From the NCBI GenBank assembly GCA_903828955.1, contig CAIKOA010000006.1, positions 441 to 64,440 of the forward strand: a DNA stretch of 64,000 nt, in the 5' to 3' direction. This stretch comes from an uncultured Candidatus Micrarchaeota archaeon (GTDB lineage: Archaea; Micrarchaeota; Micrarchaeia; Anstonellales; Bilamarchaeaceae). Shown here piece after piece: positions 1 to 64,000 of this stretch. Under the pieces are notes generated by a model. The model was not told the DNA's origin. It saw nothing but the letters and a program-made list of their open reading frames with translations, and made no database searches. How positions within the stretch are numbered: position 1 is the stretch's first letter; the number at the start of each line of letters is the position of its first letter. A program made the translations under genes and the position numbers.

Positions 1-288
1 CCTCACCATCGCCGCCCTATACTCAATTACAGTGGAATACCCCTTCTCGTAGAGCGTTCTTGCCCCAAAATGGTCCCCCAAAGACAATACGGGCCCCCAG
101 GACACATCCGGCCAGCCCGAAGAGCCCACAAAAGGCTCATTGGAGAGCCCGAAGAGGTGCTCCTTCAATTCCCCCTTGCTCCGGTGCTGGGCATCAATCC
201 TGCTGAGAATAGGGCAATATTCAAGCCCGCAGAGCTTTTTGGTGCCTTTGCAATAAATGCAGTAATTGTCCGGCTTCGTTCCCAACAC
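1..288 (-). CDS. nreA: DNA repair protein Nre (N-terminal part, runs off window start)
   Basis: Not in ORF track. Manual translation from GTG at 288: MLGTKPDNYCIYCKGTKKLCGLEYCPIL...PFVGSSGWPDVSWGP...VIEYRAAMVR, the CxxCKG...LCG...CP Zn motif of the Nre family. AGGTG RBS upstream. Confidence 0.8.
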   Translation of the reverse strand, partial: MLGTKPDNYCIYCKGTKKLCGLEYCPILSRIDAQHRSKGELKEHLFGLSNEPFVGSSGWPDVSWGPVLSLGDHFGARTLYEKGYSTVIEYRAAMVR

Positions 289-417
289 CCACACCTATTT
301 AGTTTTATCCCTTATATTACCTTTTCCCTTCTTCTCCCACCCTGCCCCCACGCAGCAGCAAACCTTTATATACTACTTCCACCCCAATTATAGCACGTGT
401 TAGATGGGTGAATCAGG

Positions 418-1245
418 ATGGCCAAGAAAATAAACTCCGCTCAGAGGAAAACAGTTAAAATTTCCAAAAAACCCTCTAAACTCAAAACTGCGAGGAGATC
501 CGCCCGCAAGGCCCCTTCGCTTAAATTAAAATCCAAATTCAAGAAAGTTGCAAAAGCAATCGCAAGGAAGGCGGTCCTGAAAGCAGTTGCAAAGAAAAAA
601 CTCGCCAAACACTCAAAAATCCAGAAAAAACAATCCAAGATACTTCTCAAAAAGGCAGCCACGCCCATAAAAATGGCTCCAAGAAGGCCAAAAATAAAAG
701 AAGAGAAGGAAGACATCCCGCAAATCATAAAGAACTACGCAGATGTAAACCAGAGGGAGGTCTCCCAGATCCTTTCCGAGGCATATTCGCGCCACATCAT
801 AATCGAAGCGGCAGGGGAACACGCCCTTGAAATCGTGCGCAGGTTCACCAACAACTCCAGCGACGAAGACATTTCCAAAAAACTCAAAATCAAGATTAGC
901 GATGTCCGTGCCGCGCTCAACAAATTGCACTCCTTAGGAATAGTGGAATACTCACGGCAGAAGAATTCCGAAACCGGCTGGTTCCATTATTTCTGGTACC
1001 TTAATGTAGACAAGATGAACAACTGGGTAAATGCGCGCATTGAGCAAGAAAGCCACGCAAACGATTACAAGGAAGGCGAACATTACTTCTGCCCGCGCTG
1101 CGGAGGCGCTTCAATTTTTGAGTTCGCTTCTGCAACGGATTTAGGTTTCCGCTGCCCGGCCTGCACAACCCCCCTAGAGTTCCTTTCCGAAGAAAAATCC
1201 AAGGAGCTTTTCCCGGTCCGGCCGTTCCGCAAACCAACCCTTTGA
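418..1245 (+). CDS. tfe: Transcription factor E (TFIIE-alpha homologue) with Lys/Ala-rich N-terminal extension
   Basis: Winged HTH (SDEDISKKLKIKISDVRAALNKL...GWFHYFW) followed by a Zn ribbon (YFCPRC...FRCPAC). Confidence 0.85.
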   Translation: MAKKINSAQRKTVKISKKPSKLKTARRSARKAPSLKLKSKFKKVAKAIARKAVLKAVAKKKLAKHSKIQKKQSKILLKKAATPIKMAPRRPKIKEEKEDIPQIIKNYADVNQREVSQILSEAYSRHIIIEAAGEHALEIVRRFTNNSSDEDISKKLKIKISDVRAALNKLHSLGIVEYSRQKNSETGWFHYFWYLNVDKMNNWVNARIEQESHANDYKEGEHYFCPRCGGASIFEFASATDLGFRCPACTTPLEFLSEEKSKELFPVRPFRKPTL

Positions 1246-1344
1246 AGAGCCCCCCAGGGGAGCGCCCACAAAGAGTGCTTCACCCCCAGCAACCCCCCAT
1301 GATTATTAATTCCAGTTATTACAAATCTGTTTGATGGTATCCGC

Positions 1345-1995
1345 ATGAAAGAAATTTTCGAAAACATATTCGAAGAAGAAGGCCGCATCCTTACGCGCAA
1401 CATGCTCCCGGGCAAGAAGGTCTACGGGGAAAACCTGCTCAAAATCCAGGGAACCGAATACCGCGCCTGGAACCCGACGCGCTCAAAGCTCTGCGCTGCC
1501 ATAAAAAAAGGCCTAGTCCACAACCCAATCAAGCACAATTCCGCAGTCCTTTACCTTGGCGCGGCAACCGGCACGACTATTTCGCACCTTTCCGACATTC
1601 TCACGAACGGAGGCGCATTTGCAGTGGAAATTTCCGCCCACTCGATGAAAACCCTCCTCCAACTTTGCGAAAAAAGGGAAAACATAATCCCAATTCTCGC
1701 AGATGCTAGACAGCCAGATAAATACCGCGACGTTGGCGAAGTGGATGTTGTTTACGAAGACGTCGCCTCCCCGGAGCAGGCAGACATTCTCCTAAAGAAT
1801 TGCCGCATGTTCCTGAAAAGAGGCGGCTACGCAATGATTGCGATCAAATCCCAAAGCATAGACGTCACCAGAAAACCCGCGGAAATTTACGCAGAAGTTG
1901 AAAGGGAGCTATCAACGGAATTGGAAATCGTTGAGCGCATAAACCTGGAGCCCTTTGAGATGGACCATCTATTTCTTGTCCTTAAGAAAAAGTGA
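1345..1995 (+). CDS. flpA: Fibrillarin-like rRNA/tRNA 2'-O-methyltransferase
   Basis: VYGE, YRAWNPTRSKL, VLYLGAATGTTISHLSD and NIIPILADA motifs. Confidence 0.95.
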   Translation: MKEIFENIFEEEGRILTRNMLPGKKVYGENLLKIQGTEYRAWNPTRSKLCAAIKKGLVHNPIKHNSAVLYLGAATGTTISHLSDILTNGGAFAVEISAHSMKTLLQLCEKRENIIPILADARQPDKYRDVGEVDVVYEDVASPEQADILLKNCRMFLKRGGYAMIAIKSQSIDVTRKPAEIYAEVERELSTELEIVERINLEPFEMDHLFLVLKKK

Positions 1996-3354
1996 ATACT
2001 CCGTAAACTTCTTCAGCGCCCTTATCGCAGTCTCCGGAGAACCATAAGTGGGAATTCCATAGCTATCCAAAGTCTTCCTGTTCTGCCGTGTATATTCCCC
2101 CCCAACCCCAACAACCAAAATGGGCTTCTTCTTCTTATCCGATGCCCGGACAAGCACATCCACTATTCTAGAATCCACAGCAGGGGCCTGGAACAAAATA
2201 ATCACAACGATCGAATCAACATTTTCATCTTCAATCATCGCATTTATCGCCTTCTCGTAAATATCCACGCCAGAATCCGCAATCACATCCAATGGATTTG
2301 CAATCGGAATCCGCGCAGGAAGCATTTCCCTGAGCCTCTGCCTCCCAATATCGCTCATCTTCGCAACATCCAGCCCCTCTTTCTCCACCGCATCCGCGGT
2401 AAGAACCCCAAGCCCGCCCCCATCCGTAATAATCCCAACCCTGTTCCCGGTGGGCCGGACCTGGCTGAACATATTCGCCACATAGAAAAGCTCCACAACT
2501 GAATCCACTTCGATTGCCTTGCTCTGCCTGAATGCGGCCTGGTAAGCGGTATAATTTCCGGCAAGGTTCCCGGTATGCGACATCGCCGCCGCGCCCGCAA
2601 CAATCCCCTTTCCAGCCTTCAAAACAATAATTGGCTTTTTCGGATTTACTTTCTTAAGCGCGGAAAGCAGCCCTTTCCCGTCCTTTGTCCCTTCAAGGTA
2701 AAGCATAATCTGCTTTGTTTTCGCATCTGCACCCAGATACTCGAGCAGGTCAACTTCGTTAATTGTTGCCCCATTTCCATAGGAAACGAATTTTGCAAAA
2801 CCGACCTTATAATATGCAGCAAGGTCCGCAATGCAGGAGCCAACCGCCCCGCTCTGCGTAATGATCGAAATATCCCCAACCCCAGGCCTCCCGAACTTAT
2901 AGAACGGGAAGAAAATACTGTCCACCCTGCTCTCCGGGTTCATCACCCCCAAGCAGTTTGGGCCAATGAGCGCAATTCCATACTTCAATACAACAGATTT
3001 CAATTTCTCTTCCAGTTCCACATTCCCGGATTCCCCAAAACCCGCAGAAAGAACTACGATTGCCTTTACCCCTTTCTTTCCGCACTCTTCCGCAACATCC
3101 GGCACAAGAGGCGCGGGGATTGCAAAAATAGCCAAATCAACTTTCCCAGAGATGCTCTTCAAATCAGCATAACATTTCTTCCCAAGCAATTCAGGGTATT
3201 TCGGGTTCACCGGATAAATGCCACCCTCATACCCCCCATCAACCAGATTCTTCAAAATCACATTCCCCAATTTCTCCGGATTGTCCGAAGCCCCGACTAT
3301 CGCAATCGATTTCGGCTCAAAAACATACTTCAGGTTTGCAATGTCCGCCCTCAT
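1969..3354 (-). CDS. acdA: Acetyl-CoA synthetase (ADP-forming), alpha subunit
   Basis: PKSIAIVGAS, GPNCLG, TQSGAVG, SHTG phospho-His motif, NPLD. Confidence 0.92.
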   Translation of the reverse strand: MRADIANLKYVFEPKSIAIVGASDNPEKLGNVILKNLVDGGYEGGIYPVNPKYPELLGKKCYADLKSISGKVDLAIFAIPAPLVPDVAEECGKKGVKAIVVLSAGFGESGNVELEEKLKSVVLKYGIALIGPNCLGVMNPESRVDSIFFPFYKFGRPGVGDISIITQSGAVGSCIADLAAYYKVGFAKFVSYGNGATINEVDLLEYLGADAKTKQIMLYLEGTKDGKGLLSALKKVNPKKPIIVLKAGKGIVAGAAAMSHTGNLAGNYTAYQAAFRQSKAIEVDSVVELFYVANMFSQVRPTGNRVGIITDGGGLGVLTADAVEKEGLDVAKMSDIGRQRLREMLPARIPIANPLDVIADSGVDIYEKAINAMIEDENVDSIVVIILFQAPAVDSRIVDVLVRASDKKKKPILVVGVGGEYTRQNRKTLDSYGIPTYGSPETAIRALKKFTEYSLFLKDKK

Positions 3355-3998
3355 CTCACAAACCTCACATCAACAATATCAAACCCCAACTCATCGAATA
3401 TTACAGGGTTCAAATCCAGTTCCTTCATATCCTCCTTAACCATCATCTTGGAAACAGTAAGCAAAAGCGAATACAATTTATCCAGGTTCACCGGCTTCAT
3501 CCCGCGCACCCCGGTAAGAAGAGGGTGCGACCTGAGCTCCATCACCATCTCCTGCGCGTCCTCTTTTGTAATCGGGCAGATTCGAGCCGAAACATCCTTG
3601 AATACTTCCACATAGACCCCGCCGAGGCCAAGCACAATCATGTGCCCGAACTGCGAGTCCTTCTTCCCTCCAATAATTAGTTCAACTCCTTTCCTAGCCA
3701 TCTTTTGCACAAGTATCCCATGCACCCTGTATTCCCGGGCGCCTTCCAGGATATCCTCGTATGCATGGCGAAGCCGTGTCTCATCCTTTATTCCTATTTT
3801 GACCCCGCCTACATCCGTCTTGTGCGTAACATCCGGGGAAATCAGTTTTAGCGCAACCGGATACCCTATTTTAGAAGCGAGCTTTGCAGCCTCATCCGGA
3901 GTAGCCGCAAGCCCATAAGGCAAAACAGCTATTTTGTAGTTTTCAAGCACGCAGAATTCTGGAATTGCGCAGATGGGCTTCCTTGCCATAAGGCGCAT
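3351..3998 (-). CDS. acdB: Acetyl-CoA synthetase (ADP-forming), beta subunit (ATP-grasp)
   Basis: GYPVALKLISPDVTHKTDVGGV, ELDLNPV; overlaps acdA. Confidence 0.92.
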   Translation of the reverse strand: MRLMARKPICAIPEFCVLENYKIAVLPYGLAATPDEAAKLASKIGYPVALKLISPDVTHKTDVGGVKIGIKDETRLRHAYEDILEGAREYRVHGILVQKMARKGVELIIGGKKDSQFGHMIVLGLGGVYVEVFKDVSARICPITKEDAQEMVMELRSHPLLTGVRGMKPVNLDKLYSLLLTVSKMMVKEDMKELDLNPVIFDELGFDIVDVRFVR

Positions 3999-4056
3999 TT
4001 TCCACTATTATCTATTTTAACCTTAGCCTGCCGTTGCGGCGCAACCAGCCATCAAA

Positions 4057-4386
4057 TTATTTCCAATTTGTTCCGAATTCATTCTGATTTTTAGGGATTA
4101 CCACCAGCCCAGCAAGAGAAGCAAGAACGAATGCAGTGCCGCAGCAATGGTAAGTGTTCTCAGGGCTTACCGGGCCAGGCCCGACCGGCCCCGAATTATA
4201 CACAGCTGCCTCGCAATCGCTCACGCACGCATTGAATCCCGCATCCGGAGAGCCGCCGCAATCATCAAAATCAGTATCCCAATTTCCGTTATACGTCCTG
4301 CAGCAGGTATGTTCACAATCGCTTGCCGCATAAACCGGCAGCGCAAAAGCCATCAGAACCCCCAGGAAAAACAATATGCCCTTCAT
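4057..4386 (-). CDS. Small secreted Cys-rich protein with C-terminal hydrophobic tail
   Basis: Likely start MKGILFFLGVLMAFALPVYA (signal peptide); CX3CC...C...CX3C pattern; C-terminal CCGTAFVLASLAGLVVI. Confidence 0.6.
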   Translation of the reverse strand: MKGILFFLGVLMAFALPVYAASDCEHTCCRTYNGNWDTDFDDCGGSPDAGFNACVSDCEAAVYNSGPVGPGPVSPENTYHCCGTAFVLASLAGLVVIPKNQNEFGTNWK

Positions 4387-4447
4387 AAGCTGCCCTTCAT
4401 CATCAAATTTTATAAATTTGTGCATGCTTACCTCATTAGTGATAATT

Positions 4448-4720
4448 ATGTACTGCATCTCTTGCGGAATGCCAATGGAAAAACCAGAACATCACGGAGG
4501 GAATAACTCCAAAAACGAATGGTGCATCCATTGCTGCAAGCCTGGCGGGACCCACAAAACAAAAAAGGAAGTCCGTGAAGGATTGCTCAAATTCGCCCTT
4601 TCCGATGAGGGAAAGGCCATGCTCTCAGGAATGGGAATTAAAATAGACTCAAAGGCAGAAGCTGAAAAATACGTGGATTCCCTCATGGCAACGCTTCCAG
4701 CCTGGAAAAAACCAAAATAG
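4448..4720 (+). CDS. Putative zinc-ribbon protein
   Basis: MYCISCGMPM...EWCIHC...LPAWK, typical of the CxSCGMP zinc-ribbon family. Start moved to the ATG at 4448. Confidence 0.75.
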   Translation: MYCISCGMPMEKPEHHGGNNSKNEWCIHCCKPGGTHKTKKEVREGLLKFALSDEGKAMLSGMGIKIDSKAEAEKYVDSLMATLPAWKKPK

Positions 4721-4771
4721 CCGAAATAGCGCACAATTCCCTTTTTAATTTTCCCGTCCCTATCCCCCACC

Positions 4772-6016
4772 ATGCAACTCCATTGCCTTGGCGCAGGAAG
4801 GGAAGTCGGGAGAAGCTGCTTCCTCCTTGAAACCGACCAGAGGGTCCTTTTCGACTACGGATTGAAAATATTCAACTACGGCAGCTCAAAGGAAAACATG
4901 TACCCGGTCCCCTACCAGGGCTCGATAGATGCAATGTTCCTTTCGCATGCGCACCTTGACCACAGCGGCTTCCTCCCCGAACTCTATTCACGGGGGCACG
5001 TAAACTGGTTTGCCACCCCGCCCACCTACGACATCGCCGCACTCCTTTGGGAAGACTCGATGAAAATAATGGGTGAAAATATTCCTTACACTGAGCAGCA
5101 ATACCAGAAGGCCCTCAAGAATCATGTTCCGGTTCTTTATGGCCAATCCGTTACTCTGGGCCAGACAAAATTCAAATTCTACGATGCAGGCCACATAATC
5201 GGCTCCGCAATGATTGAGGCAAAATACAAGGGAAAGAAGATAGTCTACTCAGGGGATTTCAAGATGGAAGACACCCGCATGCACAAAGGCGCAGAGGCAA
5301 TCGAAGATGTGGATGTCCTAATTCTCGAAAGCACCTACAGCAACCGCGAACACCCGGATAGAGACGAGAATGAAGACAAGCTTGCAGACCTCGTTTCCGA
5401 TACGCTTGATGACGAGGGCACCGTCCTCTTCCCATCTTTTGCAGTTGGCCGCTCGCAGGAATTAATTTCCATTCTCCACGAAAACGTAAAGGACATCCAG
5501 ATCTACCTGGATGGAATGTCCAAGGAGGTAACCAGAACCTACCTCAAATACGGGGAATATTTGCGCGATTTCGACGAATTCGAGAAATCCCTGGAATCCG
5601 TAATTTTCGTTGAAGGGGCCAGGGACAGGAAGGACGCAACCACAACCCCTTCCGTAATAGTTTCCACAGCAGGAATGATGGAAGGCGGGCCCGCTCTAAG
5701 TTATATGCTCAACCTCAACCCCGCCTCAAGGCTGATCTTCACAGGATATTGCGTGGAAGGCACAAACGGCTGGAGGATCCAGAAGGAAAACAAGGTGATG
5801 ATAGATAAGAACATCCTGGACGTTTCGCTTCCCGTTTCTTACTTTGATTTCAGCGCGCACGCAGGAAGGAGCGACCTCCTGAAATTCGTAAAAGCGGCGA
5901 ACCCGGGAAAAATCGTCCTCAACCACGGAGACCGCACACCCGAATTTGCGCAGGAATTGAAAGAGATGGGCTTCAACGCAGTCGCCCCCAAAAACGGGGA
6001 TTCAATAGACATCTGA
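4772..6016 (+). CDS. Beta-CASP metallo-beta-lactamase-fold ribonuclease (aCPSF-like)
   Basis: GAGREVGRSC, SHAHLDHSG, AGHIIGS, YSGD, ESTY, FSAHAG and NHGD motifs. Confidence 0.9.
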   Translation: MQLHCLGAGREVGRSCFLLETDQRVLFDYGLKIFNYGSSKENMYPVPYQGSIDAMFLSHAHLDHSGFLPELYSRGHVNWFATPPTYDIAALLWEDSMKIMGENIPYTEQQYQKALKNHVPVLYGQSVTLGQTKFKFYDAGHIIGSAMIEAKYKGKKIVYSGDFKMEDTRMHKGAEAIEDVDVLILESTYSNREHPDRDENEDKLADLVSDTLDDEGTVLFPSFAVGRSQELISILHENVKDIQIYLDGMSKEVTRTYLKYGEYLRDFDEFEKSLESVIFVEGARDRKDATTTPSVIVSTAGMMEGGPALSYMLNLNPASRLIFTGYCVEGTNGWRIQKENKVMIDKNILDVSLPVSYFDFSAHAGRSDLLKFVKAANPGKIVLNHGDRTPEFAQELKEMGFNAVAPKNGDSIDI

Positions 6017-8560
6017 CTAATTCCGAATGCTCCAATATTTTTTGTTCTTTATGAATTTTTTCTGCTCCTCAATCAGGTCCAGATAGAATGAATCTTCGTC
6101 CCGGTGCAATTTTCTCAGAACCCGGTCCGCGGTTTTTGCGCCCACCCCATACACAAGCAATGCAACCAGCCCCCTCCTCCCATAGGAGCGGAGAATCCCA
6201 GCCATATATTTCTCCTCCTCAGGAGTTGCCTTGGTTGATACAAGGGTGAGCGCTTCCCTCCCGCACCTGTGGCATTTCAATTTGCTCGCGTCCACATTCT
6301 TCAGAATTGCTTTCCTGGCCGCCCCGCAATTCAGGCATTTAAAAGAAACGTGCTTCTTCTCAATTTCTTCCCTGAACATCCTCAAAATGGATTCGCGCGG
6401 CTCAAACTCCCCGGCAACTCCTCCCCCCTTCATGCGCGCAATTCCCAATAATGCAATATCCGAAAGCTTCCCCCTCTTCTCTATAATTACCCGCAATTTT
6501 CCAGAGCGCACCCCCTCCGCAACTTTTTTAGCTCCATCCGCATTCATTCTCTTCCTGAAAATAGTATTCAAAGTTTCCTCGTAAACCGGAGTCCCCCGCA
6601 TAAACCTCACAAACCTGTCCGAGATTTCCGCGCCCTCCCCAAACATCCCAAACAACCTTCCCACGTGCAGGAAGTTCGCCCTTAGAAGCGAAGAACCTTC
6701 GAGCGCCTGCTCAGCCTCCAATTCCACATCATGGATTTGGAAAACCCCCTCAAACCATTCTTCCCTTATAGGATATGAAAACTTGAACATAATCCTGTAC
6801 GGGTCCGCAACCGCGCGCACTTCAAACCTAAGTTTCTCCGAGAGCCTCATCGAGAACACGCGCGCAAGCAAATCGTTCACCCTGTTCCCAAATGGCGCAT
6901 GCATCACTGCGATTTCCCCGGAAATTTCAACCTTGATTTCGTTCTCCGCGGGCGCGTCCTTGATTTCTTTTTTCCTGATTCGCGCAGCCTCCTGTGCGAC
7001 CTCCCACTCGACCGGAATCTCCTCGCCCACCCAGTCCGGCACAATGAAGTCCGCCTGCGTTGCCGGCTCTGCAATCAATTCCTCCCCGATCTCAACAACG
7101 TTCCAGACCTTTCCTTTTGAAGAAAATGCGTCCCCAGGGGTAAGCGTAGCCACAAAAACCTCATCCAAATTCGCGATTATCCTGTTCGTGATCCGGTCCC
7201 GCAAAGCGAATTTCCTCTCTTTCGGAATCGTAGTCAAATTGTAGAAGTAGTATTCCCTCCCGTTCTTCCCAAACGAAAGTTCCTCTCCATTTACAAAAAT
7301 AATCCTCTCTTTCTCAAGCTGCAAAAGCACCCTCTCGAATTCCGGATAAGTGATTCCAAACGAATAAGCCTTTGAAAGAACCTCATAAATTTTCTTTCTC
7401 TCCATCCTTCCGCAATCCATCAGCAGCCCGACAACCTGGTGCGCAATCACATCCATCGCCCCGCGCACCGCCTTCCTCTCTTCTAGATATCCCTCGTTGA
7501 ACTTATTCACAATCGCAAGCGATTCAAAATAATCATCCAAATCCGGGGCAAGAATAACCCCGCGCGGAATCCTATCCACCCCATGGCCGCTCCTCCCAAC
7601 CCTTTGCACCATCCGGGCGACCTGCCGCGGGGACCCAAACTGTATTATCTCATCTATTCCCCCTATATCCATTCCCAATTCCAAAGAAGAGGTTGCCACA
7701 AGGGTATGGATTTTTCCTTCCTTGAATTCCTTTTCCGTATTAATCCTGAGCGCAGCAGCCAAAGACCCATGGTGGATATCAATATTCTCCGCATCCTCTG
7801 CCTTCAAATTCAAATAAGTCGCAAGGGATTCCGCGGTGCTCCTCGTATTCACAAAAAGAATCCTCTGCTTTCCTCCAAGCATCCCCGCAATTTTCTCAAA
7901 CGCTTTCTCTCCGCTTCCAGAAACCTTCAAAATCGATATGTCCATTTCCCTTTTCTTCCCAGCGCTCGCAATCGAAAACTCGCGCCCAATTCCGCACAGA
8001 AGCTTCCCCGCCTCTTCTTCATTCGAAATCGTGGCGCTAATCCCAATCCGTTGAAAATCCGCAATCAGCGCAAGCCTTTCCAATGCAAGCGAAAGCTGCG
8101 CCCCCCTCTTGCTATCCACAAGCTCATGCAGTTCATCCACAATCACGTATTTCACATTCGCTAAATGCGTGCGCAATACTTTCCCCACAAGCACTGCCTG
8201 CAAGGTCTCCGGGGTCAAAACCAGGAGCTGCGGCGGGTTCCTGCTCTGCTTCCCCCGCTCAAACTGCGTTGTGTCCCCATGCCGGACAGCATGCGTAATC
8301 CCCGCGCGGTCGCACCACCACTCCAGCCTTTTAGCAATATCCCGGTTTAATGCACGCAGCGGAGTAATATACAGCGCCGCAATCCCTCTTTCCCCATGAA
8401 TTTTCTCCAATACAGGAAGAATCGCAGCCTCGGTTTTCCCACTGCCGGTGGGTGCAATCACAACAGTGTTCCTTCCAGAAAGAATGAGCGGGATTGCCTC
8501 CTTTTGAACTAAAGTTGGAGAGGGAAACCTCTCCTTGTACAATTCGGCTATGCTCTTCAT
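6017..8560 (-). CDS. lhr: Lhr-like ATP-dependent DEAD/DEAH helicase
   Basis: APTGSGKT, YITPLRALNRD, DELH, SAT, HHGSL, ATSSLELGMD, QRVGRSGH; C-terminal Zn ribbon. Confidence 0.9.
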   Translation of the reverse strand: MKSIAELYKERFPSPTLVQKEAIPLILSGRNTVVIAPTGSGKTEAAILPVLEKIHGERGIAALYITPLRALNRDIAKRLEWWCDRAGITHAVRHGDTTQFERGKQSRNPPQLLVLTPETLQAVLVGKVLRTHLANVKYVIVDELHELVDSKRGAQLSLALERLALIADFQRIGISATISNEEEAGKLLCGIGREFSIASAGKKREMDISILKVSGSGEKAFEKIAGMLGGKQRILFVNTRSTAESLATYLNLKAEDAENIDIHHGSLAAALRINTEKEFKEGKIHTLVATSSLELGMDIGGIDEIIQFGSPRQVARMVQRVGRSGHGVDRIPRGVILAPDLDDYFESLAIVNKFNEGYLEERKAVRGAMDVIAHQVVGLLMDCGRMERKKIYEVLSKAYSFGITYPEFERVLLQLEKERIIFVNGEELSFGKNGREYYFYNLTTIPKERKFALRDRITNRIIANLDEVFVATLTPGDAFSSKGKVWNVVEIGEELIAEPATQADFIVPDWVGEEIPVEWEVAQEAARIRKKEIKDAPAENEIKVEISGEIAVMHAPFGNRVNDLLARVFSMRLSEKLRFEVRAVADPYRIMFKFSYPIREEWFEGVFQIHDVELEAEQALEGSSLLRANFLHVGRLFGMFGEGAEISDRFVRFMRGTPVYEETLNTIFRKRMNADGAKKVAEGVRSGKLRVIIEKRGKLSDIALLGIARMKGGGVAGEFEPRESILRMFREEIEKKHVSFKCLNCGAARKAILKNVDASKLKCHRCGREALTLVSTKATPEEEKYMAGILRSYGRRGLVALLVYGVGAKTADRVLRKLHRDEDSFYLDLIEEQKKFIKNKKYWSIRN

Positions 8561-8573
8561 TTGTTCCTCTTCC

Positions 8574-9284
8574 CTATGCCCTTTTTGGGATATCTTTCAA
8601 AGACGGAAGGTCCAGCATTGCAACCTTTCCGCTGGGCCGCAATAAAATGGACATCTCAGGTTCCCCCTCACCAAGGCCCGTGCCTTCAGGGAAGTGCACC
8701 ACGAACTCAATTCCGGCTTCTTTGAGAATTGGGGATAATTCTTTATTCAATTCCCGGACAAGGCCATTATTGAAACTAACCGCTCCCTTTTCATCGAATC
8801 CCACAAGCAGGGGGCTCACCCTTACATTTTCTGCCCCTATCTCGTCCGCCATGCGCTTTATTGTTTTCGCAGTCTTATTCAGGTCCTCTATGGCTCTGCT
8901 TACTACTTTTGCAATTTGCCCCCTCAATTTGTCCCTGTCCAAAATAGTCTCGTCTCCTTCATCTGCTTTTGCTTTAAGGGTTTTTTGGCCAAGGTCAATG
9001 CTCTTCAATTGCGCAAATGGATAGTTATCTTTAAGCTCTGCCATAAAAGCATCTTGGGCTTTTTTGAATGCCTTCCTGTCATTTCCAGCTTCTAAAAGTT
9101 TTGTCTGGTAATCGCTTTCCATTGCTGCGAGATCGCTCTTAGGCCCGCAATACTTCTCCATTAATCTATCTGTGATAGCGGATACCATGCCCGCCCGCTC
9201 TCCTTCTTTTGTGGAAGGCGTAGGAACTACCCTTGCAACTCCCGTTTCTTCCTTCACTTTAGTAGCCGTTGCGCCCATAATCAC
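8574..9284 (-). CDS. Hypothetical protein (orphan)
   Basis: 236-aa ORF with a GGAGG RBS upstream; no recognisable motif. Confidence 0.6.
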   Translation of the reverse strand: MIMGATATKVKEETGVARVVPTPSTKEGERAGMVSAITDRLMEKYCGPKSDLAAMESDYQTKLLEAGNDRKAFKKAQDAFMAELKDNYPFAQLKSIDLGQKTLKAKADEGDETILDRDKLRGQIAKVVSRAIEDLNKTAKTIKRMADEIGAENVRVSPLLVGFDEKGAVSFNNGLVRELNKELSPILKEAGIEFVVHFPEGTGLGEGEPEMSILLRPSGKVAMLDLPSLKDIPKRA

Positions 9285-9355
9285 AATCCTCCTTCTTTTC
9301 TAACTCTAATTATGCCACAACTAATTTATAAATATTATAGGGATTAATTCCCTTT

Positions 9356-10917
9356 ATGAGGAAACTCCTGCTAGTGCTCCTCCTACTAGCTTCCTTGTCG
9401 CATTCAGAGATCTACGTGAGCGAAGGAGGCAACGTAAGCGCCCTAAGCATTAATGGCACAGAAAGGACAATCTACTGGGCAGGAATAACCGGCTGGATGA
9501 ACGCAGCCGCCCCCTTCAATCCAAACTACCCAATTGGCTATGAATCCATCGGGGTTTCAGACATTAATTCAACTTATGCAAACGGCACCTGGTACGGGCT
9601 CCCGATGATAGTCACCAGATTGGGTTTCAAGCCCGAACTAAGCGACATCCGCCCGCCCACCCTCGCGGACATCTCCACTGGAGGAATGTTTGATAATTTC
9701 ACAAAGTTCTACGGCCTCGATTTCCTAAACTTCACAGACAGCCCCCTCTTCACTTTCCTGGGCGCCCTCAGCGCAACCTGCCAGCTAGGCAACCAGAACT
9801 TTAGTTGCGCCCAAATAACCCTCACAGGCCCGACCCCGCTCTGGCTCCTTGTCTACGACAACGGAACCCACCAGGAGCCCATCTTCATAGCAAACGTAAC
9901 CAACACAACGGGCTACAACGGCACCACATTCGCTTTCCAGTACATGGTCCCTGTGCAGGACAACTATTTCTTCTACATTTACCCGGAGGAATGCAACATA
10001 ACTGTGTTTATAGACGGCACCAAGACCACCACCTACCCGAAGACCGGGGTTCCCTACGATGTTGAGTTCCTTGTCACTTACAACGATTCCCTAATCCCCA
10101 TCCCCCACGCATTGGTCCGCGTTACCGAGAACAATGGAAGAACCCTCCTCTATCCAAACCTTTATGCAGGAAGAAATTACTCCGGAATGGGCTACATGTT
10201 CACAAACCCCTCCGGAAATGCGGCCTTTGCCCTTTCCCCGACCCGCTACAACATTCCGGATTCCTACGATTACGAAGTATACGCAGAAGTAATTTATCCC
10301 GCCTACTGCAGAACGAATATGTCCCTCACGAACTATCATTACCTTGAACCCACCTACCGCTCCTCGCTTGTAAACCCAAGCTACGGCAGCCAGGTAAAAA
10401 CTTCAGTCCAGAACATGAACTCGATTGCAAGCACCGCTTCCAAATGGATAACCGCCGGAAAGGCAAGGGACGCAACCTTCACAGTAAGAACCGATGGAAC
10501 CGTTGTGGGGTTCTTCCAACCCTTAAAGTGGGCGCCCCGAACGTCTTCAATGTCACAATCCTTGATTCAGGAAATCCAGTAAATGGAAACATAACCGTCC
10601 AGGAACTCAATGGACTGATAATCTACGTTCCGGCGCAACCCGAAAAAGAGCTCTACAACAACACGGGCCCCCTCCCAAGCAACGAAACCTTCATGCTGAT
10701 GCCGACCCGCTATAACAACAACGCAAACCTCACCTTCCTCATGTATTACAATGATACTAATTTCGCAAACCTCACATTCACAATTGACTCAGTTCTCGAG
10801 GACCCCCAGCCCTCGGAAATGACGATGGACAATCCTACAAATGCTTTAATAGGTTCTGCTCTACAGAACATAAACCAGGTCCTTTCCAACATCGGAAAGT
10901 CAATATCCACGGTGTAA
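9356..10917 (+). pseudogene. Secreted surface glycoprotein split by a frameshift near 10507-10510 (real lesion or sequencing error)
   Basis: Signal peptide and many NxS/T sequons. ORFs 9356-10582 and 10444-10917 join if G4 at 10507-10510 is G5; the second frame carries a repeat of the preceding domain. Confidence 0.7.
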
Positions 10918-12614
10918 TGATGAAAAAAGAAATGTTCTTTATCGTGTTGTGCCTTTCCCTCGTTTTCGCAGCGACCGGAAGAATAACCGACACGACCGGA
11001 ACAACCCAGAACGTGCTGGACTCCTCCGCATACAGGGTGTATGTGGACACATTCGGCGCAAACCCTGACTTCGGCTTAGAGCTCTGCAACGCGGGCCAGA
11101 AGTATGCCGCAGCAACATACCTTGCAAACATAAGCGGAACGCTTTCTTACCTCACAATAAGCAAGGACCTCACCACCGGGTCCACGAATACGCTTGTATA
11201 CACCTCAAACGGCGCAGGCCCGTGCTACACAACGCCAATCGACAAGTTCGCATTTTCCCAATTCAGGGATTTCACAAGAACCCCGATCGTTTTCTCATCC
11301 GCATTCCCCGGGAGAATCCACGCCCTCTATTCAAGCAGCGCAGACGGCTCATCCCCAAGCGCGGCATTCCTCAATTACTCCAGCGGATGGCTGAGGGGCT
11401 CCTTCGCAACAACCCGCACCTTTTCACAGGCAACCGGAAAAGTCAGCGCAAACGTAAACACAATCACCTTTGAAACGGATTTCGGGAGCATCACCAAGAA
11501 CCCCAATGATCCGCAATGGGGCCTGAATTCTTCCACCGGGAGAAGCCTCTTCATCGCCCTCTGCTCTGATGATTACGGAGGAGCCTGCTCAGACGCAAAA
11601 ATCATAAACTCTTCAGCCCAGCTCCCCACGGATCTCGGCATGGGTGGGGTCACCATCAACGACCAGCACGCCTACAACCGCTTCGTGGTTGTTGACGGCC
11701 TTGGCGACCCAATCTGCGTGGGCGCGGACCTGGCCCCAGGGATTTCCGCAAATCCAAGCGCAATCAGCAACAACGAAAGCAGCAACATCACAATCACCGC
11801 AACCAACAACGGAAATGTAAACATCACAACTGATTTCAACATCACTTTGAACATTACAGGCCCCGGCGGCTATTTCCGCACCACTTCCTGGCTGGTTACA
11901 ACCGACCTTGCCCCGGGCAGCTCCGTGAGCCGCTCCTACCTCTGGAACCACACGGGCTTAAGCGGCACCTACACCTTCACCACAAACGTAGATGCGAACA
12001 ACAACATCGTCGAATGCAACGAGAACGACATCGCATCCACAACCGTGCTCGTTTCCCCCGCCTTCTACCTCCACGTTTGGATAGATGGGAACTATACGAA
12101 TGTCTTCCCGGTATGGGGAAGGCCCTACAACATCACCCTCTACATAAACGACTCGGACGGAAACCCGGTTTCCAATGCCCGCTATATGCTCACCGAAACG
12201 AACGGCCTCAACCCCTTCACCCCCACCCAGGTCTGGAACAACTCCGGGCTTGAACGCGGCCTCGTAAGCTCTTCAGTTGGCCGCATCCAGGGAAACGGGA
12301 CCGGCTATGTCCAGTTCACGATGGTCCCAACCTGCAACAAACTCTTTACCGATTTCTCCTATCTCGGAGTTGACACCTATGTAGGAAACTACTCCATAAT
12401 CGTGAATGGCTACACCGCTGGCGGAAGCCCGATTGCCTTCTCATACAATGGCACAAAAACCCCGGACTATCCGCTCCTCATAGGAAACTGGACATGCGCA
12501 GACCCGGGCTGGGTGAACAACAAGGAAATCATCAACAAGAACCAGTATGTGCTTCACGTCTACGACTGGCTGTATGAGGTTTACTCTATCACCAAGAAGC
12601 TGGTGGTTCCGTAG
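10917..12614 (+). CDS. Secreted surface protein with CARDB-like Ig domain
   Basis: Signal peptide; ADL...TNNGN...GTYTFTTNVDANNNIVECNEND CARDB-like motif; translationally coupled to both neighbours. Confidence 0.75.
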   Translation: MMKKEMFFIVLCLSLVFAATGRITDTTGTTQNVLDSSAYRVYVDTFGANPDFGLELCNAGQKYAAATYLANISGTLSYLTISKDLTTGSTNTLVYTSNGAGPCYTTPIDKFAFSQFRDFTRTPIVFSSAFPGRIHALYSSSADGSSPSAAFLNYSSGWLRGSFATTRTFSQATGKVSANVNTITFETDFGSITKNPNDPQWGLNSSTGRSLFIALCSDDYGGACSDAKIINSSAQLPTDLGMGGVTINDQHAYNRFVVVDGLGDPICVGADLAPGISANPSAISNNESSNITITATNNGNVNITTDFNITLNITGPGGYFRTTSWLVTTDLAPGSSVSRSYLWNHTGLSGTYTFTTNVDANNNIVECNENDIASTTVLVSPAFYLHVWIDGNYTNVFPVWGRPYNITLYINDSDGNPVSNARYMLTETNGLNPFTPTQVWNNSGLERGLVSSSVGRIQGNGTGYVQFTMVPTCNKLFTDFSYLGVDTYVGNYSIIVNGYTAGGSPIAFSYNGTKTPDYPLLIGNWTCADPGWVNNKEIINKNQYVLHVYDWLYEVYSITKKLVVP

Positions 12615-14693
12615 ATGAAGCGCGCACTCTTTCTTTTCCTGATTATTTTTTCCCTTTCCTTTGCCCAATTCTACCAGTTCTACATCGTGAAGGCGAGCGA
12701 CCACACCACGATGAACCTTATTTACGATAACAATTCCACTTCTTACAAGGACAACTCCATTGAAAACCCGGATGCGCAGCTCAGGATTTGCGCATTGAGT
12801 TCAGCCGAACTCCAGAACAAATGGGTTTCCCTTGCTTATGCAGACGGGATGAATCCAGGGGATTATATCGAGATAACTCATTTCCCAATCCAGATAACCC
12901 GCGTCCCCCCTAACAATTGCGTCTACCTCCCCCTTGAGATCTCAAGCTTCAAGGCATGGTATCCCTCCATCCCCTTCCTCTTCATATCTAACACCACCGA
13001 CCTTTCCACTGCAGAGCGGATAAAATTCCCCCCAATCTGGGGCTGGCTCAAGGGAAATTACACAGTTGTTTCCGCCAAGACCGGGAACAACGTAAACATA
13101 ACAGTTACCCGGGCAGTCGATGAAAATAACATAACAATAATCCCGGATGTCAATTTCCTCGTAGTCGGCCTGATGCAGGAAGGAATCCTTCTGACAACCG
13201 ATACCGCAATTACTTCAATAGGCGACCCGGTGGTTCTTTCCCTGGGCTCCTATAGCGGCAATTATACAATTCACGTAAACGGAATCGGCCCCGGCCAGTT
13301 TGGGCCCAATGTAACGATAATAACGCCCCAGCCAATCACTTACAATACAAACATGGTTCCATTCACCTATTCAATACTAAGTTATTACCCCCTTGATTCC
13401 TGCTGGTATGTTCTCGATGGCAAGAGGGTTGACATGCCCGATTGCACAATTTCCTATATACTGCGTTTGCAAAACGGCACCCACACGCTTGTGCTCTATG
13501 CAAATGACACCGCGGGGCAGAACGGCTCGGATTCCGTAAAATTCAAGGTGGGGATTGTTACGCCGCCTTATTACCCAGGAGGCCCGGGAGGCCCCCATGT
13601 GCCACAGCCCACCCCCGAAGTGCCCCCGGTCATCCCTCCGGCATACGACTATTTCACGATAAGCCCAGAAGACATCCACATAACAATTGATTACCCGAGC
13701 TCAGGTGAATCCTCATTTTTCCTTTATTCAAAATACAAAATGGTCGACATCCAATGCACGGTGAAAGGGGACTTCGCGCAATATTCCACGGTGGACCTTG
13801 TTTCCAACGAGGTTGGCGAAGGCGGAACGATAGACGGCACAGTTACCGTGGAAATCCCCCCGGAAATCCTTATCGATTACAAAGGGAGCAAGGAGGGCCT
13901 TCTCCAATGCATCGGGAGGAGCACGATGAACTCCAGCCTCTTCCTTTCCACTTCAGCAAACGTATACCTGGAAATAAACGAACCACTCATAACCGTTGAA
14001 AACATAACCGTGGAGCTCTACCCGGGCCAAACGGTAAACACAACGATCCTTCTCAACAACACCGGCCAGGGAAACGCATCCACTTATGCGTTTGACGCGC
14101 AATTCGAAGGCAAAGAATCCGGCCTCATAACGATAACCCAGCTTCCCGGGATGATAGGCCACGGGCAGGAAGGGATTCTCCCGATTTCCATTTTTGTAGC
14201 GCCCGGATTCCCAACCGGAGAATACACAATCCCCATCGTGATCTATGAAAACGGAAAGCTAATTGGAAGCGGCAACATCAAAATAAAGGTAAAGGAAGGC
14301 CTCTACCTCCCGCTTGGGGTCTGCGCCTTCCCAGTGCTCACCAGCTTCTACATATTTTATGATACGGTGCCCATGTGGGTATTCCTCATAATTCTTCTGA
14401 TCGCAAATTACGCGCTCCTGGAATGGAGGAAGAGGCACATCTGGCAGAGAAGGCTTCTCATGGCCTCCCTCCCAACCCTGCTTTCATTGCCCGGAATCTG
14501 GCTGTTCGCGCCCTGCTTTATGATGAACCTTGCCCTTGCGCAGTTCATCTCCACTTTCCTCTGGAAGCTCCTGCATGAAAAAGAAAGGGAAGAACTCTAT
14601 TCAGGAAGGAGACAGAAGAGGAAGCCTTACCGCAGCGAAGAAAAAGCAGAGGAAGGGAAGGACCGCAAAATGGCAAAAGAAGAGGAGAAATAG
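12615..14693 (+). CDS. Membrane-anchored surface protein with Ig-like domains
   Basis: Signal peptide, SCWYVLDG...GTHTLVLYANDTAG Ig-like segment, Pro-rich linker, C-terminal TM helices and charged tail. Confidence 0.7.
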   Translation: MKRALFLFLIIFSLSFAQFYQFYIVKASDHTTMNLIYDNNSTSYKDNSIENPDAQLRICALSSAELQNKWVSLAYADGMNPGDYIEITHFPIQITRVPPNNCVYLPLEISSFKAWYPSIPFLFISNTTDLSTAERIKFPPIWGWLKGNYTVVSAKTGNNVNITVTRAVDENNITIIPDVNFLVVGLMQEGILLTTDTAITSIGDPVVLSLGSYSGNYTIHVNGIGPGQFGPNVTIITPQPITYNTNMVPFTYSILSYYPLDSCWYVLDGKRVDMPDCTISYILRLQNGTHTLVLYANDTAGQNGSDSVKFKVGIVTPPYYPGGPGGPHVPQPTPEVPPVIPPAYDYFTISPEDIHITIDYPSSGESSFFLYSKYKMVDIQCTVKGDFAQYSTVDLVSNEVGEGGTIDGTVTVEIPPEILIDYKGSKEGLLQCIGRSTMNSSLFLSTSANVYLEINEPLITVENITVELYPGQTVNTTILLNNTGQGNASTYAFDAQFEGKESGLITITQLPGMIGHGQEGILPISIFVAPGFPTGEYTIPIVIYENGKLIGSGNIKIKVKEGLYLPLGVCAFPVLTSFYIFYDTVPMWVFLIILLIANYALLEWRKRHIWQRRLLMASLPTLLSLPGIWLFAPCFMMNLALAQFISTFLWKLLHEKEREELYSGRRQKRKPYRSEEKAEEGKDRKMAKEEEK

Positions 14694-14715
14694 GAAGTGT
14701 AATTATCCAAGGCAC

Positions 14716-15633
14716 CTATTCTTTAGTAAGTATTCTCGCCCCAGTTTCTTCCACAACAATCGTATGTTCAGCCTGGGAAACAAGCCCCCCGCCCATCTCT
14801 TTAAGCACCGGGTATGCCTTAAGCACCTGCATTCTCAGCATTTCCTTTAGAGCATTCTTGAGCAAGAGGCGCGATTTGAAATCCTGTGCAAGCCACCTTT
14901 CCGCAAACGGGAGCAGTCCATACCTATCTATTACATTCTGGAGTATTTTCCTGGATTCCCTGAGCCTGAGCGCCCCAGGCATATATAGGCTGAATATCTC
15001 CACCTGGTCAGAATCCGAAACAAACCCCTTTCCATTTGTTGCGAAAGGCTCAATCGCATAAATCTCCCCGACCTGGAATTGGTATGGGTCCTCGCTTTTC
15101 ACGCAGGGCACATCTATCCCCGTATGCAGCATCCCCGTGCTTATCCTGTGCCCGGTAAGGTTTGCAACCGGCCTATACCCATATCCTTTGATGGTATCCT
15201 CAATAACCCCACCAATGCTGCCCACGGTAACTCCCGGCTTTATCGCGGCAATTGCAGCTTCCAGCGCCTTTTCCGAGGCCTCAACAAGCGTTGCGTAATT
15301 TCCGCTCAAATCCACAGTATATGCAGTATCCGCAATCGCCCCGTTCCTCTCAACCCCCAAATCAACCTTTACAATATCCTTTTCCCCAAGCAGGGTCTTG
15401 TCCCCCGCTTCCGGGGTATAGTGCGCAGCAATATCATTTACGGAAACGTTCGTTGGGAATGCGGGGTCGCATCCCTGCTCCCTAACCATTCCTTCGATGG
15501 TTTCCGCAATGTCCAGCAACCCCTCGCCCACGTTCACAAGCTGCCTGCTCTCCTCCCTTATTTTTGCAGCTATCCTCCCCACCTCGGCGAACTCTTCGAT
15601 GGTTGCTTCTGCCGGCATTTCTTCCATACGCAA
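14716..15633 (-). CDS. map: Methionine aminopeptidase type II
   Basis: AFPTNVSVNDIAAHYTP, KVDLG, DTAYT, NLTGH, AIEPFAT, SQAEHT. Confidence 0.95.
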   Translation of the reverse strand: MRMEEMPAEATIEEFAEVGRIAAKIREESRQLVNVGEGLLDIAETIEGMVREQGCDPAFPTNVSVNDIAAHYTPEAGDKTLLGEKDIVKVDLGVERNGAIADTAYTVDLSGNYATLVEASEKALEAAIAAIKPGVTVGSIGGVIEDTIKGYGYRPVANLTGHRISTGMLHTGIDVPCVKSEDPYQFQVGEIYAIEPFATNGKGFVSDSDQVEIFSLYMPGALRLRESRKILQNVIDRYGLLPFAERWLAQDFKSRLLLKNALKEMLRMQVLKAYPVLKEMGGGLVSQAEHTIVVEETGARILTKE

Positions 15634-15712
15634 AGATTAGCCAAAACCCTTTAAATTCCCTTTCGCCCCTCTGCCGGTAGCATTTATATCCTTTTCTTGC
15701 GAAACGCAACCC

Positions 15713-17467
15713 ATGGGGAGGTATTCAGTATTACTAGGGTTATTGGTACTCATATGCTCTTTTTCCAGTGCATACATCGTGGTGAATTCCCTTGATTACA
15801 AGGACGTCGCCTCAGCCGCATTCTACGCAAACCTGAAAGGCGAGGAGATCTACTATATCACCCCATCCACAGATTTGCACACGGCCGTATTGAAAGTGGG
15901 CCCAAGGACGCTGGAACTTTTCGAATCCGGCCCCACCCCGGTTGTTTCAGGCTACCAGAACGCCCTTGAATCAAATGGATGCACGGTAACAAAAACGATC
16001 TCCCAGGACCCCTTTGCATTCAACCTTGAACTTGCAGGCAAATCGGGCGCCTCTTCCTACATAATCATGGACCCCGCATACTCCTACAACACAGTTTCCC
16101 TTTTTGCCTACGCAAAATCCGCAAAGGCATATGTCCTCTTTGCGGACAAGGCCCACGCTGATTCGGTCTCCGCTTTCCTTTCCTCCAAATCCGCAAGCGG
16201 GATTATCGTTTTCGGAATGGTGGACCAGGCAGTGAAGGATTCGCTCGTCTCAAAGAATATAAAGTTCGACCAGATAGACAATGGAGACAAATACCTTGAC
16301 AATGTCGAAATCCTCAATAGATACTATTCCAAATTTGATTCCCAAAAGCAAATCCTGATGGCAGACGGCGCTTTCTACGACCCGGCAATAACCCTCGGCC
16401 AGCAGCCAACAATGCTCGTTTCCAACACCGTCCCCAAGGAAACCAAGGATTTCCTTTCCGGGCAGGTTCGAGACGGAAAAATCAAGGTCGCAGTTTTGAT
16501 TAAGCCTGATTACACCGGAATGGCCTATGATTTGATGAAGTCAATCAATTCCGAATACACAGAAAAGAAATTCTCGGTTTTCGTAAAGATGGGGCAGGCT
16601 TCCGCAAAACAGGAAACCCCGGGCGCCCTGGACGTCTATGCGCTTCCCCCGATAGTCCTGAACGTGGGCTTCATAGGGGTCCAATACAACACTGCAACAA
16701 AGCAGCTTGAACTCATACTTGAAAACAAGGGGTCCATTTCCACTTACACAACCTCCTCCATAAAAGTTTATTCGAATGGGGAAATAATCGCAACCGTAGG
16801 GGACAAGGAAGCCCAGATACTCCAGAAAGGGCAAAAGCAGGGCTTCTCCTACCCGCTCACACTCTCAAACCCGGGCAACCTCTCCGCAAATGTCACCACT
16901 TACTACAGTTCTTCCAAACTTGCCTATGAAAAAGGCTTCAATGTATTCGTAACCCTTGGAAAAGTCGATTTCACCGATGGCTCAAAAATGGAAATAACAA
17001 AGGCAACCTACGACCAGGGCGCAGACAAGGTTTCCATTAAAGTAACCAACACCGGAAACCAGGACGTCTATTTCCGCGCAGGCGTAAACTACACAAGCGA
17101 TGCGGGAAGCTCTTCAATGGACAACCCCGAAGTAAAGGTGCTCCCCTCGGGCCAATCCACGGTAATGCAGATTTCCGGCCTCCTCATCGAAGCGAAAGAG
17201 ATTCCTTCCCTGCAAATGAAGGCAATAGCCGCATACGGAGGCAGGGAATCCTTCCTTGTAAACCAGGCAGTCGCTCCGGTTGAAATCGTTTCAGGCCCGG
17301 ACTGGCTCCTGATAGCCCTTGGAGTGATTATACTATTGATACTCCTGCTGATCATTTACTGGTTCTTCATCAGGAAGAAAGGGCCCAGGCCAACCCCGGT
17401 CGCAGCGGCTCCGCCTTCGGCTCCTCCAGAAACAGCCAAGCCGGCCCGCGCAGGCAGGAAAAAATAA
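15713..17467 (+). CDS. Cell-surface protein with signal peptide and C-terminal TM anchor
   Basis: N-terminal signal, beta-rich C-terminal domains, WLLIALGVIILLILLLIIYWFF TM, then a basic Pro-rich tail. Confidence 0.7.
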   Translation: MGRYSVLLGLLVLICSFSSAYIVVNSLDYKDVASAAFYANLKGEEIYYITPSTDLHTAVLKVGPRTLELFESGPTPVVSGYQNALESNGCTVTKTISQDPFAFNLELAGKSGASSYIIMDPAYSYNTVSLFAYAKSAKAYVLFADKAHADSVSAFLSSKSASGIIVFGMVDQAVKDSLVSKNIKFDQIDNGDKYLDNVEILNRYYSKFDSQKQILMADGAFYDPAITLGQQPTMLVSNTVPKETKDFLSGQVRDGKIKVAVLIKPDYTGMAYDLMKSINSEYTEKKFSVFVKMGQASAKQETPGALDVYALPPIVLNVGFIGVQYNTATKQLELILENKGSISTYTTSSIKVYSNGEIIATVGDKEAQILQKGQKQGFSYPLTLSNPGNLSANVTTYYSSSKLAYEKGFNVFVTLGKVDFTDGSKMEITKATYDQGADKVSIKVTNTGNQDVYFRAGVNYTSDAGSSSMDNPEVKVLPSGQSTVMQISGLLIEAKEIPSLQMKAIAAYGGRESFLVNQAVAPVEIVSGPDWLLIALGVIILLILLLIIYWFFIRKKGPRPTPVAAAPPSAPPETAKPARAGRKK

Positions 17468-17686
17468 TCGGCAGGCGGGGGAAGGTCCCCCTCCTCCCGT
17501 TAACCAACCCCCCGCGATATTCCCACATCCTTAGATAACTTTGCAACTCTTCGCGCTTTCCCTTAAGGAACAGTGGCGTAAGGAGACGGACAAAGAGCCG
17601 CAAAAATATAAGAAAAAGTAATATCTGATGCTGTTTTTTCTTTGGGTGAACCGCACCTTTCTTTTTTACAAAAAAGAAAGGGGAGA

Positions 17687-17785
17687 CGGGCCCGACGGGA
17701 TTTGAACCCATACTCCGAGGTTTCCCCTGCAATCAGGAGAAGGCATTCGAAGCCTCGTCGGCTATCCAGGTTACCAAACGGGCCC
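17687..17785 (-). tRNA. tRNA-Arg(TCG) with 25-nt intron at 37/38 (intron 17722-17746)
   Basis: Acceptor GGGCCCG/CGGGCCC; anticodon stem CGAGG/CCTCG around CT-TCG-AA; T-loop TTCAAAT; intron forms a BHB (CTTC:GGGG helix, 3-nt bulges). Confidence 0.88.
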
Positions 17786-17856
17786 ATTTGCTAGGTATTC
17801 CCAGCATAAGTTTATTTATGGCTTCCACTACGCGGAAATAAAACAAAAAATAAAAA

Positions 17857-20800
17857 TTAGTATCGGACCGGCCCGTGCGGAGCCTTGGAGGCGGAGCCCG
17901 CTTCCTTGCCCTTCTTTGGCGCATGCATCTTCTTGTCTCCGATTTTCGCAGCTTCCTCCAGCTTCTTCTGGTTCTGCTCACTTACGCAGGAGAAATAGTT
18001 CAGCCCCTGCTTTCCCGCGCACGGAGACGCCTTCTTCGCCTTTTTCACATTCGCTTTTGGAGCATTCGTCCCCTTCGGAGCCGGCCCTATTATGGAATCC
18101 ACCTCTTTTTGGTGCTTCTCGATCTTCGCCTTTGCCCTCTGGTGGCTTGCTTCCCACTTCGGAAGCACGAAGTTGAGCGCCCTCTCAAGGGCCGCAGAGC
18201 CGCGTTTGCCTCCAGTAAGAGCCTTGCAGGCGCCCTCCCTTTCCTCCTGGTTTGCCTGGTAGTTCGAGCTGTCGTAAAGCTTCATTATTCTTTCTGCGTT
18301 CTTTCCAAGCACTTCGGAGACGGCCGCCCTGAATTCCTTCTTGCTCATTCCGGATTCAAGCGCTTCCTTCTCTATCTGCGCCATCCTCACCGTTACGGTC
18401 TCGTGGTATGCGGCAAAGAGGCACCGTTCCCCGCTTTTTGCGCTCTCGATTTTTCCCATATGGGATTCCTTGTCAAGCGGAGGAAGGGAAACCCCCTTCG
18501 CATTCGACTCCTTAATCGTGGTCGGGAAGGTCCTCGGGTTTCCCGCCCTGTCCCCAAGCACTATCGAAAGGCGCATCAATGCGGCATATTTTTCAATCGC
18601 ATCAATCTCGCTTCTTGCAAGGTCAGACATAACTGAAAGCTCAATCATCCTGTTTGGGAACTTCATCTTGAGCATCAGCGGGACCCATTCCACATCCTCA
18701 GGAAGGACCTTTCCGTCAAGCCCTCCTTCTACCGACGCATAGGCCGCCCTGAGCATTTCCTTGCTCACAAGCAACCCGTGGCCTTCCCGGCACCAGTCAT
18801 CCAGAGCAGCTTTCAGCCCGGTTTTATCCCTGGCGTGTTTCTCAACAGCCACCGGGGGCTGAACTGGCTGGGCTTCCCTCACCGCCTTTATAACCCGGTC
18901 CACTCCGGAGTCCGGAGCAAATCCTGAATCCGCATTTGCCCCCGCATCCTTCTTGGAAATGGGTGCAACTGCCGCCTTATTTCCCGCGTCCTTCTTTGCA
19001 GAAGCCTTCCCGGCATCAACAAGCCCTGCAGGAAGTTCCACCGAACTCTCTTCTGCAACCTTCTCAACCTGCGCCGCAACCGGCTTCTGCGCAGCCTCAT
19101 CTGCGCGTGTCCCAAGCGTAATTATTCCGTTCTGGCCAAGCCATAGCCCTGTAGCAAGCACACCTGCTCCAACCGCCATCGTTATCGCGGTCCCGATGCT
19201 TCTTGCAACCGGCCCATGCTGCTTAGGGGCAGCCCTTTGCGCAGGAACTGCATGCGCCTGCGGTCTCCTTCTCGGATCAGTCCCATATAGTGCTTCCCTG
19301 AGCTGATCCGGAGTCAGTGCTGATGGCCTCCCAATCGGAGTTGCCGGGCCGGGCTTAGGCTGGGCAGCTACCCTGCCTGCTTCAGCCTTTATTCTTGCAG
19401 CTTCTTCAGGAGGAATATCCACCGTTGCAGCAGCTTTCTCTGCAGCTTTGCGGATATCCTTTCCGGCTTCTCCTCCTGCCCCTGCCTGCGCGTCCTTTAT
19501 GAGGTCCATGTACTTGCTTCTCTCGAACGGGTCGTCCGGAGCAAGCGCCATTATCGCCTCCTTCACCCTCGCCTTCGTCTTGGCAGAATCAAGCTCCGCG
19601 TTCCTGCTGGAAACAAGCACTTCCGCAAGCACCTTCGCCATCATGTCGCGCTTTAATTCGTATTCCGCAGCAGTAATCTTGTATTTTTCAAGGTCCTGCT
19701 CGAGCTGCCTTACCCTTGCCCTTTCCTGCTTTGTTGCAAATCCCACAATCATCTCATGGACGTTATCCGCAGCAAGCACCGGCTCGTATAAATCTGTTCC
19801 CCCCCGGTCTACCGGCTCGAGCATTTCCCTTAGCTGCTCAACTCTTCCCGTTTCATTATCGTCAAGCGTTCCGCTCTTGATTGCAGCATTGCAGAGCCTC
19901 ATTAGCGCAACTCTGCCATATTCTCCAGGAGAAATCCCGCGTGCGTTTTCCTTTGTGAAGTCTCCTGCAAGCGCCTTACTTAAAAGCTCATGCACGTCGC
20001 TTATCTGCGAATATTCGCGCTTCTTTTCAGCAAGCCATTGCGTGTACGCCAAGAAGCTCCTCTCAGGCCCATCCTTCCCTTTCGGAATCTCGAAAAAGTC
20101 AGCATTGAACTTTTCCAGCCTCGCAACCCTTGCCCTTTCCGCGCTTGCAACGAGGGTCTCGCCCTTCTTATTTTTTGGAACCGACGGAGGCGCCCCCGCC
20201 CCCTCTCCATCTGCAACGAGGGTCTCGCCCCTCTTCTCCGTTGCAACCGATGGAAGCTTTCTCGCCTTCTCTATCGCATCAGGAAGCAGCTTTGCGAAGT
20301 TGTTCAGTTCATTAAGTTCCGCAGGAATCCCTGAGCTTTCCATGTATACCTTCTCAACAGCATAGAAAATATCCCCATAAATGCTGAAGTCCTCCTCGGG
20401 CTTCTCGTTTTTAGTGGCGCCAAGCTTCCCTTCTCCGCGCACTGCCCCTCCAGACGCAGCTGCCTCAGGAGATATGTGTGTTTCCGCAAAAGCACGTTCT
20501 CCCCAGACTTTCTGCTTTCCATCCACTGCGCTAACCGCTTCGGGCGCCACAACCTTGGTTTTGCCCAAATCCTCACCTGCTGCAGGTTCCGCAGCCGCTC
20601 TTGCAGCCGCCGCCTGCACTGCCCTCAATTCATCACTCATCTGTCCAGGGCTAACGCTTCCGGTCCCTTCAAGAACCCCCGCAAGTTCCCTCACAGCCCT
20701 CAGCTGCCCGGTAGGAATCCTCTGTGAAACAGGATCAGTTATGGGCTTTGCACCGCTCAATTCTTCGATATGGCGTATGTTCAAAGCCCCGCTTCCCTCT

Positions 20801-22566
20801 TGCTTGATTTGTGCTGTTTCCGGATCCCTGTTGAACTGGCCAAAAAGGCTGGTGTCGCTAAGCCCGGGTTTCGAACCAGTGCCTTCGCCTTGGTTTCCTG
20901 CAACTCCCAATCCAACCGGGCGCTCATCGCTCCCAATTGCTCCGGAAGCAATTATTTGGGTTCCATCCCGTTTTACAGCGGGGGTTTCCCCTCTAGCAAC
21001 ATCATCCAACCCAGCTTCAGGGTCTGCAGCCCGAAGCCCAAGTGCGGTTCTTTCCCTGGTTCTTGCACCCTTCCTGCCGGTCCCCATTACGTGGGCCGCC
21101 CCCCTTTCCTCACTTCTATAGAACCTAGCCACATCAACTCTTCCATCCGGCCTTGAGAATGGAGCAAATGCGCCCCTATCCCCCTGCTCGAAGAACACAT
21201 CTTCTGGCCGGGCGCTCTCGCCTTCGCCTTCTGCACCCCCCTCCTCAGATGAGGAAGGACCCGGCGTGCGCGGAAGCGCGCTCGGCCTTTTCGGCTGGAT
21301 TGGCTCCTTTGCGGGCTGCGCAGTTGCCTCAGCCTCTCTGTTTGCTGCAAGAAGATCGAGATGGGTCGCCTGTATCATAAGATCCATCTTCGCGCCAGTC
21401 AGTGCCCTGAGCCCTTCTTCATCACTAAGCCCCGCCTGCCTAAGTTTAACGAGGTATTCCAAATACCATTTTCCCATCTCTGTTCTCTTTGACCTGTCTT
21501 TGGTGGACATGGTGTCTGCCTGCTCACTTCTTTCCTTCGCCATCGTCCTGAGCTCATCCGGAGAGAGTTCGTCCAGCCTTGCAATCTTTTCCCTTTCCTC
21601 ATCCCCAAGCGGAGTGAGCAAAAGCCCTCCGGCTGCGATTTTTTCAAGCTCAGTATCCGGCGCGCGAGCAACAGGCTCAGGCTTTGCCGTGGGCCTTCCA
21701 TCAATAGAATCATTCTCTGCCCCCCCTTCCCTCGGAAGCGGAGGCGGCTCTGCATCAGTATCTGCCTTTTCCCCGCCAAGATGCTCTGCCATCCATTCAG
21801 GCTCTTCAAGCGCAGTATCATCAAGTTGCGCCCTTGCAACCACATCACTTTCTTCAACCACTACTTCTTCATCTTGTTCTGGAGCGTGCGCTTCCCCTTC
21901 AACACCATCCACTTCTGCAGGAGCACCGAACTCTTTGTCTATTTCGCTTCCAATATCCCTGTCCTGTTCAGCCGCACCCAAAAGCGCTGCTGAAAGTGAG
22001 TCAGAATCCATCTCTACCGTTGGCCTTTCCCCATGCGCCCTCATTGCACTTGCAACAACTTCCGCATCCATCACAACGGAGAGTTCATTCACTTCTTCTT
22101 CACGAATCAGTTCAACCACGTCAGGATCTTCAGAAAGCCCTTCCTTTGTAAGCGCTTCAACATACCGGACAAGCCTTGCCCCGTGCATTGCCATGTCACT
22201 CTTCTTTCCCGCATCCCTTGCTTCGAAATATTTTTCCCTCGCAGCCCTTGCCGCATCGATAATTCTCTGCTGGTAAACGGTCCTTGCGGCCCCTTCCCCA
22301 TCCATGAACACTTCGCTGTCCCCTTCCCTGCGCGCAAGTATCTCCGAAACTTCGCTTGTCCCCTGGCTTCCGCTAAGGATGAAAGTACTGGATATCGCCT
22401 CTCCCCTCCCGCTTTCGCTATCCTCTTTTCCATCTCCGCCGAAATCTTCCATCATCAAGCTTCCGAAAGAGACTGGTTTCTCGCCGCCGCTAGCCGCCTC
22501 ATCGTTAAGAGTTCCGCCTGCTGCATCGGCACCTGTTTTCTTGCGCTGATCCTCCATAAATATCAC
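17857..22566 (-). CDS. Very large acidic low-complexity single-pass membrane protein (orphan)
   Basis: 1569-aa uninterrupted ORF, E/A/G-rich, with one hydrophobic segment (SIGTAITMAVGAGVLATGLWLG). Confidence 0.75.
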   Translation of the reverse strand: MIFMEDQRKKTGADAAGGTLNDEAASGGEKPVSFGSLMMEDFGGDGKEDSESGRGEAISSTFILSGSQGTSEVSEILARREGDSEVFMDGEGAARTVYQQRIIDAARAAREKYFEARDAGKKSDMAMHGARLVRYVEALTKEGLSEDPDVVELIREEEVNELSVVMDAEVVASAMRAHGERPTVEMDSDSLSAALLGAAEQDRDIGSEIDKEFGAPAEVDGVEGEAHAPEQDEEVVVEESDVVARAQLDDTALEEPEWMAEHLGGEKADTDAEPPPLPREGGAENDSIDGRPTAKPEPVARAPDTELEKIAAGGLLLTPLGDEEREKIARLDELSPDELRTMAKERSEQADTMSTKDRSKRTEMGKWYLEYLVKLRQAGLSDEEGLRALTGAKMDLMIQATHLDLLAANREAEATAQPAKEPIQPKRPSALPRTPGPSSSEEGGAEGEGESARPEDVFFEQGDRGAFAPFSRPDGRVDVARFYRSEERGAAHVMGTGRKGARTRERTALGLRAADPEAGLDDVARGETPAVKRDGTQIIASGAIGSDERPVGLGVAGNQGEGTGSKPGLSDTSLFGQFNRDPETAQIKQEGSGALNIRHIEELSGAKPITDPVSQRIPTGQLRAVRELAGVLEGTGSVSPGQMSDELRAVQAAAARAAAEPAAGEDLGKTKVVAPEAVSAVDGKQKVWGERAFAETHISPEAAASGGAVRGEGKLGATKNEKPEEDFSIYGDIFYAVEKVYMESSGIPAELNELNNFAKLLPDAIEKARKLPSVATEKRGETLVADGEGAGAPPSVPKNKKGETLVASAERARVARLEKFNADFFEIPKGKDGPERSFLAYTQWLAEKKREYSQISDVHELLSKALAGDFTKENARGISPGEYGRVALMRLCNAAIKSGTLDDNETGRVEQLREMLEPVDRGGTDLYEPVLAADNVHEMIVGFATKQERARVRQLEQDLEKYKITAAEYELKRDMMAKVLAEVLVSSRNAELDSAKTKARVKEAIMALAPDDPFERSKYMDLIKDAQAGAGGEAGKDIRKAAEKAAATVDIPPEEAARIKAEAGRVAAQPKPGPATPIGRPSALTPDQLREALYGTDPRRRPQAHAVPAQRAAPKQHGPVARSIGTAITMAVGAGVLATGLWLGQNGIITLGTRADEAAQKPVAAQVEKVAEESSVELPAGLVDAGKASAKKDAGNKAAVAPISKKDAGANADSGFAPDSGVDRVIKAVREAQPVQPPVAVEKHARDKTGLKAALDDWCREGHGLLVSKEMLRAAYASVEGGLDGKVLPEDVEWVPLMLKMKFPNRMIELSVMSDLARSEIDAIEKYAALMRLSIVLGDRAGNPRTFPTTIKESNAKGVSLPPLDKESHMGKIESAKSGERCLFAAYHETVTVRMAQIEKEALESGMSKKEFRAAVSEVLGKNAERIMKLYDSSNYQANQEEREGACKALTGGKRGSAALERALNFVLPKWEASHQRAKAKIEKHQKEVDSIIGPAPKGTNAPKANVKKAKKASPCAGKQGLNYFSCVSEQNQKKLEEAAKIGDKKMHAPKKGKEAGSASKAPHGPVRY

Positions 22567-22727
22567 TATTTTACTAGTATATTATAGGTAGGAAACATTT
22601 ATAAACGCTTTCTCACACACTTTTAGCCCTCCCACCGCCATAAACCCCCCTCTTTTTCAATTTCCACACCTATTCATTCTCTACATCTATAATAGAGATA
22701 TAAGGCTTTGCCCGCATTTTATTCCCC

Positions 22728-22982
22728 ATGGAAAAGCGGGAAAAAGAGCGCTCCGAAAAGAGCCTCCTCAAGCTTGAGCAGCGCCTGCAGGATGCGGAAA
22801 AACTAGGCTTCAAACTGAAATATTCCAAAATATTCTCCCTTGCCTCCCAATATGCAAAGGATTCCCGCCACTATTTTGAAAAGGGCGATTTCTTCACCTC
22901 CTTTGGCTGCTCGGATTATGCCTACGGGCTCATAGACGCCCTCCTCATATTTGAAGGAAAGAAAGGTGAATTCCCGGAATGA
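22728..22982 (+). CDS. DUF357-like small archaeal protein
   Basis: LASQYAKDSRHYFEKGDFFTSFGCSDYAYGLIDA pattern. Confidence 0.8.
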   Translation: MEKREKERSEKSLLKLEQRLQDAEKLGFKLKYSKIFSLASQYAKDSRHYFEKGDFFTSFGCSDYAYGLIDALLIFEGKKGEFPE

Positions 22983-23716
22983 TTCTCAAAAAGCGCCTTG
23001 GCCAGCATTTCCTAAACAGCCCCCACCTCTTGGAATACGAGGCAGCCCTCGCAAACCCAAAAGGGAGAAAAACCTTGGAAATCGGCCCCGGGGACGGAAG
23101 GCTCACAAAATTCCTCCTTGCGCAAAAACCCTCCTCGCTCACCGTGGTTGAAAAGGATTCCCGCTTCGCAGAGCACATCCGGCAAACCCTCCCGGAAGTT
23201 AAGGTAATTGAGGGAGATTTCCTTGAGCAGGAAAACCTAAACGCAGAAGTAATAGTTGGAAATATCCCTTACTACATCTCATCTCCCATCCTCTTCAAGA
23301 TTGCTGAAATGGATTTCCGCCACGCAGTCCTCATGGTCCAATTGGAATTCGCAAAAAGAATGGTCGCAAGGCCCAAAACAAGCGAATACGGCCGCCTTTC
23401 CGTAACAACGCAACTCTATTTCGACATAAAGCTCCTAAAAAAAGTAAGCAAGGGCGCCTTCACCCCTCCTCCCGAAGTGGATTCCGCAATCATCCTTCTC
23501 CGCAAAAAGCAGTTCAAAATGGAAAAAGGCCTGGATAAATTCATCCAGATAATTTTCCAGCACAAAAACCAGAATATAAAAAAAGCGCTCAAGCACGGAG
23601 GAATAGAAATTCCCGCAGAGCTCGAGCTCCCGCAAAGGCGCGCAAGGGAACTAAGCAAGGAAGAAATACTCACTTTATACGAAAACAAAAAGCTCAGGGC
23701 TTTGCTTCAACCGTAA
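22979..23716 (+). CDS. ksgA: 16S rRNA adenine dimethyltransferase KsgA/Dim1
   Basis: KRLGQHFL, LEIGPGDG, GNIPYYISS, EYGRLSV, FTPPPEVDSA. Confidence 0.95.
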   Translation: MILKKRLGQHFLNSPHLLEYEAALANPKGRKTLEIGPGDGRLTKFLLAQKPSSLTVVEKDSRFAEHIRQTLPEVKVIEGDFLEQENLNAEVIVGNIPYYISSPILFKIAEMDFRHAVLMVQLEFAKRMVARPKTSEYGRLSVTTQLYFDIKLLKKVSKGAFTPPPEVDSAIILLRKKQFKMEKGLDKFIQIIFQHKNQNIKKALKHGGIEIPAELELPQRRARELSKEEILTLYENKKLRALLQP

Positions 23717-24026
23717 TGTTTGCCCCGCCTTCAGTAGTAAGCCGGGCAGGCGTATTGGAAGCTGCGTACTCAAAAGTAATCCTCTGGTTGGACGGCACAT
23801 TCTCCCTCACAAATACAAGGTTTTCCCCTCCCGCCTTATCCTGCACCATTATCCTTTTCAGATTCACAAACGGCTCAACAATAACTACGCTTTTTCCATC
23901 CTTTATCTTCTTCTCGAATTTAACCGAGCTTGCGCCCTTCCCGAAGAAAAGGTAGAATGCAAAAATCGCAACCACTAATGCAAAAAGAAGGAACGCGCCT
24001 ATAAGCAAAATCCCGACTATGTCCAT
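23694..24026 (-). CDS. Small membrane-anchored hypothetical protein
   Basis: N-terminal TM helix; last gene of the minus-strand operon, coupled to the PIN gene. Confidence 0.6.
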   Translation of the reverse strand: MDIVGILLIGAFLLFALVVAIFAFYLFFGKGASSVKFEKKIKDGKSVVIVEPFVNLKRIMVQDKAGGENLVFVRENVPSNQRITFEYAASNTPARLTTEGGANITVEAKP

Positions 24027-24410
24027 TCATACCACCCCAATCCCGCTTCGGGAGCGGAGCGATATCACTTTCACGCGCCTGTTTTTTAACCTATTCCTGA
24101 GCGCCCGGTCGTTTGTGGCAACCAATGCCTCTTCCCTCACCGCATACTCAAATATCCAGTTGTCCACATTTCCTTCGCCCGGAACAACCGTGCACTTATT
24201 CTTTCCAATAAGCTTTTTCGCAAACCTCGCAGCCGCGCCTTCCTTCCCTTTCCCCTTTCCGAGCCTCTCCAGTTCCCCAATTACCCCGCTAGGAATGATG
24301 AACTCGTGCGGAACCTCCAGCACTCTTTCTATCTCCACAAAAACATCAATCCCGAACTGATAGGGCACAAGCAGAAAATTCGTATCCAATACCACTTTCT
24401 TTGCGCTCAT
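24027..24410 (-). CDS. PIN-domain protein (Fcf1/Utp24-like)
   Basis: VVLDTNFL, VIGEL, VD, VATND acidic PIN motifs. Confidence 0.85.
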   Translation of the reverse strand: MSAKKVVLDTNFLLVPYQFGIDVFVEIERVLEVPHEFIIPSGVIGELERLGKGKGKEGAAARFAKKLIGKNKCTVVPGEGNVDNWIFEYAVREEALVATNDRALRNRLKNRRVKVISLRSRSGIGVV

Positions 24411-26017
24411 GAGAGTATTTCCCCCACAATTTTTTCCGCATCAAACCTTTCAATGTCCCCATAGCCCTGCCCGGTCCCCACATACAATATGGGAAGCCCG
24501 GTAACCCTTGTCACGGAAACAACAGTTCCGCCCTTTGCGTCGCAATCCAGTTTGGTGAGCACAACCCCATCCAACTTAATCTCATTGTGGAATGCGGAGA
24601 TCTGCTCCACCATCGCGTTTCCCGCAATGCTTTCTCCCACGTAAATTTTCAATTCCGGAGCGATTACCCTGTCCATTTTCTTCAATTGGTTGAGCAGGTT
24701 CACATTCGTTTCCTGCCTTCCCGCAGTATCTATCAAAACAATATCCATCCCATGCGTTTTTGCATGGTTCACCGCATCAAACGCAATGGATGCCGGGTCC
24801 GCCCCATAAGCCCCGTGCACAACGTTTATCCCCAATTTCTTCCCGTGGTGCACCATCTGCTCAACCGCGGCAGCCCTGAAAGTGTCCGCAGCTGCGATGC
24901 AAACCCTGAACCCATTTTGCTGCAATAGGTACGCAATCTTCGCAATGCTCGTGGTTTTCCCTGACCCGTTCGGGCCCATCACCATTATCTTCACCGGCTT
25001 CTGCATTCCGCGCAGCTTCTCAACCAAATCAAATCCCGGGCTCTCATTGAACATATTGATTAGTATCTCCTGGAGGTTGTCGCGCACAAAGACCGCGGTC
25101 TGCCCGCGCTTCACCTTTGCGCCAACAATCCTCTTCTGCAGTTCCACCTTTATCTCTTCGGCAACCGAGAGCGCCACATCGCTTTCCAGCATTCCCAGCT
25201 CCAATTCATCCAGGAGCTCGGCAATCTCCTCTTCCTTGATCTGGCTTTCCCCGGTAATCGTTTCCGCAACCGCAGCAAAAATGCTCTTCTTAACTTTCTT
25301 GTCCAGCTCTTTCTTCCGCTCCGCCTCCCTCTCTTCCAAATCCTCTTCCCTTCGCGCCTCCTTTTTCTCAACAAGTGGAATAATCGGTTTTGGTGGAGCA
25401 GGCTTCGGAGCCGCCTGCACCGGTTTTTCCTGAACTCTAATTTCAGGTTTTACTTCTACTTCAGGGGCAGGTTTGCTAATCTGAGGGGGGATTGGCTTGC
25501 TAATTTGCGCAGGAGCAACCGGCTTTTTTTCAGGCTCAGCCGCCTTAGGCGCCGCCCATACCTCCTTCTCCTTTCTCAGGGGGGTCGGCTCTTCCTTCAC
25601 TTCCACTGCTTTTTTCGGAGCCTCAATTTTAAGCGGGATTTCCTTTTTCAGTGGAGGCGCAGCCTTCTCCACAGGCCTTTCCTCCCCCCTAACATGCTTG
25701 ATTTCAATTTGAACCGGCTTCTCTTTTTTCTCTTCCGGCTTTTTTTCTTCTAAAATTTCAACTTTCTCCGTTTCTTTTTTCTGCGGGGCCCCAGCCTTTT
25801 CTTCAAACGTTTCAATTTCCGGCTCTTCCCCCGCAACAATCTCTTCATTTTCAGGAGAAACCGAAATCTCCGGCTCCTCTTCCTCAAACTGAGCCTCAAC
25901 CTCTTTCTCAACAACCAGTTCCTCTTCCGGGGCGGCCTCTTTCTTCTCGCTCTCCGGGCCTTTCCCGCTGAGCTTATCGACAAAACCGCTTATTTTTTTC
26001 CGAAGGAGGTCAAACAC
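24407..26017 (-). CDS. ftsY: SRP receptor FtsY
   Basis: Long acidic/Pro-rich A domain, GPNGSGKTTSIAK, DTFRAAA, DTAGR, TKLDCDAKGG, GTGQ. Confidence 0.95.
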   Translation of the reverse strand: MFDLLRKKISGFVDKLSGKGPESEKKEAAPEEELVVEKEVEAQFEEEEPEISVSPENEEIVAGEEPEIETFEEKAGAPQKKETEKVEILEEKKPEEKKEKPVQIEIKHVRGEERPVEKAAPPLKKEIPLKIEAPKKAVEVKEEPTPLRKEKEVWAAPKAAEPEKKPVAPAQISKPIPPQISKPAPEVEVKPEIRVQEKPVQAAPKPAPPKPIIPLVEKKEARREEDLEEREAERKKELDKKVKKSIFAAVAETITGESQIKEEEIAELLDELELGMLESDVALSVAEEIKVELQKRIVGAKVKRGQTAVFVRDNLQEILINMFNESPGFDLVEKLRGMQKPVKIMVMGPNGSGKTTSIAKIAYLLQQNGFRVCIAAADTFRAAAVEQMVHHGKKLGINVVHGAYGADPASIAFDAVNHAKTHGMDIVLIDTAGRQETNVNLLNQLKKMDRVIAPELKIYVGESIAGNAMVEQISAFHNEIKLDGVVLTKLDCDAKGGTVVSVTRVTGLPILYVGTGQGYGDIERFDAEKIVGEILS

Positions 26018-26023
26018 AGAACC

Positions 26024-26404
26024 TCAACCCTTCAACTTCCTATATTCTTCCTCAAGATGGGCCATCTCGTGGTCTATTTTCCCTAGCTCTTCCCTGAGCC
26101 TGGTAATCGCCTTCTCGGTGAGCACGACTCTTTTCGCAATTTCCTCCCCTGCTTCTTTGAGGGGGTATTCCGCATGGTAGCCCGCGCCTATCGGAACAAA
26201 CACCTTGTCCCCTTCCATTTTTGCCTTCACGAACGCCCCGCCTCCAATAGGCACAAGCGAACTCTCGCCCTTCATACCCGTTATCGTCATCACTGAATTA
26301 TTCAATTCAATGAGGGAATACATGAGCTTCTCGAGCTCTCTCTCCACAAGCTGCCTCTGCTGGTTGTAGAGCCTTGCGTTTGCAAGAATTTCCTCCTGCT
26401 TCAT
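26024..26404 (-). CDS. pfdA: Prefoldin alpha subunit
   Basis: LVPIGGGAFV...VPIGAGY hairpins between coiled coils; conserved position before ftsY. Confidence 0.9.
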   Translation of the reverse strand: MKQEEILANARLYNQQRQLVERELEKLMYSLIELNNSVMTITGMKGESSLVPIGGGAFVKAKMEGDKVFVPIGAGYHAEYPLKEAGEEIAKRVVLTEKAITRLREELGKIDHEMAHLEEEYRKLKG

Positions 26405-26406
26405 GT

Positions 26407-26583
26407 TCAGGCCACCTTGGAGATTTCAGCTATCTTCACGTTTCTCCTTTTGGTTCCGTTCTGCGCGCCGAGGAGCTTGTAGAGCATCTCGACCGCGTGC
26501 CCTTCGCTTTCCGCTTCCACTTCCTTGGCAAATTTCCTTTTTTGCGCGCCAAGCTTGATTTCCCCGCTCATCTTAAATTTCAT
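26407..26583 (-). CDS. rpl18a: 50S ribosomal protein L18Ae (LX)
   Basis: MKFKMSG...FAKEVEAESEGHAVEMLYKLLG...KRRNVKI; start at ATG 26583; synteny. Confidence 0.85.
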   Translation of the reverse strand: MKFKMSGEIKLGAQKRKFAKEVEAESEGHAVEMLYKLLGAQNGTKRRNVKIAEISKVA

Positions 26584-26605
26584 AGTTCTCACCAATATTT
26601 TAACA

Positions 26606-27286
26606 TCAATCCAGGAACCCGAGCGCCTCCTCAACCCTTCCGAGTTCAAACGCGCTCGTCTTGTCCCCTGCAAAATACCCATTGTCCGTTGCAAGCATCC
26701 CTACGCGCACAAACCCGTTTCCAAGGTTTACCGAGCCGGGCATTCCCTTCACTTTGAGGGCTCCCCCTATTTCCCGAAGTTCCTTCTCGCTTGCCGCATA
26801 GTGCACAAGGAATCCCTTGTTGTTTGCAATGCAAAGGGAGCCCACCGTAGTAAAGCCCGCAATCCCCATTGGAACCAATTCAATCCCGAGGCACTCTTCC
26901 ATCGCCTTCTTCTCCGCCTCATGCACGCGCGGGCTGATTATCCCGCCCATGTCGTTCAACGCAATATTATTCCCGTGCGCATTGAGTTTTTCTTTTGAAG
27001 CATAAACCGAAATCCCGGTTTCCTTCTCAAGCCTCCTTTGTTCATCAGCGGATACAAACTTGGGGACGACCATTCCGTTCGCATTCATCGCAATGTACAA
27101 TCCGTTCAAGTTCGTCCCCTCGATGTTTGCAATCACCGGGTTGGTGCCCAGGCTTTTGCATACATTCTCAACCAGTTTCTCAGGAGTATCGTTAGGGAAG
27201 AGGGTGGACTTTCCGTTTGTGCGGAAGAAAAGCCCGATGAAGGGATTCCCGAAGTATGCCGCCCTCTTAAGATGCTCCATCTTCAA
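26606..27286 (-). CDS. eif6: Translation initiation factor 6 (aIF6)
   Basis: GNPFIGLF, GNNIALND, GSVNLG, TSAFELGRVEEALG. Confidence 0.92.
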   Translation of the reverse strand: MKMEHLKRAAYFGNPFIGLFFRTNGKSTLFPNDTPEKLVENVCKSLGTNPVIANIEGTNLNGLYIAMNANGMVVPKFVSADEQRRLEKETGISVYASKEKLNAHGNNIALNDMGGIISPRVHEAEKKAMEECLGIELVPMGIAGFTTVGSLCIANNKGFLVHYAASEKELREIGGALKVKGMPGSVNLGNGFVRVGMLATDNGYFAGDKTSAFELGRVEEALGFLD

Positions 27287-27720
27287 TCCGCCATGCGCTG
27301 GGGCTGGTGCATTTGTTTTGGCGCAGGTGCAGGCCTTGGGGCCTCTTTCCTCTCAGGGGCAGGAGCCGCTTTCTCTGCGGGTTTCTCCTTCTCTTCCTTC
27401 TTCTCCCCTTTCTTTTCAGCCCCGCCTTTCTGCACTACTGTTTTCGCAACATCCTCAGGTTTCTCTTCCATGAGCATTACAAGCGTGCGGCCGTCCTTCT
27501 TGAGCGCCCTCACCTTGATTTTCCTTGGCGGCTTCTGCATCCCACGCGCCCAGATAAGCTCGTTCACTCCGGTGCTTATCGCGACGTCATCGGGCTCGGA
27601 CTTCATGTGCCTGCACATGAATTCGCGCAGAAGCTTTACCGCCTTCCTGCTCCTTACACTTCTGCTGCCGTGGTAAGCCTTTGCAAAAGGCACTGTGTAT
27701 ATCCTTTCAAGGTCCGCCAT
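27283..27720 (-). CDS. rpl31e: 50S ribosomal protein L31e with charged C-terminal tail
   Basis: ERIYTVP, RKAVKLLREF, NELIWARGMQKPPRKIKV; start at ATG 27720. Confidence 0.92.
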   Translation of the reverse strand: MADLERIYTVPFAKAYHGSRSVRSRKAVKLLREFMCRHMKSEPDDVAISTGVNELIWARGMQKPPRKIKVRALKKDGRTLVMLMEEKPEDVAKTVVQKGGAEKKGEKKEEKEKPAEKAAPAPERKEAPRPAPAPKQMHQPQRMAD

Positions 27721-27721
27721 T

Positions 27722-27901
27722 TTATTCACCGTCACCTTTTTTCTCGCTTGCCTTTATCTTGTCCGTTCTCCAGTTCCTGTTCTTGTTGTTCCAGACAACT
27801 TTCCTCTTCGTCCTTACAGTCACGAATACAGGAAGCCTCTTGTTCTGCTTGGTCTTTTTCCCAAGCCGTTTCTTTTTTGCCAGGCTCTTGTGTTTTGCCA
27901 T
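27722..27901 (-). CDS. rpl39e: 50S ribosomal protein L39e
   Basis: Not in ORF track. Manual translation MAKHKSLAKKKRLGKKTKQNKRLPVFVTVRTKRKVVWNNKNRNWRTDKIK; synteny. Confidence 0.9.
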   Translation of the reverse strand: MAKHKSLAKKKRLGKKTKQNKRLPVFVTVRTKRKVVWNNKNRNWRTDKIKASEKKGDGE

Positions 27902-27922
27902 TCTAGAATCACCGTTTTTTCT

Positions 27923-28219
27923 TCATTTGAATGTTATCTTTGTTTCCCGCCCCTTTCCCCGGACGGCGCTCAGGAGCGAAAGCAATTCTTCCTCGCTTAT
28001 CTGCCTCCTTACCTTTCCATACGCCCCGAGCACCTGCCGTGCCGCGGCCGCATAGAGCTGCGGGCTTGCGATGCGCACGTTCATCATGCGCGCATACGCC
28101 TTATCCGAAAGCGCAATCCGAAGCGCGCTTTTAAGCTGCCCCTCGATCTTTTTCGTTTCGTTAGCCTGCTGCGCCTCTTCTAGCTTTTTCCTTCGAGCTT
28201 CTTCAAGCTCTTCATCCAC
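27923..28219 (-). CDS. PDCD5-like DNA-binding protein
   Basis: DEELEEARRKKLEE...ALSDKAYARMMNVRIASP...ISEEEL...ETKITFK; GTG start with GGTGA RBS; typical position after rps19e. Confidence 0.85.
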   Translation of the reverse strand: MDEELEEARRKKLEEAQQANETKKIEGQLKSALRIALSDKAYARMMNVRIASPQLYAAAARQVLGAYGKVRRQISEEELLSLLSAVRGKGRETKITFK

Positions 28220-28235
28220 CGTTTTCACCGAAAAA

Positions 28236-28646
28236 TTATTTGGCGAGTTCCCCCGCGCTCTTATCCATGAGTGATTTTCCCTTTGCGGTAAGCTTTCTCC
28301 CCTTAGCGCTCTTATCCATGAGGCCTGCCCCTTCAAGGGCCTGGAATGCCTTCCTTATCGTGGAGCCTCCCGCCGGCACGTGGTGGCTGGGCCGTACTCC
28401 CCTGTCCTTGCTCCCTCCGTAGTGCCTCCTCATCCGTTGCGTTCCCACCGCGTCGTTCACATATGCCTGCCTCATCAGCGAGGCGCACCTGACAAACCAG
28501 AAATCCGGGCTTTCCGGGGGCCGCTCTGCATGCGCCCCGCTCTTTACAATCCCGACGAATGCGGGCTTTTGTATTCCCATTCCCTTGAGCTTGCCTGCTA
28601 CTTTTGCGATGAGGGCATTTGCCCCAACATCAAACGTCCTGACCAT
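28236..28646 (-). CDS. rps19e: 30S ribosomal protein S19e
   Basis: KSGAHAERPP, DFWFVRCASLMR, GTQRMRRHYGG, IRKAFQALE. Confidence 0.95.
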   Translation of the reverse strand: MVRTFDVGANALIAKVAGKLKGMGIQKPAFVGIVKSGAHAERPPESPDFWFVRCASLMRQAYVNDAVGTQRMRRHYGGSKDRGVRPSHHVPAGGSTIRKAFQALEGAGLMDKSAKGRKLTAKGKSLMDKSAGELAK

Positions 28647-28765
28647 TTTTTCACCTATCTTTGTTGCTTTTCAACTAAAAAGCTGAATACTCTAGTTCTG
28701 GATATTTAGTTTATTTATATTTATAAAGATTGCTCCCAGCCTGCTTTCCGCCCAAAACCCCCCAT

Positions 28766-30064
28766 TTAGCGGGAAGTCCCCCATCTTTTATAGTACCAAA
28801 AGGATCCCAGTGCAAGAAGCAAAACCATCATCCCGATCGCCGCAGGGGGCAATATCTTGTGTGCAAGGGTTTCCTCTTCCGGTGCGGGCTTCCCCGGCCG
28901 GTAATACTCAGGATTCCCCGCAGGCTCCCCGGTCTCGCTTAGGCCCCACCGTGTCACTTTCCTGCTGTATATCTCCCTTCCATACTCATGCTTCCCAAGG
29001 AAGAAATCCGTCCCCTCTACAGTTAGGTTGTGCGGCCCCCATCCGGAGTATGTATGGTTTATTTCGTATAGGCGCGAAAAGGGCATGTTCCCCCCAACTA
29101 CCGGATTCGCCCAATACGAAAGGTTGTACCCAGCCATGCTCGCATTCCTGAAATCCACAGTCGGGCTTGAGAATATGTGCCAAACCCCCACCGGGTCCTC
29201 CAAAACCGTGAAGTTGTAAATCTGCGCAGTTGCGGTTTTGTTTCCATCCATGCTTATTTCCGCCTTGTAGATGCTCTTCCTGGAAAACACAAGCGTATCA
29301 AAATGGTTATCCTCATACCATTGCTCCCCGAGCACCGGCTTTGCAAGGAAAAAGCTCGCATTCCCGCTCTCAATTATGAAATTCTTGCTGGAATTCCCCT
29401 GCACCAGTATGTTCCAGTACTGCAGCGGCTCGAAAGTCTCGCTTACGCAGGTGCAGGTTTGCCCCCCATGCCCATCGTCTTCGCATTTAAGGTACTGGTT
29501 TGAAACCACCACCTCGAAATAGTAGGCATATCTCCACTGCAATTCTACAGTGAGGTTCTCAGTCCCGTTCGCGGTTTCCAGTTCCTCATAGGTGAACGGA
29601 ATCCCCACAAGAGGCTCCGGGTTCATATGCTGGCCGTTTGCCTCATCAATCCAGCCATAATCAATCAGCGTTTTGGACCGGGTTGCGTTCCTGAAAGTGA
29701 AGCTCATTATCGCGCTCCGCGAATAGTTGATTAATGCAGGATAATAATAGTCCGTGCACCCGTCGCTGTCCTCTTCGGTCAGGGTTTCGCCGTCCGCATT
29801 CCTTTCGTTCCACGCCCAGAGGATTCCCTGCGCATCACTTGGAATCCGGTCATCCACCTGCGGCATTGCCGCCACTATGCTCATATTCACCTTCGCAGGC
29901 TGTTCCGGGGTGGGCACCCCCAGCGAAATCTTAGGAGTCCCCATCAATCCATTCTCAATCCCCGCATTGTGCGCGTTTACCTCATTTATCGGAGGGTCAG
30001 CGTATGCAAACAAATAGGAAAAAAAGACCAAAAGAAGAACGAAGAGGCATTTCCCTCCCATCAC
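28766..30064 (-). CDS. Secreted/membrane-anchored hypothetical protein
   Basis: Signal peptide, C-terminal TM helix, many sequons. Confidence 0.65.
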   Translation of the reverse strand: MMGGKCLFVLLLVFFSYLFAYADPPINEVNAHNAGIENGLMGTPKISLGVPTPEQPAKVNMSIVAAMPQVDDRIPSDAQGILWAWNERNADGETLTEEDSDGCTDYYYPALINYSRSAIMSFTFRNATRSKTLIDYGWIDEANGQHMNPEPLVGIPFTYEELETANGTENLTVELQWRYAYYFEVVVSNQYLKCEDDGHGGQTCTCVSETFEPLQYWNILVQGNSSKNFIIESGNASFFLAKPVLGEQWYEDNHFDTLVFSRKSIYKAEISMDGNKTATAQIYNFTVLEDPVGVWHIFSSPTVDFRNASMAGYNLSYWANPVVGGNMPFSRLYEINHTYSGWGPHNLTVEGTDFFLGKHEYGREIYSRKVTRWGLSETGEPAGNPEYYRPGKPAPEEETLAHKILPPAAIGMMVLLLALGSFWYYKRWGTSR

Positions 30065-31965
30065 AACATCTCTTCAAGCTGTTCAACCGTCGCAAGCGAA
30101 ACAAGGCCGTTTGCCCGCTTCACTTCCAGCATCGCGTGCTCATCCCCGCTCAGGGATTTAGTGAATTTCCTCTTGTCCTCCTCGTCTTCGAATACAAGTA
30201 TGAGCTTCTTCTGTATTTCCGCATACTGGATTGAAATCAATGCAGACCCAATGTCGAACCCGTCCTTCTTCTCGTTGAATTCAACCCCGTTCACTACGAG
30301 CGCATCCCTTATCTGCCGCTTCAGCACGTTGTTGCGCACATCGCCCCAGCCCGTAAGCTGGTAGTGCTCCCCATACCTCTCCACAAGCCCCCTATTTTCA
30401 AGCTTCTTGAGGACGGCTTCCAAATCCCCGTCGAACATGTCCGCGCCGTCGGTTATGTCCCGCCTTGCTTCGTATGCGATTTCCGCAGCCGTCACCGGAA
30501 CCTTTTCCCACCCAAACCTTTCCTGCGCCCTTTCTATGCACTCGACAATCTGCACGGCCGTAACTTCCAGCGGCCTTCTTTCCTGCCTCGCCATTTTCTC
30601 TATTTTCAGCACGTACACAGGCTTCCTTCTCATTGTTGCAAGCACGTATACGACCACGATCAGGACGACCACGAACGGCCCGTACCTGATGTACGCTTCG
30701 AATGTGCTTTCCTGTGTGCGCGTATAAGTGATGTCCTGCTTGTACTCAAGATATTGTATCCTGAAGATGTTGTCCCCGCTCCTCAGTTTTTCATTCACCG
30801 AGGCGGTACCGTCAATTATCGAGTAGTCCTTGGGTTCCCCGTCATTTACGGAAACCGTGATCTTTCCCTCTTTCAGGGGCTCCCCATCCACATTCACGCT
30901 GAAAACAGTCCTTATGTCCCAGGCCTCCTCCAGCTTCACATCCACCTTTTTCACATGTATGTAAGTGGAGCCGAGCATCCCCGAGCTGTCATACACCTTT
31001 ACAATGTAATCTCCGGGCTCCTCAAATGAATATGTATAATAGAACGCCTTTTCCACCCCAATTCTCCCGAGCTCTTCGCCCTGGAGCACCTTCCCGTCCT
31101 TTTCAACAGTGTAGAACGCCTTCCCGCTCGTATTGCTAAGGGTAAAGGAAACCGCAGCCCTTTCCCATGGATACACTTCCCCATCCGTTTCCATTTTTAC
31201 GGGCTCCTTGGGAAGAAGCCCGGAATTCACAACCGCCATCTGGTTGTTCGTGGTATAGACCGCCCTCAGGTACCCGTTTTCCGCGAGCGGCACAAACAGG
31301 CTATTGTCCCCGTCATACTCTGCAAACGGCCGTGACACCTCGGAAACAACCGCCCACCTGTTTTCAAGCAATTCCCTTTTGAGCGCATCAACCTTTGTTT
31401 TGTCATCCATGAATTCATCAAGGGTGTATTCCTTCACGAGTATCTTGCTTTTTGTGGCCTCATCCAGGTTGGTATACCAGTAGTCCTTCCTGAGGCTGCT
31501 CGCCATCTTCATGTCCGTTTTTCCGATGTAAATAAGCGTATTGAAACTTCCGGTGGAGCCAATCGTATTCAGGATATAATCCGGAATCGCCCCTGTAGGG
31601 ACAATGATTATTGCGTCCCTCTCTTTGAGCACTTCCGTGCCATGCACCACCTCCACTTCCATCCCGTAGTCGCGGAGAGTTTGCATTTCCGTGACAAAAG
31701 AATCAAAGGTGTCCATCCCGATCCCGGTTTCGCTCAGAATCACGACCCTGTCCCTTGGCTTTTCACCAAGCGCAAGAAGCGAGATGTTCCCAGTTCCGTT
31801 TGCATGGTAGAGGCAATATCCGTATCCCCCGGCCCTTCCCTGCGAAGTTATGTCCACATAACCCGCGGGGGCGGATTCTTTCGGAGCCTGGAAAAGCGCG
31901 AGCAGAAGGGTCCCTGCAAGGAACGCAAAAACAACGAACCCCACTATGAACAATGTCCTATTCAT
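30061..31965 (-). CDS. Membrane protein with large external domain and C-terminal wHTH-like region
   Basis: Likely start MNRTLFIVG overlapping the pheS stop; two TM segments; LEAVLKKLENRGLVER in the tail. Confidence 0.65.
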   Translation of the reverse strand: MNRTLFIVGFVVFAFLAGTLLLALFQAPKESAPAGYVDITSQGRAGGYGYCLYHANGTGNISLLALGEKPRDRVVILSETGIGMDTFDSFVTEMQTLRDYGMEVEVVHGTEVLKERDAIIIVPTGAIPDYILNTIGSTGSFNTLIYIGKTDMKMASSLRKDYWYTNLDEATKSKILVKEYTLDEFMDDKTKVDALKRELLENRWAVVSEVSRPFAEYDGDNSLFVPLAENGYLRAVYTTNNQMAVVNSGLLPKEPVKMETDGEVYPWERAAVSFTLSNTSGKAFYTVEKDGKVLQGEELGRIGVEKAFYYTYSFEEPGDYIVKVYDSSGMLGSTYIHVKKVDVKLEEAWDIRTVFSVNVDGEPLKEGKITVSVNDGEPKDYSIIDGTASVNEKLRSGDNIFRIQYLEYKQDITYTRTQESTFEAYIRYGPFVVVLIVVVYVLATMRRKPVYVLKIEKMARQERRPLEVTAVQIVECIERAQERFGWEKVPVTAAEIAYEARRDITDGADMFDGDLEAVLKKLENRGLVERYGEHYQLTGWGDVRNNVLKRQIRDALVVNGVEFNEKKDGFDIGSALISIQYAEIQKKLILVFEDEEDKRKFTKSLSGDEHAMLEVKRANGLVSLATVEQLEEML

Positions 31966-33350
31966 TACTTCACTCCTTCGCCCCGGAGCCAGTCGAGGTC
32001 GTTTCTGTAAAACGTCCTTATATCTTTTAAGCCTTCCATCAGCATCAGGGGCCTTTCCAAGCTCAATCCCCATGCGAGAACGGGATAAACTTCGCAGATC
32101 GGTTTTGTCATTTCAGGCCTTAAAATCCCCGCGCCTCCGATTTCCATCCATTCCTTCCGCTCTTCGTAGAATACTTCCACTTCCACGCTCGGTTCAGTAT
32201 ATGGGAAGTAGCTCGGCCTGAACCTCACTTTCTCAAAGCCGAATCTTGAATAGAATTCCTTGATTAATCCGAATAAATCCCTTAGAGTTGCCTTATCCCA
32301 GGCAACTATCCCCTCCACCTGGTGGAATTCCGCCAAATGCTTGAAATCCGTTGCCTCATTCCTGAATACCCTCCCAATCGCAAAATATTTCTTCCCCTCA
32401 TTCCCCTTCAGTTTATTCAGGTACCTTGCGCTGAGCGCGGTTGTATGCGTGCGGAGCACCCTTCTCTTTGCCTCCCCCTCGCTCCACTTATATTTCCACC
32501 CTTTCTCATGCGCCTTCTTAACTTTCTCCACAATTTCTTTTTCCGGGAGCTCCTCTTCCCCTTCCAAATAGAAAGTATCCGCCATCTCGCGCGCAGGGTG
32601 GTCCTGCGGCTGGAAGAGCGCATCGAAATTCCAGAACGCGCTCTCCACCATGTTCCCTTCCATCTCCTCAAAACCCAAATCCTCGAAAACCCTCCTTACT
32701 TTCTGGGTCATTTTCGTAATCGGGTGCGCCTTTCCAATCGGCGCATCTTTAGTAGGCGCAATCGCATAAGGCCGGAATTCCGCGTTCTTCCACGCGCCGC
32801 TAGTAATTATTTGCGAAGTGAGTTCCCCAATTTCTTCTTTTATTTCCCCAATTCCCTTCGCTTCCTTTTTTCCCGCCTCGGTAAGGGAAACGATAGTCTC
32901 CTTCCCCCTCTCTTCCTTCAATAATTTTCTTTTAAGCAGTATTTCCAAATCCGCCTTTGCCGCCTTTTCCGGGGAAGCAGCTGCCTTTGCAAGCGAATAG
33001 TCTCCGGGCTCTTTCAGCTTTTTTACCTTCCCATCAACGACTTCTATCCATCCATTCCTCTTTGCCCATTGCAGCCCGATTTTCCCTTCCCCATCCAGTT
33101 CTGAAACCATGCTCCCGTCTTTCCAGAGAAGGTTCACTTCCGGGAACCCGTCTTTTATATATTTTTCGCATTCAGGGGTTCTTGAAAATCCGGAGCTCTC
33201 CCTTTCCTCTACTTTTGCAAGCCCCTTTTCCTGCAGCCAGAACGCCGCCCTCCTTGCGCTGTCCGGGTTCAGCCCGAGCCCCTCAACCCCGGACTTCCCA
33301 ATCCGTTCAAGCGCCTTTAGCAGTTCCTTCTCTGTCCTGTGAAGTATCAT
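31965..33350 (-). CDS. pheS: Phenylalanine--tRNA ligase alpha subunit
   Basis: FWNFDALFQPQDHPARE, LRTHTT, FRNE...HLAEFHQVEG, YFPYTEPS, AWGLSLER. Confidence 0.96.
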   Translation of the reverse strand: MILHRTEKELLKALERIGKSGVEGLGLNPDSARRAAFWLQEKGLAKVEERESSGFSRTPECEKYIKDGFPEVNLLWKDGSMVSELDGEGKIGLQWAKRNGWIEVVDGKVKKLKEPGDYSLAKAAASPEKAAKADLEILLKRKLLKEERGKETIVSLTEAGKKEAKGIGEIKEEIGELTSQIITSGAWKNAEFRPYAIAPTKDAPIGKAHPITKMTQKVRRVFEDLGFEEMEGNMVESAFWNFDALFQPQDHPAREMADTFYLEGEEELPEKEIVEKVKKAHEKGWKYKWSEGEAKRRVLRTHTTALSARYLNKLKGNEGKKYFAIGRVFRNEATDFKHLAEFHQVEGIVAWDKATLRDLFGLIKEFYSRFGFEKVRFRPSYFPYTEPSVEVEVFYEERKEWMEIGGAGILRPEMTKPICEVYPVLAWGLSLERPLMLMEGLKDIRTFYRNDLDWLRGEGVK

Positions 33351-34165
33351 TTCACTACCTTCCTTACCCTTGTTTGCAGGTGGAGGTATCCGCCCACAAT
33401 AATTACGATTAATATGATAAGCGCAATCCCCTCAGGCCCTGAGAAAACCTGCATGATCGCATCCTTTGAGTCCGTGAAGAAAGCCAGCACCTCATCATCA
33501 AGCCCCTCCTCCCTCTCAAAAACAATGCTGAACCTTGCAAGGACCGTATTCTTCCAGCTCATTTCCTTCAGGTTCTTCATGTCCGCCCGCGCAACGCCTT
33601 CAGGGAGCGGGTTCACTTCAATTGCTTTCGCATCGTCCGGAAGAATCACGCTCAGCCTTTCGTTTTCCCCAAGGATCACATCCCCAAGGCCGCTCTCCTC
33701 AAAACCGAGCGCAGAAGGGTTCAATGAATACCTGGTGGTCCTCGGCTTGTAGTTATCCAGTATGAAAATCCCGGTATCGTTCACGATTTTCCCATTCTTG
33801 TCCAGATAACCGTCCACATGGTAGGTTATCTTCAATTGGCCGTGGCAGAGGTCCGCAAGCGGGTTGCACTGGTATACGGGCTGCGGCCTCACCACCACGT
33901 TGCTTATATCCACATATCTATTATCCACGTGGCACCTTGCATCCTGCAGGCCGGTGAGCTCGCTCCAGCTTGCCAGATTGTTTTGCGACAAGCCGCTCTT
34001 ATACAGGTCAATGCTGTTCTGGGTGGTTATCAGGAGGCCCAGGTTCTCGGTTATCTCCGCGCTCCCGTCCGGATTCACATCGATTGCTACATCCATTGAG
34101 GTGAGCGTGATCGCGGAATGCGAGAATGACAGGCACAGAAGCAAAACCAGCAATAGGTTGCGCAT
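33347..34165 (-). CDS. Secreted/membrane-anchored hypothetical protein
   Basis: Signal peptide and C-terminal TM; coupled to pheS. Confidence 0.65.
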   Translation of the reverse strand: MRNLLLVLLLCLSFSHSAITLTSMDVAIDVNPDGSAEITENLGLLITTQNSIDLYKSGLSQNNLASWSELTGLQDARCHVDNRYVDISNVVVRPQPVYQCNPLADLCHGQLKITYHVDGYLDKNGKIVNDTGIFILDNYKPRTTRYSLNPSALGFEESGLGDVILGENERLSVILPDDAKAIEVNPLPEGVARADMKNLKEMSWKNTVLARFSIVFEREEGLDDEVLAFFTDSKDAIMQVFSGPEGIALIILIVIIVGGYLHLQTRVRKVVK

Positions 34166-34334
34166 AAGGCGGTTTTCCCGCTTTTATATTTAAATATTGC
34201 CCCTATGCGGGTTTTTTGCCGTTTCCTTTTCCCATTTGCCTATCTTCGCAGGAAACCTTAGAAACATTTATAAAGATTATCGGAGAGTTCGGAGCTACAA
34301 TCCTACCTAAAATACGGATAAAAAAAGTGATGAT

Positions 34335-35015
34335 ATGAATAAAACCATATGGGCAATTGCCTTCGTGGTGTTGGCGTGCGGCGTAAGCTTCGCTATGGAT
34401 AATGCCTCGATAACTCCAGGCACTCAATCCGAGTATGAGCAGGCAGTATCCGCAGGCAACATAACTACTGAAGGAGGGAATGTAACTGCAGTGAATATCG
34501 ACGCGAACACGTCCACTGAGAAGTGGGCTGGTTTCTTCGGAAATGTTACGGGTACAATTGTGCTCGCTCAGTCAGGCGACACGAGCTTCCTGTACAACTG
34601 GACCGCAAATGGGACCACCGGTGAAGTTTGCGTAAGTGCTACTCCAAATTGGGGAACGCTTCACGAACTAACCACTGCAGTAGGAGGACTCATTGATACG
34701 GCTTGGGGCTTCAACGCAACCGAGGCGGACTCCGGAACTAACACAGTCAACGGCAGCACCAATGTCTACAACATCGAGGCTAAGGATTATACCACGGACG
34801 CTATAACGACTGGCGGGGGCTTCATGACAGGAATCTTTGGCTTTAATACAGCTACGCCAACAGTACCGACTGACTTTGCGTTCTGCGTGAACACTACTGC
34901 TTCAGGGAAGTACTACAAGGGCACCGATGCGAACTACGAGCTTATGGCTCCGACTCCGGACTCAGAAGACGGGTCTCAGACTCAGACCTACTACTTCTTC
35001 GTGGAGTTAGTCTGA
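34335..35015 (+). CDS. Secreted Thr/Gly/Asn-rich beta protein, candidate abundant surface structural subunit
   Basis: Signal peptide; EGGNVT...WAGFFGNVTG...YNW; C-terminal YYFFVELV; stand-alone gene followed by a T-tract. Confidence 0.7.
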   Translation: MNKTIWAIAFVVLACGVSFAMDNASITPGTQSEYEQAVSAGNITTEGGNVTAVNIDANTSTEKWAGFFGNVTGTIVLAQSGDTSFLYNWTANGTTGEVCVSATPNWGTLHELTTAVGGLIDTAWGFNATEADSGTNTVNGSTNVYNIEAKDYTTDAITTGGGFMTGIFGFNTATPTVPTDFAFCVNTTASGKYYKGTDANYELMAPTPDSEDGSQTQTYYFFVELV

Positions 35016-35020
35016 AGGAA

Positions 35021-35049
35021 TCCTTTCCTTCTTTTTTCTTTTATTTTCT
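35021..35049 (+). terminator. Oligo-T terminator
   Basis: tcctttccttcttttttcttttattttct directly after the stop of 34335-35015. Confidence 0.6.
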
Positions 35050-35193
35050 AAAACCAAACCTCTAATCGCTGAAAAATAAAAACCAGAATCAGTCTATTTC
35101 GTTTGCATTTTATGTTACTTTCAATTAACGCAAAGTGGATTTTGTGTCAAGTAAGTTTAACATAAACTGGAATAGGCCTTACTCACAAAGCGC

Positions 35194-35229
35194 GTTTAGT
35201 TTTAGTGTCATAACTCACCAAAACTAAAC
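35194..35229. repeat. 14-8-14 inverted repeat upstream of the Fic gene
   Basis: GTTTAGTTTTAGTG-tcataact-CACCAAAACTAAAC, with 13/14 arm match. Confidence 0.65.
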
Positions 35230-35291
35230 TACAGTTTATTTTTGATATAAAATGATACCATTTATAAACTCTTTTGTCCAGCCTATTACTC

Positions 35292-36509
35292 ATGAAAACT
35301 AAATGGGACTGCCTTTTCGCCCTTTTTGAACTCAAGGAGGCAAAATTAAGCGCAATCGCAAAAAAAGCCGGCACGTCAAACTCCAGCGCGCGGCAGAAAC
35401 TAGTCTCCCTCATGAAGGATTCCCTAATCAGCGAAGAAAAGGAAACCTACCGGCCGACCAAGAACCCAAATTCCTGGAACGCCTTCAACATAATGAAATT
35501 CTGCAGGGCCAAAGGAATAAACTACAACCTCTTCCTGAATGAAGAGTTTGCAAAAATACTCGAAACCGGCTTAGGCAAAAACGAAGCCACATTGGAAGAT
35601 TTCAAAGGAAGCCCCCAGACAACGAGAAAATACCTCGCCCACCTGTCACGCTTAAACCTGCTCTTCGTCATTTCAAAAAAACCGCTCAAAGTAAAATTCA
35701 TAAACGACCCGGTGTTCAGCGAAGTGCTCGCTTTCTTCAAAATCCCGGAAAAACCCCAAAAAGAATCCAAAACCCCGCCGCAGGAATACCGGGAGATTGA
35801 AGCGCTGCTCAAAAAATTCAAAAGGGAAAAAACGAACCCGGGCCTCTCAGCAATGGAAGAAGAGCAAAAAATCGAATTCACCTCAGCCTCAACCCAATTG
35901 GAGGGGAATACGTTCACTTTGGAGGAATCGAAAGAGCTCCTCCTCCACGACATCATCCCCCCGGATAAAAAACTAAAGGAAGCCAACGAAGTGAAAAATT
36001 ACTACGCCGCGGTCAATTACCTGTTCAACCACCTTGATGAGCCATTATCCATAGATTACGTCCTGGACCTGCACCGGATAGTGGTTTTCAACCTCGGAGT
36101 AAAAGAAGGGGTGAGGAACTCCCAGGTTTCAATACGGGGCAATCCTTTCTACAAGGTTTCTCCTTTCCCGGAGATTTTCCCGAAGCTGGATTCCCTCTGC
36201 AAAAAAATCAATGAATTCCTCAAAGAAAAAAGAACCGCCGGGGAAACAATCGAATTTGCAACGTACGCCCATAACGAGTTCCAGCATATCCATCCATTTG
36301 AGGATGGGAACAGCCGCGTAACTCGCCTCCTCTGGAATTACGTTCTGATGCGAAACGGGTTCCCGCTTATCAATATCTACTCAAATGCGCGGGAAGAATA
36401 CATTTCATTGACCAAACTTGCAAGGCAAAGGGACGATAAGAGATTGAATGCATTCCTTGCAAAAATAATCCAGAATAATTTGTATAAAATAATGCGCGCC
36501 CCAGGGTAG
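35292..36509 (+). CDS. Fic-domain protein with N-terminal HTH
   Basis: HPFEDGNSRVTR Fic motif; STQLEGN inhibitory motif; N-terminal LSAIAKKAGTSNSSARQKL HTH. Confidence 0.88.
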   Translation: MKTKWDCLFALFELKEAKLSAIAKKAGTSNSSARQKLVSLMKDSLISEEKETYRPTKNPNSWNAFNIMKFCRAKGINYNLFLNEEFAKILETGLGKNEATLEDFKGSPQTTRKYLAHLSRLNLLFVISKKPLKVKFINDPVFSEVLAFFKIPEKPQKESKTPPQEYREIEALLKKFKREKTNPGLSAMEEEQKIEFTSASTQLEGNTFTLEESKELLLHDIIPPDKKLKEANEVKNYYAAVNYLFNHLDEPLSIDYVLDLHRIVVFNLGVKEGVRNSQVSIRGNPFYKVSPFPEIFPKLDSLCKKINEFLKEKRTAGETIEFATYAHNEFQHIHPFEDGNSRVTRLLWNYVLMRNGFPLINIYSNAREEYISLTKLARQRDDKRLNAFLAKIIQNNLYKIMRAPG

Positions 36510-36557
36510 AACGGGCTCGCCAAACGCGCCATATACCAAACGCACTAAGCGCCCATT

Positions 36558-36950
36558 CTACTTCTGCAGCATCTTAGGTATGTCCTCGCAATTCAATGCG
36601 AGTTTCATAAACCCAATCTCAGATAGCGATACCCATCTCCCAAGGGAATGCTCAGGCCCCAGAAAGAACTGGGAACCATTAACCTCTCCAGAGAACACCA
36701 GATAGACGGAGTGCTTCTCCACCCCATTCTTCTCATAAGTAGCAGAAGTAACCCCTAAGTATTCGCAAGTAGTTGCAGAAAGCCCGGTCTCTTCCCGCAA
36801 TTCCCTTTTCGCAGACACTTCTGGCATCTCGCCCCAGTCCACTCCGCCCCCGGGGAATTCCCACACCTCATTATCCTTTCTTTTAAGCAGCAGTACCTTT
36901 CCCTCAAAGAAAGGCACAAAGCAAGCGTTCAGTTCCTGTATTCTTTCCAT
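36558..36950 (-). CDS. NUDIX hydrolase
   Basis: Nudix box GGGVDWGEMPEVSAKRELREETG. Confidence 0.9.
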   Translation of the reverse strand: MERIQELNACFVPFFEGKVLLLKRKDNEVWEFPGGGVDWGEMPEVSAKRELREETGLSATTCEYLGVTSATYEKNGVEKHSVYLVFSGEVNGSQFFLGPEHSLGRWVSLSEIGFMKLALNCEDIPKMLQK

Positions 36951-36961
36951 TATTATCCCCT

Positions 36962-37558
36962 TCAGCAGGCCCCGTTAGAGCACTGGCATATATACCCATA
37001 AGAGCGGTAGTTCCCATTCTCTGTGCAGAAGTATTCCTTCAGATTGTTCACATCTATGCACGTATCCTCAAACGGATACTCATCCACAACGCTTCCATCC
37101 GTATAATGCTTTATGAGGTGGATTTTCCCCTTTTGGTACTTATTGTCCCCCCCATCCGAATCTATGCACTCCGTATAATTGATCATGGGCGCGCAAACCC
37201 CGTTTGTGCACGCGCACTTCACCGCCTCGTGCATCAACGCCCCGCCTTCGCAATAATACTCATATAATGTATTGGAATCATAGCAGAAATCATCCTTCTC
37301 TTCCTTAACAACCCCATTCTCGGTAAGTTTGGCGGTCCCCTTTTTGCTGATTTCAAAACCAAAATCCGAATCGCTGCATTCTTCAATTACTGAAATCTGG
37401 TTTGGAGGAGTTTTAGGCTCCGGATTGGTATAAGTCGTAGGGGTTGCAGGAGGCTGGGAGGCATTCTTTGTAGTCGTGTCCCCTTCGTGCCCGTTCTTTT
37501 CCATGCACCCAAAAGAAAGAGCAAGCAGGATTCCAACTAATAGAAATTTCAGATCCAT
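36962..37558 (-). CDS. Putative lipoprotein with two Cys-rich CxDSD repeats
   Basis: LSFGC lipobox-like signal; two repeats CxDSD...KG...DxC....LxEYxC...CxCxNGxC. Confidence 0.7.
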   Translation of the reverse strand: MDLKFLLVGILLALSFGCMEKNGHEGDTTTKNASQPPATPTTYTNPEPKTPPNQISVIEECSDSDFGFEISKKGTAKLTENGVVKEEKDDFCYDSNTLYEYYCEGGALMHEAVKCACTNGVCAPMINYTECIDSDGGDNKYQKGKIHLIKHYTDGSVVDEYPFEDTCIDVNNLKEYFCTENGNYRSYGYICQCSNGAC

Positions 37559-37625
37559 ATGGTTCTCTTGTATGTAAATAATTAAAACAGCAGCGGCTAT
37601 TTCCGGAACTCTGAAAAAAGAAATA

Positions 37626-37697
37626 TAGCCCCGCCCGGATTCGAACCGGGGTCAGAGGATCCAGAGTCCCCTATCCTTGCCGCTAGACTACGGGGCT
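37626..37697 (-). tRNA. tRNA-Gln(CTG)
   Basis: AGCCCCG/CGGGGCT acceptor, CT-CTG-GA loop, GGTTCGAATCC. Confidence 0.92.
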
Positions 37698-37899
37698 ATG
37701 CAAACTTCTCAAGCCTGGCAAGCTTGCAGGGGTTATTAGAGCCGATTTCTTTATAATATTTTACCAAAGGCATTCCAGTCCGCCGCGCCCGTTTTTCCAA
37801 TGCAACCAGTGGCGCCCGTTGCGCAGCGGAACAATCCCCTCAGAAGCACCCCATCCCCAAACAAAATGATTATTAACTATATATACAATTGGTATCCTT

Positions 37900-38643
37900 A
37901 TGGCAACTAAAAAAAAGATACCTTACATTCCAGCCAGCAAGATCGAAAGAGTGCCTAGCGGCATCCCGGGCCTCGACGGCATGATCTGCGGGGGCTTCGT
38001 GGAAAACAGCACCGTCCTAGTGCAGGGCGGAACCGGCTCAGGGAAAACCCTCCTCTGCCTCCAGTACCTCTGCAAAGGCGCCACTGATTATAATGAACCA
38101 GGGGTCTACATGAGCTTTGCGGAATCCGAGTCCCTCATATACCAGCACGGCGCGCAATTCGGCTGGGATTTTGAGAAGCTTGAAAAAGAGGGGAAGTTCA
38201 AGGTGATACGCTACCAGCCCCACGAAATCGTGAAAATCATAGATGAAGGAGGGGGCGTAATCCGCGATACGGTCGAAGCAATGGGCGCAAAGCGGCTCGT
38301 AATAGATTCGCTGAGCGCATACGAGATGCTCTTTGAAAACAAATACCGGGCAAACGAATCCGTCCTCACCCTGCTTGAAATACTCCGCAAATGGAACACC
38401 ACTTCTCTCGTCACTTCCGAGAAGGCGATAAGCCTGGCAAGGGGCGGGAAAGACCGGCTCGGCTTCCTCACCGACGGAATCGTCAATCTTTATTATCTGA
38501 GGTCGGGCATGCACCGCTTGCGCGCGGTTGAAATCCTCAAAATGAGGGACACGCAACACAGCGACGAGGTGCACATCTTCAATCTTGACCGCAATGGGCT
38601 TAGCGTTACCAAGAAGGTGGGAGATGTCCGCAAGCAGCAGTAA
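37900..38643 (+). CDS. KaiC/RAD55-family ATPase (single domain)
   Basis: SGIPGLD, GGTGSGKT, RLVIDS, EILKMR; first gene of the pilus operon. Confidence 0.88.
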   Translation: MATKKKIPYIPASKIERVPSGIPGLDGMICGGFVENSTVLVQGGTGSGKTLLCLQYLCKGATDYNEPGVYMSFAESESLIYQHGAQFGWDFEKLEKEGKFKVIRYQPHEIVKIIDEGGGVIRDTVEAMGAKRLVIDSLSAYEMLFENKYRANESVLTLLEILRKWNTTSLVTSEKAISLARGGKDRLGFLTDGIVNLYYLRSGMHRLRAVEILKMRDTQHSDEVHIFNLDRNGLSVTKKVGDVRKQQ

Positions 38644-40924
38644 AGCGCAGGCCAGCACGGAGTTTACCCTGATTCTCGGGGTTTCCCTAGTCGCAATAAC
38701 GATCATAATAATCCTTGCCCAGCAGCAGGTAGCATTGGTGCAGAACCAGAAGGACACATCTGATACGCAGAACGCGATTCTGGACCTAAGTGCGGCAGCA
38801 AAAGAGGTATATGCCCAGGGGGAGGGCTCAAAGAAGCTTGTTTTCATCAGGCTGCCAAACAGCTACGAGCCCGGCAATTCATATGTCGGCAATAAATCCA
38901 TAGACATACGGGTCGCGGGCACCGACCATATCGCAATCGAGGACTTCAACGTCCACGGCTACCTTCCGAATACGCCCGGCGCCCATCAGGTGTGGGTGGT
39001 CTCCGAAGGCAACCGGGTGCGAATAGGCCTTGCCATGATGGAGATGGACAGGAACAGGATTTACGTCATAATGCCGAGCGATTCTTCGGCCTCCCAATCC
39101 TTCTCGGTGAAGAACATCTGGGGCAGGGGCATCAACATCACCAGCACCGCTTCCTGGTACGCTTCGGACGTTTCGCTGGGCTGGTCGCCGCATTCATTCT
39201 CGCTCAGCCCCGGTGATTCCGAGGAAATCACCGCCAGCTTCGTCTCCAGCCCTTCTTCAGGCGGGACTTACCAGGGGGAACTTTCCCTCACTGCGAGCGA
39301 CGGGGCTGGCTCATCTGAAACCACTTCGGTCCCGATAACGGTGGAGGTAATCCGCCCCGAGGAAGAGATCCCCAGTGAAGACACCCTCGGCCCCATAATA
39401 ACCCTTATTTACCAGGACCCGGTCCCCGCGGTAAAGCTCAAGCCGCTCGTGATTCTTGCAACCGCAACCGATTCCATGACCGGAAACAGCACAATTTCCG
39501 GATGCATCCTTGACGCGGACAATTCCGGCAACTGGAAGAACATGACCCCGGCGGATGGCGCATACGACAGCCCGACGGAAAACGCATATTACACCTATGC
39601 GGGCGGTTTTTCACTCGGCGGCCACACAATACGGGCCGCATGCACCGATTCGGCCGGCAACACCGGCCCAACCGCGTACTATTATTTCAATGTGAGCGAA
39701 GCGGACCAGCTCGGCCCGATTGTTGTGGAGATGCAACACTCCGAATACCCCACGACGCTTTCCAATGTTTCTGTATGGGGGGTTGCGACCGATTCATACA
39801 CGGGAAACAGCAACCTCGCCGGATGCAACTATAAATTGGACTCCGGGAACTGGCATGCGCTTTCCGCTTCCGACGGCGCATGGGATTCCCCGACCGAGAA
39901 TTTCACCGCCAGCCTCGGCGCGCTTACGGTCGGCTACCACAATGTATATTACCAATGCACCGATGTGATAGGCAACATCGGAGGGGTATACAACGACACC
40001 TTCGGGGTCGTGGATGTTGACCTGATGCTTGTCCTTGACCGCTCAGGCTCCATGGCCTGGAACGTGACCAACGCCACAAACGGAGCCGTGAATTCCACCT
40101 CCAGCACCGGCTGGTCCTGGGTAAAGAACATGACAGTTGCCGCAAAGAACGGGAACACTGCGAACCTTACCGTTGAATTGCGCTCGAGCGTGGCAAATTG
40201 CCTTTCGTCTTACGAGGCAAGGATAAACGGGGTGCCGGTCAGCAACGGAAGCACTAACTCTACATCAAGTTCATATGTAGCCCTCTATAGCTCCATAAAC
40301 ATTTCTTCAATCGAGCCGCCGTATACAGTCTCGCTCTGGCTGAAGCGAAACGCAACCTCCGGCTGCAGCGCATACACCCGCCTCCTTTCCGTCCAACAGC
40401 TCCCGGCAAAGATGTCCGCAGCCCAGAGCGCCGCAAAGACTTTCCTGGAGATATCCGGCCACGCGACATACGCCGGGCTCGTTTCGTTCAGCACCACCTC
40501 GAATAAGGACAAGTCTATCGCGGAGATGACGCCTGCAAACCTCGCATCGCTGGAATCCGCAATCAATGGCCTTTCCGCCTCAGGAAGCACATGCATCGAG
40601 TGCGGGCTTGACAGCGCTGCGGATGAGCTGACCTCCTCAAGAGCCAGGCCGACAGCCAACAAGGTCATAGTAATGCTCACGGACGGAGTCGGCAATTACG
40701 CCAAGGACGGCAGCTCATGCAGCACCCCCTCCTGCGGCATCGCCTGGTCGGTCGCCGCGGCGGAGTACTGCAGGGACCGCAACATCACCGTTTACACAAT
40801 CGGGTTCGGGGACGATGTGAACGACGAGGAACTCACGGACATCGCCCTGCTCACGCACGGGGATTATTATTTCGCCCCGAATGTCGAAACCCTGAACGAC
40901 ATATTCATGAACATAGGAAGGTGA
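38624..40924 (+). CDS. Pilin-like adhesin with class III signal peptide, Ig-like repeats and split vWA domain
   Basis: KAQASTEF prepilin motif; two D.LGP...ATDS.TGNS...GC...DGA.DSPTE repeats; MIDAS DRSGS, LTDG, VYTIGFG. Confidence 0.8.
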   Translation: MSASSSKAQASTEFTLILGVSLVAITIIIILAQQQVALVQNQKDTSDTQNAILDLSAAAKEVYAQGEGSKKLVFIRLPNSYEPGNSYVGNKSIDIRVAGTDHIAIEDFNVHGYLPNTPGAHQVWVVSEGNRVRIGLAMMEMDRNRIYVIMPSDSSASQSFSVKNIWGRGINITSTASWYASDVSLGWSPHSFSLSPGDSEEITASFVSSPSSGGTYQGELSLTASDGAGSSETTSVPITVEVIRPEEEIPSEDTLGPIITLIYQDPVPAVKLKPLVILATATDSMTGNSTISGCILDADNSGNWKNMTPADGAYDSPTENAYYTYAGGFSLGGHTIRAACTDSAGNTGPTAYYYFNVSEADQLGPIVVEMQHSEYPTTLSNVSVWGVATDSYTGNSNLAGCNYKLDSGNWHALSASDGAWDSPTENFTASLGALTVGYHNVYYQCTDVIGNIGGVYNDTFGVVDVDLMLVLDRSGSMAWNVTNATNGAVNSTSSTGWSWVKNMTVAAKNGNTANLTVELRSSVANCLSSYEARINGVPVSNGSTNSTSSSYVALYSSINISSIEPPYTVSLWLKRNATSGCSAYTRLLSVQQLPAKMSAAQSAAKTFLEISGHATYAGLVSFSTTSNKDKSIAEMTPANLASLESAINGLSASGSTCIECGLDSAADELTSSRARPTANKVIVMLTDGVGNYAKDGSSCSTPSCGIAWSVAAAEYCRDRNITVYTIGFGDDVNDEELTDIALLTHGDYYFAPNVETLNDIFMNIGR

Positions 40925-41322
40925 TGGCGTTGTCCCATATGAGAGCGCAGGCATCCCTTGAATTCATGATTGTCTTCTCTGCCCTGCTGGCGATATTCTT
41001 AGTAGTGTTCGCGCTCTCTTTCGGGGGAAGTGGGAACTTGCTGCAAATCCAGGATTCGGCCGCATCACTGCGCAATGCCCAAACAATCGCCGCCGCGATA
41101 AACTACGTTTACCTTGCCGGGGACGGGGCGAGCTACAACCTTACCCTTTCGAATGTCCTGGAAGGGGAGAACCTCACGATCTCCGGCCAGACCGTGGCAT
41201 CAAATCGGCGCAATGCATATTCCAGCGCTTCGCTTCTTGATGTAAAAATGGATTTCAGTTCCTTGGGGAGGGGAAGCGTAATACTGACAAACAGAGGGGG
41301 GGAAATAGATGCGGGCGGCTGA
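40924..41322 (+). CDS. Minor pilin (class III signal peptide)
   Basis: RAQASLEF followed by a hydrophobic helix. Confidence 0.75.
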   Translation: MALSHMRAQASLEFMIVFSALLAIFLVVFALSFGGSGNLLQIQDSAASLRNAQTIAAAINYVYLAGDGASYNLTLSNVLEGENLTISGQTVASNRRNAYSSASLLDVKMDFSSLGRGSVILTNRGGEIDAGG

Positions 41323-41857
41323 ATGCGCGAATAGGCGCCGCCGCGCATCTGCAAGGCGCGGCCAGATATGGTCAATGGACCTCACGATAGGGCTCGTCGC
41401 CCTCGCATTCATAATAATGCTTTTCATGCTCACATGGGACAATCTCTCGATGCGCTGGGGCTCGGCTTCCGAACACACCAGGATGGAGGCAAGCGCGTTC
41501 TTCGCAGCCGAATCCCTTGCCGCAACTCCGGGAGAGCCGGAAAGCTGGGAGATGCTTCCGCACATTGACGGGAATGTCAGCGCAATCGGGCTCGCAAACG
41601 GAAGGGACGAACTGAACAGGATGAAAATCGAGAAGCTCATTTCGGAGAATTCAACCAAGTATTCGCTAATCAAGGAAAAGCTCGGGTTGCAGCGCTATGA
41701 GTTCGGCATGCGCATCACGAGCCTCACCGGGGAGCAAACCTACTACGAGTTCGGGCGCTTCTCTGGAGGCGCCCTCAAAAATTCACTCACTTTCGACCGC
41801 ATGGGAATTCTTGATGGCGAGCCGGTAATAATGCACATGGAGGTGTGGAAAGGATGA
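41309..41857 (+). CDS. Minor pilin-like protein
   Basis: RRGQIWSMD followed by a hydrophobic helix; TPGEPESWE. Confidence 0.75.
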   Translation: MRAAECANRRRRASARRGQIWSMDLTIGLVALAFIIMLFMLTWDNLSMRWGSASEHTRMEASAFFAAESLAATPGEPESWEMLPHIDGNVSAIGLANGRDELNRMKIEKLISENSTKYSLIKEKLGLQRYEFGMRITSLTGEQTYYEFGRFSGGALKNSLTFDRMGILDGEPVIMHMEVWKG

Positions 41858-42261
41858 AGGGATTCGCGGTCACCCTGGATTCGGTCGTTGCGATATCGTT
41901 TTTCTTTTTCGCATTGGTGCTGATTGCAACCCAGACCTACGAGCCCCGCGCCCCCGGCGGGACATACCTCAAGCAGCTCACGCTCGACGTATTGACAGTT
42001 ATGGAAAAAACAGGAAGGATGAACCAGGCGATTGAAGGCAACACCACCTCGATGCAGGACATCCTGGAGGCGACGCCGCACCTTGCATGCTTCAACATTT
42101 CCATATTGAATTCAACCGGGGAAACAGTGATAACTTCTGCAAAAAGCGGATGCAATGACACCGAAGGGCTGGACATGCAGGTAGCGTACCGCCCATTGGT
42201 TTACAAGGAAGGGAAGTACGTCGCAAAGTGCGAATCCTGGTTCACGAAGGAGACAACTTAG
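41854..42261 (+). CDS. Minor pilin-like protein
   Basis: MKGFAVTLD followed by a hydrophobic helix. Confidence 0.7.
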   Translation: MKGFAVTLDSVVAISFFFFALVLIATQTYEPRAPGGTYLKQLTLDVLTVMEKTGRMNQAIEGNTTSMQDILEATPHLACFNISILNSTGETVITSAKSGCNDTEGLDMQVAYRPLVYKEGKYVAKCESWFTKETT

Positions 42262-42305
42262 CGGAGGGATGGAAACAGGTGTTCACGCTTAAAAAAGGGG
42301 GGCAT

Positions 42306-43136
42306 ATGCGCGGTTTCATAATCACCATGCTTTCCGTAGGCCTCATATTGCTGCTGGTTACGCTTGCATTGTCATTCCGCAACGCGCAATTAAGCACGGA
42401 AAGGGCGCTCCTCGAGCCGCTCCCCCTCATCTACGCATCAACCCTGGTTGACGACATCGCTTTCGAATTGAACTCAATCGTCGGGCCAGATATAACAATC
42501 AACGAGGCGAACAGCAGCATGGAAATCGGAATAAAGGACACCCTCCACGGAGTTAACCATTCCGCGCAAATTTCCTCCTATAAATCATTCATCAGCGATG
42601 AAGTGGCCAGCATGGCGGCGAGCAACATAACCCTCAACCTCACCAACATGAGCAACGGGATGGTGGCGGTTTTCATAAATGGGGATTACGAGTATTCCAA
42701 CAACCACACCAGCAATGAATCGGTATTTACGCGCAAAGGCGGGACCGGAGCTACTTTATATGAAATCAACCTCACCACCACCGCAGTCCGGGCGAACACC
42801 ACGGACATGGAATTCGATACGGGCGGAACCCTCAACGTCACAATCCGCTATACCGACCTTAACGGGACCGTTATAGAGGAAGGGGCGGTTTTCCCAAATC
42901 ACGCGCATCTTCTCCGGGTGGAGTATGCAAGCGGCAGCAGCCTCGAAGTTGAAGTGGGCCCGCAAAGCGGCAATGACGGCTCGCTGAGGATACAAAGCAA
43001 AGGAATCAGCACGGAGGTTTCCTGGGCGGCGGTTCTTCCCCCTATTAATGAAACCATGAAAATGGGGTATGAATACGACGCAACGATAGAATACGTGCAA
43101 GGAAAGGCGGCCAAGCGCTGCCGCATCGGGAAATAA
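42306..43136 (+). CDS. Pilin-like protein
   Basis: MRGFIITML followed by a hydrophobic helix; operon context. Confidence 0.65.
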   Translation: MRGFIITMLSVGLILLLVTLALSFRNAQLSTERALLEPLPLIYASTLVDDIAFELNSIVGPDITINEANSSMEIGIKDTLHGVNHSAQISSYKSFISDEVASMAASNITLNLTNMSNGMVAVFINGDYEYSNNHTSNESVFTRKGGTGATLYEINLTTTAVRANTTDMEFDTGGTLNVTIRYTDLNGTVIEEGAVFPNHAHLLRVEYASGSSLEVEVGPQSGNDGSLRIQSKGISTEVSWAAVLPPINETMKMGYEYDATIEYVQGKAAKRCRIGK

Positions 43137-43167
43137 TATTTAAATTGCATTGGAGAAGGGGTTGTGC

Positions 43168-44898
43168 ATGGCCACGGAAACCAAAATAGACAGGATGGTA
43201 GCACTGCTTCAGGCCAACCGGAAAATGAGCTACAGGGCGCTTGCCCGCGAGCTTTCCATCCCAGAGGGGGTTATTGAGAAATTTGCGCTATGCCTGGAGG
43301 GCGCCGGGTTTGCCACATTGCATTACTCCATCAACATGATCTCAAACCCCACGATAACACTTATCCCTTCGCTGGCAGAAGGGGAGGAGAAGCCCCACTT
43401 CGGCAAGCTGCTCAACCGATATGACATCATAAAGGAAGGCTCCACATTGGGAAAGGTGGAGATATTCGATTCACCCCAGGAACGCCGCCCGCTTTACATA
43501 ATCACGCTTCCGGAGGCGACCCGCGCAACCCGCGCTTACCTGGAAGCCGTGAAGCTGGAAGTGGCCAAGACCTTCCAGGCATGGGTGGATGATAGCGACC
43601 CGGAGGAAAACCGCCGCCTTTTCGAAGGCCGCCAGAAACTCATCCGGAGCATAATACGCAGGGACCTTGCGCCTTCTTCCCACGCACTCGAGCAGCTCTC
43701 AAGAATCGTGCTTAACGAGATGTACGGCCTGGGGGAAATAGAAGCCCTCATAGAGGACAAGCATCTTGAGGAAGTCGCAATCAACACCTCCAAGCAGCCG
43801 GTTTCGGTATACCACAAGGTGTTCGGGTGGCTCAGGACCAACATCCTGATAAAGAACGAGGCTGAAACCGAGAACTTCTCGCAGCAGATTGCACGGAGGG
43901 TGGGAAGGCAGATAAGCACGCTTAACCCGATTCTGGATGCGCACCTTGGCTCAGGGGAGCGTGTGAATGCGACCCTCAGCCCCGTATCCGCCTACGGGAA
44001 CACAATCACCATGCGCCTTTTTGCGAAGAACCCATGGACAATCATCAGCTTCATCAAGAAGGAGACCAACTGCATGTCGGTTGAGATGGCGGCGCTCCTA
44101 TGGCAGGCAATGCACTACGAAATGAACATCCTCACCGCCGGAGGAACCGCAAGCGGAAAGACCAGCGCCCTGAATGCGCTGCTTGCGTTGATACCTCCTT
44201 ACCAGCGGATAGTCACCATCGAAGACACCCGCGAGCTCTATCTTCCAAGCTACCAGTGGAACTGGGTTCCCCTCGTTACGCGGCTTCCAAACCCTGAAGG
44301 CATGGGGGAAGTCACGATGCTTGACCTGATGGTCAATTCATTGCGCATGCGGCCGGACAGGATCGTGCTCGGGGAAATCCGCCGCAAAAGGGAGGCGGAA
44401 GTATTCTTCGAGGCGATGCACACCGGGCACAGCGTTTATTCCACCGTCCATGCCGATAACGGCCAGCAGGTCCTCACAAGGCTCCTGGAACCCCCCATCG
44501 AGATTCCGGCTTCCGAAGTAGAGGATGTGCATCTTCTCCTTGTGCAGTACCGCGACCGCAGGAAGAACATCCGCAGGACGCACGAAATATCCGAAGTAAT
44601 TTGCGGGGTATCAGGCCCGGAACTGAACAGGGTATTCACCTGGAAGCCGCGCACCGACGGCTTCGAATCCGCCAAGGTTCCGCACCGATACATGGAAGAG
44701 CTCAACCAGCGCACCGGAATGACCGAATCGGAAGTCGTTTCGGACCAGAAGGACAAGATGAAGGTGCTGGAGTGGATGCTGAAGAACGGCCTCGAGGACA
44801 TTGAGAGCGTCGGAAGGGTCATGAAGGCGTATTATTCGGATGTCCCCGGGATAGTGGCTGCCGCGGAAAAAGGCGTTTCGCCGCAGAAGGTGCTCTGA
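43168..44898 (+). CDS. Type IV pilus/Tad assembly ATPase with N-terminal HTH-like extension
   Basis: GGTASGKT, TIEDTREL, LRMRPDRIVLGEIR, MHTGH...TVHAD. Confidence 0.9.
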   Translation: MATETKIDRMVALLQANRKMSYRALARELSIPEGVIEKFALCLEGAGFATLHYSINMISNPTITLIPSLAEGEEKPHFGKLLNRYDIIKEGSTLGKVEIFDSPQERRPLYIITLPEATRATRAYLEAVKLEVAKTFQAWVDDSDPEENRRLFEGRQKLIRSIIRRDLAPSSHALEQLSRIVLNEMYGLGEIEALIEDKHLEEVAINTSKQPVSVYHKVFGWLRTNILIKNEAETENFSQQIARRVGRQISTLNPILDAHLGSGERVNATLSPVSAYGNTITMRLFAKNPWTIISFIKKETNCMSVEMAALLWQAMHYEMNILTAGGTASGKTSALNALLALIPPYQRIVTIEDTRELYLPSYQWNWVPLVTRLPNPEGMGEVTMLDLMVNSLRMRPDRIVLGEIRRKREAEVFFEAMHTGHSVYSTVHADNGQQVLTRLLEPPIEIPASEVEDVHLLLVQYRDRRKNIRRTHEISEVICGVSGPELNRVFTWKPRTDGFESAKVPHRYMEELNQRTGMTESEVVSDQKDKMKVLEWMLKNGLEDIESVGRVMKAYYSDVPGIVAAAEKGVSPQKVL

Positions 44899-44899
44899 C

Positions 44900-45790
44900 A
44901 TGCCAGACCGCATTCCGATAATGCTGCTTCCCCCGCAAACGGTGAAAAAACTCGGAAAAAGAACATTCCCCCCGGTAATGCTTCTTACCCCATTCTTCCC
45001 TTCGCTGAACAAAACCCTGCAGGAGATAAAGGCAGAATTTGGCGCCGATTCCTACATAGCCGCATCCCTTTTTTCATCCTTAATTTATGGGTTCATGTTT
45101 TTTCTGCTCGCATTTGCGCTGCTTTCATTCCGCAATCCGGCCGAGGGCGCAGTTGTTCCTGCGCTTGCGATGGGGTTTGCGTTCTGGCTGGCCTTCTTCT
45201 TCCTGCATATTTACTACCCAAACATCATCGTGAAGAAAATCGCGGCAACGGAGAACAAGGAATTGCTGTATGCGCTCCGCGAGATAATAATCGACGTTGA
45301 AGGGGGGGTGCCGCTTTTTGATTCCCTGAGGAATATTTCGGAAGCCGGCTACGGGTACATTTCGCTTGATTTTGAAAGGGTGGTGCGCCAGATAGAAAGC
45401 GGCACTCCGGAACGAGAGGCATTGAAAGGGCTTGCGCTGCGGACCGAAAGCGAATTCCTCAAACGCGCCGCATGGCAGATGGTTAATGCGCTGGAATCCG
45501 GGGCAAAGATGAGCGACGCCCTGGAAGGGATTGCGATTTCCGTGGAGAACAACATCTTCAGGGAGATAAAGAACTACTCCACTAACCTGAACTTCCTGCT
45601 GTTGATTTACATGCTGGTGGGAGTGGTCGCACCCTCGCTCGGAATAACCTTCATGATTCTCCTTTCCGCTTTCAGCGGGCTTGGCGTGACAATGGAGTCC
45701 GTGCTATTGTCGGTGGTATGCACTTCGTTCATCCAGATAGCCCTTATAGGGTACATGGCCTCAACACGGCCGGACATTTTCGGGGGCTGA
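44900..45790 (+). CDS. Type II secretion F-family (TadB/C-like) membrane platform protein
   Basis: TM pairs flanking a cytoplasmic domain; follows the ATPase. Confidence 0.82.
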   Translation: MPDRIPIMLLPPQTVKKLGKRTFPPVMLLTPFFPSLNKTLQEIKAEFGADSYIAASLFSSLIYGFMFFLLAFALLSFRNPAEGAVVPALAMGFAFWLAFFFLHIYYPNIIVKKIAATENKELLYALREIIIDVEGGVPLFDSLRNISEAGYGYISLDFERVVRQIESGTPEREALKGLALRTESEFLKRAAWQMVNALESGAKMSDALEGIAISVENNIFREIKNYSTNLNFLLLIYMLVGVVAPSLGITFMILLSAFSGLGVTMESVLLSVVCTSFIQIALIGYMASTRPDIFGG

Positions 45791-45797
45791 GAAAAAA

Positions 45798-46829
45798 ATG
45801 GAAAAACAATCCGGCATCATGCGGAAAAGGCCTTTCCGGAGGGTTGGGGAGATACTTCCAGGGTTCGTCATGGGCCATTTCAGGCTTAAGCTCCAGCACG
45901 CCGGAATACGGGAGGACGTGCGGGTGTGGGTCGGAGAGAGGGCGCTGCTTGCGTTCCTGTGCGGGGCCCTTTTCCTCAGCCTGTATATTACGGTTACAGA
46001 TCCACTAGTGGATTACGGCACCCTTGCGATTTGCGCGGGCCTGTTCCTGTGCGGCAACCTCCTGGTAATCTCGCTTGCGTACCTCCAGCTCTATTACCGC
46101 ATGGCCGACCGCACAAGCACGATGGAGAGGATACTGCCTGATTTTCTTCTCCTCACTGTTTCCAACCTCAGGGCGGGCATGAGCCCCTTTGCGGCATTCG
46201 TGCAGGCCGCGCTGCCCGACTTTGGCGCCTTCTATGAGGAAGTGAAGCTGAGCACCGCCAAAACCGGAGGGAAAAGCTCGCTGGAAGACACGCTGAGCGA
46301 AATATCCGGCCATTTTGATTCCCACATCCTTCAGCGGACCGTGAGCCTCTTCACAAAGGGCCTGCGTTCAGGGGGGCACCTTGCACGGCTGCTCAATTCA
46401 ATCGCGCAGGAAGTGCGCCGCATACAGGACCTGCGCGCCGAACTTGCGTCCTCAACGCGCGCTTACACGATATTCCTCACTTTCATCCTGGTTCTGGTAA
46501 TGCCTTTCCTGCTTTCGGTCTCCACCCTCTTCGTCACGGTTTTCCTTAAGATCAATGCGGAGAATTCCTCCAGCACCGACATTTCAACGATATCCAACCT
46601 CCCCGCATTTTCCGGCGCCATACTGATAAGCGAGCAGGACATGGTGCTGATTTCCCTGATAGTTGCGATCTCCACTTCCTTTTTCATGTCGGTCCTTGTA
46701 GGGGTCATACTCAAGGGGCGCGCGACGTACGGTATAAAGTATTTCCCGTTTTTTGCATGCGCAGCGGTGCTCATGTATCTTGCCTCCAAGCTATTCCTCG
46801 GCGCATTCCTTTCGGGCTTTGCCTCATGA
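45798..46829 (+). CDS. Type II secretion F-family (TadB/C-like) membrane platform protein
   Basis: LPDFL...NLRAGMSP...SGG.LA..L motifs. Confidence 0.85.
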   Translation: MEKQSGIMRKRPFRRVGEILPGFVMGHFRLKLQHAGIREDVRVWVGERALLAFLCGALFLSLYITVTDPLVDYGTLAICAGLFLCGNLLVISLAYLQLYYRMADRTSTMERILPDFLLLTVSNLRAGMSPFAAFVQAALPDFGAFYEEVKLSTAKTGGKSSLEDTLSEISGHFDSHILQRTVSLFTKGLRSGGHLARLLNSIAQEVRRIQDLRAELASSTRAYTIFLTFILVLVMPFLLSVSTLFVTVFLKINAENSSSTDISTISNLPAFSGAILISEQDMVLISLIVAISTSFFMSVLVGVILKGRATYGIKYFPFFACAAVLMYLASKLFLGAFLSGFAS

Positions 46830-46966
46830 ATTCTTTCAATTGCATGGGCAGGGAGGGGTTCCTCAGGGGCCAAATGGCACCCTGGCAATGCCGATTTTCC
46901 CCATCCCAGAAAGGTTTTAAACCTCACTTTCCAAGCTATATTTAACAAAATAAAAGGTGTTATACA

Positions 46967-47413
46967 ATGAAAGGACAAGTTTCGACTGAATATCTGGTCA
47001 TCCTGGCCGTTGTGCTCGTAGTGGCACTGGTCGTGGTGTACCTAGTAGGGGGTTTCTCCGGGCTCGGCGCGGGTTCGCTTGAAACGCAGAGCAAGAGCTA
47101 TTGGGGCTCTACCTCTCCGTTTGCGGTCACGACCGTGCGTGTGGCAGGCACCAACATGGAGCTGCAGATGGCCAACAATGACCTCGAGCAGCTCATCCTG
47201 ACGGACATCTCGATAAACGGGGCATCCGTCTATACCGGCACCAGCACCTTCACAAGCGGCGAGAGCAAGGTCATAAACGCGACAATTGCGGCCGACTGCG
47301 GAAATGCAGGGGTTCCCTACACCTATAACAACGTAGTGATTACCTACACAAAGGGCGGAATCTCCGGGATTAAGCAGTCTGGGAACAAGCCCTTAGTGGG
47401 CAAGTGCTCCTGA
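46967..47413 (+). CDS. Probable major type IV pilin
   Basis: MKGQVSTEYLVILAVVLVVALVVV class III signal; own AT-rich upstream region, AGGTG RBS and T-tract terminator. Confidence 0.85.
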   Translation: MKGQVSTEYLVILAVVLVVALVVVYLVGGFSGLGAGSLETQSKSYWGSTSPFAVTTVRVAGTNMELQMANNDLEQLILTDISINGASVYTGTSTFTSGESKVINATIAADCGNAGVPYTYNNVVITYTKGGISGIKQSGNKPLVGKCS

Positions 47414-47414
47414 A

Positions 47415-47450
47415 TTGTTTTTTCTTTTCCTTTTTTTATTTTTAATTTTC
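47415..47450 (+). terminator. Oligo-T terminator
   Basis: Long T-rich tract directly after the pilin stop. Confidence 0.6.
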
Positions 47451-47555
47451 TAATTCCCTGCCACCAGTTGATCCTTTATCCTAACTTTGGACATGCCTTC
47501 AAAATTAGCTGTTTTTAGCGATATGCCCTTTCCGGGCAGAGAAGAAGTTCCACTT

Positions 47556-48134
47556 CTAGAGAAAAGCCCCAAATAGCGTTATATCCAGCTTTCCGGGCTT
47601 TATTATGAACGTCTTCACTCCGGCCGCAACCCCTGCCTCCTTGTCCCAGAAGCCGTCCCCGGTCATGAAGGTTTTGTTTTTGGGCATTTTGAACTCCTTC
47701 ATAAGCGAGATGAGCATATCCGGAGAAGGCTTTGGATGTAAAACCGAATCCCTTCCCCTAATCGCATCAACCGGAATATGCCCGGCCTCAACAACCTCTT
47801 TTATGGAAATTGTATTGTTATTGGAAGAAATCGCAACCTCGTGCCCCATCTTTCGTAGTGCAGCAAGAGTGGGAACGGTTGAAGGATACACAACAAAGTT
47901 CTTCTTCTGGATGCATTCCTTCTCATATTTCCTGAAAATCTGGTCTATGTGCGCCTTCCTTTCCGGGGTATTCCCAACCAGATTCGAAAGCGGGACAATG
48001 TGCATGGAATTGTCCAATTCCATTCCCTGCGCTTTTCCATACTGGAAAACCTCTTCCTTCACCCCAGTATCCCAAGGGATCCCCCGCAGTTCCGCAAGAG
48101 TAGAATCAAAATCGAATACAAATAGCATAGGCAT
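47556..48134 (-). CDS. HAD-family hydrolase
   Basis: FDFDSTL, SSN, KPSP, GDGFWD. Start moved downstream of tRNA-Cys. Confidence 0.85.
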   Translation of the reverse strand: MPMLFVFDFDSTLAELRGIPWDTGVKEEVFQYGKAQGMELDNSMHIVPLSNLVGNTPERKAHIDQIFRKYEKECIQKKNFVVYPSTVPTLAALRKMGHEVAISSNNNTISIKEVVEAGHIPVDAIRGRDSVLHPKPSPDMLISLMKEFKMPKNKTFMTGDGFWDKEAGVAAGVKTFIIKPGKLDITLFGAFL

Positions 48135-48161
48135 TCCCAATCCAGTACAAACTTCAGAAAA

Positions 48162-48232
48162 AGCCGAGATAGGGAATCGAACCCCACTATCCCGGTCTGC
48201 AGCCGGGTGCATAGCCACTCTGCCATCTCGGC
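48162..48232 (-). tRNA. tRNA-Cys(GCA)
   Basis: GCCGAGA/TCTCGGC acceptor, U73, CCCGG-CT-GCA-GA-CCGGG, GTTCGATTC. Confidence 0.92.
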
Positions 48233-48274
48233 ACCTAAACTGGAAATAAAATATCAAAGAAAGAATTTAAGGAG

Positions 48275-49303
48275 TTACTGCTTGTTCAGGAAAGAAGCGA
48301 AGTCCCTCCTCTTCCTTCCCTTCCAGTTTCCCTTGTGGTAGGCGTAAGAAGCCATTATGGGCATCCCGATCGTCGCTTCGCAGTAAACCATCTGCTCATT
48401 CCCCTGGTCTACCTTTCCCCAGGAGTTCGCCTCTTTCAATGTGGAGCCTGAAAGCGCGCCATCACGTTCATCCGCAACCGTAAGCTGGATTGCATACTTG
48501 TGCATAGGAGCTTCTTTTCCAAGAATATCCGTAGCGACTACCGTATCCTGCGTAAAGTTCTTCGGAACCCCGCCTCCAATCATTAAAATTCCGGTTTCCT
48601 TCGCCTCCAATTTAACTTTGGTAAGCTCAAGGAAATCCTTCGCCGAATCAAGCGAAACATGCTTCTTCGGGTTGTGCCACTGGTGGTAAAGCAATCCAAA
48701 GCCCGCAGAGCAGTCCGAGAACGCAGGCACGAATATGGGCACTCCGTGCTTGTATGCGGAATAAACCACCGAAGTGCGCTTAGGCCCGCCGTTCTTCTCA
48801 AGGTACTTTCCCATCTCAAAAATAAATTCCCTTGAAGAATAGGGTTTAGGCTCAAGCGAATCCGCAATCTTCGCAGTCGTCATGTCGCAGATTCGGAGCT
48901 CGTCTTCGTCTATATAAGTATCATAAATCCTGTCTATGTGCTTCACGCGCAGATCATTGTCATCAACCATCGGAGTCCCCTTGTAGTGCTTGAATCCAAG
49001 GGCCTCAAAGAAGTCCTGGTCAACCATTATTGCGCCAGTGGAAACAATCGCATCCACCATATTGTTCTCAACCATGTCCACTACAACGTCCTTCAACCCG
49101 GCGGAAAATAGCGAGCCCGCAAGGCAAAGGATTACCGAGCAATCTTTATCCGCAAGCATCTGGTCGTAGATTTTTGCGGCGCGCGCCAGATTCCGTGCCT
49201 GGAACGCCATATTGGAGAAATCCTCAACCATCGCAACCGTATTGTATTTCTTTATGTCAATGTGCTTTATTTCCTTGCTCAAATATTCTTTTTTAGAATT
49301 CAT
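48275..49303 (-). CDS. dys: Deoxyhypusine synthase
   Basis: IVSTGA, DRIYD, GGGVPKNF, DGALSG...EANSWGK with the catalytic Lys. Confidence 0.9.
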   Translation of the reverse strand: MNSKKEYLSKEIKHIDIKKYNTVAMVEDFSNMAFQARNLARAAKIYDQMLADKDCSVILCLAGSLFSAGLKDVVVDMVENNMVDAIVSTGAIMVDQDFFEALGFKHYKGTPMVDDNDLRVKHIDRIYDTYIDEDELRICDMTTAKIADSLEPKPYSSREFIFEMGKYLEKNGGPKRTSVVYSAYKHGVPIFVPAFSDCSAGFGLLYHQWHNPKKHVSLDSAKDFLELTKVKLEAKETGILMIGGGVPKNFTQDTVVATDILGKEAPMHKYAIQLTVADERDGALSGSTLKEANSWGKVDQGNEQMVYCEATIGMPIMASYAYHKGNWKGRKRRDFASFLNKQ

Positions 49304-49357
49304 AGGGATAAAGATATTTCGAAGTCTTTTTATGTTTTGTTTTTCTTAAGTTCCCTT

Positions 49358-49867
49358 ATGAAGGCAATTTTTGCCCTTTTCGGGCTTTTCCTGATATTTG
49401 CGGGGATTTCCTTTGCAGAGGACAACGTCACAAACTATACGCACTACTGCTTTCGCACCTGCTGCCTGGATGCGGATGCGATCTACAGCGAAGGGCCCCC
49501 CCAGAAATGCACAAACCCCGGGCCGGATTTCGAACAAAGCCAGCAAAGGTGCATGGAAAGATGCATGCACGATTTAGGCTTCTATTACAATGGAAGCGAT
49601 TACATCCCCCCAGGCATCTCCAGCCCGCCTCCTGAAGAAAATGCAAGTGCGCAAGTCCAGCCAAATGAAAGCGCCCTTCCTAAAGAAGAGCCTCTTTTAC
49701 CAGCCAATGTTTCCGCCCCAGAGCCCATCCCTTCCAATTTGAGCAGCGTGCCGCTTCCACAAAAAGGCGATTACCCGGAGAAGGAAAAAACAGGGGGCCT
49801 CTGCACTTTAGGTTTTGCGCTTTTATTTCCACTGTTCTTCCGAAAATATGGCACCAATAATATTTAG
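49358..49867 (+). CDS. Secreted Cys-rich protein with Pro-rich linker and C-terminal hydrophobic tail
   Basis: Likely start MKAIFALFG (signal peptide); CX3CC...C...CX3C; tail GGLCTLGFALLFPLFFRK. Confidence 0.65.
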   Translation: MKAIFALFGLFLIFAGISFAEDNVTNYTHYCFRTCCLDADAIYSEGPPQKCTNPGPDFEQSQQRCMERCMHDLGFYYNGSDYIPPGISSPPPEENASAQVQPNESALPKEEPLLPANVSAPEPIPSNLSSVPLPQKGDYPEKEKTGGLCTLGFALLFPLFFRKYGTNNI

Positions 49868-49887
49868 ATAAATCGCAAGAAGCAGAA

Positions 49888-49952
49888 GGAACCTCTAAGG
49901 GTTTTTGGATACCCGTTTTTGCCGTGAATAATACAGGCAGCCAAAAACGGGA
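49888..49952 (-). repeat. tRNA-trailer hairpin element, copy 1
   Basis: Similar to 55654-55764; abuts the tRNA-Lys 3' fragment. Confidence 0.75.
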
Positions 49953-49987
49953 CGGGCTTGGGGGGATTTGAACCCCCGGCCTCCGGA
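49953..49987 (-). repeat. Detached tRNA-Lys 3' half (positions 39-73), att-like duplicate
   Basis: 34/35 identical to the 3' end of the tRNA-Lys at 50129-50163. Confidence 0.85.
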
Positions 49988-50128
49988 CACCAGGCAAGGG
50001 GGGGCGTCCCCCTCGCCTAGTGGAACCTACTCCCCCTCAACTTCGGATGCCATTCTTCATTCTGTCTAAGCGGCGCATGGTTCTGATGCAACATGCGAAA
50101 TCCAAAAATACAAATTCAGGAATAGAAT

Positions 50129-50203
50129 CGGGCTTGGGGGGATTTGAACCCCCGGCCTACGGATTAAAAGTCCGCCGCTCTGACCAAGCTGAGCTACAAG
50201 CCC
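50129..50203 (-). tRNA. tRNA-Lys(TTT)
   Basis: GGGCTTG/CAAGCCC acceptor, GCGGA-CT-TTT-AA-TCCGT, GTTCAAATC. Confidence 0.93.
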
Positions 50204-50261
50204 GTAAAAAGTGCAGCTATATTAGGATAGCATAAAGGATAAAAAGCACTCTCCTTCCCTT

Positions 50262-51038
50262 TCAGTATTTCTCTATCTCCGCCCCATACTCCTTTGCAAG
50301 CGCCTCAACAATATCTTTCTGCCATCTATTGGTGCCCTTCTTCTCTATCAAAATCCCCTGCGTCTTCTCCGCGCTTTTCTCCATTGCCTGCTTGAAAGTA
50401 TCCATCTTCAGCGTTTCAATATGGTATTTCGGGAGAATGTGCCCGGCAGCCCTCTCTTCGCGCAAGCCCATCTTCGTAAATTCCTGCGAATAGTGCCCGC
50501 CCCCAATGCAGAAGTAAGTTTCAAAGGAAGCATCCGATTCCAGCATCCTCATCACCGCCTCCGCAACGATTTTAGCGGCAGTCAGATTCACCCATTCCTT
50601 TTCAGAGCTCCCGATTTCCACATACATTATGGGTGCGGAGCAGGTCGGCCCGTGGTGGTCCACCTCCATGTTCACGTTCCAGCCAAGCCCATATTTCCTG
50701 TTCCCATCATCCAGCCCAAGGAGAACCTCCTTCATTTTGGAAGCCCAGACCGTATTCAGGGTGCGCGGAACCCCGCCTAATTCCGCCTTATCCCAGTTCC
50801 CGGGCACATGCACCGTTAAAGTAGGATATTCCTTCTCGCTCCTGTGCGTAGAGAGCACAACGATGCAATCCGTTTCAAATTCATAGGGGATTTCCAGCAT
50901 TCCATTTACTTTTGTATCCAGAAGAAGGTGCTTCCCGTACTTCCACCCCTCCCCAGTATCTTCGGAGAACCAGTTCTCAATGAGCACCTGCGCCGGATTT
51001 CCGCTTGCAGGCACTTTTGAGCTGAAAAGCAAGTGCAT
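50262..51038 (-). CDS. dtdA: D-aminoacyl-tRNA deacylase (archaeal DtdA/GEK1)
   Basis: STHRSE..PTLTVHVPGN, EVDHHGPT, VEIGS, GGGHY, GHILPKY. Confidence 0.9.
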   Translation of the reverse strand: MHLLFSSKVPASGNPAQVLIENWFSEDTGEGWKYGKHLLLDTKVNGMLEIPYEFETDCIVVLSTHRSEKEYPTLTVHVPGNWDKAELGGVPRTLNTVWASKMKEVLLGLDDGNRKYGLGWNVNMEVDHHGPTCSAPIMYVEIGSSEKEWVNLTAAKIVAEAVMRMLESDASFETYFCIGGGHYSQEFTKMGLREERAAGHILPKYHIETLKMDTFKQAMEKSAEKTQGILIEKKGTNRWQKDIVEALAKEYGAEIEKY

Positions 51039-51140
51039 ATGTTAAAACCCGCCAAAACAATTATAATAACGTTAGCGCCCATCTATATTTATATGATGGG
51101 GAAGTTCGCAGCATATTTCTACTTCAGGGGTGGCTTCTAG

Positions 51141-51434
51141 ATGGACGACCGCCCGGATTACGTAATCCTCGCCCCATGCACTACCGCGCGCACAATGGAG
51201 ATGCGCACAAAGAACAAAATCAGCCTTTCAAAATCCGAAGCCGAGCTTGCAAAGGATCATGAAGTTCTTGCAAGGACCCCGGTATTCCTCTCCTTTTTGC
51301 ACGGAGGGAAGCAATTCTCCCTCTTTGAAAGCGGAAAAATCGTAATCAAGGACTCTGATGCAAAGGAAGGGAAACCCCTTCTGGTTGAGGTTTTCGAATT
51401 GCTTAAAGGGAGGGGATGCTTTGCTGAAGGTTGA
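51141..51434 (+). CDS. Small hypothetical protein
   Basis: 97-aa ORF (PC...SLFESGKIVIK) with RBS upstream, coupled to the PHP gene. Confidence 0.55.
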   Translation: MDDRPDYVILAPCTTARTMEMRTKNKISLSKSEAELAKDHEVLARTPVFLSFLHGGKQFSLFESGKIVIKDSDAKEGKPLLVEVFELLKGRGCFAEG

Positions 51435-52074
51435 TTTCCACGTGCATACCACCTATTCAGGAGATGCGCTCATCCCCGCAAAATCCCTGATAAAAATGGC
51501 AAAACTCCATTTCATTGTCCCCGCAATCACCGACCACTGGTCAATGGGCGCGATCCCCGAATTCGAACGCGCAAAAATCCCATTCATCCCGGGCGAAGAA
51601 CTCCGCGTTGTTCTCCCGGACGGAAGGTTTTCAGATTTAATTGGCTATTTCCTTACAGAAGAAATCCCGAAAGGAATTCCTTTCGAGGAAGGTTTAGACC
51701 TGATAAAAGAGCAGGGGGGGATTTCCTGCGCCCCGCACCCCTTCGATGTGATGCGCGACGGAATGGGGAATCCGAAATTTCTCAAAAAGGTCCAACTGAT
51801 CGAAGTTTTCAATGCGCATGCGCTTCCCCGTTTTGACAATCAGGCAGAGGAGTTTGCAAACAAGGAAAAAAAGCTGAAAACCGCAGGGAGCGATGCGCAC
51901 TTCCTCCATGAATTCGGCCCCACTTACGTGGAATTAGACCTCACCCCGGACGAATTGGAGCCCAAAGCGGTCCTGAAAGCCCTCAAGAATGGAAAAATAG
52001 TCGGAAAAAGAAGCTCAAAAATACGCAGAGCAGTGCACCGGATCGGTTCCGCTTTCCTAAAACCATTCATCTGA
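51421..52074 (+). CDS. PHP-domain phosphoesterase
   Basis: KVDFHVHT..SGD, AITDH, GEE, PHP, EVFN, GSDAH; TTG start after GGAGG. Confidence 0.85.
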   Translation: MLKVDFHVHTTYSGDALIPAKSLIKMAKLHFIVPAITDHWSMGAIPEFERAKIPFIPGEELRVVLPDGRFSDLIGYFLTEEIPKGIPFEEGLDLIKEQGGISCAPHPFDVMRDGMGNPKFLKKVQLIEVFNAHALPRFDNQAEEFANKEKKLKTAGSDAHFLHEFGPTYVELDLTPDELEPKAVLKALKNGKIVGKRSSKIRRAVHRIGSAFLKPFI

Positions 52075-52085
52075 ACAAGCGAAAT

Positions 52086-53132
52086 TCAGAACCACTTGTC
52101 CAGCGTTCTCTGGGTGGAGTGCTCCTTAATCACCCCTTCCATCTCAGTGAGTATCTTCTCCACTCTTTCATGGGAGAAATCGTGCTCATCCACAAGCAAT
52201 TTTATCACGGAAGCAGAGTCCATCGTCCCCCATTGCAGTTTTCCCGCTTTCTCCGTAGGCGGGTTCAGGAAGAACCTGAACACCTCTTCCGCATTCTCAG
52301 GAAATTCCTCCCCGTATTTTCCCTTTACGAATTCCGAAACCTTCTCAAGGGTTTTGTGTTCCTTCACAATTTTCAATCCGGTTTTCGGCCCAACTCCTCG
52401 AATCCCATCGTTGAAGTCCGTTCCGCAGAGCATTCCAACAACTATTAGTTCTTCCCTGCTCACTCCAAGTGCAGAAAGCGTTTCCTCCAGTTCAATTCTT
52501 TCCGGCTCCACCGTTATGTATCTATTCTGCCGGGGCACCTTCCTTTTTCCAGTAATTGATAAGTTCCTAAGAAGCACTGGAGACCCAAAAAGAAGCGAAT
52601 CGTAATCCTGCGACGCGGACGCATAGCAAAGCCCTTCCCGGACTAAAAAAGCCGCTTCCGCCTCCCCTTCGCTTGGGGCCTGAACCCATGGAATTCCCAT
52701 CCCGGAAAGAAGCCGTTTACTCTCCTCAACCATTTCCGAAGTTAATCTGGAGGTCGCCTGCGCATACACCTTCGCATCCTCCATCCTTTCCTCTGCGACC
52801 GCCTTCTCCCATTTCAATTCAGCATCCTTCTTCACATCCATTCTTGCCTGGATGGTTTTTTCCTTAAGTTTAGGCGGCTTCCCATCAAATACGTAAACCG
52901 GCTTCAAACCGGTGGAAGAAAGCTTTGCAGTCCTATAAAATAACCCGGATAAATGCCCGGTGACCCTTCCCTTAAAATCTTTCAAAGGCGTTCCGTCCTC
53001 CTGCCGTATAGAAGCAAGAAACTGGTAAAGCATATTCATTGCATCAATCGCAATCGGCTTTCCCGAAAGCTCCTCAATCGAAAGTTTATGCTTTACCGCA
53101 AGGTCCCCAAGGTCTACTCCCAAACCGCTCAA
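52086..53132 (-). CDS. fen: Flap endonuclease 1
   Basis: YQFLASIRQ.DG, VFDG, APSEGEA, SQDYDSLLFG, GTDFN, C-terminal PIP box QRTLDKWF. True start may be TTG at 53123. Confidence 0.96.
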   Translation of the reverse strand: MSGLGVDLGDLAVKHKLSIEELSGKPIAIDAMNMLYQFLASIRQEDGTPLKDFKGRVTGHLSGLFYRTAKLSSTGLKPVYVFDGKPPKLKEKTIQARMDVKKDAELKWEKAVAEERMEDAKVYAQATSRLTSEMVEESKRLLSGMGIPWVQAPSEGEAEAAFLVREGLCYASASQDYDSLLFGSPVLLRNLSITGKRKVPRQNRYITVEPERIELEETLSALGVSREELIVVGMLCGTDFNDGIRGVGPKTGLKIVKEHKTLEKVSEFVKGKYGEEFPENAEEVFRFFLNPPTEKAGKLQWGTMDSASVIKLLVDEHDFSHERVEKILTEMEGVIKEHSTQRTLDKWF

Positions 53133-53629
53133 CCCTTTTTATCCTTCTTCTTATTCTGCATCTCCAGCATATCCAATAAACTCATGTCGCCCGTTCCTTT
53201 TTTTGCAATGGCAGCACCAATGCCTTCCTCCTCTTTCTCTACGAGCCTTATCCCGAGCGCCTTCTCAATTTTTTTTGCAAGCTCAATGGAAGGCCTCGTC
53301 CCTTCCCTCTCAATCATGTCCAGGTAGTTCGCCTTCTGGCTTATCTGCCGTGCAAAATCCTCAATTTTAAGCCCCTTCCTCTCCCTTGCGGTCTTTATCC
53401 GCATTCCGTAGCCTTCCACAAGGTCTTCCTCTGCCCGGGGCGCCCTTGGAGCATGAGCCCTTATCTCCCGGTGAGCCCCCTTTGCCCCGGAACCCTTTTC
53501 CTCCCCTTCTTCCTCCAGTGCCAGAAGTATCTTTCCGTGGTATGCGCACCCTTTGCACGCAGCCATCCTTGCGCCCTCAACCTGTATTATGAACGAAGCA
53601 TCCTTCTTCCCACAAATATCGCAGTCCAT
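53129..53629 (-). CDS. mbf1: Multiprotein bridging factor aMBF1
   Basis: N-terminal CDICG...VEGA...CKGC Zn ribbon plus Cro-type HTH. Confidence 0.9.
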   Translation of the reverse strand: MDCDICGKKDASFIIQVEGARMAACKGCAYHGKILLALEEEGEEKGSGAKGAHREIRAHAPRAPRAEEDLVEGYGMRIKTARERKGLKIEDFARQISQKANYLDMIEREGTRPSIELAKKIEKALGIRLVEKEEEGIGAAIAKKGTGDMSLLDMLEMQNKKKDKKG

Positions 53630-53684
53630 GATGGAAGAATTCCAGCAATCTATTTTTATATTATTAGTGTAAATCTCCCCCCAT

Positions 53685-55052
53685 ATGGGTGACCTTAGGA
53701 AGCCTCTTGCGCTTTTAGGGCTCGTGCTGCTCGTCTTTGCGGCAATCTACTTGCTGATAGGCGCAAATATGTCTGCCCCGGCCAAATTCCTTGCCGCCTT
53801 GGCAATTCTCGCAATTTCCGCAGAAGGGGTCTCCCGCCTCACCGGCCTGCGTTCCGAATGGGGGATAATCCTCCTCCGCACGAAAAAGGGAATGCAAATC
53901 ATAAAGGACGTTGCAAAACACGAAGAGCTCTGGAAACTCTTTGCGGATATTGGAATCGGCCTCTCATTCGGATTGCTCGGCTTCTTTGCAATAAAAAGAA
54001 GCGTTCTCGGAAGAATAGGGGTCCTCATCGTTTCTTCGGTTCTCCTCACAATCCTGCTCGCAGTGGTATTCCCGTTCGTGCTCCCATTCCTTTCAATTTC
54101 CTTTGGAATCGCGGTAGGCAATGCAGGAAACGGCTCCGCAGGCACCGCAATGCACGTGATGGATGGCTGGATTCTCGTCGGATTGATCTACCTGGGAGGA
54201 ATTACTACGATGGTAACCATGTCCCTGGTAATTTATGCAGGCACAATTCTCTTTGCATTCGTAAATGCGGTTTTCCTTGGAAACGGGGTGGTTTCCAATA
54301 CTTCCCCGGGAGTGACCCTTCTTCTCCCAGGAATAAACCTTCCGCTAGTGGAAGGAATAATCGCCCTCTTCATAATTTTGCTTGTGCATGAAGGCTCGCA
54401 TGCGATACTTTCCGTAATCGGAAAAGTTCCGCTCATTTCTTCCGGAATTGCGCTTTTTGGAGTAATCCCGGTAGGCGCATTCGTAGAGCCCGATGAGAAG
54501 CGGCTCGCGGCCAAATCCACGGAGGTGCAAACCCGCGTAATCGTCGCAGGCTCCACCGCAAACCTTCTTGCATCCCTCGCCTTCTTCATCCTTCTCCTCG
54601 CCTTCGTATACCTTAGCGGCCCATTCCGCATCCACGGCTGGGAAGTAGTGAGCGGAATGCAGAACGGGACGATAATCACTTCAATAAACGGAATTCCTGT
54701 AGAAACCGGAAACATAACGCTCGAGCCCAATTCCACCGCCCTTGTGCAAACCAATTATGGAGAAATTAAAATGCCCGTAAGCGAGAAAGGCGGCCTCGGC
54801 ATAACCTACATGAGGCTTTCCAGCCTCCCAATGATTCAATATGAGTTCTTCCCCTTCAATTTCATATTCAGGGCGCTTGCGCTCACCTTCTGCCTCAATT
54901 TCATCATCGGTACCGTAAACCTCCTCCCGCTTCCCTTCTTCGACGGGTACAAATTGGTCGAATTGAACGTTCCCTGGAAAATAGTCCCGAAAATAATCAT
55001 GTACGTCTGCGTTCTTGCATTCCTGATGAATCTCCTCCCCTGGCTGTTTTGA
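53685..55052 (+). CDS. Site-2 protease (peptidase M50)
   Basis: HEGSH, GAFVEP, AGS.AN, NLLPLPFFDG; multiple TMs. Confidence 0.9.
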   Translation: MGDLRKPLALLGLVLLVFAAIYLLIGANMSAPAKFLAALAILAISAEGVSRLTGLRSEWGIILLRTKKGMQIIKDVAKHEELWKLFADIGIGLSFGLLGFFAIKRSVLGRIGVLIVSSVLLTILLAVVFPFVLPFLSISFGIAVGNAGNGSAGTAMHVMDGWILVGLIYLGGITTMVTMSLVIYAGTILFAFVNAVFLGNGVVSNTSPGVTLLLPGINLPLVEGIIALFIILLVHEGSHAILSVIGKVPLISSGIALFGVIPVGAFVEPDEKRLAAKSTEVQTRVIVAGSTANLLASLAFFILLLAFVYLSGPFRIHGWEVVSGMQNGTIITSINGIPVETGNITLEPNSTALVQTNYGEIKMPVSEKGGLGITYMRLSSLPMIQYEFFPFNFIFRALALTFCLNFIIGTVNLLPLPFFDGYKLVELNVPWKIVPKIIMYVCVLAFLMNLLPWLF

Positions 55053-55135
55053 AGGGAAAGGCAAGCCACAAAAGAACACTTTGTTTTACATTTATAAATT
55101 CTTCCACCCTTAATTCCTCTTAAAGGTGTGCAATT

Positions 55136-55621
55136 ATGGAAACCCCAACCGAAGGGCTGGATGTGCTAATAAAGAAATTCCTTCAAACAGAAGACGCGAA
55201 GGAGCAGTGTGCAATTGCTGAAAAGATTTTCCTGCTTTCCCCGAAAGATTTCAAGGACATGCAGGCGCTCAACCGCGCCATAAAGGAGTATTGCAAGCGA
55301 TATCCTGAAGTTTCCCGCGCCCTTGAGCAATTTAGTTCAGCATACAGGAGCATACCCCCTTCCCCTGAAGGGGGAGTTACCACTTATTTAAGGAGGGAAG
55401 CGGCCTGCGCCACCCTCAGCGAAACACGCACGAGGTGGTCCCTTGAATTCAGGGAGAGAAAGATCCGCAGCCAGGACAAGGGGAAGCACGAAGACCCCAA
55501 AAGGATAGCTGCCCTCGCCATCGCCAGGATGGAGCGCATGGGAAGGATAAACGCAGGAAACCTGACCGGAAGAAAAAGCCTTTCCTCTTACCCGCCCAGG
55601 CCATTGAAGAGGAAAAACTGA
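55136..55621 (+). CDS. Hypothetical protein (orphan)
   Basis: 161-aa ORF with TTTATAAA TATA-like box near 55091, AGGTG RBS and T-tract after the stop. Confidence 0.6.
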   Translation: METPTEGLDVLIKKFLQTEDAKEQCAIAEKIFLLSPKDFKDMQALNRAIKEYCKRYPEVSRALEQFSSAYRSIPPSPEGGVTTYLRREAACATLSETRTRWSLEFRERKIRSQDKGKHEDPKRIAALAIARMERMGRINAGNLTGRKSLSSYPPRPLKRKN

Positions 55622-55653
55622 GTATTTTCTTTTTTCTAGATAATTAGTTGGCC

Positions 55654-55764
55654 GGAACCCCTAAGGCCTTTTTGGATATCTGATTCGCCGGAAGGGCGAA
55701 TGCCCGTCAACTTCGTTGTCGGCCCGTTTTTGGCGTAAGTAATGCAAGTGGTCAAAAAAGGGAA
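55654..55764 (-). repeat. tRNA-trailer hairpin element, copy 2 (with 44-bp insert)
   Basis: Similar to 49888-49952; abuts the tRNA-Val 3' end. Confidence 0.75.
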
Positions 55765-55837
55765 TGGACCTGCCCGGGATCGAACCGGGGATCTCTACCA
55801 TGTCAAGGTAGCGTCTTAACCGCTGGACTACAGGTCC
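55765..55837 (-). tRNA. tRNA-Val(GAC)
   Basis: GGACCTG/CAGGTCC acceptor, CTACC-TT-GAC-AT-GGTAG, GGTTCGATCC. Confidence 0.92.
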
Positions 55838-55902
55838 TGGATAAAGAGTATTCCTTTTTGTGGTCCATAACCTTTTTAATTCTCCTCTCCGTTTAGCTGC
55901 CC

Positions 55903-56877
55903 ATGGCGCCAGGCGACAGGCAGCCTTCCTCAGCAATCATCCAGAGGGAAATTCCATCGCTCGATGGAAAGGCCCCCAATGCAATGGATGAAGGCCCCGC
56001 AGGAATCGCAAAGCGGCAATCCAGGCTCGAAGCAACCCAGCTTGAGCTCCGCGGCCTGTTCCCTTCAATAAAAAAGAACACGATGTTCAATCCCGCCACC
56101 GGAGGGGACGAAGCAAAGTTCCTATTCAAACTGGTGGGCTCCTTCTGCTCCTCAAGAACGGTCCTTTTCGGGGACAGCGAAGTCACAATCCTTTCAGGGG
56201 AGCAATCCATCTACATCGAGCCGCCCAGCACCATCACTAGGGAAGGCAGGCTCCGCCCGCTCTACGTAAAGGATTTCATTTATGGGGAAATCTCCCCGAA
56301 AACAATGGCGCAGGACCAGAGGGTTTCCCCGGAAATACATGATGACTACGTAATTGAATTTTCAGAAGAAGGAAAGCGCCCAAAATTCCTTTTCCCGGCA
56401 GAGCCTAACATAATCAACACCCTCCAGAGGGTGAGCACCCCTCCTGCACCGAATGTAATAGAAACAAATCCTGCAGAAGCAACCTCACTTGACCTTTCCG
56501 CATTGGGGGTTTACCTTCCAAGAGACCCAGAAGAAGCAAGGGCAATCCTCCTGAGAGGGGTCCCCTTTCCTGAAAGCCACCTTGACCTGATAAAAATACA
56601 CGATACGCTCGAAACCTCGACCCAGGTGCTCTTTTCCGGAGACGAGAAGAAAACAAACGTTCCATTCTCAATTCTCCAGGTTTCCGGAGGCCTGAAGTAC
56701 TATCTATACCCCTATGGAATAAGCCCGCCAATGGGCGGAATCCCGCAGGGCTGCGCGCTTTTAGTTTTCCAGAGGAGCGAGGAGCAGAAAGTCCATTACC
56801 TTCTAATTCCTGAACTCAGGATTCCTGCATTAATCTCAAGGGGCCTACCGCCTCAACAAAATGAAGGCAGGATTTGA
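55903..56877 (+). CDS. Hypothetical protein (orphan)
   Basis: 324-aa ORF filling the gap between tRNA-Val and the GT2 gene. Confidence 0.55.
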   Translation: MAPGDRQPSSAIIQREIPSLDGKAPNAMDEGPAGIAKRQSRLEATQLELRGLFPSIKKNTMFNPATGGDEAKFLFKLVGSFCSSRTVLFGDSEVTILSGEQSIYIEPPSTITREGRLRPLYVKDFIYGEISPKTMAQDQRVSPEIHDDYVIEFSEEGKRPKFLFPAEPNIINTLQRVSTPPAPNVIETNPAEATSLDLSALGVYLPRDPEEARAILLRGVPFPESHLDLIKIHDTLETSTQVLFSGDEKKTNVPFSILQVSGGLKYYLYPYGISPPMGGIPQGCALLVFQRSEEQKVHYLLIPELRIPALISRGLPPQQNEGRI

Positions 56878-58221
56878 GAGGAACAGGATTCCCCACCAAC
56901 CGCACGCAATGCTTCCAATTGAAATTAAATAGTAAATCAAAACCATCCCAATCCCCAATTGCAATATTCCGAAGAAGAATAGCGCCGTATTCCCGAAATT
57001 CCTAATTCCCAGAATTCTTGCAATGCTCGCCCCAATTCTTGGAATCAATATTGAGAAGTTCAATAGATACGCCATCATTCCAACTGAAATCGAGCCTCCA
57101 TAGATCCTCGCAAGCAGAATAAGGGATGCAAAGGAGGAGAAGAGGTAAGCAATTGAAGCGACCTCTCCCGCCTGCTGCCCGCCCAATGCAGCCAGAACCG
57201 CAACCATGCACGCCCCGATTTGCACCAAGGATACATAGTGCAGCCCGAGTGCGTGCACAAGCATAATCATTTTCTTTTCAAAATCGAATTTCCAGACATT
57301 TTTTGCATATTCAGGAAGAAGTTCCATCACTCCAGCAATGTACCTCATATGTTGCGATGCAAACCTCCCGAATTTCTTTACCGGAGCGCCTATTGCATAA
57401 ACCTTTGCAACATGCTCCCCCTTCCATCCTTTCCAGAGAAGATGGAGGGAAACCGCAATATCCTCGATTAGGGAATGCGGGAATCCCCCCACTTCCCTGA
57501 GCGCAGAAACCCGCAGAACCCCGCATGAGCCAGTGAACAATGCAACCCCCTTCCTTGCATTCATTGGCTGCACCCTATTCAGGAAAACCGCATTTGTATA
57601 GTTGGAGGCCTTCTCGAAAACCCCGTCGCCCCTGCATTCCTTGTTGGTTTGCACAAATGCAATTTCCGGCTTTTCAAAATGCCCCATTGTTTCCAGGAGG
57701 AATTTCGAATCCACAATTTCCTCATCCGAATCAAAAACCGCAAAGAATTCCGCATCGGTTTCCGTCAGGAGCGCATTAAGCGCGCCCGCTTTCCCGCCTT
57801 CCCGGGTCCCTCTCTGGATTAGCCCCACCTTCTCTTCTTTGCAGAGCGCCGCAACCTCTTTTCCGTTTTCCGAATCATCCAATACAAAAATTTCCATCTT
57901 GCCCGGGTATTCCAGTTTCTTTATGGAACGCACCGTTCTCCTAAGCACTTCGATATCGGGTTTATACGCGGGGATTGCAACGGCCAATTTTCCAATTTTT
58001 GCATTTTTTCCAAGCATTTTCACATTAGGGTCCAGCCCTTCCCCCTCTGCAAGGTAAACCGCCCCGCTCACGTTGAAGAAAAGCGAAAGAATTGCAATCA
58101 GCAACGAAATTCCAGCTAAAATTTGCCAATTCCCCTGCGCAGAAAGCAGCCATTCCCCTGATGCAACTGCCATGAGCAAGGAGAGCAGAAATACTGCAGC
58201 TATGACCGGAAATCCACGCAT
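56845..58221 (-). CDS. GT2 glycosyltransferase, processive (cellulose synthase-like) membrane type
   Basis: LDDS, KAGALN, FDSD, FVQT, FTGS, IED, QHMRY (QxxRW variant); flanking TMs. Confidence 0.85.
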   Translation of the reverse strand: MRGFPVIAAVFLLSLLMAVASGEWLLSAQGNWQILAGISLLIAILSLFFNVSGAVYLAEGEGLDPNVKMLGKNAKIGKLAVAIPAYKPDIEVLRRTVRSIKKLEYPGKMEIFVLDDSENGKEVAALCKEEKVGLIQRGTREGGKAGALNALLTETDAEFFAVFDSDEEIVDSKFLLETMGHFEKPEIAFVQTNKECRGDGVFEKASNYTNAVFLNRVQPMNARKGVALFTGSCGVLRVSALREVGGFPHSLIEDIAVSLHLLWKGWKGEHVAKVYAIGAPVKKFGRFASQHMRYIAGVMELLPEYAKNVWKFDFEKKMIMLVHALGLHYVSLVQIGACMVAVLAALGGQQAGEVASIAYLFSSFASLILLARIYGGSISVGMMAYLLNFSILIPRIGASIARILGIRNFGNTALFFFGILQLGIGMVLIYYLISIGSIACGWWGILFLSNPAFILLRR

Positions 58222-58307
58222 TTAGAATACCCTGTTCCTAAACCTTCCTCCCCACGTATTTAAATATTATCTAAACATCTTCTTAATTGTCTTTTATAGG
58301 TGGGAAT

Positions 58308-59309
58308 ATGCTGAGAGTGGGAATTTCAGGTTTTGGGAGAATCGGAAGGATGTTTTTGCGCGCCGCAGTTGACCAGAGCGCGCTGGGGCGGGACTTTGAA
58401 GTCGTAATGATAAACAACCGCAGCGACGAATTCGTAAACGCGCACTTATTCAAGTACGATTCTGCCCACGGGCGCTTTAAAGGAACAGTCGAAGTGAAAA
58501 AAGGCCTCCTTACGGTAAACGGGCACCAGATAGAATGGACTTCGCAAACCGACCCCAAAAGAATCCCATGGGGGGAGAACAAAGTTGATGTGGTTATTGA
58601 ATCCACAGGAAAATTCAAGGGGAAAGCGGACGCGAGCGCGCACCTGGAAGCAGGGGCAAAAAGAGTAATCATCTCCGCGCCCGCTGAAGGCTGCCCCATG
58701 ATTGTTCCCGGAGTGAATATGCAGACCGCGGACAGGAACGAGACCGTATTTTCCCTTGCTTCCTGCACAACGAACTGCCTTGCCCCTGCGCTTAAAGTGC
58801 TTAATGATAATTTCGGGGTTGAACGCGGCTTCATGACGACCACGCACGCATATACGAACGACCAGAACATTCTGGACGGCTCGCACAAGGATTTGAGGAG
58901 GGCGCGCGCAGCCGCAGTTTCAATCATTCCGACTTCCACCGGTGCCGCAAAGGCAATCGGCTCCGTAATTCCGGACCTTGCCGGGAAAATGGACGGCTTT
59001 GCCCTCCGCGTTCCGGTAGTTGACGGCTCGATTACGGACATTACCGTACAGGTGAAGAAGCCCGCAAAGAAGGAGGAAGTGAACGCAGCCCTCAAGAAGT
59101 CAGCGGAAGGCCCGCTCAAAGGAATTCTCCAATATACTGAAGAGCCGCTTGTTTCCGTTGACATAATCGGAAACCCGCACTCTTCAATTATTGATGGGCA
59201 GCTTACAAACTCGCTAGGAAACATGGTAAAGGTCGTTTCCTGGTACGATAACGAGTACGGCTACTCAAACCGGCTCGTGGATTTCGTTAAATACATGAAG
59301 AGTTGGTGA
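58308..59309 (+). CDS. gap: Glyceraldehyde-3-phosphate dehydrogenase, type I
   Basis: GFGRIGR, KYDSAHG, ESTG, ASCTTNCLAP, IIPTSTGAA, SWYDNEYGYS. Confidence 0.95.
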   Translation: MLRVGISGFGRIGRMFLRAAVDQSALGRDFEVVMINNRSDEFVNAHLFKYDSAHGRFKGTVEVKKGLLTVNGHQIEWTSQTDPKRIPWGENKVDVVIESTGKFKGKADASAHLEAGAKRVIISAPAEGCPMIVPGVNMQTADRNETVFSLASCTTNCLAPALKVLNDNFGVERGFMTTTHAYTNDQNILDGSHKDLRRARAAAVSIIPTSTGAAKAIGSVIPDLAGKMDGFALRVPVVDGSITDITVQVKKPAKKEEVNAALKKSAEGPLKGILQYTEEPLVSVDIIGNPHSSIIDGQLTNSLGNMVKVVSWYDNEYGYSNRLVDFVKYMKSW

Positions 59310-59318
59310 AACGGAGAG

Positions 59319-60046
59319 GTGTCAGACATCCAAGAAGAAAGAATAAAGCCACAGCACATCGCCTTCATCCCTGATGGAAATTTGTGAAAACAACCATAAA
59401 CAGGAGATGGGGCGAACTGCATGGCATTCCGCGCAAGGAGGCCTACGAAACCGGAATCCGCAAAATCAGCGACATCCTCGGCTGGTGCAGGGACGAGAAC
59501 ATAAGGAACGCGACCTTCTGGGGTTTTTCCACCGAGAATTTCGGCAGGGACCCGAACGAAATCTCTTCCCTTTTCGAGCTTTTTGAAAAAGACCTGGTTG
59601 CAATCCTTACGCGCAAGAACGATGCCCTGCGGCAGAACGTGCGCGTGCGTTTCTTCGGAAGAATCAACCTTTTCCCGAAAAAGGTTTACGACCTCCTCCG
59701 CAAAGTGGAAGAGATGTCTGCCAACAATACGGATTACAACCTGAACATCCTCCTTGCTTACGGAGGAAGGGCGGAAATAGTGGATGCAGCCAACGCCGCG
59801 CTTAAGGAAGGCAAAAAAGAGCTTTCTGAAGAAATCCTAAGCGCGCACATGTACACGCACGGGCTCCCGGACCCGGACATGATAATCCGCACTTCCGGGG
59901 AAAGGCGCACAAGCGGCTTCTTGCCATGGCAAACGGTGTATAGCGAGCTCTATTTCAGCGAGAAGCTCTGGCCGGATTTTTCACGGGAGGATTTCATGGA
60001 CGCGCTCCGTTTCTACGAGAAAACGCAAAGGAGATTCGGAAAATGA
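59319..60046 (+). CDS. uppS: Cis-prenyltransferase UppS, join(59319..59379,59400..60046), 235 aa after removing a 20-nt insert
   Basis: Exon 1 from GTG gives MSDIQEERIKPQHIAFIPDG(N); exon 2 gives RRW...FSTENFGR...AYGGR...IRTSGE.RTSGFLPWQ..YSELYF...WPDF...RRFGK. Confidence 0.9.
59380..59399 (+). other. Candidate 20-nt bulge-helix-bulge mRNA intron
   Basis: Central helix AUGG:CCAU flanked by two AAA bulges; removal restores GAT GGA AAC AGG AGA TGG (DGNRRW). Confidence 0.8.
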
Positions 60047-60393
60047 TTGTGGAAAATTTGCAAAACGGAAAAATCGTAGAATGCAACTCTGCCACAACTT
60101 CCTTCCAAAGATTCCGGGGGCTGATGTTCCGCGGGAAAATAATCCCCATCCTCTTTGATTTCAAAAAGAACGGAATATTCCCAATCCACTCCTTCTTCGT
60201 ATTCTCCAAATTCGTTGCATTCTATATCTCTTCTGAAGGGGAAATCCTGGAGGTTTACCCAGTGAACCCCTTCCAGCCTTACGTAAGCAATGTGGGCCCA
60301 GCCCGCTACCTTCTGGAAATAGACCATATGCGGGCGGCCTGGTTCAGGAAAGGAGACAAGGTGAAGATAACATGCTCGGGTGGAAAATCCTAA
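60043..60393 (+). CDS. DUF192-like protein
   Basis: ATTSFQRFRGLMF, IHSFFV, ARYLLE, GDKV. Confidence 0.8.
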   Translation: MIVENLQNGKIVECNSATTSFQRFRGLMFRGKIIPILFDFKKNGIFPIHSFFVFSKFVAFYISSEGEILEVYPVNPFQPYVSNVGPARYLLEIDHMRAAWFRKGDKVKITCSGGKS

Positions 60394-61703
60394 ACGAAGG
60401 CGAATATGAATTGCAGCTTCCCCGCTTAAGCGAAGAGGAAGAGCAGGTAATCTCGCTTGTTGAAGAGCGCTTCAAGGAGGAGGCGCGCAAAAGCGAATTC
60501 GCTTCGGATAAGGACGTTCTCTCGCTTCTGCGCAGTTTATTGGTTGAATATTCAGAAAAGGAAGGAATAATGCTCGACCACGACCAGATCGAATATCTTT
60601 CCGAAATGGCCCGCCTCCATATTTACGGATTTGCATTCCTCGACCCGATTCTCAAGGATGGAAATGTAGAAGAAATAAGCATAATCGGCCTGAACAAGCC
60701 CGCCTACGTATTCATCCGCAAAAAAGGCTGGCAGACCGTAAATGCAATGTTCACCGATGAGAAGGCGCTCACCGATGTAATCAACAAGATGGCCAAGCAT
60801 CTGGGGAGGAGAATCACCCTCCAGAAGCCCAAACTGAATACGATTCTGCAGGATGGCTCCCGCCTCCATGCAACCCTCCCCCCTCTTTCAAACGGAGAAC
60901 TCACCCTAAGAAAATTTACAGAAGAGCCTTTCTCCCCAACCGATTTAATTTCTCTCAAAACAATGCCTGCGCGCGCACTTGCCGCCCTCTCCTTCATAAT
61001 GCAGGCAGACATGTCGCTAATTGTTTCCGGGAACACCGGAAGCGGGAAAACAACCACCCTGAACACCCTTTTTTCTTTTGTTCCCGCAAACGAGCGCGTA
61101 GTTCTCGCAGAGGAAAGCCCGGAAATCCGCATTCCGCACGCACAGCAGGTCCGCCTCATTGCAAACGAGGAAATGGGGGTTTCCCTAAAGGATTTGGTTT
61201 ACGATACGCTCAGGATGCGGCCGGACCGCTTCGTAGTTGGCGAAGTCCGAAATAAGCCGGAAACCGAGGCTCTTTTCGATTCCCTTCTCGGAGGCCAGGC
61301 ACGCGGCTGCTATGCAACTTTCCATGCGCAAAGCAACGCAGAAACCTTCCGCAGGTTTGCGCTCTTTGGAGTAAGCGAACTGGATTTCAATTCCATAGAT
61401 GCAGTCCTTGTGCAGAGGAGGATTCTCCGCTACGACCCGAAGAAGAAAACCAATTCCGAAATAAGGAGGATGACCGAAATCTCCTTTGGCCACAACCACC
61501 AGGTTCTCTTTTCTTACGTTCCCTCTACAGATTCCTGGAAGGAATCCAGGCTCTCGGATTTCGCAGAAGGAATCTCCTCTTCCCTTGGAATCTCAGAAAA
61601 GGAATTCCAGAAGGAGTTTGCAGAAAGGGAGAAATTCCTCAAAAAGGGCAGGAAGTTCAGCGAGTTCTTCGCGGATTTCCAGAAAAAGTTCTATGGGTTG
61701 TGA
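60372..61703 (+). CDS. Type II/IV secretion (CpaF/TadA-like) ATPase
   Basis: DGSRLHA, GNTGSGKTT, LRMRPDRFVVGEVR, ATFHA. Confidence 0.9.
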   Translation: MLGWKILNEGEYELQLPRLSEEEEQVISLVEERFKEEARKSEFASDKDVLSLLRSLLVEYSEKEGIMLDHDQIEYLSEMARLHIYGFAFLDPILKDGNVEEISIIGLNKPAYVFIRKKGWQTVNAMFTDEKALTDVINKMAKHLGRRITLQKPKLNTILQDGSRLHATLPPLSNGELTLRKFTEEPFSPTDLISLKTMPARALAALSFIMQADMSLIVSGNTGSGKTTTLNTLFSFVPANERVVLAEESPEIRIPHAQQVRLIANEEMGVSLKDLVYDTLRMRPDRFVVGEVRNKPETEALFDSLLGGQARGCYATFHAQSNAETFRRFALFGVSELDFNSIDAVLVQRRILRYDPKKKTNSEIRRMTEISFGHNHQVLFSYVPSTDSWKESRLSDFAEGISSSLGISEKEFQKEFAEREKFLKKGRKFSEFFADFQKKFYGL

Positions 61704-63301
61704 GAATGCTAAAATCTCTCTTCAAGCTCTCGGAAAGCCTTCCTCCCCTTCCCGTCAAAACTTCTTCCGCAAAATATGCGCTTAAATTCGATGCAGACCC
61801 GGGGAAATACGCAACCCTCTGCCTTCTGCTCTCGTTTTTCCCATCCTTTCTTCTCTCGCTTATTTTCATACAGGAACTCCTCTTTATCTTTGCAGCCTTT
61901 TTCCTCTTCCTCGCCTTGTTCTTCATCCTTTTGCTCATGCTCCCCAAATCCGTATTCGAAAAGCACAGAAGGGAGGTGGAAGCAGAGCTCCCTCTTTTCC
62001 TGCGCACCCTCAGCATGCTCCTGGAATTGAAAATCCCCTTCCACACCGCGCTCGAAACCCTTTCCAGGGAGCAGTTTGCGATTTCCCCTGAGCTCCGGGC
62101 AGCAGTAAAAGAAATAAAAAGGGGCGCAACCGTTGAATCCGCGCTCGCAACCCTTGCAAAGGAGTTCGAATCCCTGGAAATAAAGCGCGCAATCGCCCAG
62201 GTCCTTTCTTCTTACGAAAGCGGAGGGGGCGCAGAGGCAATCCGCAAGATCTCCGACGATTTATTTTCAGTCCAGCAATACCGGCTGAAGGAATTCTCCT
62301 CCAAACAATCCATTTTTGCGCTCCTTTTCATCGCGGTTTCCACAATTCTTCCAGCGGTATTCCTCATTTTTTCCGTTCTTGGAAAAACCGTTTTCCAAAC
62401 AGAAGTGGACCCGCTTACCTTTGCATTAACTTTCCTGGTTGGTTTCCCGCTTATTGCAGCCGGGATAATGTTCGCTTCTTCCCTCTTCTCCCCGGCGCAC
62501 CTTCTTGAAGGAGAAAAGAAGAGAAGGGAACTTCTAATTCCGCTCGTGCTCTCAATTTTCTTAGTATTCCTATCCCTTTCTGATTTCAGCCAGCTCATAA
62601 AGATGGGGGCTCTCCTCATTTCTCTAGCAATTGCAGTAGTTCTCTTCCTTCCCTCATTCAGGAGAGGAAGGTACAAGGAAGCGGTTGAAGCGGGCCTCCC
62701 GGATGCCCTTCTTTCAGTTTCCGGAAACCCAAAGCTTGCCAGATTGGATTCCATCCTTTCCACAATGCGCGCATCCGCCTGCCCTCAGCTTGCAAACGAA
62801 CTCTCAATTTCCATAAAGCAGGCGCACGCAAACATAAAAGCGGAAAAAGTCCTGGAGGATTTATGGATGCGCAACTCTTCCCTTATTTTGCGCAGGGTTT
62901 GTATGTTCTTCACCTACCTCTTCAATGCAGGGGCGGATGCAGGCAAATACGTGAGCCTGATGGCAGAGGATATTTTCCGCCTCTTCGAGTTGCGCAGAGA
63001 GCGGCAGAACGCCCTCTCAATCCAGAAGTACACACTCATGTTCGGAGCCATAATCCTCCCAGTAGTCCTTGGAAATTCCCTTTCCCTAATCGCAAACATT
63101 TCGCAATCCCTGGAAATGGGCACAGGAATACTAGAAATCGCCTCCTCCGTAATCCCTGCATACATAGTGATCTATTCCCTTCTCGCCTCCTATTTCATTT
63201 CCGAAGCCGAAAGCAAGCCATCTTCCTTCCTTATTTACTTCGCTTCCCTCGCAACCGCAGGCACCATCATCTTTTATCTCTTTTTGGGCACAACCCTCTA
63301 G
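61700..63301 (+). CDS. Type II secretion F-family membrane protein with two F domains
   Basis: ELPLFLR and GLPDALL domain starts, multiple TMs; follows the ATPase. Confidence 0.82.
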   Translation: MRMLKSLFKLSESLPPLPVKTSSAKYALKFDADPGKYATLCLLLSFFPSFLLSLIFIQELLFIFAAFFLFLALFFILLLMLPKSVFEKHRREVEAELPLFLRTLSMLLELKIPFHTALETLSREQFAISPELRAAVKEIKRGATVESALATLAKEFESLEIKRAIAQVLSSYESGGGAEAIRKISDDLFSVQQYRLKEFSSKQSIFALLFIAVSTILPAVFLIFSVLGKTVFQTEVDPLTFALTFLVGFPLIAAGIMFASSLFSPAHLLEGEKKRRELLIPLVLSIFLVFLSLSDFSQLIKMGALLISLAIAVVLFLPSFRRGRYKEAVEAGLPDALLSVSGNPKLARLDSILSTMRASACPQLANELSISIKQAHANIKAEKVLEDLWMRNSSLILRRVCMFFTYLFNAGADAGKYVSLMAEDIFRLFELRRERQNALSIQKYTLMFGAIILPVVLGNSLSLIANISQSLEMGTGILEIASSVIPAYIVIYSLLASYFISEAESKPSSFLIYFASLATAGTIIFYLFLGTTL

Positions 63302-63313
63302 AATAGTGATAAG

Positions 63314-63778
63314 ATGGACCCGCTAACTTCCATAATTACCTTCCTTTCCGTCCTCCTCAGCAACGAGTTCATCTTCTTTGCAGTAGTAGCCGCAATGGTT
63401 TTCCTCACTGAAAAAAGAAAAGACAAAAGGGCAAAGATAATCCTTGCAATGATAATCGCCTGCGTCATGGTGATTGGATTGAAAATGTTCTTTGCAGAGC
63501 CCCGCCCGTGCGAAGGCACGGTGGGAATCGTAGGATGCCCCTCCTTCCTTTTCTTCGGCTATTCTTTCCCTAGCGGCCACGCAACAATCGCATTCCTCCT
63601 TATGCTTGCCTTCCTGGACAAGCCCTCATTCCCATTCTATTGGCTTTTCGCATTCTTCGTTGCATATAGCCGCATTTTTCTGGGAGTGCATACTTTCGAG
63701 GATATCGCAGGAGCGCTCGTGCTTGCGCCTATTGCCTATTACCTAACGGATTTGATCTGGGTGAAGTTCCATGGCTAA
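63314..63778 (+). CDS. PAP2-family phosphatase
   Basis: KMFFAEPRP, SFPSGH, SRIFLGVHTFED. Confidence 0.92.
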   Translation: MDPLTSIITFLSVLLSNEFIFFAVVAAMVFLTEKRKDKRAKIILAMIIACVMVIGLKMFFAEPRPCEGTVGIVGCPSFLFFGYSFPSGHATIAFLLMLAFLDKPSFPFYWLFAFFVAYSRIFLGVHTFEDIAGALVLAPIAYYLTDLIWVKFHG

Positions 63779-64000
63779 GGATTCCAAAAAGCACCCCAAA
63801 CCCCCTTCCAGGGCCCCCAGCGGCAAGGCTTTCATGGACCGGGAAACCCAGAGGCAATTAGTACACATCCTATTAGGAATTTTTCTCATCACCCTCCTTT
63901 TCTTCCTTGGAAAGAACAAGATGCTCTATTTCCTTTCCGGAACCCTCTTTCTGGGCTTCCTTCTCATCAATTTGGTAGTCCGCGGCTACAAGGTCCCGAT
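63771..64000 (+). CDS. Putative dolichol/phytol kinase-family (SEC59/VTE5-like) membrane protein, partial
   Basis: Manual translation MAKDSKK...MDRETQRQLVHILLG followed by hydrophobic segments; ExxRQxxH N-terminal motif; runs off window end. Confidence 0.6.
   Translation, partial: MAKDSKKHPKPPSRAPSGKAFMDRETQRQLVHILLGIFLITLLFFLGKNKMLYFLSGTLFLGFLLINLVVRGYKVP

What the first reader, a model, noticed from the sequence alone, without database searches (positions are those of the whole stretch)
59319..60046. Candidate BHB-spliced micro-intron in a protein-coding gene (uppS), inside the catalytic DGNRRW motif
Seen: the uppS frame from GTG 59319 reads HIAFIPDG-N-L-stop (TGA 59385-87). The rest of the gene (RRW...) is in another frame, and the ORF-track product lacks the catalytic Asp. 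The RNA folds into a canonical BHB: central 4-bp helix AUGG(59374-77):CCAU(59394-97) and 3-nt bulges AAA(59378-80) and AAA(59398-400). The inner stem is closed by a GAAA tetraloop (UUGU-GAAA-ACAA). The exon-exon stem is long: CCUG:CAGG, CAUC:GAUG, UCGCC:GGCGA. Established: archaeal tRNA splicing endonuclease (EndA) cuts after the second nt of each bulge. Here that removes 59380-59399 (20 nt) and regenerates GAT GGA AAC AGG AGA TGG = DGNRRW exactly. Archaeal mRNA introns are known to me mainly from crenarchaeal cbf5. Inference: this lineage splices mRNAs with the tRNA machinery, making the polyprenyl-carrier synthase splicing-dependent. Gene callers would miss such introns genome-wide as truncated genes or pseudogenes.
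Basis: partly seen in the sequence, partly recalled or inferred. Interest (0 to 1): 0.93.

Follow-up and report, generated by a model that had tools for sequence, protein, structure and literature searches.

The report
tRNA-type intron splitting archaeal uppS gene
A 20-base insert that breaks the only gene for the lipid-carrier enzyme UppS in a tiny archaeon (Micrarchaeota) has every sequence hallmark of an intron cut out by the tRNA-splicing enzyme, a kind of intron so far known inside only one other archaeal protein gene, but the spliced RNA itself has not been seen.

Summary
The single uppS gene is split at 59380-59399. Exon 1 ends HIAFIPDG, and the Prenyltransf domain follows in another frame. 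The RNA folds (z = -4.9) into a bulge-helix-bulge.

The insert is real DNA: contigs from two studies carry it. An insert of 15-114 nt sits at exactly this site in 30 of 93 uppS genes of this Micrarchaeota family. It is in 0 of 14 genomes from other families of the order, and in none of the 68 more distant loci (one does not cover the site).

All 30 inserts block translation: 18 shift the frame and 12 carry in-frame stops. Cutting after the second nucleotide of each bulge restores an AAC codon, and so DGNRRW, in 30 of 30.

Helix pairs covary through synonymous exon positions. The Asp wobble base pairs with its intron partner in 30/30. The outer helix is fully paired in 30/30 intron-bearing genes but only 11/63 intronless ones.

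The genome encodes an ARMAN-2-type epsilon2 endonuclease and RtcB.

No spliced RNA was seen; one RNA-library contig holds the unspliced form. No second split gene was found. This is a new member of the cbf5 kind of intron.

The parts
59319..59379 (+). uppS exon 1: GTG start, 20 codons plus 1 base, ending ...HIAFIPDG + A
   Evidence: The H-I-A-I/F-I-P-D-G block with an upstream start codon is kept in 30 of 30 intron-bearing relatives.
59380..59399 (+). 20-nt BHB-type intron. Because of the A runs, the cut pair could equally be written one or two bases to either side.
59400..60046 (+). uppS exon 2: AC + RRW... through the TGA stop, the Prenyltransf domain
   Evidence: Pfam PF01255, E 1.7e-68. 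It is the only uppS in the genome.
59359..59373 (+). 5' strand of the exon-exon (outer) helices, lying in the Ile-Ile-Pro codons
   Evidence: MFE fold. Paired in 30/30 intron-bearing genes but only 11/63 (first helix) and 19/63 (second helix) of intronless genes.
59374..59377 (+). Central helix, 5' strand: AUGG, from the Asp and Gly codons
   Evidence: Pairs with 59394-59397. The Asp wobble base covaries with its partner in 30/30: U:A 9, C:G 21.
59378..59381 (+). 5' bulge AAAU (4 nt). The predicted cut lies after 59379.
59382..59393 (+). Inner stem-loop of the intron: UUGU-GAAA-ACAA
   Evidence: The inner part differs freely among relatives.
59394..59397 (+). Central helix, 3' strand: CCAU, within the intron
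59398..59400 (+). 3' bulge AAA. The predicted cut lies after 59399.
   Evidence: The 3' bulge is AAA in 28, UAA in 1 and AGA in 1 of 30.
59401..59415 (+). 3' strand of the outer helices, lying in the Asn-Arg-Arg-Trp-Gly codons

Best explanation
The insert at 59380-59399 is an archaeal bulge-helix-bulge (BHB) intron inside the coding sequence of the only uppS (cis-prenyltransferase) gene of a Micrarchaeota genome.

Proposed mechanism. In the pre-mRNA, the codons for I-I-P-D-G pair with the codons for N-R-R-W-G and with the 3' end of the intron. This builds outer helices, a 4-bp central helix and two bulges, the same geometry as a pre-tRNA intron at position 37/38. The genome's three-unit epsilon2 splicing endonuclease (ARMAN-2 type, broad specificity) cuts after the second nucleotide of each bulge. 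RtcB then joins the exons, which restores GAU GGA AAC AGG AGA UGG (DGNRRW) and a 235-aa enzyme.

Shown here:
- the insert is real DNA;
- the fold and its covariation;
- the frame is restored at the canonical cut sites;
- both enzymes are encoded;
- the gene is single-copy and both exons are conserved.

Inferred, not shown:
- the cleavage and the ligation themselves;
- that unspliced mRNA yields only a 22-residue peptide.

History. The intron is old in this family and has been lost or shortened many times. That is inferred from its patchy spread and from long introns that resemble each other across three genera.
For: (1) Structure. The MFE fold has z = -4.94, and 0 of 200 shuffles fold as well.

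(2) Real DNA. Contigs of runs X1 and X2 (study P1, 0 differences) carry the 20 nt. So does a contig of X4 from a second study, P2 (8 differences, 0 gaps).

(3) Same site in relatives.
- 8 of 30 loci in the first batch carry an insert.
- 22 of 68 further loci carry one.
- Together that is 30 of 93 family genomes with uppS, in 10 of 23 genera; 6 genera hold both states (genus labels).
- 0 of 14 genomes from other families of the order have it. None of the 68 more distant loci has it; 67 cover the site.

(4) None can be read through. Lengths run 15-114 nt. 18 shift the frame, and all 12 in-frame inserts carry in-frame stops.

(5) The canonical cuts give the junction codon AAC in 30 of 30.

(6) Covariation through synonymous sites.
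- Asp wobble base with its intron partner: U:A 9, C:G 21, 0 discordant. Both types occur within 4 genera.
- Outer helix: CCUG:CAGG 15 and CCGG:CCGG 15, so 30/30 paired, against 11/63 intronless.
- Pro third base with Arg first base: Watson-Crick in 30/30 against 21/63 (Fisher p = 8e-11; relatives are not independent).
- Second outer helix: 30/30 against 19/63.

(7) The BHB (outer 4 bp, central at least 3 bp, 3-nt 3' bulge) appears in the unconstrained MFE fold of 28 of 30.

(8) Exon 1 keeps a start codon and H-h-x-h-h-P-D-G in 30/30. Exon 2 is open with no internal stops in every match. There is one uppS per genome here. Among the intron-bearing genomes only G004 has a second match, a 103-residue piece at a contig end.

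(9) Machinery.
- A 381-aa EndA matches PDB 4fz2_A over its full length, E 2.6e-130. The abstract of PMC3488258, seen in the listing, describes that enzyme as the fourth-type EndA of Candidatus Micrarchaeum acidiphilum.
- This EndA is found in 95 of 99 family genomes.
- RtcB PF01139 is present, E 1.1e-172.
- Passages of PMC3239211 report that the epsilon2 enzyme cleaves both strict and relaxed BHB motifs, and that relaxed motifs have bulges of 1-4 nt.

(10) My motif scanner, using the same geometry and cut rule, recovers 3 of 5 ARAGORN tRNA introns of this genome at the exact coordinates.

(11) The spliced product aligns without a gap to an intronless congener.
Against: - No spliced RNA was seen. 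The one RNA-library run that could be laid (X10) gave a contig from a relative about 90% identical that still holds the insert. No joint across 59379/59400 was listed. That contig could be pre-mRNA or DNA carried over in the library.
- The motif is not a strict 3-4-3 BHB. The 5' bulge is 4 nt here. Across the family the central helix has 4 pairs in 18, 3 pairs in 11 and 2 pairs in 1 of 30. The 5' unpaired run is 0-13 nt, and 2 of 30 do not show the BHB in the MFE fold.
- No test of the enzyme on this substrate exists.
- The statistics count related genomes, so p-values overstate the case.
Confidence: 0.88

Rival explanations
1. The gene is a decaying pseudogene, and the insert is a disabling insertion with no RNA-level repair.
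For: As called, the product lacks the catalytic Asp. The unspliced form is the only one seen in an RNA library.
Against: - It is the only uppS in a 95.6% complete genome.
- 30 species keep the insert, yet every exon 2 is open without stops.
- Exon 1 keeps its start codon and the HIAIIPDG block in 30/30.
- The insert's 3' end covaries with a synonymous exon base in 30/30. A dead gene would not maintain that.
Confidence: 0.03
2. The ribosome skips the insert by translational bypassing (as in phage T4 gene 60) or some other recoding, and the mRNA is not cut.
For: In this window the codon after Gly is AAU, and an AAC lies just before the Arg codon. A tRNA-Asn hop could in principle give DGNRRW. 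A stop codon and a hairpin lie inside the gap.
Against: - A matching Asn take-off codon exists in only 13 of 30 inserts. A Gly landing triplet exists in only 3 of 30. By my reading, two of those three also have the Asn codon, so at most 14 of 30 could be rescued this way.
- Gaps reach 114 nt.
- The conserved feature is a BHB with both junctions in bulges and with exon-exon pairing, which bypassing does not need.
- Frameshifting cannot rescue the 12 in-frame inserts that carry stops.
Confidence: 0.04
3. The structured insert is removed from the RNA, but by a nuclease or ligase other than EndA and RtcB, or it acts mainly as a regulatory hairpin that is only sometimes removed.
For: The motif is relaxed. 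No cleavage assay exists. An unspliced form is present in an RNA library. A second, short EndA-like ORF lies near endA.
Against: The geometry and cut positions are exactly those of this genome's own tRNA introns. The epsilon2 enzyme type is reported to accept relaxed motifs (PMC3239211 passages). No Rfam family matches the region at E up to 1.
Confidence: 0.04
4. The 20 nt is an assembly or sequencing artefact.
For: None beyond the prior for metagenome-assembled genomes.
Against: The insert is present in contigs of three DNA runs from two studies. It is also present in 29 other species-level genomes at the same site, with different sequences.
Confidence: 0.01

Closest known systems
cbf5 pre-mRNA intron of Crenarchaeota (Desulfurococcales and Sulfolobales). 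Watanabe et al. 2002 was seen only as a reference entry. For Yokobori et al. 2009 (PMC2738675) I read the abstract and part 1 of 2 of the Results section.
   Same: - A short BHB-type intron inside a protein-coding frame.
- The cut is predicted between the 2nd and 3rd bulge residues.
- Mostly relaxed ('unconventional') BHB, in lineages whose endonuclease has broad specificity.
- The interior is highly variable.
- Patchy distribution, read as lineage-specific loss.
   Different: - Different gene: a metabolic enzyme, uppS, not an RNA-modification enzyme.
- Different phylum: DPANN/Micrarchaeota, not Crenarchaeota.
- Different endonuclease architecture: epsilon2, not (alpha-beta)2.
- The intron sits inside the catalytic motif codons.
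- cbf5 splicing was shown by cDNA and cleavage assays. Here it is only inferred.
Canonical archaeal pre-tRNA intron at position 37/38
   Same: The geometry is identical: outer helix, then a 4-nt strand pairing with the intron's 3' part, then the bulge. This genome's tRNA-Ile, tRNA-Met and tRNA-Val introns are found by the same scanner with the same cut rule. After splicing, the exons form a stem closing a 7-nt loop, with the junction between loop nucleotides 6 and 7.
   Different: The host RNA is an mRNA with no tRNA body. The helix strands are made of codons, so they are kept through synonymous choices.
BHB intron in the 5' UTR of Haloferax volcanii HVO_1309 (PMC7714728; passages read)
   Same: An mRNA substrate of the tRNA splicing endonuclease outside Crenarchaeota.
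   Different: That one lies in the untranslated leader and does not interrupt the reading frame. It was shown in vivo and in vitro.
IRE1/RtcB splicing of XBP1/HAC1 mRNA in eukaryotes (recalled; mentioned in passages of PMC13149111)
   Same: A short intron is removed from an mRNA by a protein endonuclease at stem-loops, the ends are joined by a tRNA ligase, and the reading frame changes.
   Different: The nuclease and the recognition motif are unrelated. That system is a stress-regulated switch. No regulation is shown here.

Membership tests
Archaeal BHB intron (substrate of splicing endonuclease EndA) | Two bulges on opposite strands separated by a 4-bp helix, flanked by an exon-exon helix and an inner helix | tested here: met
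   Window: MFE fold, with a 4-nt 5' bulge and a 3-nt 3' bulge. Family: 28 of 30 show it in the MFE fold. The central helix has 4 pairs in 18, 3 pairs in 11 and 2 pairs in 1 of 30. This is the relaxed form, not the strict 3-4-3 motif.
Archaeal BHB intron (substrate of splicing endonuclease EndA) | Cutting after the 2nd nucleotide of each bulge yields a functional product | tested here: met
   The junction codon is AAC in 30 of 30. The spliced frame is 235 aa and aligns without a gap to an intronless orthologue.
Archaeal BHB intron (substrate of splicing endonuclease EndA) | Helices are maintained by compensatory change | tested here: met
   Central pair 2: U:A 9, C:G 21, 0 discordant. Outer pair: U:A 15, G:C 15. 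Both run through synonymous codon positions. Relatives are not independent, but both central-pair types occur within 4 genera.
Archaeal BHB intron (substrate of splicing endonuclease EndA) | The host encodes EndA of a type that accepts the motif, plus an RNA ligase | tested here: met
   PF01974 hits. A 381-aa three-unit enzyme matches 4fz2_A at E 2.6e-130. RtcB is present at E 1.1e-172.
Archaeal BHB intron (substrate of splicing endonuclease EndA) | The spliced RNA, or the excised or circular intron, is observed | tested here: inconclusive
   One RNA-library run was laid. It gave an unspliced contig from a relative and no joint.
Archaeal BHB intron (substrate of splicing endonuclease EndA) | Cleavage by purified EndA at the predicted bonds | not testable with these tools
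   This needs a bench assay.
Translational bypass (T4 gene 60 type) | Matched take-off and landing codons flanking the gap | tested here: not met
   An Asn take-off codon exists in 13 of 30 and a Gly landing triplet in 3 of 30. By my reading, at most 14 of 30 have either.
Self-splicing group I / group II intron | A catalytic RNA core of hundreds of nucleotides | tested here: not met
   Inserts are 15-114 nt. No Rfam match at E up to 1 in 59000-60100.

The most novel reading that the evidence does not exclude
The I-I-P-D-G-N-R-R-W coding stretch of uppS acts as a mimic of a tRNA anticodon arm: a stem closing a 7-nt loop, with the intron at the equivalent of position 37/38.

On this reading, a tRNA-type intron entered the mRNA there, for example by reverse action of the endonuclease and ligase or by recombination with a spliced tRNA copy. 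It has since dictated the synonymous codon choice of the flanking exons.

Splicing would then make synthesis of the polyprenyl lipid carrier, and so envelope and glycan assembly, depend on the cell's tRNA-splicing capacity. That would be a growth-coupled switch, not a neutral passenger.
Probability: 0.2. Interest if true: 0.85.

Novelty: new member of a known kind. Interest (0 to 1): 0.72.

Why it matters
- Rarity. According to the passages I read of a 2020 study (PMC7714728), BHB introns in mRNA were then known for cbf5 of Crenarchaeota, inside the frame, and for one Haloferax leader. My eight full-text searches found no report for uppS, Micrarchaeota or DPANN. If this is spliced, it is a second, independent case inside a coding frame. 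It lies in a different phylum, uses a different endonuclease type and sits in a core metabolic gene.

- Natural experiment. It comes with 30 intron-bearing and 63 intronless orthologues in one family. That set shows exon codon choice held by an intron's structure, and it records repeated loss and shrinkage down to 15 nt.

- Annotation. Gene callers give a UppS without its catalytic Asp in about a third of this family. Metabolic reconstructions could therefore wrongly score the enzyme as defective.

- Testability. The ARMAN-2 enzyme has already been purified and assayed (PMC3239211), so the prediction can be tested directly.

Tried and rejected
RNA evidence.
- Ten runs were listed, and only one was an RNA library (X10, 0.05 of the sampled words).
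- When laid, X10 gave a 348-nt contig from a relative about 90% identical. It covers 59103-59415 and still holds the insert, with G>A at 59386 and an extra T after 59393.
- A second contig starts at 59398, which is where the spliced and unspliced forms converge. That is at most a weak hint.
- No joint across the insert was listed. I count this as no evidence either way.

Genome-wide search for other split protein genes.
- A strict-motif scan gave 11,747 raw hits. An ORF-merging filter passed 1,035 of them, against 964.5 for random positions, so the filter has no power.
- Of the 7,809 hits folded (those spanning at most 110 nt), 31 (30 unique places) keep the BHB in the local MFE fold. By my reading, only uppS joins a short started frame to a long one that is otherwise cut off.
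- The next-best candidate, C30:10540-10558, is the boundary between a zinc-ribbon ribosomal protein gene and a membrane protease gene. Those names are my reading of the translations.
- This filter is insensitive: none of the three tRNA introns that the raw scan finds survives it.
- I ran a whole-genome tblastn in both directions against the one-contig relative G021, using ORFs of 120 aa or more. It gave 3 candidates in G000 and 5 in G021. Of the 3 in G000 I inspected two, C9 and C31; both are adjacent genes with their own stop and start.
- The third, an in-frame 192-nt extra on C33 whose second piece has E 0.6, I dismissed unread. Of the 5 in G021 I inspected one. It lies in what I recognise from memory as the complement of 23S rRNA domain V, so it is an rRNA insert. 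The other four I did not open: three involve one long G000 ORF matching several places, which I took for a repeat protein, and one is an in-frame 189-nt extra.
- Control: with intronless UppS queries, the 20-aa exon 1 was picked up in 1 of 3 tries. Short terminal exons would mostly be missed. Introns shared by both genomes are invisible to this test; uppS itself was not flagged.

Other checks.
- Rfam: no match in 59000-60100 at E up to 1.
- Of the 68 more distant loci, 8 were flagged by my pattern for lacking DGN codons directly upstream. On reading them, 3 are alignment offsets with contiguous DGNRRW codons, 4 are residue substitutions, and 1 is cut at a contig end so the site is not covered. 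Some of these loci are the same contigs as G handles, for example L033 = L021.
- I did not build a tree, so 'ancestral with many losses' rests only on the genus tallies and on the similarity of the long introns of G061, G084, G087 and G097.
- I did not search collections for the spliced junction. That would have meant typing a joined sequence, and a hit could not be told apart from the DNA of an intronless strain.
Supplements were not opened. The intron size table of PMC2738675 is in a supplement I did not see.

Full report
WHAT IS THERE.
The window is G000:C6:441-64440, from a 1.22-Mb genome in 35 contigs that is 95.6% complete. Titles of related records name Candidatus Micrarchaeota.

At 59319 a GTG opens a 22-codon frame that ends ...HIAFIPDGNL and stops at TGA 59385-59387. 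A second frame, 59384-60046, carries the Prenyltransf domain (PF01255, E 1.7e-68, profile positions 5-219) and begins at ...RRW. A gap gene lies upstream, 58287-59309. A DUF192 gene starts at 60043, overlapping the uppS stop.

It has three exon-exon helices, the central helix AUGG:CCAU, a 3' bulge AAA, and an inner UUGU-GAAA-ACAA hairpin. The energy is -24 kcal/mol, z = -4.94, and 0 of 200 shuffles fold as well. The one correction is that U59381 is unpaired, so the 5' bulge has 4 nt.

Removing 59380-59399 gives a 708-nt frame of 235 aa. It aligns to the intronless UppS of a congener with 153/229 identities and no gap across the junction.

IT IS REAL DNA AND THE ONLY COPY.
Contigs of two runs from one study carry the insert with no difference. 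A contig from a second study carries it with 8 substitutions and no gap. The genome has a single uppS match.

THE SAME SITE IS OCCUPIED IN MANY RELATIVES.
In a first batch of 30 loci from relatives of the same order, 8 have an insert between the Gly and Arg codons and 22 do not. Two congeners are among those without it.

I then fetched the site from the other 68 family genomes that have uppS; 22 more carry an insert. In total:
- 30 of 93 family genomes have it (99 were searched, 93 have a match);
- they fall in 10 of 23 genera, and 6 genera hold both states;
- 0 of 14 genomes from other families of the order have it;
- none of 68 more distant archaeal and bacterial loci has it; one of these is cut at a contig end and does not cover the site.

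Lengths run 15-114 nt. Eighteen shift the frame. All 12 whose length is a multiple of three carry in-frame stop codons. None can simply be read through.

Even so, exon 1 keeps a start codon and the block H-I-A-I-I-P-D-G in 30 of 30, and exon 2 is open without stops in every genome. This rules out decay.

THE STRUCTURE IS UNDER SELECTION.
- Cutting after the second nucleotide of each bulge gives the junction codon AAC in 30 of 30.
- The second pair of the central helix joins the wobble base of the Asp codon to an intron base. It is U:A in 9, C:G in 21 and never discordant. Both types occur inside four genera.
- The outer helix is CCUG:CAGG in 15 and CCGG:CCGG in 15. It pairs the Pro wobble base with the first base of a synonymous Arg codon. 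It is fully paired in 30/30 intron-bearing genes against 11/63 intronless ones.
- The single Pro:Arg pair is Watson-Crick in 30/30 against 21/63 (Fisher p = 8e-11; this overstates the case because relatives are not independent).
- The next helix is paired in 30/30 against 19/63.
- In 28 of 30 the unconstrained MFE fold shows an outer helix of 4 bp, a central helix of at least 3 bp and a 3-nt 3' bulge.

The motif is relaxed on the 5' side. The unpaired run there is 0-13 nt, most often 3-6. The central helix has 4 pairs in 18, 3 pairs in 11 and 2 pairs in 1 of 30.

THE MACHINERY IS PRESENT.
- The genome has two PF01974 hits.
- The larger, 381 aa, matches PDB chain 4fz2_A over its full length, E 2.6e-130. 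That is the three-unit epsilon2 enzyme of Candidatus Micrarchaeum acidiphilum (abstract of PMC3488258, listing).
- Passages of PMC3239211 report that this enzyme type cuts strict and relaxed motifs, and that relaxed motifs include bulges of 1-4 nt.
- The same enzyme is found in 95 of 99 family genomes, with and without the intron.
- RtcB is present, E 1.1e-172.
- A scanner I wrote with the same geometry and cut rule recovers 3 of 5 tRNA introns called by ARAGORN in this genome at the exact coordinates. So the uppS motif has the layout of this organism's own canonical tRNA introns.
- After splicing, the exons form a stem with a 7-nt loop, and the junction lies between loop nucleotides 6 and 7, as at tRNA position 37/38.

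WHAT IS NOT SHOWN.
No spliced RNA was seen. The single RNA-library run gave an unspliced contig from a relative about 90% identical and no joint. Cleavage and ligation are inferred.

RIVALS.
- Pseudogene and assembly artefact are excluded by the points above.
- Ribosomal bypassing would need matched take-off and landing codons. An Asn take-off exists in 13 of 30 and a Gly landing triplet in 3 of 30, and gaps reach 114 nt.
- Self-splicing introns are far larger, and no Rfam family matches.
- Removal by some other nuclease cannot be excluded without an assay.

IS IT WIDESPREAD IN THE GENOME?
I found no second case.
- The motif scan combined with ORF merging is no better than random: 1,035 passes against 964.5.
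- Among 30 unique places whose BHB survives local folding, only uppS joins frames in the expected way. The runner-up is a gene boundary.
- A two-way tblastn comparison with a complete relative gave 3 candidates in this genome and 5 in the relative. The three I inspected are two boundaries between adjacent genes and an insert in what I take to be 23S rRNA. The other five I dismissed without opening them: four look like a repeat protein or a weak match, and one is an in-frame 189-nt extra.
- These searches are weak for short terminal exons (1 of 3 in a control) and blind to introns shared by both genomes.

COMPARISON WITH WHAT IS KNOWN.
The closest case is the cbf5 pre-mRNA intron of Desulfurococcales and Sulfolobales. 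That is also a relaxed BHB, cut between the 2nd and 3rd bulge residues, with a variable interior and lineage-specific loss. It was confirmed by cDNA (PMC2738675, abstract and part 1 of 2 of the Results).

A 2020 study states that cbf5 was until then the only additional BHB intron reported in archaea, and it adds one in a Haloferax 5' UTR (PMC7714728 passages).

Eight full-text searches found nothing on uppS, Micrarchaeota or DPANN mRNA introns. Subscription papers and supplements were not covered.

I therefore rate this as a new member of a known kind: a new gene, a new phylum and a new endonuclease type, with unusually clear exon-intron covariation.

VERDICT.
Confidence is 0.88 that this is a BHB intron removed at the RNA level. 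Interest is 0.72.

Noticed in passing
G000:C16, locus L003:1462-1944 (-), outside the window: A second, short EndA-like ORF of 160 aa. It has a PF01974 catalytic-domain hit at E 1.8e-08. It lies about 2.3 kb from the three-unit endA gene. It may be a separate structural or catalytic subunit, or a remnant.
   Followed up: partly
whole genome G000; within the window, 17685-17786 (-): ARAGORN finds only 27 tRNA genes in a 95.6% complete genome, and 5 of them have introns. This suggests that many tRNA genes are disrupted at non-canonical sites. The one inside the window is called tRNA-SeC(tca) with a 25-nt intron. My strict scanner did not recover it.
   Followed up: partly
G021:C1:227461-227500 (loci L101-L179): An extra hairpin-forming stretch of about 40-49 nt relative to G000:C8:95766-96188. 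The region is highly conserved, and I recognise it from memory as the complement of 23S rRNA domain V. It may be an rRNA intron or an expansion in that relative.
   Followed up: partly
introns of G061, G084, G087 and G097 (loci L207, L181, L186, L228): The long introns (63-114 nt) from three different genera share a similar 5' stretch and a matching 3' arm. This suggests common descent of the intron and later shrinkage to 15-20 nt in other lineages.
   Followed up: partly
window 59307-59321 and 60043-60046: uppS is packed tightly between gap and a DUF192 gene. A purine-rich stretch lies just before GTG 59319, a few bases after the gap stop. The uppS stop overlaps the DUF192 start (ATGA). This looks like one operon.
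   Followed up: no
L098 (named record, 'archaeon isolate'), match 1501-2126: uppS of this distant archaeon matches as two overlapping pieces in different frames (residues 1-121 and 123-214). That points to a frameshift or sequencing error in mid-gene, not at the DGN site.
   Followed up: no
G028:C16:12599-13303 (-): In this other-family genome the uppS match is split into residues 1-136 and 140-214, with about 70 extra bases between them, all inside one open frame of 271 aa. This is an in-frame insertion, not a stop-bearing insert.
   Followed up: no
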